From IMG/VR virus record IMGVR_UViG_3300033076_000614, positions 1-32,050 of that record: a stretch of 32,050 bases of DNA. The stretch is one strand, 5' to 3'. Numbering within the stretch: position 1 is the stretch's first letter; every line of letters begins with the position of its first letter. The translations under genes were made by a program, and so were the position numbers. This document shows, piece by piece, positions 1-32,050 of the stretch. Source of the DNA: a virus (Duplodnaviria > Caudoviricetes). The notes under the pieces are model-generated. The model made no database searches. It had not been told where the DNA came from and worked only from the letters and a program-made list of their open reading frames with translations.

Positions 1-162
1 CTGGCGGCGCGGACGATGGAGCGGGACGCACGGCCGGAGATCACGCCGGAGGATGCGGCCGGATACGTCGACTACGACGCCGCCCCGGAGAGATCCGATC
101 CGTCTGCGCTCTATCGCGTGCGAAAGGCCCTCCGCGCCCACGCCGCAAAGGTGACGCGATGA
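1..162 (+). CDS. Hypothetical protein, 3' part (truncated by window start)
   Basis: Frame 1 is open from base 1 to TGA at 160-162 (...RVRKALRAHAAKVTR) with GC3-rich codons. Confidence 0.55.
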   Translation: MAARTMERDARPEITPEDAAGYVDYDAAPERSDPSALYRVRKALRAHAAKVTR

Positions 163-185
163 CACTCAACCAACAGGGAGAGACC

Positions 186-500
186 ATGGAAACGCTCGAA
201 ATCAACGGAGAAAAGTACGTCAAGGCATCCAGCGTCACGGCGACGCCAACCGGCAACCGCGCCGTGGTCGTCATCGATCGCGGCTGGATCATGGCTGGCG
301 ATGTCGAGGAGAAGGACGGGAGGATCGTGCTGCACCGTGCGGTGTGGGTGTTCCGCTGGGAGTCGATCGGATTCGCTGCCGTGCTCGCGAACCCGAAGGC
401 GCGCGGCGTGGACATTCGCCAGATGCCATACCCCGTGGACGTGCCGCGCCACGCCGAGGTGTACCGGGTGCCCGTGCCTGCTGAGTGGGGGCTACAGTGA
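186..500 (+). CDS. Conserved-looking small phage protein of the type found upstream of GYGDG-repeat genes
   Basis: ATG at 186 follows AGGGAG. METLEINGEKYVK...VVVIDRGWIMAGD...RW pattern. Stop overlaps the next start (GTGA). Confidence 0.8.
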   Translation: METLEINGEKYVKASSVTATPTGNRAVVVIDRGWIMAGDVEEKDGRIVLHRAVWVFRWESIGFAAVLANPKARGVDIRQMPYPVDVPRHAEVYRVPVPAEWGLQ

Positions 501-715
501 CCGATCAACCCATTGTCGGCTCCGGCTACGGCTACGGCGACGGCGACGGCTACGGCGACGGCTACGGCTACGGCTACGGCGACGGCTACGGCGACGGCTA
601 CGGCGACGGCTACGGCTACGGCTACGGCGACGGCTACGGCGACGGCTACGGCTACGGCGACGGCTACGGCTACGGCACGCCGCAATCGCTCGGGCTCGTG
701 GGGGTGAGCCGATGA
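497..715 (+). CDS. Gly-Tyr/Gly-Asp repeat protein
   Basis: GTG at 497 overlaps the upstream TGA and its own TGA overlaps the next ATG. Contains 25 consecutive G[YD] dipeptides. Confidence 0.75.
   Translation: MTDQPIVGSGYGYGDGDGYGDGYGYGYGDGYGDGYGDGYGYGYGDGYGDGYGYGDGYGYGTPQSLGLVGVSR
524..673 (+). repeat. Tandem hexamer GGC(T/G)AC x25
   Basis: Read directly: 150 nt made only of GGCTAC and GGCGAC units. Confidence 0.95.
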
Positions 716-1158
716 CCGCCCCGATCGAAGATGCCGAGGGACTGTGCGAGTATTGGGAAGACACGCTCGGGTGGCTCCCCGATGCGCCCGCGATGGTCAA
801 GGTCCGCGCCTTGATCGCCGCTGCCCGTGCCGATCGCGAACGTCTCGCGGCGGTGAAGGCGGAGAGGGACGAGGCACAAGACGCGCTGAACATCGAACGC
901 CCTCGCCGGATGGTCGCCGAATCCGCCCTCGCGCGGGCGATGGAGGCGATGCCGAGTGAGGAGGAGTGGGACCACATGCAGGCGGCGAGGGAGGAAGACC
1001 GGCTCAACGCGGAATGCCCGGGTCACATCGCGTCAAACGCCATCATCGATCACTGGCTGGACCGCCTCGACGCCTTCCGAGCCTCGCAGTCGAACACCGC
1101 GCTCACCTTCGGCCCATCGCCAGCCGATGCGTTGACGGTGCGGAAAGGGGGCGGGTGA
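712..1158 (+). CDS. Hypothetical protein with coiled-coil-like segment
   Basis: ATGA overlap at 712-715. MTAPIEDAEGLCEYW...RERLAAVKAERDEAQ. The track ORF from 301 is an over-extension through the repeat. Confidence 0.7.
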   Translation: MTAPIEDAEGLCEYWEDTLGWLPDAPAMVKVRALIAAARADRERLAAVKAERDEAQDALNIERPRRMVAESALARAMEAMPSEEEWDHMQAAREEDRLNAECPGHIASNAIIDHWLDRLDAFRASQSNTALTFGPSPADALTVRKGGG

Positions 1159-1409
1159 TGACCTATCGCGCGGGAACCAACGGGCTCGGCGCCATTGGAA
1201 TACCTGACGGCGATCCGCGCATTGTCTGCGACGGCTGCGGCGATACATACGCGATCGCTAGACGTGGCGCTGCCGGAGCGCCGCCCGCGTGGTTTCTCGA
1301 CGGCAAGGCGCCGCCGAAGTGGCGTACGGCTCGACTCGGAGCCGACGCGAACACTGTGCGCCGCGACTACTGCCCCGCGTGCAAGCGGAAGGGAGGCGAC
1401 GATGCGTGA
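1158..1409 (+). CDS. Small zinc-finger-like protein
   Basis: TGATG coupling. CDGC...CPAC cysteine pairs. Confidence 0.7.
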   Translation: MTYRAGTNGLGAIGIPDGDPRIVCDGCGDTYAIARRGAAGAPPAWFLDGKAPPKWRTARLGADANTVRRDYCPACKRKGGDDA

Positions 1410-1692
1410 GCTATCCGAGGCGACCATGGACCGCATCGAATTCGCTCTGGTCGATCAAGAGGCGGTGCTCGACGACATCGGCAACAGTCCGGAGCGGGTG
1501 GATACCGCGCGGGCGCTCGCCGAGTTCCGCGAATGGCGGGCGGGTCGGGAGAAGGCCACGGAGCCGGGCGTTTGCCTGAGGTGCCAGGGCGATGGGATGG
1601 GACCGTATGACAGGCAGCCTTACTACCCTGGTTCGAGGGCGATTCCGTGCTCCGACTGCAACGGCACCGGCAAGCGGAATGGAGGTGGGTGA
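1402..1692 (+). CDS. Small protein with DnaJ-type CxxCxGxG zinc finger
   Basis: GGAGG SD before ATG 1402. CLRCQGDG and CSDCNGTG motifs. Confidence 0.75.
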   Translation: MRELSEATMDRIEFALVDQEAVLDDIGNSPERVDTARALAEFREWRAGREKATEPGVCLRCQGDGMGPYDRQPYYPGSRAIPCSDCNGTGKRNGGG

Positions 1693-1904
1693 TGGGCCGC
1701 GATTCCGTCCGCTGCCAGGAAACTCCGTACGGCTTCATCTTCGGTGCGGCGAGGGTGGAGCGATGCGCGACCGATCGCGGCTACGTCGTAATCGAAGTCG
1801 CGACGCCGCGCGAGGTGATGCACGTAACCGTCACGCCGAAAGGGCTAATTCGAACCGCGAAGAAGAAGACCGCCAAGAGCGCGAAGGGAGGCGAGCATGG
1901 GTAA
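1692..1904 (+). CDS. Hypothetical protein
   Basis: GGAGGT SD, TGATG coupling. ETPYGFIFGAARVER...VTVTPKG. Confidence 0.7.
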   Translation: MGRDSVRCQETPYGFIFGAARVERCATDRGYVVIEVATPREVMHVTVTPKGLIRTAKKKTAKSAKGGEHG

Positions 1905-2082
1905 TCGCGACAACATCCCGGCCGAGGTGCGGCGCATGAAGACGAGCGACCTCGTGGATCAATACGTGTGGCTGATGCGCATACGTGACATGGCGGGTTT
2001 GCTCCCGTCGCAGCGTCGCGAGCTAGCCGACTTCGCCGCCGAGCTCAACGCCCGCATTCCGCCGCGCGAGGTGGAGCCATGA
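1897..2082 (+). CDS. Hypothetical protein
   Basis: GGAGG SD; coupled to both neighbours. Confidence 0.65.
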   Translation: MGNRDNIPAEVRRMKTSDLVDQYVWLMRIRDMAGLLPSQRRELADFAAELNARIPPREVEP

Positions 2083-2279
2083 GCGCCGAGACGTGTCCGA
2101 GGTGTGGCGCGGAGTGGACGCGCACCATCCACGCGAACGGCGATTGGTGCCGGTGCCCGCGACCGTGCGCGCACTGTGGGCGGCCGTTGGATCATGGTGC
2201 CGACTTCTCCGACACGGACAGGTGCGCGCCATCGCCGCCGCGCTGCGAGAGGAGGCGGGGCGATGATCGACCGCGCTAG
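2079..2279 (+). CDS. Small Cys-rich protein
   Basis: ATGA overlap. CPRC, CRC and CAHC motifs. Confidence 0.55.
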   Translation: MSAETCPRCGAEWTRTIHANGDWCRCPRPCAHCGRPLDHGADFSDTDRCAPSPPRCERRRGDDRPR

Positions 2280-2499
2280 GAAACAGCCCAAATCGCGCCG
2301 TATTATCGTCACGCTGCCGGCAGACGTGACCGGCCACGGGTGCGGATCGTGCCCCTTACTCTACTACCTGCGCGGGGACGCATTAGCACCGGAGCCGTTG
2401 CAATGGCGGTGCAGGATCTACGGGCCGATCGTATCGCCGCCCGGTGACGGGCAGTTCCGGGCGGCGGCCTGCATCGATGCCGAGAAGGCGAAAGCGTAG
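2263..2499 (+). CDS. Small Cys-containing hypothetical protein
   Basis: GGAGG upstream. CGSCPLL...CRIYG...AAC. Confidence 0.6.
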   Translation: MIDRARKQPKSRRIIVTLPADVTGHGCGSCPLLYYLRGDALAPEPLQWRCRIYGPIVSPPGDGQFRAAACIDAEKAKA

Positions 2500-2530
2500 C
2501 ACCAACACACATACCGAATCAGGGGTTAGC

Positions 2531-3049
2531 ATGCACATCATCGAACCACTCTTCTCAGCAGAAGCCATCGCCGAGCGTGTGAAGAAGCTCGGCGCAGACA
2601 TCACCGATGTCTACCGTGGGACAGAGCTCCATGTTGTGATCGTTCTGACAGGTGCTCTGCCTTTCGCTGCCGACCTCATACGCGCGATCGACTTGCCGCT
2701 GCGCGTCCACACCGTGCACGCCTCGAGCTACGGTGCGAACCGCACGCCGAGCAGTTTCGTCTACCTCAGTGCGATCACCCCCGAGCTCCCGACCGGCGCG
2801 CGCGTCCTCGTCATCGACGACATCCTCGACACCGGGAACACCCTCGCGCGCGTGCGCTTCGACCTGACGCACAACGCCAACGCCCGCAGCGTGAAGACGG
2901 CCGTGCTGCTCGACAAGCAAGTGCGCCGCACTGCGGACGTCACTGCCGACTTCGTCGGCTTCCTGGTGCCCGATCTGTTCGTCGTCGGCTACGGGCTCGA
3001 CCTCGCAGGGGCGTACCGGAACCTGCCCTACGTCGGCGTGATGCGGTGA
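2531..3049 (+). CDS. hpt: Hypoxanthine(-guanine) phosphoribosyltransferase
   Basis: Type I PRT PRPP loop VLVIDDILDTGNTL, flexible-loop SSYG, LLDK, FVVGYGLD and YRNLPY, all HPRT signatures. Confidence 0.93.
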   Translation: MHIIEPLFSAEAIAERVKKLGADITDVYRGTELHVVIVLTGALPFAADLIRAIDLPLRVHTVHASSYGANRTPSSFVYLSAITPELPTGARVLVIDDILDTGNTLARVRFDLTHNANARSVKTAVLLDKQVRRTADVTADFVGFLVPDLFVVGYGLDLAGAYRNLPYVGVMR

Positions 3050-3082
3050 TCGCGTGCTGTCTGGTGAGCGGTGCGCGTGCTG

Positions 3083-3091
3083 TGCTACGTT
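3083..3091 (+). promoter_or_regulatory. Putative extended -10 promoter (TG-C-TACGTT) just before terL
   Basis: TGnTAnnnT ending 9 nt before ATG 3101; no clear SD. Confidence 0.4.
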
Positions 3092-3100
3092 GCGCGGTGC

Positions 3101-4597
3101 ATGAGCACCGCAAGCAAGTACGACCCGTGGGCGAGGCAAGCGCCGCAGCGAACCATGGTCGCCACCATGGACCAGGCCCGACGCATGCGCGCCAAGGTCG
3201 CGCGGCAGGATGTCAACGAGTTCATCGAGTTCGTCATGCGCGACGAACAGACGGGTGCTGCGCTGCGACAGGCCCCGGTGCACGAGGCGTTCCAAGAGCT
3301 CGCAGGCGTCTACCCTCGCCTACTGATCTGGAGTCATCTCGAGGCCGGCAAGACCTCTCAGTTGAGCATCGGGCGCACTCTGTGGGCGATCGGTCGTAAC
3401 CCCAACGTCCGCGTCGTCATCGTCTCTCGCACGATCAATCAGGGGCGGAAGATCCTGCGCGCCATCAAGGGCTACATCGAGCGCAGTGAGGAGCTCCGAC
3501 TCGTCTTCCCAGACCTGCGCCCAGGGCCGCGTTGGAACGACAGCGAGATCATCGTGCAGCGCACCACGACATCGAAAGACCCGACAGTGCAGGTCGCCTC
3601 CGCAGGCGTCGGCTCTCTCCAGGGCGCACGCATCGACATCGCGATCCTCGACGACGTGCTCACCCACGAGAACACGCGCACACCGGAACTCAGGCAAGCG
3701 ATGTTCGACTGGTATCTCGCCTCGATCGCAGGCCGCGTGAACCCAGATGGCGGGCAAGTGATCTTCGTCGGCAACGCCTTCCACCCACAGGACATGATGC
3801 ACCTGCTCGCCGAGAACCCGATGTGGCACAGCGCGCGCTTCCCCGTGCTGACCGACGACGGCTACTCGACGTGGCCGGCGCGGTGGAGCAACGATCGTGT
3901 CAGTGCCAAGCGCATCGAGCTCGGGCCGCACGAGTTCGCGCGGCAGATGCTCTGCAAGCCTCTGGACGAAGGAGCGACGCGCTTCCGCCGCGAGTGGATC
4001 AAAGGCGCGCTCGACAAGGGCCGAGGCACTCAACTCGCCTATGCTCTGACGACCGTGCCGCCCGGTTATCAGACGTACACCGGAGTCGACCTCGGCACGC
4101 GCAAGAGCAAGAAGTCCGACCTGACAGTGCTGTTCACGATCATCGTTCACCCGAACGGAACGCGCGAGGTGCTCGAGATCTCAAGCGGCAGATGGAACGG
4201 GCCGGAGATCGTGGATCGCCTCGTCGACGTGCACCACCGTTACGCGAGTGTGCTGATCGTCGAGAACGTCAGCGCACAGCAGTTCATCGTCGACTTCACG
4301 AAGCAGCACAGCGCGATCCCTGTCGTCGGCTTCACCACTGGCAAGAACAAGTGGAGCGCGGAGTTCGGCTTGGAGTCGCTCGCGATCGAGCTCGCGAACG
4401 GCAAGTGGCTGATCCCCTCGACTGACCAGGGCGTGCCTGCGACCAAGGACATCAGCGCGTGGATCGAAGAGATGATCCACTACGACCCGAACGCGCACAC
4501 CGGAGACCGTCTGATGGCGATGTGGTTCGCGAGAGAGGGATCGCGTCAGAGCAAGCCGCAGGCGCGGCGCTTCAACACGACGTTGGCGGTGCGGTGA
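3101..4597 (+). CDS. terL: Terminase large subunit
   Basis: Walker A-like EAGKT, Walker B IAILDD, VIFVGN coupling motif, RNase H-like nuclease GVDLG and C-terminal HTGDRLMA. About 500 aa, upstream of portal. Confidence 0.93.
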   Translation: MSTASKYDPWARQAPQRTMVATMDQARRMRAKVARQDVNEFIEFVMRDEQTGAALRQAPVHEAFQELAGVYPRLLIWSHLEAGKTSQLSIGRTLWAIGRNPNVRVVIVSRTINQGRKILRAIKGYIERSEELRLVFPDLRPGPRWNDSEIIVQRTTTSKDPTVQVASAGVGSLQGARIDIAILDDVLTHENTRTPELRQAMFDWYLASIAGRVNPDGGQVIFVGNAFHPQDMMHLLAENPMWHSARFPVLTDDGYSTWPARWSNDRVSAKRIELGPHEFARQMLCKPLDEGATRFRREWIKGALDKGRGTQLAYALTTVPPGYQTYTGVDLGTRKSKKSDLTVLFTIIVHPNGTREVLEISSGRWNGPEIVDRLVDVHHRYASVLIVENVSAQQFIVDFTKQHSAIPVVGFTTGKNKWSAEFGLESLAIELANGKWLIPSTDQGVPATKDISAWIEEMIHYDPNAHTGDRLMAMWFAREGSRQSKPQARRFNTTLAVR

Positions 4598-4646
4598 ACG
4601 ATCGGCGTTCTGAAACGCGGTTCGAGCGCACAACGTACTGAGCACC

Positions 4647-4955
4647 ATGATCACTCTGACCTACGACTGGAACGCTCTGCCCGTGCTGCGCAGCACGGAG
4701 ACGCCGATGGTGTACGCGCGCCGCCACATCGGACGGACGTTGCGCGAGCACTACCGCGCGCACGGGATCGGTGCTGTCTCTAACGAGTGGGACAATCGGT
4801 TCGACCACAACATCGTCACTGTGGTCACGAACGATCTCGGACTGACGATCACTTTCGAGGAGGCCCTACGAGAGCAGCATCCGGCTCTGTTCGAGATCGA
4901 GCGCATCGAGGCGATCGTGCTGCTCGCTGCGCACGAGCACGGGGTGGTGCAGTGA
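4647..4955 (+). CDS. Hypothetical protein (array member A)
   Basis: 102-aa ORF coupled to next by TGATG. Confidence 0.7.
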   Translation: MITLTYDWNALPVLRSTETPMVYARRHIGRTLREHYRAHGIGAVSNEWDNRFDHNIVTVVTNDLGLTITFEEALREQHPALFEIERIEAIVLLAAHEHGVVQ

Positions 4956-5263
4956 TGTCGAAGCCTCGTCAGACGAGGGTGCTCAATCGCGTCGGCACGC
5001 TCTGGCTCAAGTGGCCCAACGATCGCGACGTGCCGGTAGACGCGGTCGAGGACTACATCCTCTCTCAGATGTACGGCAAGCGCGGCGTGTCGAACGTGCG
5101 CGTCGAAGCCACTGTGACGCACGAACTCAGCTTCACGCGCTCGATCCCAGCCCCGCGCGAGCTCCGCGCTTACGTCACCTACCGAGGCCGTCACGCGCTG
5201 CACCGCGTGCTCGACGAGGCAGTGCTCGACGCCTTCATCGCTCTGCTCGCAGAGTCCGCATGA
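4955..5263 (+). CDS. Hypothetical protein (array member B)
   Basis: TGATG coupling; MSKPRQTRVLNRVG... Confidence 0.7.
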   Translation: MSKPRQTRVLNRVGTLWLKWPNDRDVPVDAVEDYILSQMYGKRGVSNVRVEATVTHELSFTRSIPAPRELRAYVTYRGRHALHRVLDEAVLDAFIALLAESA

Positions 5264-5514
5264 GGCGGACGTACTACAGGCACCCGGCACTGCGCGCCAT
5301 GGCTCATGCGCGTGATGCTGCGCCTGCGCTCACTCACTTCATCGGTGCGCAGCTGAGAGAGCATCGCATCATCGCGCATGAGCATGATGCGACGGGCGAC
5401 GCCGTCATCGTCGTCGAGCCCATCGTCCCTTCGTCGAGCGTCGAGTGCGCACTCGACTCGATCATCGAGTCTGAGGAGTGCAGCGCGTTGCTTGCTATGC
5501 TCGGAGGTTCGTGA
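5260..5514 (+). CDS. Hypothetical protein (array member C)
   Basis: ATGA overlap; MRRTYYRHPALR... Confidence 0.7.
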   Translation: MRRTYYRHPALRAMAHARDAAPALTHFIGAQLREHRIIAHEHDATGDAVIVVEPIVPSSSVECALDSIIESEECSALLAMLGGS

Positions 5515-5798
5515 TGGGTAGGCTGAACTTCAACGTCTATGATCGCAACCGCTCGACCATCTACGTCGATGTCGGGGACGTGCTCACGGGCATCGGCTCG
5601 AGCATGCGCCTCCTTCACTTCCTCGAGACGCTGCCGCGTGAGTGGGCACGCGTCGGCGGCACACCGAACATCCAACGCGCGACCTCAGTGCAGACGCACG
5701 GCGGGCACACCACGATCTGTCTGACGCTCAGTGCGCCTGTCGAGCTCGACGTACACGATCACATCGCGGCATGGGTGCGCGTGCTACTGGAGGTCTGA
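5514..5798 (+). CDS. Hypothetical protein (array member D)
   Basis: GGAGG SD plus TGATG coupling. Confidence 0.7.
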   Translation: MGRLNFNVYDRNRSTIYVDVGDVLTGIGSSMRLLHFLETLPREWARVGGTPNIQRATSVQTHGGHTTICLTLSAPVELDVHDHIAAWVRVLLEV

Positions 5799-5799
5799 C

Positions 5800-6171
5800 G
5801 TGAGCTTCGACAGGAACCGAATCGCGTTCGTGCACAAGGTTCGCGTCGGCGAGCAGGTCAGCATCTTCGATCACGTCAATCAGCGCGAGCTCGCTGCCGC
5901 GTGGAAGCAGTGGCTCGCGTGCAACGTGACCGCCGAGGGGCGCGCAGCGGTCGGCGTCGCCTATGTCAGCGACACCGCGACTCAGCGCTCGCTCAAGCTC
6001 GACTACCTCCACGTTCGCCTCGAGTGCCTCTACGGCGTCACGGCGCAGTACGCAGCAGGGCGTGAGGAGCGCGCACTCGTCGAGGCGATCGCACGCGAGG
6101 CCGAGGCGCTGCGCGAACCTGCACACGCCTTCCTGTTGCTCTACTGCGCCGCGTCCGAGGAGCAGCGGTGA
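5800..6171 (+). CDS. Hypothetical protein (array member E)
   Basis: GGAGG SD before GTG 5800. Confidence 0.7.
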   Translation: MSFDRNRIAFVHKVRVGEQVSIFDHVNQRELAAAWKQWLACNVTAEGRAAVGVAYVSDTATQRSLKLDYLHVRLECLYGVTAQYAAGREERALVEAIAREAEALREPAHAFLLLYCAASEEQR

Positions 6172-6407
6172 GGCGCGTGGTCACCGCGCCGTGCGACGGC
6201 GTCGAGTACCACGCTGCGCTCAGCGACCTCAAGGGCGCGCTCGACGCGTTGAGTGTCGCCGACTACACGATCAGCGCGGCGCACAAGGGCGCGTTCGGCA
6301 GCGTCCTCATCTGCGCAGTGGAGCTCGCGTACTTCTCCGACACTGATCGCGATGACGAACTGCGCGCAGTCATCGAGCTGATCCTGTCCTCCACCGTCCA
6401 GCGATGA
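6168..6407 (+). CDS. Hypothetical protein (array member F)
   Basis: GAGGAG SD, GTGA overlap. Confidence 0.65.
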   Translation: MRRVVTAPCDGVEYHAALSDLKGALDALSVADYTISAAHKGAFGSVLICAVELAYFSDTDRDDELRAVIELILSSTVQR

Positions 6408-6419
6408 TACGCTGAGCGC

Positions 6420-6587
6420 ATGACAGCACTCGATCGCCTGCGCCACGCGCTCGCCAACCGCCACAGCTACCCGTGGTCGACCCGTCGTATGCAACGGTGC
6501 ATGATGCACGATGCGATCAGACAGTGGGTGCGCGCCGAGCGGCAGCACCGCCTCGCTTCTGCGTTGGAGGGCGCGCTCGGTGTCTAA
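6420..6587 (+). CDS. 55-aa hypothetical protein (not in ORF track)
   Basis: MTALDRLRHALANRHSYPW...EGALGV translated by hand. Preceded by TG-A-TACGCT, 6 nt upstream of the ATG. Confidence 0.55.
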   Translation: MTALDRLRHALANRHSYPWSTRRMQRCMMHDAIRQWVRAERQHRLASALEGALGV

Positions 6588-6864
6588 CGTCGTCAGCCTC
6601 GATGCCTTCCGCAAGCGGCGCGCGCCGACCGATGCGCGCGAGCTCATCTACCTCTCGCGTGACGAGGTCGAGCACGGCACGAAGATCGTCGAGAGCGAAG
6701 ACGGCCTGTTCGTCGTCGGCGTCGTCCTCGACGTACCGATCGACGTGGCGGCGCAAGGCTTCGCGCTCGACCCGACGCACGCGGTCCTGCTCGCGCACCG
6801 ACTGCTCGCGCTGGCGGCGCAGGCCGAGGCGATGACCGAGGAGGCTCTGCGCGATGACGACTAG
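6580..6864 (+). CDS. Hypothetical protein
   Basis: GGAGG SD before GTG 6580. Starts with the common phage NVVSLDAFR motif. Confidence 0.7.
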   Translation: MSNVVSLDAFRKRRAPTDARELIYLSRDEVEHGTKIVESEDGLFVVGVVLDVPIDVAAQGFALDPTHAVLLAHRLLALAAQAEAMTEEALRDDD

Positions 6865-6897
6865 GCACCGACCATCCCACGCGCTACCCTCGAGCCC

Positions 6898-8556
6898 ATG
6901 AGCAGCGGCACCGGCTTCGACCCAGGCGGGGTCAACGACTTCCTCTACTCCGACGCCTCGACGCCGGATGGTGCCGGCGCGGGCACAGACATGAACCCGC
7001 GCCAGCTGGAGCTCACTCGTCTGTGGTCCTTCTACCGCTGCACCAACTACGCGAACCGCACGACAGACTGGAACGGCGGCATCCACACAGAGCACGTCGA
7101 GCACAGTTCGATCGCGACTCAGGGCTACGTCCCACCCGGCTTCATCGACAAGGGGCGGCAGATGTTGCCGCTCAAGTTCCGCCGACCGACTGCGCCGTAC
7201 TACCTGATCCGCGTCGTCGTCGAACGCTTCACCGGCCTTCTCTTCGGTGAGAAGCGCAGGCCGAAGATCGTCGTCGAGGGCGACCCCGCGACGACCGACT
7301 TCATCGAGGGGCTGATCGAAGCTGGGCGGCTCTGGCCTGCGATGCTCAAGGCGCGCGCCTACGGCGGCGCGATGGGCAGCGTTGCGATGGGCTTCTCGCT
7401 GATCAACGGTACGCCGACCTTCGAGGTCTTCGACCCGCGTTGGTGTACGCCTGTCTTCGCTGATCGGCATCGACTGACGTTGAAGGCGCTCGAGGTCCGC
7501 TACGTCTTCACGGAGATGGCGCGCGACGATGACGGCGAGTGGGTGCAGAAGCCGTACTGGTATCGGCGTCTGATCACGCCGGAAGCGGACGCGATCTGGG
7601 ACAAGGTGCCCGCCGACCAAGGCGAGCCGCGCTGGTATGACGATCAGACTCCGCGCCGCATCGTCGAACACAAGCTCGGGATCTGCCCCGCGATCTGGAT
7701 TCAGAACACGAGCAACGACGACGACATCGACGGCGATCCCGACGGCCTCGGTGCCTACGATCTGTCTGAGGCGTACGACGCGCTGATGGCACAAGCGAAC
7801 AAGGGGACGCTCGCCAACGCCGACCCGACGTTGCTGATCACGTCTGACTCCGACCTACCGCCCGACTTGCAGAAGGGCAGTGACAACGCGATCCAGTTGG
7901 AGAAGGGCGGCAGCGCGCAGTACCTCGAGCTCCAAGGCATGGGGCCGAAGGCGGCGCGCGAGCTCGCGACCGAGATGCGGGAGCGTGCGTTCGAGGTCGT
8001 CGCGTGCGTCCCCGACAACGCGATCGAAGGACCGCAGCAGACGGCCACAGAGGTCGTCACTCGCCTGAGCCGGATGCTCGAGCGCGCCGACGTGTTCCGC
8101 GAGCAGTACGGCGAGCAGGGCGTCAAGCGCATCATCGAAGTCGCGCTCGTTGTGTGCCGTGCTGCGATTGCGCCTCGGCAGGAGCAGATGACGGTCGACG
8201 GCGAGACGATCACCCGCGCTGTGCGCGGCGCAGTGAACCTACCGCCGAAGGCGGTCGAGCAGGAGGACGGCTCAATCGAGTATGCTGAGCGCCGCCTCGG
8301 CCCGCTCTCGTTGGTGAAGCTCTCGTGGCCGCGCTACCTAGAGCCGACGCTCGACGACGCGACCAAGGCGGTCGACAGTGCGCAGAAGGCGGTCGACCTC
8401 GGCGTGATGGACAAGCAGGCAGCGGCCGAGTGGCTCGCTCAGTTCCTCCCGCTCGGCAATACGCGGGCGCTCCTCTCGCGGATCGAGGCTGCGCAGGCCG
8501 CTGCGAAGAAGGAAGAGGAAGAGGCGATGGCGCGCTACAACGCGGGCGGGTACTGA
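6898..8556 (+). CDS. Portal protein
   Basis: 552 aa downstream of terL. Portal-like elements YLIRVVVERFTGLLFG, EHKLGICPAIWIQN and C-terminal KLSWP...helices. Confidence 0.85.
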   Translation: MSSGTGFDPGGVNDFLYSDASTPDGAGAGTDMNPRQLELTRLWSFYRCTNYANRTTDWNGGIHTEHVEHSSIATQGYVPPGFIDKGRQMLPLKFRRPTAPYYLIRVVVERFTGLLFGEKRRPKIVVEGDPATTDFIEGLIEAGRLWPAMLKARAYGGAMGSVAMGFSLINGTPTFEVFDPRWCTPVFADRHRLTLKALEVRYVFTEMARDDDGEWVQKPYWYRRLITPEADAIWDKVPADQGEPRWYDDQTPRRIVEHKLGICPAIWIQNTSNDDDIDGDPDGLGAYDLSEAYDALMAQANKGTLANADPTLLITSDSDLPPDLQKGSDNAIQLEKGGSAQYLELQGMGPKAARELATEMRERAFEVVACVPDNAIEGPQQTATEVVTRLSRMLERADVFREQYGEQGVKRIIEVALVVCRAAIAPRQEQMTVDGETITRAVRGAVNLPPKAVEQEDGSIEYAERRLGPLSLVKLSWPRYLEPTLDDATKAVDSAQKAVDLGVMDKQAAAEWLAQFLPLGNTRALLSRIEAAQAAAKKEEEEAMARYNAGGY

Positions 8557-8885
8557 TGCACTGCCCGTTCTGCGCGCTGGCTAGTCGCGACGACGGCACG
8601 CACCGCGTGCGCCTGCGTAGTCAGTCCTTCGTTGTGTTCGACGACCGCCGCCCGCGACACGCGACGCATCTGATCGTCGCGCCTCGGGTGCACGCGGAAA
8701 CGTATGAGGAGCTCCGCGTCGCGTACCCAGATGTCGCGGCGCGGCTGCTGCCCTACGCGGCCGAGGTCGCTGCGCGGCTCGGGCTGCGCGGGTATAAGGT
8801 CGTACTCAGTGTCGGGCGCGGAGGCGGCCAGCGTGTGATGCACTCACACGCGCATCTGTTCAGTGATCAGACAGGAGGCGTGTGA
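8556..8885 (+). CDS. HIT (HINT-like) nucleotide hydrolase
   Basis: N-terminal CPFC, FDDRRP..THLIVAPRVH and GGGQRVMHSHAHLF (HxHxH triad). TGATG-coupled to portal. Confidence 0.9.
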   Translation: MHCPFCALASRDDGTHRVRLRSQSFVVFDDRRPRHATHLIVAPRVHAETYEELRVAYPDVAARLLPYAAEVAARLGLRGYKVVLSVGRGGGQRVMHSHAHLFSDQTGGV

Positions 8886-9535
8886 TGGCGAGAGCGAGAA
8901 CGGGAGAGCGGCGCGGCGTTGCACTGGAGCGCAGGCGAGACGCTGCCGCAGCGCGCGGACACAGCCCCGGCATGGCGCAAGGGGCAGAGCATGCGCGTGC
9001 ACTCCATATAGAGGATCTCACTGTGCACGCGAATCGGGCAACGGCTCGCGCGCATATCGGGGGCACAGCTGAACACTACCACGATGCCGAGCGCGCCCAT
9101 CGTGCAGTTGCTTCAGCGTATCGGCTCGAAGGTCGTCACGACGTTGCAGCCATGGCCGACGAGGACGCCGACGAGATGCGCGAGCGAGCACACCGCCTCA
9201 GCGGTAGTCGCGCGCCCGCGTTGCGCGCTGCCCGCGAAGCGGCAGCACTGGCAGATGATTTGCGCCGTGGGAATAGGAGTGCGGCGGATCATCGGTCAGC
9301 CGCGATTCAGCACAGGGTGGCAGCAGACCTGTTCAAGCGGGGTGGGGATGCTGCTCAAGCCTCGGTGTATAGTGCGAGGGCTGCCGAGCATGAAATGCAC
9401 GCGCAGACCCACGCCGCTGCCGGGCACCCACCGAGTGCTGCTCAGCAGCGTCAGCCGCACGCTCTCAAGCAGGGAAAGAAGGGCGGCATGTATTACATCG
9501 GACCTTCGGGTCGAAAGGTCTATGTGAAGGGCTGA
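8885..9535 (+). CDS. Ala/His/Arg-rich helical protein with C-terminal basic GKKGG..YY..GxKVYVK module
   Basis: AGGAGG SD. C-terminus LKQGKKGGMYYIGPSGRKVYVKG. Confidence 0.75.
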   Translation: MARARTGERRGVALERRRDAAAARGHSPGMAQGAEHARALHIEDLTVHANRATARAHIGGTAEHYHDAERAHRAVASAYRLEGRHDVAAMADEDADEMRERAHRLSGSRAPALRAAREAAALADDLRRGNRSAADHRSAAIQHRVAADLFKRGGDAAQASVYSARAAEHEMHAQTHAAAGHPPSAAQQRQPHALKQGKKGGMYYIGPSGRKVYVKG

Positions 9536-9538
9536 TCT

Positions 9539-10021
9539 GTGGGCACGCGAGTCATCATCGGTGGGAGAACGCAGTGGGCGACGCGCGACATCTGGGCGAA
9601 GCGCCCACCGCTTCCCGCGTCCGATCCCGACAAGGCTGCGCCTGTCGTCGACCCTCTCGTGCGCACGCTCAAGGTCGTCGGTGTCCCGTTCTACGATCAA
9701 GAGGATGACCTGCACTACCGCGTTGTCGCCTACCTCGATCCGCGCGCCGGGTGGTGCCTCGCGACGCAGCTCTGCGAGCTCTACCGCGTCTCCTACCTCT
9801 GTCTGCTCGATTGGTGTCGCCGAGGTCACGTCGAGCCCGCGATGGAGAAGGGCAGCCCGACCAAGCGGTTCAAGGCGCGCGACCACGCGGCGCTGCTCAA
9901 GCTCGCAGCGGCATGGCGCGAGAAGCAACCGCCCGCCCGCACCGTGCCCGTGCGCCGTCCGCTCGCGGAGGTGCGCGCAGAGGCCCGCGCAACGAAGCGC
10001 AAGGCGGGCGACGCGCTGTGA
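9539..10021 (+). CDS. Hypothetical protein with possible HTH (excisionase/MerR-like) segment
   Basis: LATQLCELYRVSYLCLLDWCRRGHV resembles a winged-HTH pattern. Confidence 0.55.
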   Translation: MGTRVIIGGRTQWATRDIWAKRPPLPASDPDKAAPVVDPLVRTLKVVGVPFYDQEDDLHYRVVAYLDPRAGWCLATQLCELYRVSYLCLLDWCRRGHVEPAMEKGSPTKRFKARDHAALLKLAAAWREKQPPARTVPVRRPLAEVRAEARATKRKAGDAL

Positions 10022-10206
10022 CCGACAAGCCGAAGCCCCGGCGACGTACGCCACTGCTCGCTTACGCTCTCGCGCATGGGCTGGTGAAGAAGCCTGCTCC
10101 AAAGCCCGCCCCGAAATACCTCGGCGTTCGCTTGCCCCGTGGCGCGCGCGTCCTGCAGTTGGACTTCGGGGACAGTTGGCTCGCTGGTGCTCGAGATGAC
10201 GAGTGA
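10018..10206 (+). CDS. Small basic hypothetical protein
   Basis: GTGA overlap; fills the gap between neighbours. Confidence 0.5.
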   Translation: MTDKPKPRRRTPLLAYALAHGLVKKPAPKPAPKYLGVRLPRGARVLQLDFGDSWLAGARDDE

Positions 10207-11005
10207 CCGCACCATCCCGGTCAAGAAGACTGTGTCGCGTGGCGGAAAGTCATTCGATCAGACGTACCACGTTCTGCGCGACGATCTGAAGCGCGCGCTC
10301 AAACAGAAGGACAAGTCTGCTGCACTCGCGATGGTCGGGACGACGCGCGCGCACGTCCTCAAGTACATCGACGACGACGGGGACACCGGCTACTTCCATT
10401 CATCAATCGGCGGCGCAGCGCGTGAGATGTATTCGGCAGCGAGCATGATCGTCAGCGGGCAGCCGTACAGTGCAGACGCTTTCGCACGCACTGTCGGCCA
10501 CAACGATGCCACCTCCGCGTTCGGCGACAGCACTGCGCAGCACATCGCGCGCCGCATGCATGAGGCTGCGCACAACGACGAGCTCACCGGATGTCTGAAC
10601 GGGCTCAGTTCTTTGTCTCAGGCCGCGTATGACAGCGATCACGTTGAGGTCTATCGCGGGATAGGTTCGGCGCAGGCAAGGCAGATCAGAGACGCGTTCG
10701 CTGATCCGAACGTCCGCGAGATCGTCGTCGGCTTGCGCCCACTGACCTCGTTCAGTGAGGACCACACAGCGGCGCAGAACTTCGCCGATGATCCGATTGG
10801 CGGGCGCCCGAGTGCGCGACAAGCCGGGTCCGGCGTTGTGATCAGAACGCGTCTCCCAACGACTTCGATCATGCTGTCTCACCGAGTCGCCAACGGGATC
10901 GTCGAGCCGGGTAGTTCGCGCATCATGCGGAGCACGTCGGAGGTGGTAGCCTTCACGACCGGCGCGATGGTGATTCGCAGAGAGGATGTGGTGAGCGGGC
11001 TGTGA
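10196..11005 (+). CDS. ADP-ribosyltransferase-like protein (R-S-E clade)
   Basis: Ordered motifs EVYRG, LTSFS-EDHTAAQNFA, GVVIRTRL and SEVV match the ART core. N-terminal basic IPVKKTVSRGGKSFDQTYHV segment. Confidence 0.7.
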   Translation: MTSDRTIPVKKTVSRGGKSFDQTYHVLRDDLKRALKQKDKSAALAMVGTTRAHVLKYIDDDGDTGYFHSSIGGAAREMYSAASMIVSGQPYSADAFARTVGHNDATSAFGDSTAQHIARRMHEAAHNDELTGCLNGLSSLSQAAYDSDHVEVYRGIGSAQARQIRDAFADPNVREIVVGLRPLTSFSEDHTAAQNFADDPIGGRPSARQAGSGVVIRTRLPTTSIMLSHRVANGIVEPGSSRIMRSTSEVVAFTTGAMVIRREDVVSGL

Positions 11006-11448
11006 TCATCGTAGTCGACTTCGACGGCACGGTCGTCCACGACCGCGACCCGCTCGCGCTCCAGCCCGGCGCGCTCGAGGCGCTGCGCGCGATGAAGCGG
11101 GCCGGCCATACGCTGCTCCTCCAGTCCGCACGCGCAGACTGGAGCGAGCGCGTGAACCCCTACGTCTCGCCGCTCGTGCGTCGCCACGTCGAGATCGGAC
11201 TCGGCTTCGACGAGGCGTACTGGCGCGAGCACGTCCAGCCCGAGGCTGAGCGGAGGTATCAGGAGATGCTCGAGTTCGTGGAGCAGGAGCTCCCTGACGT
11301 GTTCGACGCGATCGACGACGGTCGCTCGGGCAAGCTCTACGGCGACGTCTACCTCGACAACCGATCGCGGCGGGTCACTTGCTTGCCGCTGCCCGGTGTG
11401 ATGAACTGGACGCAGGTGGCGAGGCGCTACGGCGACCCGGAGGAGTGA
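11002..11448 (+). CDS. Cap-less HAD-superfamily phosphatase
   Basis: Motif I VDFDGT, motif II SAR, motifs III/IV KLYGDVYLDNR. Confidence 0.85.
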   Translation: MIIVVDFDGTVVHDRDPLALQPGALEALRAMKRAGHTLLLQSARADWSERVNPYVSPLVRRHVEIGLGFDEAYWREHVQPEAERRYQEMLEFVEQELPDVFDAIDDGRSGKLYGDVYLDNRSRRVTCLPLPGVMNWTQVARRYGDPEE

Positions 11449-11452
11449 GCAC

Positions 11453-11863
11453 ATGAACGACGCGGTCAGAGCAGAGCGCAAGAAGGCCGAGGTGCTCCAT
11501 CGGCGCAAGCTGTTCCAGGGGCGAGCGACGGCTCAGGAGGTCCACGCGAAGTACGCCTTCCCGCCTGGTGCGAAGTGCACCGGGTGCGGCAAGCGCGGCG
11601 GGCTCCAGACGCGAGCGATCGTGCTGATGGAGCTCGAGGAGATGAAGCGGCGCGACCCGCTGCTCGCTGACCTCTCCATCGTCGATCCGGTCAAGTTCAC
11701 TCAGCTGATCCTCCAGACGAAGTACGGCCCGTTCATCCGGGTGTCCACGTCCTACGCCTGCCCGACGTGCACGCCCGCACTCGAGAAGGCGATGGCGAAG
11801 TGCCCGAGCTATTGCATCGTCGACATCAATCGAGGCCCCGGCGCTGACAAGGTCATCGGCTGA
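11453..11863 (+). CDS. Zinc-finger-like hypothetical protein
   Basis: GGAG SD. CTGC and CPTC pairs. Confidence 0.75.
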   Translation: MNDAVRAERKKAEVLHRRKLFQGRATAQEVHAKYAFPPGAKCTGCGKRGGLQTRAIVLMELEEMKRRDPLLADLSIVDPVKFTQLILQTKYGPFIRVSTSYACPTCTPALEKAMAKCPSYCIVDINRGPGADKVIG

Positions 11864-12255
11864 TGGCGCGCAGCGGCCCGCACCCTCTCGCCCTTCGTGC
11901 GGTGCGCGCCGCACAGTCTGGGAACTTCGTGCAGGCCGCACGCCTCGCGTTCGGTGCTGGGCGCGCGAACGTCAGTGATCGAGTTCGCGCACAGACGCAG
12001 CCGCTCATTCGTCAAGCGCAGCGCACGATCGCACGCGCAGCACAGCAGGGTGTCAAGTCAGCGAAGGCAGCACTCGGCATCAAGCCAGAGAAGAAGCCGC
12101 GTATGCACAGAGGCCCTGTGACCGCTGCGATGCTCGCCCCCGGCGACAAGTCGGGCGGCGGTGAGTTCCACGATCGACGCATCTTCAAGCGCGGCAAGAA
12201 GGGCGGTCTGTACTACGTCGATGCCAACGGCAAGAAGGTGTACGTCAAGAAATGA
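11863..12255 (+). CDS. Basic protein with C-terminal GKKGG..YY..GKKVYVK module
   Basis: TGATG coupling. C-terminus RRIFKRGKKGGLYYVDANGKKVYVKK. Confidence 0.75.
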   Translation: MARSGPHPLALRAVRAAQSGNFVQAARLAFGAGRANVSDRVRAQTQPLIRQAQRTIARAAQQGVKSAKAALGIKPEKKPRMHRGPVTAAMLAPGDKSGGGEFHDRRIFKRGKKGGLYYVDANGKKVYVKK

Positions 12256-12620
12256 CTCGCGCCGCTGCCGAGTACCTGCGCCACACGCGCCGCGAGGCGG
12301 CTGAGCAGGCACGCCCGCGCGAGCCGATCGAGGAGCGCAAGGCGCTGGCGCGACTTCGGCAGGAGGCGCGCGCAGCGGGTGCTCAGTTGAAGAAGGCGGG
12401 CAAGGGTGGGCTCCCCTCGAGCTTCGCGCTCGGCGCGTACCGCCGAGGCAAGTACGCCTGCGCTGTGCACGGCGATCGGGGCGAAGGCGAGTACGGCGGG
12501 CTCGAGCTCCACCACCGTCGTCACCCGAAGCCGGGGCAACGCGATCGCGTCGAAGACGTCTACGTCGTGTGCTCCAAGGCGCACGATGAGATCCACAATC
12601 CGCAGGGCGAGGAGAACTGA
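12252..12620 (+). CDS. HNH endonuclease-like protein (degenerate)
   Basis: YACAVHG...LELHH...EDVYVVCSKAHDEIH. HNH spacing, but two Zn-binding Cys and the central Asn are substituted. Confidence 0.65.
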   Translation: MTRAAAEYLRHTRREAAEQARPREPIEERKALARLRQEARAAGAQLKKAGKGGLPSSFALGAYRRGKYACAVHGDRGEGEYGGLELHHRRHPKPGQRDRVEDVYVVCSKAHDEIHNPQGEEN

Positions 12621-12623
12621 TCA

Positions 12624-12920
12624 ATGTCGATCTACAAGAGCGAGACGACCCTTCAGTTGGTCGACACGACGTACCCAACGACGCCGCAGGTGAACCTCAG
12701 TTTCCCAGGCGTCGTCGACATCGTGCAGATGACGCACACGAACAACGCAGCCGTCATCGCCAGCTTCGACGGGGTGAACGATCATCTTCGACTGTTCCAC
12801 GGCGGCGGCTCAGACGAGTTCATCAAGTGGCGATCGACGGGGCGTTACTCGAAGGTGTGGCTGCGCGGCGCAGGTTCAGTCGTCACAGTCGCCCAGGTGA
12901 TCGTCGACGGCGGCAGCTGA
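12624..12920 (+). CDS. Small beta-rich hypothetical (possibly virion) protein
   Basis: GAGGAG SD. SFDGVNDH...KVWLRG. Confidence 0.7.
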   Translation: MSIYKSETTLQLVDTTYPTTPQVNLSFPGVVDIVQMTHTNNAAVIASFDGVNDHLRLFHGGGSDEFIKWRSTGRYSKVWLRGAGSVVTVAQVIVDGGS

Positions 12921-12931
12921 CACACGGGTAC

Positions 12932-12960
12932 TTGTTCGCGGTCGCATCGACTGATACGCT
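12932..12960 (+). promoter_or_regulatory. Putative sigma70-type promoter TTGTTC-N17-TACGCT (with TG extension)
   Basis: Intergenic, 17-nt spacer, 21 nt before ATG 12982. Confidence 0.55.
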
Positions 12961-12981
12961 CAGCGGCGAGGTACATCCACC

Positions 12982-13389
12982 ATGGCCGTCCAGCTCTCCA
13001 CCGCTGTCCGCAACGCGCGACTCGACTCGATCGAGTCGACCATCGGCACCAGCGTCATCCTCGAGATCCGCACCGGCACTCAGCCCGCCGACTGCGCCAC
13101 TGCGTCGTCGGGCACGCTGCTCGCGCAGATGACGCTGCCCTCCGACTGGATGGCGGCAGCGTCGGGCGGCACCAAGGCCAAGAGCGGGACCTGGCAGGAT
13201 GCGAGCGCGAACAACACCGGCACCGCTGGGTACTTCCGTATCTTCGACTCGGGCGGCACCGTCTGCGGCCTCCAGGGCTCGGTCACGATCACTGGCGGTG
13301 GCGGCGACATGACGCTCGACAACACCTCGATCGCCACTGGCCAAACTGTCACGATCACCAGCTTCACGCTCACCGACGCGAACGCCTGA
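12982..13389 (+). CDS. Virion structural protein (fibre/spike-associated type)
   Basis: STAVRNARLD...GTLLA...AASGG...GTAGYFRI...GQTVTITSFT pattern typical of small phage fibre-module proteins; Thr/Gly/Ser-rich. Confidence 0.7.
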   Translation: MAVQLSTAVRNARLDSIESTIGTSVILEIRTGTQPADCATASSGTLLAQMTLPSDWMAAASGGTKAKSGTWQDASANNTGTAGYFRIFDSGGTVCGLQGSVTITGGGGDMTLDNTSIATGQTVTITSFTLTDANA

Positions 13390-13670
13390 TGGCGACACAG
13401 GTCGGCACGGCTACGATCGACTTCGGCAGCTCGCCGGGGTCGTCCTACGCGACCGTCACGGTGTCCGGGCAGACGGGTGTGACCTCGTCCACCCACGTCG
13501 AGGCGTGGCTTCAAGGCGACGCGACAGCGACGCACAACGCGGTCGAGCACCTGATCGTGCCCATCACCCTCCGCGTCGGCGATGTCACGACCGGCGCATT
13601 CACGATCCACGCAACCACCGATCACCGACTCACCGGGACGTTCACGGTCCACTGGGTCTGGAGCGACTGA
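13389..13670 (+). CDS. Small beta-rich virion protein
   Basis: TGATG coupling; Thr/Val-rich beta strands ending TVHWVW. Confidence 0.7.
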   Translation: MATQVGTATIDFGSSPGSSYATVTVSGQTGVTSSTHVEAWLQGDATATHNAVEHLIVPITLRVGDVTTGAFTIHATTDHRLTGTFTVHWVWSD

Positions 13671-13673
13671 GCC

Positions 13674-15140
13674 ATGGCCGGATTTCGCATCGAAGGGAAC
13701 ACCTCTGGCAACGTCGCCGAGGTCAACGCCACGAACCAGATCAAGGTCGCGCACAGCGACGACTCGACAAAGAACGGCGTGCTGCCCTCTTCGTCCCGTG
13801 TCGACGCCGGGAACATCACGGGCACGATCCTCGACACTGATCCCGAAGCCGACCAGGATTTCCGCCTTCGCGTCGCTCAGGACCGGCTCGAGTTCTGGGA
13901 GACGTGGGCCGGCGCCGCGCTCAATTCCGCGCAGTGGTCGAGCACTGTCACCACCATGACTACGGCCGTCGGTTCGGCCGAGTGCCAGCTGAACAATGGC
14001 GCGAGCGCAGCGGCCAACGCCGTCGCTCGCGTGACGAGCTACCGAACCTTCGCCATGCCGTCACCCGGCGTCCTCGCGGCGGACTTCACCCTGCGCGTGC
14101 TCACCTCGGCCCCCGGCGTGCTCAACACGACATGGGAGATCGGCTTCTTCATCGCGAGCGGCACGACGGCCCCAACGGACGGCGTGTTCCTTCGCATGAA
14201 CGCGAGCGGCGAACTCCGTCTCGTCGCTAACTTCAACGGCACCGAGGTCCAGTCGGCGACGATCGACTACACCGCGACTCCCACCGGATGGACCGGCGCG
14301 CTGCTTCCGATCACGGAGGCACGGCACGTCATCATCACGGTCCACGACGACTCGGTGCGCCTCTGGATCGAGGACGAGCTCGTCGCAGATGTGGCGTCCC
14401 CGACGTCCACGTCGATGCTGACGATCTCGCAGGCGCTGCCGTTCTGCGTCCGCATCTACAACGGCGCGACGCCTCCCGCGACAGCGACGCAACTCCGCAT
14501 CGGTCCCGTGTCGATCTCGGCGGGCGGCCTCGGTGCGAATCTCACGCTCGCTGAAACTAACTCGCTCAGCGGCGGCGGCAGCTACCAAGGCCAGAGCGGC
14601 GCGACGATGGGCACGACGGCCAACTACGCGAACAGCGCGGCCCCGGCGTCGGCGACGCTCTCCAACACGGCGGCGGGCTACACGACGCTCGGCGGCCAGT
14701 GGCAGTTCGCGGCCGTGGCCGGTGCCGAGACCGACTACGCGCTGTTCGGGTTCCAGGTCCCCGCGCAAGCAGCGGGCTCGCACAACAAGAACCTACTGAT
14801 CTACGGCGTGTCGATCTCGACCATCAACACGGGCGCGGCCGTGGCCACGTCGGTCTCGTCGTTGCAGTGGGGCCTCGCAGTCGGCTCGACGGCGGTGTCG
14901 CTTGCGACCGCTGAGGCAGCGACGACCAAGGCCCCTCGCCGCATCACGCTCGGTCTCCAGTCGTTCGCGGTTGGCGCTGCGATCGGTGCTGTCGCCACCG
15001 ATGTCGTACGTCAGTTCTCGACTCCGCTACTCGCGGAGGCTGGCACGTTCGTGCACGTCATCCTCAAGCTTCCGACGGGCACCGCGACGGCCTCGCAGGT
15101 GATTCGCGGGACGTGCCACATCGACGCGGTTTGGATCTGA
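13674..15140 (+). CDS. Putative fibre/receptor-binding protein (beta-sandwich domains)
   Basis: 488 aa, Ala/Thr/Ser/Gly-rich. Lectin-like segment ARHVIITVHDDSVRLWIEDELVA. Confidence 0.6.
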   Translation: MAGFRIEGNTSGNVAEVNATNQIKVAHSDDSTKNGVLPSSSRVDAGNITGTILDTDPEADQDFRLRVAQDRLEFWETWAGAALNSAQWSSTVTTMTTAVGSAECQLNNGASAAANAVARVTSYRTFAMPSPGVLAADFTLRVLTSAPGVLNTTWEIGFFIASGTTAPTDGVFLRMNASGELRLVANFNGTEVQSATIDYTATPTGWTGALLPITEARHVIITVHDDSVRLWIEDELVADVASPTSTSMLTISQALPFCVRIYNGATPPATATQLRIGPVSISAGGLGANLTLAETNSLSGGGSYQGQSGATMGTTANYANSAAPASATLSNTAAGYTTLGGQWQFAAVAGAETDYALFGFQVPAQAAGSHNKNLLIYGVSISTINTGAAVATSVSSLQWGLAVGSTAVSLATAEAATTKAPRRITLGLQSFAVGAAIGAVATDVVRQFSTPLLAEAGTFVHVILKLPTGTATASQVIRGTCHIDAVWI

Positions 15141-15149
15141 GGAGGGGCG

Positions 15150-15320
15150 ATGCGCACGATCATTCTCAATGGTGGCGATATGGGCGGGCGCAGTCTCGAG
15201 ACTGACGCAGCGATCGGGGCCTCGATCAGCGTGGTGAGCGACGCCGGCTACACCGTCGGGCAGACGCTTCACTACCGCATCGAAGCGGACGGAACCGCGA
15301 CCTATCTCGGGGTTGCGTAG
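15150..15320 (+). CDS. 56-aa hypothetical protein (not in ORF track)
   Basis: GAGGAGG SD. MRTIILNGGDMGG...GTATYLGVA translated by hand. Confidence 0.65.
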   Translation: MRTIILNGGDMGGRSLETDAAIGASISVVSDAGYTVGQTLHYRIEADGTATYLGVA

Positions 15321-15329
15321 AGCTAACCC

Positions 15330-16580
15330 GTGTCGCTGCTCCTCGCGCGTCGGCCGATAAGAGGCACCGCAGCGATCACGCTTGGCAGTCTGACCTCGAG
15401 TGCCGCAGGCACCGTCGAGGTCAGAGGACAAGCAGCGATCACGCTTGGGGCGCTGACTTCTGCGAGTGCCGGCGCTGTCGAAGTTCAAGGTCAGGCAGCG
15501 ATCACCCTCGGTGCGCTGACATTGGCGTCGGCGGGCACCGTCGCTGATGCGACGATCAACGGCGAAGCAGCTATCACGCTCGGGGCATTGACGAGTGCGG
15601 CGGCCGGCACCGTCGAGGTGCAGGGCGCAGCCGCGATCACGCTCGGAGCACTGGCTTCTGCGAGTGCCGGCACCGTCGAGGTGCAAGGCTCAGCCGCGAT
15701 CACGCTTGGCAGCCTGACTTCGAGCTCGACCGGCACAGTCGCGGTCCGAGGGTCGGCAGCGATCACACTCGGCGCGCTTGCTGCTGCGGCGACAGGCACA
15801 GTTGCAGTGCAGGGCCAGGCAGCGATCACGCTCGGTGCTCTGACTTCGAGCTCTGCCGGCACCGTCGCAGCGCAAGGGCAAGCGGCGATCACCCTCGGTG
15901 CTCTGACCGTCGCCGCGACTGCGACTGCCGATGTGCAGGGCACATCGGCGATCACGCTCGGCGCGCTTGCGCTGTCTGCTGCGGGTACGGCCGCTGTGCA
16001 AGGGCAAGCGGCGATCACTCTGGGCGCGCTCACGCTCGCGTCAGCAGGCGCCGTCGATGTGCAGGGCGCAGCCGCGATCACACTCGGCAGCCTGGCCTCG
16101 AGTGCCGCTGGCGCAGTCGAAGTCCAAGGGTCGGCAGCGATCACGCTCGGGGCGCTGACACTCTCAGCCGAGGGCACTGTTTCCGCCGCTGCAATCAGCG
16201 GTCAGGCCGCCATCACGTTCGGCGCGTTGTCGCTTGCATCGGATGCTGTAGTCGCAACGCAGGGCGAAGCGGCGATCACTCTGGGCGCGCTCACTGCGGC
16301 AGCGGCGGGCACCGTCGAGGCACAGGGCGAAGCAGCGATCACGCTTGGGGCGCTGACTTCGAGTTCCGCTGGCGCAGTTGCAGTGCAGGGCGCCGCCGCG
16401 ATCACGCTTGGTGCCCTGACCTCGAGCTCTGCCGGCACCGTGCGCACGTTCCGCCGCTATCACCTCGCGTCTCCTGCGGTGCTCGTTGCCCCCGACGTTG
16501 AGGTCGGGGTTCTGACTGCCCCTGCCGTTCAGTGCCCGACTGTGCTTCAATACGAGGTAGTCGCGCCCGTCGCGGCGTAG
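15330..16580 (+). CDS. Beta-strand repeat fibre protein
   Basis: 17 repeats of about 21 aa, consensus QG-x-AAITLGALT-xxx-AGTV-x-V. Confidence 0.8.
   Translation: MSLLLARRPIRGTAAITLGSLTSSAAGTVEVRGQAAITLGALTSASAGAVEVQGQAAITLGALTLASAGTVADATINGEAAITLGALTSAAAGTVEVQGAAAITLGALASASAGTVEVQGSAAITLGSLTSSSTGTVAVRGSAAITLGALAAAATGTVAVQGQAAITLGALTSSSAGTVAAQGQAAITLGALTVAATATADVQGTSAITLGALALSAAGTAAVQGQAAITLGALTLASAGAVDVQGAAAITLGSLASSAAGAVEVQGSAAITLGALTLSAEGTVSAAAISGQAAITFGALSLASDAVVATQGEAAITLGALTAAAAGTVEAQGEAAITLGALTSSSAGAVAVQGAAAITLGALTSSSAGTVRTFRRYHLASPAVLVAPDVEVGVLTAPAVQCPTVLQYEVVAPVAA
15360..16448 (+). repeat. Coding tandem repeat, 17 units of 63 nt (units 3 and 13 are 72 nt)
   Basis: Recurrent GCGATCAC(G/C/A/T)CT(C/T/G)GG core with synonymous divergence. 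Confidence 0.9.
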
Positions 16581-16589
16581 GAGCGCATC

Positions 16590-16964
16590 ATGTCGTGTTC
16601 GACCAGCGCAGCATCGGGGGCCAACCTCTACGTCGGCGTCCATGGGATCAAGTTCGGGTTCACGATCACAGACGCTTCTCCCGGCGCGCTGCCCGGTACT
16701 CCGCTCGATGTGAGCATCGCCAGTGGCCTCACAGTCACGATCAGGTTCCAGCGCCCAGACACGTTCACTGTGGACGAGGCTGCCGTCTTCTCCGACTTCC
16801 CTGGCGCGACCGGGGACGGCACAGACGGCCGGGTGATGGTGCTGATCTCGGACTCAGACTTCTTTTCGCAAGCAGGCACATGGAGCACGCAGGCGATCGT
16901 CACCGGCACGGGCGTCGAGTACAAGTCTGCGATCAATGCGTTCCCGGTCGGGCGAGGGCTGTGA
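16590..16964 (+). CDS. BppU N-terminal-like (Ig-like) fibre attachment protein
   Basis: PLDVS...TIRFQRPD...DGTDGRV...FSQAGTWSTQA pattern; follows the fibre gene. Confidence 0.6.
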   Translation: MSCSTSAASGANLYVGVHGIKFGFTITDASPGALPGTPLDVSIASGLTVTIRFQRPDTFTVDEAAVFSDFPGATGDGTDGRVMVLISDSDFFSQAGTWSTQAIVTGTGVEYKSAINAFPVGRGL

Positions 16965-16977
16965 ACATGGAGGCGCG

Positions 16978-17286
16978 ATGGGTAGGATCGCACAGCGCGT
17001 GGTCGATGGTCTGATGGAGCGTCGCGGAGAGCACCCCGCCCCGCCTGGAGGATCACAAGTGTTCACTGAGCAGGACGCCACCGGGTTCACGTTCACTGTG
17101 CTCGCGCGCGGCGACGCGTTCGAGGTCTACGCAGGGCGGCGCGACATCCATGCCTTCCCGCTCGAGGCGAGCAGCGTCGCGCGCTTCGTCCGTTGGTACG
17201 TCTGGACGTGGTGGGTGCGCGGGACGTGGTGCGGCCTCAAGCGATTGCTGTGGCGTGCTGCGCTGCGCAAGGCGCAGCGGACGTGA
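16978..17286 (+). CDS. Hypothetical protein with Trp-rich C-terminus
   Basis: GGAGG SD before ATG 16978. Confidence 0.65.
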   Translation: MGRIAQRVVDGLMERRGEHPAPPGGSQVFTEQDATGFTFTVLARGDAFEVYAGRRDIHAFPLEASSVARFVRWYVWTWWVRGTWCGLKRLLWRAALRKAQRT

Positions 17287-18188
17287 GCAGACACGACGAC
17301 GCTGAGCGCGCGGTGCAACGCCGCTTCGACCGACTCGCGGTGCGCGCGCCCGCGAGTTCGGCCGCGAGCACGTTCGATGCCGAGGCGGCCGCGATCACTC
17401 GCGACCTCGGGCGCAGCATCCGAGGCCGGGCCGATCGCGAGCTCACCGTCAGTGCTCAGCGCGACATACTGGCGCGAGTGCGCACGTCGCTCCGCGCTTC
17501 CGGCGCTACGATCGTCGCGGAGATCGGCGACCTCCAGGCCGAGGCGCACGCGGACAGCGTGCGCGGGCTCGTCGCGTTCATGCGCACTGTGGATGGCGCG
17601 AGCCCCGCGATCGACTCGCCCGGTTCGCTGCGCGCGATGCTCGCCTCTCGTCGCCGCGAGCTCGACTCGACGATGCGCGAGATCGTGAACCGGAACTTGG
17701 CAGAGAGCATCGGCCGCGTCAGCGAACGCCTCACCGCTCTGCGCCGCGAGGGCGCGACGCTGGCGCAGGCGACGCAAGCAGTCGGAGAGATGCTCGAGGC
17801 CGAGGCGTGGCGCATGCAACGCATCGCACGCACAGAGGCGGCAGCGGCGTACAACGCGGGTCAGCTCGACGGCATTCAGACGCTTCGGCGCGCAGTGCCA
17901 GACATCCACGCTCGATGGGTCGAGCATGTGAGCGACTCGACCTGGCAGCCCACAGACAAGAGGACTGCGAAGGATTCGATCGCTCTACACGGGCAAGTCG
18001 TCATCCCAGGCGGCCTGTTCGTGATGCCGAATGATCGCAGCGTTCGTTCCTCCACATGGGGAATGACGTGGGCCTACCCCCCGAACAGACCGAATGATCG
18101 CGCGGTGCTGATGCCGTGGCGTCGTTCGTGGGGTGTGCCTGGGTGGGTGCCGATCAATGGTGAGAGGCACTGGCTCGTTCGACGATAG
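17283..18188 (+). CDS. MuF / SPP1 gp7-like minor head protein
   Basis: RMQRIARTEAAAAYNAG, DKRT...LHGQV and PPNRPNDR (variant of PPxHPNCRC). Confidence 0.85.
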   Translation: MSRHDDAERAVQRRFDRLAVRAPASSAASTFDAEAAAITRDLGRSIRGRADRELTVSAQRDILARVRTSLRASGATIVAEIGDLQAEAHADSVRGLVAFMRTVDGASPAIDSPGSLRAMLASRRRELDSTMREIVNRNLAESIGRVSERLTALRREGATLAQATQAVGEMLEAEAWRMQRIARTEAAAAYNAGQLDGIQTLRRAVPDIHARWVEHVSDSTWQPTDKRTAKDSIALHGQVVIPGGLFVMPNDRSVRSSTWGMTWAYPPNRPNDRAVLMPWRRSWGVPGWVPINGERHWLVRR

Positions 18189-18192
18189 GGTA

Positions 18193-18221
18193 TTGCGGTG
18201 CCGATTCCTGTCGGCTACCTT
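18193..18221 (+). promoter_or_regulatory. Putative sigma70-type promoter TTGCGG-N17-TACCTT
   Basis: Intergenic, 17-nt spacer, upstream of ATG 18245. Confidence 0.5.
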
Positions 18222-18244
18222 CGCGATGAAAGAGGGATCTCAAC

Positions 18245-18736
18245 ATGGCCGTCAATCCGAAGCAGATGGAAGCGTGGCTCCGACCCGACGACGAGGAGGA
18301 AGACCTCGACGAAGAGATGCCCGCCGAAGGCGGCGAGGAGATGCCCGCAGACGAAGCCGGCGAGGAGATGCCGGAAGACGGCGATGTCGACTCGCCGGAA
18401 GAGGCTGCTGCCGAAGGCGATCTCGAGTCGCGCTACCCGACCCTCTTCCAACTGCTCGAAGATCAGGGGCTCGAGGTCGAGGACGCCGCCGATGTTCTCG
18501 ACGGCGAGATGCTCACCAACCCCGACGCCGTGTTCGAGGGTGAGGAGCGCGACATGCTGCTCCAGGCCGCCGAGGCGCTGCCCGACGACGTGCGCGAGGC
18601 GCTCAAGTCCGAGGCCGCCGAGCTGACGTGGGACGACGCGATCTCGATCGCCGACGCGCTCGAGGCCGGCGAGCACATCACGGACCCCGAGCGCTTCGCG
18701 GGTCTGATCTTCCACGTTCGCCAAGTCCTCGTCTGA
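18245..18736 (+). CDS. Highly acidic protein with EEMP repeats
   Basis: Very Asp/Glu-rich, strong GC3 bias. Confidence 0.8.
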   Translation: MAVNPKQMEAWLRPDDEEEDLDEEMPAEGGEEMPADEAGEEMPEDGDVDSPEEAAAEGDLESRYPTLFQLLEDQGLEVEDAADVLDGEMLTNPDAVFEGEERDMLLQAAEALPDDVREALKSEAAELTWDDAISIADALEAGEHITDPERFAGLIFHVRQVLV

Positions 18737-18752
18737 GGTGATAGGCTGAGTC

Positions 18753-18950
18753 ATGCACCGCAAGGGAGAACCGCCGATCATCATGGGATCGCTCGAGGGG
18801 ATGACCTTCCCAGCGAACCGCTACGCGACGCCGGAGACTTCCGGCCTCACCCCGGCGCGCGGCGATCTGATCGTCCCGCCGCTCGCAGGCATGGAGCTCG
18901 GCGAGCCCGTGCCGTTCGTTCTCGTCCCGCACCGAGGAGAGAAGCTGTGA
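18753..18950 (+). CDS. Pro-rich microprotein
   Basis: 65 aa. TG-A-TAGGCT lies 5 nt upstream; GTGA-coupled to next gene. Confidence 0.6.
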   Translation: MHRKGEPPIIMGSLEGMTFPANRYATPETSGLTPARGDLIVPPLAGMELGEPVPFVLVPHRGEKL

Positions 18951-19141
18951 CGCAACCGTCGCCCACCAAGCTCACCACGTCGCGCAACCGCGCGCTCCAG
19001 ATCGGGGCAGCTTCGGCAGGCTTCGCGGAGCTCGACACCTCGGGCACGCAGCCCGTCGTGAACGCGCCTGCGATCCACGATGTCGGCAGCACGCCTGCTC
19101 CGACGACCATCCCGACCCCGTTCGCCATCAAGGGAGGCTGA
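18947..19141 (+). CDS. Microprotein 1 ending TIPTPFAIKGG
   Basis: GAGGAG SD; C-terminal motif shared with the next two genes. Confidence 0.7.
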   Translation: MTQPSPTKLTTSRNRALQIGAASAGFAELDTSGTQPVVNAPAIHDVGSTPAPTTIPTPFAIKGG

Positions 19142-19143
19142 TC

Positions 19144-19314
19144 ATGGCCGAGGCCAAACCGAACCAAGCGGTGTTCAGCAGCGCGTCTCAGACGCGCACC
19201 GCCAACGAGATCGTCGAGTCGCAGACGGGCTCGTACAAGTGCCTGGAGACGCGCACGGGGAACACCCCGCCGCCCTCCACCATCTCCACCCCGTACTCGA
19301 CCAAGGGAGGCTGA
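19144..19314 (+). CDS. Microprotein 2 ending TISTPYSTKGG (not in ORF track)
   Basis: GGAGG SD. 56 aa MAEAKPNQAVFSSASQ...KGG translated by hand. Confidence 0.7.
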   Translation: MAEAKPNQAVFSSASQTRTANEIVESQTGSYKCLETRTGNTPPPSTISTPYSTKGG

Positions 19315-19317
19315 CCG

Positions 19318-19503
19318 ATGCCCGCACCGCAGGACAAGATCACGCAGATCGGCGCACAGCGCGCGTACCAAGACCCGAACGACGCCGCGCTCACCGGCAC
19401 CTACCGCGACGCCGCTGCCGAGCTCTCGCCCGAGCAGAGGTCGCCGCTCGTCAACTTCCCCGTCGCCCCGACCATCGCGCCGTACTCGATCAAGGGCGGC
19501 TGA
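19318..19503 (+). CDS. Microprotein 3 ending PTIAPYSIKGG
   Basis: GGAGG SD; 61 aa. Confidence 0.7.
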   Translation: MPAPQDKITQIGAQRAYQDPNDAALTGTYRDAAAELSPEQRSPLVNFPVAPTIAPYSIKGG

Positions 19504-19589
19504 GCTCTCTGGTCCCTACCGCCAGATCGCGGCGCGGTGCTGCTACGCGACGCGAGAGTCCGTGCTCCTCTGAGACTCACGCAGCCTAA

Positions 19590-19638
19590 GAGCCGGATGG
19601 TCCAAGGGCAGGAGGTTCGACTCCCCTGCGGCTCTCCA
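19590..19638 (+). ncRNA. tRNA-like element lacking an anticodon arm (acceptor stem + T-arm + CCA)
   Basis: GAGCCG pairs with CGGCTC, followed by T-CCA. T-arm GGAGG-TTCGACT-CCCCT. Only about 14 nt lie between the acceptor 5' strand and the T-arm. Confidence 0.55.
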
Positions 19639-19654
19639 AGAGAACCACCCAAGC

Positions 19655-20035
19655 ATGTCCGACACTTTCCGCCTCCAAGGAACCTACTCGACCACGCCGC
19701 TCGTCGGCGTGCCGTCCGGGTTCCCTTCGCTCGCTGCGCCGATCAACGAGATCGCTCAGCTGGCAGGAAAGCAGCCTGGGCAATACACCCTCGACACCGA
19801 TGCCGCCGTCGATGTAGCTTTCGGTGGCCTCAGTGCTGCGAACGTCGTCATCATCAAAGCAGTAGGTGGTCCGATTCGCGTTCGCTTGACGACGGGCTCT
19901 GAGTCTGATCAAGTGGTGCGAGTCGATTCATTCCTCGTGCTGCTCTCGTACACTGTCCCTTACACGGCGATCGACCTGACTCGTTCGCCTGGCGTCGAAA
20001 CAATCGTCGAGGTGTTCCTCGGCCAGACCGAATGA
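19655..20035 (+). CDS. Hypothetical (probably virion) beta-rich protein
   Basis: 126 aa in the head module. Confidence 0.75.
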   Translation: MSDTFRLQGTYSTTPLVGVPSGFPSLAAPINEIAQLAGKQPGQYTLDTDAAVDVAFGGLSAANVVIIKAVGGPIRVRLTTGSESDQVVRVDSFLVLLSYTVPYTAIDLTRSPGVETIVEVFLGQTE

Positions 20036-20051
20036 AGGAGATCCTGTTCCC

Positions 20052-20519
20052 ATGACCACGACGAAGACCCTCACCTATCGCGACGTTCTCAACCGGGCGA
20101 ACCCGAACGACATCGCCGACGCCCTGCGCGCGGTGAAGATCGGGAACATGCTCTCGAAGATCAAGGTCACGGTCGCCGCGCTCACTGCGACGGCGACGCC
20201 CGACATCACGAGTCAGGATGTGCTCGACGCCGCGACCGTCACTGGGATCGAGCTCGCCGGCGAGACCCTCCCGGCGATCGGCAAGGTCGTGGCGCTGCGC
20301 TGCACCACCTCGGGCACCGCGAACACGGTCGGCTCCTACGCCGTCACCGACGCGAGCGGCACCGTGCTGTCGCCGACCGCGTCCACTGTCGTCGGCCTCG
20401 CGAAGCTCTCGGACGACGGCACCACGCTGACGTTCCCCACCACCGTCACCGGCTTCGTCCTCGAGTACTACCCGGCCGCCGCCGTGGACCTCGACGACCA
20501 GTTCGAGAACGGCATCTGA
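20052..20519 (+). CDS. Putative capsid decoration/structural protein
   Basis: AAGGAG SD, extreme GC3 bias suggesting high expression, Thr/Ala-rich. Confidence 0.7.
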   Translation: MTTTKTLTYRDVLNRANPNDIADALRAVKIGNMLSKIKVTVAALTATATPDITSQDVLDAATVTGIELAGETLPAIGKVVALRCTTSGTANTVGSYAVTDASGTVLSPTASTVVGLAKLSDDGTTLTFPTTVTGFVLEYYPAAAVDLDDQFENGI

Positions 20520-20525
20520 TCGCCG

Positions 20526-20568
20526 CACCCGACGTGCTCTGTTCATGGTGACCAGAGCACGTCGGGTG
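20526..20568 (+). other. Perfect 16-bp inverted repeat (hairpin)
   Basis: CACCCGACGTGCTCTG (20526-20541) / CAGAGCACGTCGGGTG (20553-20568); no U-tract. Confidence 0.8.
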
Positions 20569-20680
20569 TCCTCCTCCGCGTACACAACCACCAACCGATC
20601 GCAGACGACGAGGCACGCGCCGGGCGGCGTCACAGCCCGTAACAGACCACCTCCGATGCTGCGATCAAGGTGACGAGCAC

Positions 20681-21484
20681 ATGCCCCCCGAGAACGACCC
20701 GACCCTGAACACCAACGCCCCTGCTCCTGCCGAGGCCGCGCCTGCGGCACTCGAGGCTGCGCCTGCTGTCGACACTTCTGTCGCCAGCGGCAAGGTCGTG
20801 CAGATGCCCTCCGCTGCGATCGCGAAGATGCGGCGCGAGGAGCGCGAGAAGGGGAAGCGCGCACTCCAGGCCGAGCTCGACGCGAGCGCGAAGAAGCTCG
20901 GGTTCGAGTCGCACGCGGCGCTCGTCGCAGCGGCCGAGGCTGCGAAGAAGGCACCGCCTGCGAAGCCGCAGACGCAGGCTCGCCCGCAGCAGCGCGTGGT
21001 GCCGGCTGCGCGGGTCGAGAAGGACAAGGCGGTGCGCGAAGCCGAGATCATCAAGGCGCGGCGCGCGGCAGCAGTCGCCGAGAAGCGCCTCCGTCGCGAA
21101 CGTCGCGCGACGCAGAAGCTCCAAGCCGAGTACGCTCTGCGCGAGGCTGCGGTGCGCTCGGGGATCAGCGACCCCGAGTTCGCGCTCCACCTGCTGCGGA
21201 AGCAGATGCAAGGCAAGACGCAGCAGGAGCTCGCAGGCTTCGACGAGTCCAAGTTCTTCGCCGGCCTCCGCGACACGCACGCCTATCTCTTCGGCGTCAC
21301 GGTGCAGCCCGCGACGACCTCGCCCGGCAAGAAGGGCGAGGCTGCCGCCGCACCGGCACCGAAGGGGCTCGAGGCCCCACCCGCACCGACTACCCCCGAC
21401 GCGCGCAAGATGTCGCGTGAGGAGTACAACGAGCATCTCGCCAAGCTCGGAATCCGCAATCCCGCGATGGGGTTCTCTCACTGA
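20681..21484 (+). CDS. Capsid scaffolding protein
   Basis: Directly upstream of capsid gene. Ala/Pro/charged coiled-coil with C-terminal helix DARKMSREEYNEHLAKLGI. Confidence 0.75.
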   Translation: MPPENDPTLNTNAPAPAEAAPAALEAAPAVDTSVASGKVVQMPSAAIAKMRREEREKGKRALQAELDASAKKLGFESHAALVAAAEAAKKAPPAKPQTQARPQQRVVPAARVEKDKAVREAEIIKARRAAAVAEKRLRRERRATQKLQAEYALREAAVRSGISDPEFALHLLRKQMQGKTQQELAGFDESKFFAGLRDTHAYLFGVTVQPATTSPGKKGEAAAAPAPKGLEAPPAPTTPDARKMSREEYNEHLAKLGIRNPAMGFSH

Positions 21485-21566
21485 TCACCGGCTCGGTCGC
21501 ATGATCGGGCATCGAACGTAGCCAGACACCAACGCGGCACGAGGCCGCACAGAACGAGGTAAGAAC

Positions 21567-22979
21567 GTGCCCGACTTCTCCACAATCCTCCAGACGCCCG
21601 AGGTCCGCCAGGTCGTGCAGGACAACCTGCTCGAGAGGGCATTCCACGACGCCCTGTTCCCCGGTCTTCTGTACCGTGGAGAGGCCGTGCCGCAGCCGTG
21701 GCCGCTCAACAGCGGCGACACGCAGATCTTCTCTGCGCCCGGCCTGATGACGCCGAAGCAGCGTCCGCTCCAGCCGGGCGTCGACCCGAGCGTCAGCTCG
21801 TACACGGTCGAGCAGTGGACCGCGACGCTCCAGCAGTACGCCGACTCGATCGACACGCACATGCCGACCAGCATCGCGGCGATCATCGACCTCTTCATGC
21901 GCAACGCGCACCAGCTGGGCATGAGCGCGTCGCAGGCGCTCAACCGCATCGTCCGCGACCGCATGTTCAACGCGGCGCTCTCCGGTTGGACGGTCACGCA
22001 GACCGGGTACACCGGAGGCGCGAGCACGTCGCTCCCCGTGATGTCGATCAACGGCTTCACCACGGCGCGCAACCCGTCGCTCGCGGGCGGGAGCAAGGTC
22101 CGCTTCGACACCGTCTCGGCAAGCAATCCGCTGACGATCGAGATCGAGGGCCTCGGTTCGAACACCGTCGTCGGCTTCACTGCCGACAACCCCGGCGACA
22201 CGGTCGGCCCCGGCACGCTGATCCTCGGCTCGGCCGTCGCCATCGGAACCGCGCGTCGGTACGTCCGCTCGATCGACCGCTCGAACATCGTGCGCGTCGG
22301 CGGCGGGAACAAGGTCGACGATCTCGCGACGACCGACATCCTCGCGCTCGCCCCGATCCGTCAGGCCGTCGCGTCGTTCTGGCAGAACAACGTGCCGACC
22401 CACATCGACGGGCGCTTCCACGGTCACGTCGACCCGACCAACATCTCGCAGGTGTACGAGGACGACGAGTTCCAGCGGCTCAACACCTCGCTCCCCGACT
22501 ACGTCATCTACCGCCAGTTCGCGCTCGGCGAGATCCTCAACGTGGTCTTCTTCCGCAACACGGAGTCGCCGATCGCTCAGACCGTCCAGACGGTGAACAG
22601 CGACGGCATCACCTACACGCCCGACGATCAGTTCGCGGGTGAGCTCTACTCGAACGGCAACGCCTCCACGGGCGTCCCCGTGCACCGCACGCTCCTCACG
22701 GCGCAGGGCGGCATCTACGAGTACTACCAGGACATGATGGCGCTGATCACCGACGCCGGCCTCAACGGCAAGGTCGCGGACCCGCGCATCGTCAACAACG
22801 GCATCGAGGTGATGAGCGACCGCATCCAGCTCGTCATCCGTGGTCCGCTGAACCGCCTCCAAGACCTCGTCTCCACGTCGTGGAAGTTCCTCGGCGACTG
22901 GCCGGCGCGCACCGACGCAGCGACCGGAGACGCGGCCCGCTACAAGCGGTTCATCGCGATCGAGACGGGCGCGGCCTGA
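21567..22979 (+). CDS. Major capsid protein
   Basis: 470 aa after scaffold, highest GC3 bias. NSGDTQIF...TATLQQYADSIDT resembles N4-gp56-type HK97-fold capsids. Confidence 0.85.
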   Translation: MPDFSTILQTPEVRQVVQDNLLERAFHDALFPGLLYRGEAVPQPWPLNSGDTQIFSAPGLMTPKQRPLQPGVDPSVSSYTVEQWTATLQQYADSIDTHMPTSIAAIIDLFMRNAHQLGMSASQALNRIVRDRMFNAALSGWTVTQTGYTGGASTSLPVMSINGFTTARNPSLAGGSKVRFDTVSASNPLTIEIEGLGSNTVVGFTADNPGDTVGPGTLILGSAVAIGTARRYVRSIDRSNIVRVGGGNKVDDLATTDILALAPIRQAVASFWQNNVPTHIDGRFHGHVDPTNISQVYEDDEFQRLNTSLPDYVIYRQFALGEILNVVFFRNTESPIAQTVQTVNSDGITYTPDDQFAGELYSNGNASTGVPVHRTLLTAQGGIYEYYQDMMALITDAGLNGKVADPRIVNNGIEVMSDRIQLVIRGPLNRLQDLVSTSWKFLGDWPARTDAATGDAARYKRFIAIETGAA

Positions 22980-22984
22980 GCCGT

Positions 22985-23356
22985 GATGCGCACGCTGGCG
23001 ACAGCCTTGCAAGAGGTGCGGGCTCGCAACCCGCGCGTGCGTCCGATTGCCCCTCGTGGGCGTCGTGCCGAGGTCTTCCCTGGTGGAAGCAGATACGGGT
23101 CCGGCAAGACCTGTTCTCGGCAACCTGCCGCGTGTCTCGGAGCTTCGTCTCCGGGGGTGCCATCGCAGCAGGCGTACCTCGTCGGTGTGTCCACTCTGGT
23201 CGAGTGGTTCCCCTTCGAGGGTTCAGACGGATTGGACCTGATCGCTTCGGCGTGACTGTCCCCGGGCAGGGAGCCTCAAGCTGACACGAGCCTCGACCTC
23301 TCGATAATCGGGTCGCTAAACCCAAAGCGCGAGATCACTCCCTGCCCGGCCGTCAC
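22985..23356 (+). ncRNA. Candidate large structured non-coding RNA
   Basis: About 400-nt gap filled with nested stems, GNRA and cUUCGg tetraloops and a perfect 12-bp stem (see findings). Confidence 0.6.
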
Positions 23357-23383
23357 CTCTCCCCATCCACTGAGGATGCACCC

Positions 23384-23737
23384 ATGAGCAGCACGACGAA
23401 GACCGAGCAGACGAAGATCAGCCCCGCACCCAAGCCGGTCGCTCCGATGCGCCAACCGGGCGACGCCCCGGCCCCTGCACCAGAGCGCGCCGAGGCCGCA
23501 CCGGCACCGGCACCGGCACCGCCTGCGCCTCCCTCGGAGACTCTGGGTGCGCTGCCCGACACGCGCCCAGCGCCCGTGTCGGTGGTGCGTTGGCGCGTGG
23601 TCGAGAAGGCCAAGGCCGTGTTCAACGGCGGGCGGCACGCGCTCGCGGCGGGAAAGATCCTCGACGAAAGCTCACTCGGCGCGAAGGCGATCGAGTCGAT
23701 CCGCGCTCAAGGCGTGAAGCTCGAGCGCGTGGAGTGA
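23384..23737 (+). CDS. Pro/Ala-rich protein with small C-terminal domain (post-capsid accessory)
   Basis: GAGGA SD; position after capsid gene. Confidence 0.7.
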   Translation: MSSTTKTEQTKISPAPKPVAPMRQPGDAPAPAPERAEAAPAPAPAPPAPPSETLGALPDTRPAPVSVVRWRVVEKAKAVFNGGRHALAAGKILDESSLGAKAIESIRAQGVKLERVE

Positions 23738-23741
23738 TCGA

Positions 23742-24185
23742 ATGACCGGCACACTCACCGAGGAAGAGAAGGCGCGCGTCAGGCACCACATGGGATATCC
23801 CGAGGTGCAGCCCGCCGCGTCGCTCGTCTACGGCGTGCCGAAGCCTGCTCAGACTGCGTTCTTGCTCGAGTCGGCGATGGGTCTTCTGATCGACACCGCC
23901 GTCCCGCGCGTGCGATCAATCCTGCAAATCTGCGACGATCTCGAGCAGCAGATGGTCGACGCACAGTGCTACCTCGTCGCCGACAGCCTGGGCGAGATCC
24001 ACTTGGCGGGCGCAGGCGGCGACTCGAAGAACCGTCTCGTCACAGAGCGGCTCGAGGGCGAGTACGTCCGCTGGGCGATGCGCCTCGCAGACGTGTTCGG
24101 CTGCCCGCTCTACCCGTTCTCCGAACGCTTCCGCCGAGGCACCGGGACTCCGCGCTACGGCAACCTCGGCGTGAGGAACGGGTGA
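23742..24185 (+). CDS. Putative head-tail adaptor
   Basis: LTEEEKARVRHHMGYP start, helical, neck position. Confidence 0.6.
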   Translation: MTGTLTEEEKARVRHHMGYPEVQPAASLVYGVPKPAQTAFLLESAMGLLIDTAVPRVRSILQICDDLEQQMVDAQCYLVADSLGEIHLAGAGGDSKNRLVTERLEGEYVRWAMRLADVFGCPLYPFSERFRRGTGTPRYGNLGVRNG

Positions 24186-24189
24186 TCGT

Positions 24190-24744
24190 GTGGTGCAGCC
24201 GCGACAGAAGCTCGGGTTCACCGTACTGAGCGGATCGAACTTCTCACGCACTCTCGCGCAGAAGCTCGTGCCCTGCGTCGACTGCGTGCGCGATCTGAAC
24301 ACGAAGTTTGGCGTGCGCCCGTACATCGTCCGCATGGTGTGGACGCGCTGGAGCGGCGGCGAGCGCGGGTACGGCGTCGAGGATGTCGTGCGCGAGGCGA
24401 TGGTGCTGCCGACGCCGAAGGTCGATCCGATGACGGCGCTCGACAAGCAGACGATGGTGGTCGGCGACGAGGAGTTCGGTGAGCTCATGCTGACCGAGGT
24501 GTCGGGCCGCTTCACTGAGGACGAGCTCAGCGGTCGCACGAACGAAGGCGAAGGCGTGCCCGACGACCTGAACTTCTACTATGAGATCGAGTTCCCGAAT
24601 CAGCACCACGAGCCAGGCAACGCCACACGCCGCCGCTTCACTCTGTCGGGCACCCCGTCCTACGACTCGATGACGTTCCAGTGGAAGTTCAAGCTCATGC
24701 GCGCAGGCGAGAACCGCCTGCGTGACGGGACGCCGGAGGACTGA
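24190..24744 (+). CDS. Putative head closure / neck protein
   Basis: Beta-rich; position between adaptor and tail-completion gene. Confidence 0.55.
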   Translation: MVQPRQKLGFTVLSGSNFSRTLAQKLVPCVDCVRDLNTKFGVRPYIVRMVWTRWSGGERGYGVEDVVREAMVLPTPKVDPMTALDKQTMVVGDEEFGELMLTEVSGRFTEDELSGRTNEGEGVPDDLNFYYEIEFPNQHHEPGNATRRRFTLSGTPSYDSMTFQWKFKLMRAGENRLRDGTPED

Positions 24745-25244
24745 TGACCTCCTTCGTTCGCCAAGTGAAGCTCGACGACCTCGGCAAGTACGAACGCATG
24801 CTCGCGCGCAATGCGCCGAAGCTCGCGAAGTCGATGCTTGAACGCACCGCGCGCGAGGCCGTGCAGAAGCTCAAGGCGCGCACCACAGCGGTCGACGCCG
24901 TCGCGACGGGCAAGCTGCGCAACGGGTGGAAGGTCGAGAAGGCGCCGCGAGGTGTCAGCTTCTCGATCGTGAACAAACGCGCGTACGCGCTCTATGTCGA
25001 GCGCGGCAGACGCAAGGGTGCGAAGCGCCCGCCAGTGCGTGCAATCGAACTGTGGGTGCGCACGAAGCTCGGCATCACTGGGCGCGAGGCGCGCGGCGTC
25101 GCGTTCGTGATCGCACGCCGCATCAGCGAGCGAGGCATCAAGGGGCGCTTCATCGTGCTCGGCACCTACCGTCCGATCATCGCGCTGTACCGGCAGAACG
25201 TGGATAAGGCGCTCGAGCGCTACTACAAGGAGCGGGCGCGATGA
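24744..25244 (+). CDS. HK97 gp10-like tail completion protein
   Basis: Basic; ATGKLRNGW, YALYVERG and GIKGRF motifs. Confidence 0.7.
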   Translation: MTSFVRQVKLDDLGKYERMLARNAPKLAKSMLERTAREAVQKLKARTTAVDAVATGKLRNGWKVEKAPRGVSFSIVNKRAYALYVERGRRKGAKRPPVRAIELWVRTKLGITGREARGVAFVIARRISERGIKGRFIVLGTYRPIIALYRQNVDKALERYYKERAR

Positions 25245-25987
25245 GTGCGCATGATGGGCTGACCACAGGCACCGTCCCTGTCGGTGGGACGCGGCTCGTC
25301 GTCGACCCCGCCGACCCTGTCGTGCTCACCTTGCGCCGCGACACAGACGCGAGGACTGCGATTACTCGCGGGATCAAGGAGTACATCGAGCAGCTCTCTA
25401 TCGCGTTCGCTGGGCGCACCATGCGCTTCAAGAGCGTGAAGTACGCATGGCCCGACCCCGAGGTCGACGCGCTCTACCCATCGGCGACCATCTACACAGA
25501 GGGCGAAGGCTCTTACGATCCAGCGCGTTTCACACCGATCGTCAGCAGCGGAACGCAAGTCGATGGAACCAATGTGTTCCTCGGACAGTCGTGCGAGTAC
25601 GTCACGATGGTCACGATCGAAGTGTGGTGCACTGAGGAGGTCGAGCGTCGCGCACTGATCGCGATGCTCGAGGACGCGCTGAGTCCGGTCGACTGGATGT
25701 ACGGCTGCCGCTTGCGTCTACCGCACTACCACGGCGCGTTCTGCACGATCGAACCGAAGTCGTGCTCATACCTCGAAGACGATCGAGACGCGCAGCGCCG
25801 TCTACGAAAGTTCAAGATGCAACTGGACTGCCATGTGCCTATGCTGCGCGCGTTCAGTAATCTTTCGATCGCGTCGCCAGACAAGATTCGCATCTCGTAC
25901 ACCGTCACCGTTGGGCCTCCAGAGGTTCCTACGGGTTTGCCCGGTCCCGATGGTGGGCCTGGGTTCGCACCGCCCGGTGATTGCTAA
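25241..25987 (+). CDS. Putative tail terminator
   Basis: YPSATI and TIEVWC motifs; directly before sheath. Confidence 0.6.
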   Translation: MSAHDGLTTGTVPVGGTRLVVDPADPVVLTLRRDTDARTAITRGIKEYIEQLSIAFAGRTMRFKSVKYAWPDPEVDALYPSATIYTEGEGSYDPARFTPIVSSGTQVDGTNVFLGQSCEYVTMVTIEVWCTEEVERRALIAMLEDALSPVDWMYGCRLRLPHYHGAFCTIEPKSCSYLEDDRDAQRRLRKFKMQLDCHVPMLRAFSNLSIASPDKIRISYTVTVGPPEVPTGLPGPDGGPGFAPPGDC

Positions 25988-26009
25988 GGCAGCCCCGGCT
26001 CGATAGACT
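25981..26009 (+). promoter_or_regulatory. Putative sigma70-type promoter TTGCTA-N17-TAGACT
   Basis: 17-nt spacer, 18 nt before the sheath start. Confidence 0.5.
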
Positions 26010-26027
26010 CCCCGAAGCGAGGTTCCC

Positions 26028-28046
26028 GTGAGCGGCTTCATCCGTCGATACCAGTTCAATCCCGGCGCAGAGATCATCAAGCAGATCGAAGGCGTCGTCA
26101 TCGTCGACCTCCCGCCGCCCGGCTCGATCCAGGGCGTAGGCACCGGCACCACCTGTGTCGTCGGCGAATACGAGAACATGCAATACGCCGTGACGATCAG
26201 CGACTCTGGGGTCGTCACGACCAACCCGCAGCCGGTCGAGGTCTTCTCGTCTGCCGACATGCTCACGAAGGTCGGCGGCTGGGACGAGTTCCTCGGCGAC
26301 TTCGGCGCAGACATGGGCAACGCTTTCGTCGAGATTCGGAACAAGCGGTTCTCTCGGCTGATCTGCGCACCCGTCGATCTGCTCACGCCGAGCGGCGGAT
26401 CGCAAGGCACCGTGCGTCTGTGGCGGCAGCTGCCGACGAATCAGAGCGCGACTGTCGCACAGCCGATCACCCCCGTCGTCGCTGGGCAGGTCAGCGCCGG
26501 GTACGAGTTCCTCGGCGGCACTGATCGCATCAGGCTCGCCTCGACCGTGACGTTCGGCGACGCGGCTGCGTACACGAGCGGCATCGACGGCGCGATCACT
26601 GCGGCAGGCGCAGCCGTCACGCAGACGTTCAACAGCGCGACCGGCGACTTCGTCAACGAAGGCGTCGAGGCCGGCGACATCCTCGTGCTCGGTGTGATCG
26701 ACGGCGCGGGCGCACTCGGCGCGAACGCCGACACCTACCGTGTCGTCAGCGTGACCAGCGCAACGGCGATCGTCGTGCAGAAGCTCGACGGCGCGAGCTT
26801 CAACTGGACGACCGGCACCGCGCAGCCCTGGCGGCTCCACGTCGCGAACACTGCCGACAGCGCGGGCACCGCGCAGGTGCAGCTGAGCAGCACGGCGGGC
26901 TACAACGTGCTGGCTCGCCCGCTCGATGCCACGATCCCTGTCGCCACTGCGCTCACGCCGAGCCCTGTGCCGACTGCGCCGAGCGCGACGGTGTGGGAAC
27001 CGCTGAGCGGGCTCGATGGCGTCACGCACCCGTCGACCGCGATCACCTACGATGCGAACGTCCACGCGCCGAACGTCACGACGACTTCGCTCGTCAACGC
27101 GCGTTACCAAGCTGCGATCGACGCGCTCGTCAACGACGTCTATCCAGCGCGCGACATCAACATCGTCGTCTCCGCGCGCAAGTCGTCGCTGATCCGAACC
27201 AAGCTCAAGTCGCACGTCCTCCAGGCGAGTGCACTCGGTCTCACGCGACGCGCGATCATCTCGCCGAACATCGACGAGCTCGACCTCGTGGACGTGATCG
27301 GCACCGCGTCGCCCGGCGTCGGTGCGACGCGCACCGATCGGATCGACTACTCGTGGCCGGGTGTGCAGACGTTCGTCCCCGAGGCAGTCGGCTTCGAGAT
27401 CGCCACGAGCGACGGCAGCACAACGACTGACGGCATCCTCGATGTGACCGGCGACACTTGGCTCGCCGCAGTCGAGTCGAACCTCCCGCCCGAGCGCAAC
27501 CCCGGTCAGGCGACCTCCCCTGTTCCCGAGGTGATGGCACCCGTGCTGTCGACGGCGCGCGGCACGCCGAACCTCGGCCTCGCTGAGTACGTCACGCTCA
27601 AGGGCGCAGGCATCTGCGCGGTGCGCTTCGACCGCACCGCAGGGCCGATCTTCCAGTCTGGCGTCACCTCGAGCCTCGTCAGCGGCGAGGAGACGATCTT
27701 GCGCCGCCGCATGGCCGACTTCATTCAGGACTCAGTCGCGCGGCGTGTCGTCTTCCTGTCGAAGCAGCCGCTCACGCGGAACCTCAAGGACACGATCACC
27801 GGAGAGATCGTCGCGTTCCTCGACGAGCTCCTCTCGCCCGGCAATCCGAGCGCCCAGCGCATCTACGGCTACGAGGTCGACGACGTGAGCGGGAACACTC
27901 CCGCGATGGAGGCGCAGGGGATCTTCGTCGTCATCATCGCAGTGCGCCTCACGCCGACCGCCGACTTCATCGTGATCCAGACCAACATCGGTCAGGGCGT
28001 GGTGCTGTCGACGACCGCCTCGACGAACGGGGCACTTGCGACCTGA
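26028..28046 (+). CDS. Contractile tail sheath protein
   Basis: 672 aa. C-terminal RRRMADFIQDSV...VDDVSGNTP...VRLTPTADFI sheath signature. Confidence 0.9.
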   Translation: MSGFIRRYQFNPGAEIIKQIEGVVIVDLPPPGSIQGVGTGTTCVVGEYENMQYAVTISDSGVVTTNPQPVEVFSSADMLTKVGGWDEFLGDFGADMGNAFVEIRNKRFSRLICAPVDLLTPSGGSQGTVRLWRQLPTNQSATVAQPITPVVAGQVSAGYEFLGGTDRIRLASTVTFGDAAAYTSGIDGAITAAGAAVTQTFNSATGDFVNEGVEAGDILVLGVIDGAGALGANADTYRVVSVTSATAIVVQKLDGASFNWTTGTAQPWRLHVANTADSAGTAQVQLSSTAGYNVLARPLDATIPVATALTPSPVPTAPSATVWEPLSGLDGVTHPSTAITYDANVHAPNVTTTSLVNARYQAAIDALVNDVYPARDINIVVSARKSSLIRTKLKSHVLQASALGLTRRAIISPNIDELDLVDVIGTASPGVGATRTDRIDYSWPGVQTFVPEAVGFEIATSDGSTTTDGILDVTGDTWLAAVESNLPPERNPGQATSPVPEVMAPVLSTARGTPNLGLAEYVTLKGAGICAVRFDRTAGPIFQSGVTSSLVSGEETILRRRMADFIQDSVARRVVFLSKQPLTRNLKDTITGEIVAFLDELLSPGNPSAQRIYGYEVDDVSGNTPAMEAQGIFVVIIAVRLTPTADFIVIQTNIGQGVVLSTTASTNGALAT

Positions 28047-28103
28047 CGCCCGGCGTGGTTCACTGAAACTCTCAGCCGCACCCTCCGGCACCGCGAGGGG
28101 ATA

Positions 28104-28139
28104 GGGCCGAGGCAGACGTGTAGTGCGTCGCCTCGGCCC
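28104..28139 (+). other. Strong hairpin between sheath and tube genes
   Basis: GGGCCGAGGC / GCCTCGGCCC plus inner GACG/CGTC. Confidence 0.7.
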
Positions 28140-28159
28140 GCTTCATTCGAGGAGGAGCC

Positions 28160-28591
28160 ATGGCCGCGCAGCGCATCAAGGGGCAGGAAGTCGAAGTTCA
28201 GATCATCAAGGACGGCGTGCCGCAGAGCAACGTCACGGCGGTCAAGTCCCTGGAGATCAGCTTCCAGATGGAGATCAAGAGCGAGGGCTATCTCGGCGAG
28301 ACGGCGAACCGCAAGGACGCCATCTACAACGGGATGCGCGGCAGCATGACCGTGAACTTCTCCGACTCGGGCACGCTCGATCTCACCAAGGCGATCGTCG
28401 ACAAAGCGCAGCGCCGCACGCCCGGTGTGCAGTTCAACATCAAGGCGGCGCTCAACTTCCCGAACGGCACGCGGAAGCGCGTGATCATCCCCGATGTCGA
28501 GTTCGGCGAGATCCCGCTGAACTTCGGCAGCCGATCCGACTACGGCGAGCAGAAGTTCGATTTCGAGGGCACCTCGTACTCGCTCATCTGA
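28160..28591 (+). CDS. Tail tube protein
   Basis: GAGGAGG SD, 143 aa beta-rich, follows sheath. Confidence 0.8.
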   Translation: MAAQRIKGQEVEVQIIKDGVPQSNVTAVKSLEISFQMEIKSEGYLGETANRKDAIYNGMRGSMTVNFSDSGTLDLTKAIVDKAQRRTPGVQFNIKAALNFPNGTRKRVIIPDVEFGEIPLNFGSRSDYGEQKFDFEGTSYSLI

Positions 28592-28637
28592 TCGCGCGCA
28601 GAGCACACCACACAAGCACGGAAGGTAGGACCACAGC

Positions 28638-29012
28638 ATGAACGATTCACTCCCGATCCCCGTCCCCGGCGACGCCGCTCGAGTGCAGCACGTCTTCAAC
28701 GTGCCTGCTTCAATGGTCGGCGTCTGCGGGTGCAGCACCCTCGTCTTCCACGAGCTCACTGCCGAAGACGAGATCATGGCAAGCAAGCGCGCACGCGGAG
28801 ACGCCGGCACGCTCGCCTACGAGCTCGCCAAAGCGTCGCTCGCTGCCGTGGACGGCAAACGGCTGTCGCTCTCAGACGGCAGCGTCGACCGCTGGTTCAG
28901 TCACGCATCACCGAAGGTGCGTGGGCTGATCGTCACTGCGTACAACGAGATCCACTCGGTGACGCAGGGAGACGCCGATGCTTTTCTCAAGAGCCGCAAG
29001 GTGGTCGCGTAG
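28638..29012 (+). CDS. Tail assembly chaperone
   Basis: Between tube and tape measure; FHELTAEDEI motif. Confidence 0.75.
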   Translation: MNDSLPIPVPGDAARVQHVFNVPASMVGVCGCSTLVFHELTAEDEIMASKRARGDAGTLAYELAKASLAAVDGKRLSLSDGSVDRWFSHASPKVRGLIVTAYNEIHSVTQGDADAFLKSRKVVA

Positions 29013-29224
29013 GCAGCCTCGCGGCTCTTGCATGGGGCTACTACCAACGTCCCGATCACCTACCGCGTCTGATGAAGCTCCTCGCGTTCATCGCTCGTTA
29101 CGGACACCAGGACATGCCCTCCATCAAGCGCCTACCATTGACCGATCTCTACGCGTTCTCAAACGCGCTGAGCGAACTGCTCACAGAGGAGGCCGACGCC
29201 ATGAAGCGCGCGACTGACTCGTGA
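28982..29224 (+). CDS. Second chaperone segment (probable -1 frameshift extension, or short ORF from ATG 29072)
   Basis: -1 frame open across GCT TTT CTC to a TGA overlapping the tape-measure GTG. Encodes LLAFIARYGHQDMPSIKRLPLTDL. Confidence 0.55.
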   Translation, partial: FSQEPQGGRVGSLAALAWGYYQRPDHLPRLMKLLAFIARYGHQDMPSIKRLPLTDLYAFSNALSELLTEEADAMKRATDS

Positions 29225-31089
29225 CCGACGTCATCAACAACATCAGGACGAACTTCACTGCGAACACGGCCGGGTTCGTGAACCCAGTCAGTGCGATGGT
29301 CGGGGCGTCCTCGAGTGCTGTCGGCACCGTGCGGAATCTCGTCAGTTCGATCACCGGCTTGCCGGGGATGCTCGCAGGCGTTGCGGCAGGCTTCGGCATC
29401 CATTCGATCATCGAGGTCAACGACGCCTTCACGAAGACGCAGCGCACGATCGGCGGCACGTTCGCTGCCCTCGGCCTAGCGAGCGACTTCAACGCCGGGC
29501 TCTCGCGCGCCGCTGCGACGATGGCCGAGATCGAACGCGACGCAGCGATCCTCCCCGGCGAGGCATCGGACTATGTCGATGTCTTCCAAGCGGCGCTCCC
29601 GAACATGTCCCACCTGCAAGGCGTGATCCAAGCGGGCGGGCAGTCGATGGCGCAGTTCTCCAATCGCTTCGCTGCCGTCGCAGTCACGTTCGGCGTCGAC
29701 ATGTCTCAGGCCGGTCGCGACCTCGCGCGCATGCTGCAAGACGGGCACGGACAGGTCGAGGCGCTGTCGCAGACGTGGATGAAGATGTCGCCGTTCATCC
29801 AAGACGCTGCGCAGAGCATGGGCCTGAACGTCGCGTCGGCGCGCGACTTCAACGCACTGACTGCGCAGCAGCGCGCGCAGCTGATCCAGAGCACCGTCAA
29901 TCAAGGCGGTCTGAACGGCATGCTCCAAGCAGCCGGCCACTCGTGGGAAGCACAGCTCGGGACGATTCAGTCGATCGGAAAGAACCTGCTCCGACAGTCG
30001 TCTCAGCCGATCTATGAAGGGATCGTGACATCGCTCGAGCAGGTCAATACCTTCCTCGACGCGAACACGGGGAAGATCGTCGCACTCGGTCAGGCGATCG
30101 GCAGGTACGTCGTCGGTGGGTTCCAGCAGGCCGGCGCGATGATCGCCGAGATGGGGAAGTACCTCGACTATGCCGTCGCCCTCTTCAATCAGAGCGGCAT
30201 CATGGAGTCGCTATCCGGCGCCGGTCGGAACATCATGGGCGCAGTCGGGAACCTCGCACAGCAGGCGGCAGGCGAAGCGCAGGGCGGCGCGCTCGACCCC
30301 TACAAGTGGATGAACGTGCTGATGGAGACGGCCGCACCGTTGGCGCAGACGTTCGAGAACTTCACTGCGATCATTGAGCCGGTCGGCAGCGCGCTGATCG
30401 GGCTCTATGCGACATTCTCCGAGATCCAAGCAAACCTTCTACCGCCGCTCGCCAACGCGATCATGCTCATCACTGAGCCGATGTTCGCCTTCTGGGGCAG
30501 CCTCGCAGGCATTGTCGGGACATTGATCAACAATGTCCGCCCGACATTCGTGATGCTGTCCTCGAAGATCGGTGGTCTGGTCACTTCGATCGCGAGCTTC
30601 CTGCACCCCGCTATGCGACTGATTGGAGCAGCGTTCACTTGGATCGCGGACAAGCTCGGCCGATTCCTCGCCCCGGTCATTCAAGTTGCGGGCGATGTCA
30701 TCGGCGGAATGATCGACGCGATCAGCCGCTTCATCTCGTGGCTCGGCAGCATCTTGAGCACAGCAGCGAATCGCATTCTCGGCCCGGCAGCAGGGCGCAC
30801 GGCACCATCCGGCTCCGCACCGAACGCACAGACGCAGGCACTCGACGCAGCAGCACAGGCGCAGGCAGAGGCGGCAGCGGCGCAGGAGCAGGCCGCGCGC
30901 CCGACGCCGGGCGGCCGAGGCGGCGGCGGTACGCATCAGGACTTCCGTGGCTCGAGGTTCGAGATCACGCAGAAGTACGCCGAGGGGTACGACCCTGATC
31001 GCGTTGCTGTCGCCTTCGCCAGCGACCTCGCTCGCATCGGCGAGTACCGACTCCAGAGCGGCCTCGCGCCGCTGTACGGGCTGCGATGA
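29221..31089 (+). CDS. Tape measure protein
   Basis: 622 aa Ala/Gly-rich helical protein with periodic aromatic residues, after the chaperones. Confidence 0.85.
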   Translation: MTDVINNIRTNFTANTAGFVNPVSAMVGASSSAVGTVRNLVSSITGLPGMLAGVAAGFGIHSIIEVNDAFTKTQRTIGGTFAALGLASDFNAGLSRAAATMAEIERDAAILPGEASDYVDVFQAALPNMSHLQGVIQAGGQSMAQFSNRFAAVAVTFGVDMSQAGRDLARMLQDGHGQVEALSQTWMKMSPFIQDAAQSMGLNVASARDFNALTAQQRAQLIQSTVNQGGLNGMLQAAGHSWEAQLGTIQSIGKNLLRQSSQPIYEGIVTSLEQVNTFLDANTGKIVALGQAIGRYVVGGFQQAGAMIAEMGKYLDYAVALFNQSGIMESLSGAGRNIMGAVGNLAQQAAGEAQGGALDPYKWMNVLMETAAPLAQTFENFTAIIEPVGSALIGLYATFSEIQANLLPPLANAIMLITEPMFAFWGSLAGIVGTLINNVRPTFVMLSSKIGGLVTSIASFLHPAMRLIGAAFTWIADKLGRFLAPVIQVAGDVIGGMIDAISRFISWLGSILSTAANRILGPAAGRTAPSGSAPNAQTQALDAAAQAQAEAAAAQEQAARPTPGGRGGGGTHQDFRGSRFEITQKYAEGYDPDRVAVAFASDLARIGEYRLQSGLAPLYGLR

Positions 31090-32050
31090 CGGTCGTCGGC
31101 GAGTCGCTCGTCACGGAGGTCTCTGCGTTCGTGATTCGCGAGCTCACTGGCCCGCGCCGCACTGTGCAGCTGGTGGGGCGCGCGCTCCCGTACCGACCCT
31201 TCTCGCTCAAGACGCAGCAGCGCGTCGAGGTCGATTGGTACGCCGGCAACCCGGAGGGCACTGCGACCGTGCTCGGCGCGAAGGAAGGCGACACCTCGAT
31301 CGCCGGCATGTGGAAGACGAAGTACCTCGGCGAAGCTGTCAACACGACTGCCGGGCTCTCTGCGCCGTTCTCTGTCGACAGCATCGTGAAGTCGACTGCG
31401 CGCGCAGCAGTGCAGGCGATGGACGACGTGTGCCGTGCCGGGCAGCTGCTCGAGGTGACGTGGGATGAGGTGACGCGGCACGGCTACATGACCGACTTTG
31501 AGGTCGAGTGGGACACCGTCTACGATGTGAAGTGGACAGCGAAGTTCGTGTGGATCTCGCGCGGTGAAGCCACGCAGCCTCCCGTCTACCTCGTGCAAGC
31601 GAGCATCAGCGATGTCGCGTCTGAGACGACAGCGCGCGCAGAGGACCTCGCCGACACAGTCGATGCGCACGACGGTCTTCCGCTCGACACTGCGCTCACC
31701 TCGATGTACTCGGCAGTCGAGCGCGAGACGAGTCGAGTGGTCGACTACGCGAACCAGACGCAGGGTGCGGTGAGCAACGTCGCGCGCCTCGCGATGACGC
31801 CGTTCGACGCGGCGCAGTCGATCATCGCAACGAGCACCGCCACCATCGGCACTGCTCAGTCGATCATCGACACGACATGGAGTGAGGTCGCCGGGACGTG
31901 GCAAGCGATCGAGGACCAGAGCTTCGGGACGCGCCTCACTGCCGAAGCGTTCTACGCAGACGTGAGACGCAAGGCGCGCACCGTGCGGAACACATCGGTC
32001 AGCAGTCGCGCGTCTCTCAACAAGCAGATCGAGAAGACCGTGCTCGCCAT
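31086..32050 (+). CDS. Tail tube initiator / baseplate hub-like protein, truncated by window end (not in ORF track)
   Basis: ATGA overlap with tape measure. Open to the window end: MTVVGESLV...WYAGNPEGTATVLG...GQLLEVTWD... Confidence 0.7.
   Translation, partial: MTVVGESLVTEVSAFVIRELTGPRRTVQLVGRALPYRPFSLKTQQRVEVDWYAGNPEGTATVLGAKEGDTSIAGMWKTKYLGEAVNTTAGLSAPFSVDSIVKSTARAAVQAMDDVCRAGQLLEVTWDEVTRHGYMTDFEVEWDTVYDVKWTAKFVWISRGEATQPPVYLVQASISDVASETTARAEDLADTVDAHDGLPLDTALTSMYSAVERETSRVVDYANQTQGAVSNVARLAMTPFDAAQSIIATSTATIGTAQSIIDTTWSEVAGTWQAIEDQSFGTRLTAEAFYADVRRKARTVRNTSVSSRASLNKQIEKTVLA

Follow-up and report, generated by a model that had tools for sequence, protein, structure and literature searches.

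What fills the long gap behind the major capsid gene of this phage, and what could it do there? The stretch of DNA analysed (the window, 32,050 nt) is a 32-kb virus record with a completeness estimate of 36%, which carries terminase, portal, capsid, tail sheath, tail tube and tape measure genes; to judge from this gene set, the phage is contractile-tailed, and it belongs to an uncultured myovirus clade. A DNA comparison with 50,697 annotated phages gave no match. For the capsid protein, 888 of 8,000 scored candidates are relatives, and the 120 matches listed bear no informative name; its closest relatives are 71-75% identical. Annotated major capsid proteins match it in seven phage records at about 25-30% identity, and the matches in cultured phages are all distant. 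Between the capsid gene and the next gene, g2, lies a gap of 404 nt (22980-23383). The earlier note had described this as the only gap of about 400 nt, which is right in that it is the largest of the head-tail block, but the window has other large gaps, one of about 450 nt (2083-2530) and one of about 500 nt with little coding signal (8886-9394). Its position right behind the major capsid gene is as described there, the upstream gene matching a PHROG family. The neighbourhood is as follows.

21567..22979, plus strand: major capsid protein gene, 470 aa, upstream neighbour of the RNA (phrog_1357, E 2.1e-10)
22983..23357, plus strand: structured RNA, the element as a whole, with putative ends taken from the layout of the family; it occupies the gap between the capsid gene and g2, where at least 65 of the 104 distinct gaps in the clade have such an RNA
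23372..23376, plus strand: ribosome binding site of g2, outside the 3' domain (from the sequence)
23384..23737, plus strand: g2, the next gene, 117 aa, with an N-terminus of low complexity followed by a C-terminal domain of some 50 aa that is conserved (alignment of 75 relatives)

Two identical 151-nt pieces among the X2 DNA contigs lie over 23050-23346, and the DNA contigs of X1 and X2 show no sequence variants inside the RNA. Several other places in the window are of interest in their own right: a phosphoribosyltransferase-domain gene (2531-3049; PF00156, E 2e-23) just before the terminase gene; a HIT-family hydrolase gene (8556-8885; PF01230, E 3e-11) behind the portal gene and directly followed by the weakly coding stretch at 8886-9394; sub-cut-off Pfam leads at 10187-11005 and 11002-11448, to a DRAT-like ADP-ribosyltransferase and to the HAD domain of RNA-repair proteins; and a short ORF of repeated GYGY/GDG units at 497-715.

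The gap could be coding, that is, it could encode a peptide (ORF 22983-23255) or, by frameshifting, an extension of the capsid protein (22880-23284), with the structure serving for recoding. Open frames of 90 and 134 aa do exist, and across 44 lineages the longest stop-free stretch averages 0.79 of the gap versus 0.70 in block shuffles. However, the codon scores of the two frames are -9.5 and -50.7, as against +18.4 for g2; neither frame has a Pfam family, and the 90-aa frame has no PHROG family either. Of 43 gaps, 14-17 have a frame that is open throughout, when 10.8-13.9 are expected (P 0.10, 0.04 and 0.12 with three different trims), such frames stand in no fixed frame relative to the capsid gene or to g2, the window has none, and the pseudoknot described below lies 300 nt beyond the capsid stop. 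A coding function is therefore hardly credible, and the ORF at 22983-23255, for which the earlier note had named coding support as a refutation of the RNA, looks non-coding.

The next question is whether the gap folds. The earlier note had called it almost entirely pairable, and the stems that were checked do pair as written: (i) 22988-94/23036-42, (ii) 23041-48/23230-37, (iii) 23243-52, and the 12-bp stem 23262-73/23338-49. Nevertheless, this is no better than composition gives: in the comparison of folding energy with shuffles, a check named beforehand, the whole gap on the plus strand has a z of -1.25, with 12 of 100 shuffles folding as well (the minus strand has a z of -2.8). By part, z is -0.76 for the proposed cloverleaf, -0.16 for the middle part and +1.19 for 23185-23255; the sole part to beat shuffles is the 3' domain at 23250-23360 (z -3.9; 0 of 200 shuffles as good). 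In the whole-gap ensemble, the mean pair probability is 0.12 for stem (i), which closes the cloverleaf, and 0.00 for the long-range stem (ii); GGTCTT/AAGACC likewise has a probability of 0.00, TGCCGAG/CTCGGCA of 0.27 and GTGAC/GTCAC of 0.42. All that is well predicted in the 5' region is two local hairpins, at 23075-89 (probability 0.89) and 23098-111 (0.97).

22988..23190, plus strand: variable 5' region, with the cloverleaf and middle stems of the earlier note (z -0.76 and -0.16; no alignable relative by blastn)
23243..23252, plus strand: short UUCG hairpin (from the sequence; pair probability 0.26)
23262..23349, plus strand: 3' domain, a perfect 12-bp stem (23262-73/23338-49) carrying a pseudoknot (probability 0.99; z -3.9)
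23287..23315, plus strand: H-type pseudoknot of type II, with S1 at 23287-90/23300-03, S2 at 23294-99/23310-15 and an A-rich linker at 23304-09 (covariation; model R2)

On the window alone, the finding of a structured RNA would be doubtful. It is the covariation in relatives, and not the folding energy of the window itself, that supports a large RNA on the plus strand, of a class without an Rfam match; the particular 5' and long-range stems first proposed for it are not supported.

The relatives come from capsid-based scans (4 loci, the best 80 of 145, the best 80 of 204, and 2 loci) and from a motif scan that gave 25 more; a g3-based scan found none. A full capsid end and downstream DNA were present in 170 loci, giving 107 distinct gaps, or 104 after nine g2 starts had been corrected by hand and three redundant, mis-called rows removed. 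Gap lengths are bimodal, at about 75-170 nt or about 390-680 nt. When 36 of the 59 long gaps were folded (8 shuffles each), the median z was -5.3 and 31 of the 36 lay below -2; the window, at -1.4, is among the weakest folders of the clade. Since energy does not tell the strand, the strand was called from the cUUCGg motif, which occurs 101 times on the plus strand of the 59 gaps as against 4 times on the minus strand. Under strict scoring, the element is present in at least 65 of the 104 distinct gaps (six of the module-C labels come from pattern matches and not from the model search), and 60 of these 65 gaps are of at least 390 nt. At the other extreme are minimal versions of 153-254 nt, three of which (L151, L008 and L023) consist only of the stem and pseudoknot directly before g2, while L034 also has module C.

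The layout of the family was read by eye first and then tested. From 5' to 3', variable hairpins are followed by hairpin B, which has a YGGUC loop, by module C with its internal loop and by the closing helix P1; then come a long stem with an H-type pseudoknot at its tip, a pyrimidine tail and finally the g2 ribosome binding site. The family is modular, an RNA of 153 to about 680 nt on the plus strand. Two further parts of this layout can be placed in the window.

23191..23207, plus strand: hairpin with a YGGUC loop, module B (pair probability 0.91)
23226..23230, plus strand: likely 5' strand of the closing helix P1, with its partner at 23350-23354 (in the whole-gap MFE; probability 0.50)

Hairpins of the YGGUC type occur in 28 of 59 gaps, versus 10.75 expected from base shuffles, and no fixed kissing partner for the loop was found in 16 sequences. 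In the window, the loop and 3' arm of hairpin B (23199-23205) are the complement of 7 bases in the pseudoknot loop (23293-23299); this may be an alternative pairing of the window copy, as it is not a general feature of the relatives. Helix P1 competes in the window with the GTGAC/GTCAC stem (0.50 versus 0.42). Its support in the family is modest: the strands of 40 sequences match their own partners better than those of others (16.5 versus 14.4; 0 of 5000 permutations), with some of the best matches being other helices.

Module C is paired at 88.8% as against 65.8, 11 of its 13 pairs have changed on both sides, and the edge of its internal loop is invariant. A model of the module matches 45 of 100 loci, 33 of them training rows, and 7 of 24 held-out loci, which represent about four lineages. 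The window gap gives no match to it even with filters off, so that the window copy is a reduced family member without module C. The module comes and goes among close relatives, being present in L123 and absent from its close kin L071 and L074. The most divergent member, L169 (43% capsid identity), has a gap of 1,029 nt (1757-2785) with module C and a second C-like match, and may possibly contain two RNA units.

The 3' domain is the firm part of the RNA in the window. The earlier note had seen its 12-bp stem correctly, with an outer GTGAC/GTCAC helix that has a predicted probability of less than half, but the inner junction that it drew there is an H-type pseudoknot, which it missed. Long basal stems also appear in the predicted folds of relatives of type II. 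The pseudoknot pairs covary in 18 related sequences, as a check named beforehand had called for: with the window included, 82.5% of the type II pairs form, versus 68.8 +/- 1.8 in shuffles, a result that is unchanged when the window is left out; S2 is paired at 90%, with three of four pairs changed on both sides, whereas controls slid along the sequences pair at 24-43%. These counts lean towards structure, because the rows were picked by eye for their similarity and trimmed at S1; moreover, related sequences are not independent. A second approach compared each loop with its own downstream strand and with those of other members: the own pairing is the better one both in type I (12.5 versus 8.3; 19 loops) and in type II (12.1 versus 9.7; 16 loops), with 0 of 5000 permutations reaching it in either case. 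The loop thus pairs with a downstream strand and does so with compensatory changes, as an H-type pseudoknot should.

The checks with the model R2 are less circular. Built without the window, R2 ranks 23283-23322 first in the 32 kb (18.7 bits, E 0.0057), and this is the single pseudoknot match in the window. Among 24 loci fetched later (from 38 new ids) and held out, L219 matches R2 with a score of 34.9 bits, and in S1 of this locus both pairing sides have changed. Run over 100 loci, R2 recovers 16 of the 17 rows on which it was trained and also L081, with three further matches away from the family position. A sequence pattern of the type II knot has 17 matches in IMG/VR, of which 7 lie in post-capsid gaps of the clade; the 10 elsewhere were rejected as pseudoknots, being by eye without loop-to-tail pairing. 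A first, loose descriptor was also discarded as proof, since it fitted 62 of 79 gaps but also 42 of 158 shuffles, and some of its placements were wrong. In an unrelated AT-rich phage (L192, L195, L201, L207 and L208; match at about 2501), a scaffold-like gene is closely preceded by a hairpin and A-rich tail that look like the type II knot; pairing between loop and tail is not apparent. A sigma-70-like promoter match overlaps the pseudoknot in the window (23281..23308, plus strand; 1 found versus 0.1 expected). It is probably coincidental: its -10-like hexamer is the linker of the pseudoknot and varies in relatives.

How much of the window copy is under selection is a separate matter. No close relative of the window RNA was found (blastn of its gap gave no match in the 58 other gaps). 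Only the 3' domain and hairpin B may be selected, the rest having decayed or consisting of chance GC-rich stems. The low scores of the 5' parts, a z for the window far from the family median and the absence of module C all fit such a reading. However, the gap has kept the typical family length, GNRA and UUCG loops are present, and pseudoknots that the folding does not model would also lower z. Decay of the 5' part is possible but doubtful, and it can hold together with any of the readings of function that follow.

Clues to function come from how the element is inherited. In a FastTree tree of 102 capsids (2 short ones were omitted), all 20 type II members, the window included, fall in one clade of 36 with a support of 0.998, which indicates that the element is inherited with the capsid gene. 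It has also been lost repeatedly, at least 9 times if uncertain rows are left out of the count and 15 times under strict scoring. This bears on the proposal, already made in the earlier note, of a packaging RNA. The pRNA of phi29, of 174 nt, is described as essential for motor assembly (PMC13595911), and the present RNA is likewise a structured phage RNA with a possible tie to head assembly: it lies in the head module, would be made at the level of the capsid, and precedes a gene with a weak packaging lead (the Atlas feature Packaging_FI matches g2 at 0.75, on 26% of its members, so that g2 is possibly like the packaging chaperone gpFI of lambda). Unlike pRNA, however, it is absent from at least 9 separate lineages, close relatives lacking it altogether, and a conserved partner for a loop, looked for with hairpin B only, was not found in the 16 sequences. 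Repeated loss disfavours any core packaging role, and an essential one of the phi29 kind is very improbable.

Another explanation is that the pseudoknot is a translational operator, to which a phage protein binds to repress the translation of g2. T4 gp32 regulates itself in this way, through an upstream pseudoknot (PMC10690425), and in 18 type II members an H-type pseudoknot likewise lies upstream of a start codon, the 3' strand of S1 being 67-89 nt from that of g2. In contrast to the T4 leader, the knot here caps a long stem in a 400-nt RNA of several modules, is followed by a GC-rich stem strand with no open AU tract, and precedes a gene for a protein that is not an SSB. The ribosome binding site is outside the structure, being 3' of the stem in relatives too (by inspection). 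No residue tracks the presence of the RNA after correction (the best p is 0.007 among 458 capsid columns and 0.04 among 48 columns of the g2 domain). Although the structure model of g2 has a pLDDT of 90.5, its fold has no significant match, RNA-binding or other, in PDB sequences, Foldseek (best E 0.16) or VIA (best Z 3.8), such searches being weak for so short a domain; gpFI is not among the matches listed. Altogether, an operator is quite unlikely.

A broader possibility is a junction element acting in cis, in which the stem, pseudoknot and U-tail terminate, attenuate or stabilise the capsid-g2 transcript and the other modules tune this action. At the same place, most phages without the RNA have a plain terminator (19 of 29 short gaps). 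In one clade without the RNA (L014, L021, L030, L039 and L068), an extended -10-like motif stands directly before the terminator hairpin, within the first 35 nt past the capsid stop. Consistent with a role in cis, the minimal versions keep the 3' domain alone, and the exact pattern of module C has 25 matches in IMG/VR, all 25 in the post-capsid gap (24 with a capsid gene upstream and 1 truncated). Moreover, where an HNH gene has inserted between the capsid gene and the RNA (confirmed in L052 at 3906-4523 and in L070 at 3934-4644), the RNA remains beside g2. Insertions of HNH type are also seen by eye behind the capsid stop in L058, L079, L220, L221 and L228 (L058 without a Pfam match), and the capsid-to-g2 gap is, on these cases, a frequent site for such endonuclease genes.

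Against this, most lineages keep at least 390 nt and an internal loop conserved in sequence, and 9 of the 43 long gaps have a terminator-like hairpin upstream of the RNA, between it and the capsid gene. In the window, no GC hairpin runs directly into a U tract (the tail has 3 T in 8); nor is there a plus-strand terminator anywhere in 22500-23800. The upstream terminators and the HNH insertions together argue that the RNA is not a mere 3' end of the capsid message. On the other hand, a role in cis is suggested by the minimal versions and by the close, narrow range of distances to g2, and we regard a junction element as possible, though less likely than the reading that follows.

The reading that we favour, tentatively and at somewhat less than an even chance, is that this plus-strand RNA, confined to the clade, is a late product, co-transcribed with the capsid gene and then set free as a stable RNA that stands alone, is dispensable and would bind a protein. 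From the structure onwards, we infer each step. Because the window has no terminator before the RNA, transcription would read through into it from the strong capsid unit. Termination or cleavage at the pyrimidine- or U-rich tail that follows the closing helix might form its 3' end and would at the same time lower the expression of the next genes, as the plain terminator would in phages without the RNA. Protected by its closing helices and UUCG-type loops, the RNA could then accumulate and act in trans, as an accessory scaffold or decoy and not as a core part of assembly, the protein partner perhaps being bound through the pseudoknot. There is a precedent for abundant large phage RNAs that are not essential, namely ROOL, in one host (PMC12286853).

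The stand-alone reading rests on the gaps of at least 390 nt and on the invariant internal loop, which exceed the needs of a terminator or operator. The upstream terminators, the HNH genes of L052 and L070 and the ribosome binding site beyond the stem also speak for it, as does L234, in which a sigma-70 consensus promoter precedes a 200-nt version of the RNA. The minimal versions, the spacing of 67-89 nt and the U-rich tail, which no more than 21 of 43 members have and which is weak in the window copy, count against it, as do the absence of a clear promoter enrichment upstream of the RNA (8 versus 4.5 expected, and 9 versus 7.0 expected) and the 5' two-thirds of the window copy, which fold no better than shuffles.

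A bolder version is unlikely but would have wider consequences. The RNA would be a new, modular one made in capsid-level amounts, whose pseudoknot and invariant internal loop act on a host factor, such as an RNA-sensing defence protein or a nuclease, as decoy or scaffold, or which self-assembles or is packaged in virions. If this reading were true, the two types of pseudoknot and the gain and loss of modules would record adaptation to different hosts.

To our knowledge, few large structured phage RNAs have been described, and we know of no settled function for any ornate one. The present family provides natural experiments, with full and minimal versions, two pseudoknot types that track the capsid tree, modules gained or lost among close relatives, and phages in which a plain terminator takes the place of the RNA. 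These make the question of action in cis or in trans testable with synthetic RNA and no cultured host, and the family offers compact targets for structure work.

How does this RNA compare with known ones? An Rfam scan, a check named beforehand, gave no match in the window; nor was there one in 40 related loci, 11 of which were searched again at E up to 2, and this holds for group I and II introns, RNase P, small ribozymes and riboswitches. A tmRNA or tRNA-like RNA was rejected, ARAGORN finding 0 in the window and there being no fixed open frame. Type III antitoxin (ToxI-like) RNAs are tandem short pseudoknot repeats beside a toxin gene; such an RNA was also rejected, as the window has a single pseudoknot match and the neighbours are head genes. 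Mu-gpT-DE is an Rfam motif downstream of Mu-like major head genes, and would resemble the present RNA in its location behind the major capsid gene, but no Rfam family matched and the phage group is different.

No published description of the family was found. The candidate structured RNAs from IMG/VR, reported as 8,495 with lengths of 29-151 nt (PMC10690425), come from the same database and rest on the same kind of evidence, and a single module of the RNA could be among them; a single module could also lie in the supplementary data of that paper or of PMC5737381. The RNA is an uncatalogued, modular phage RNA family, of which the 3' pseudoknot domain is the firm part in the window.

The closest comparison is with ROOL and GOLLD, which are described as abundant, discrete RNAs that form homo-oligomeric cages, have a mean length of 581 nt or are longer than 800 nt, and are often found close to tRNA islands (PMC5737381, PMC12286853); related large RNAs are reported in Herelleviridae (PMC10383478). 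In contrast to these, the present family is of 150-680 nt, always lies behind the capsid gene, consists of mostly independent modules with one pseudoknot demonstrated, and is without a covariance model match in the window and 40 relatives; no tRNA was found in the window, and the one in the 40 loci is 2.4 kb upstream of the gap. The likeness lies in a large, pseudoknotted, phage-borne RNA whose 3' region is conserved while its 5' region varies, which is also described for GOLLD (PMC5737381, PMC12286853). By this analogy, the family would, if at all, work like ROOL and GOLLD without being a member of either.
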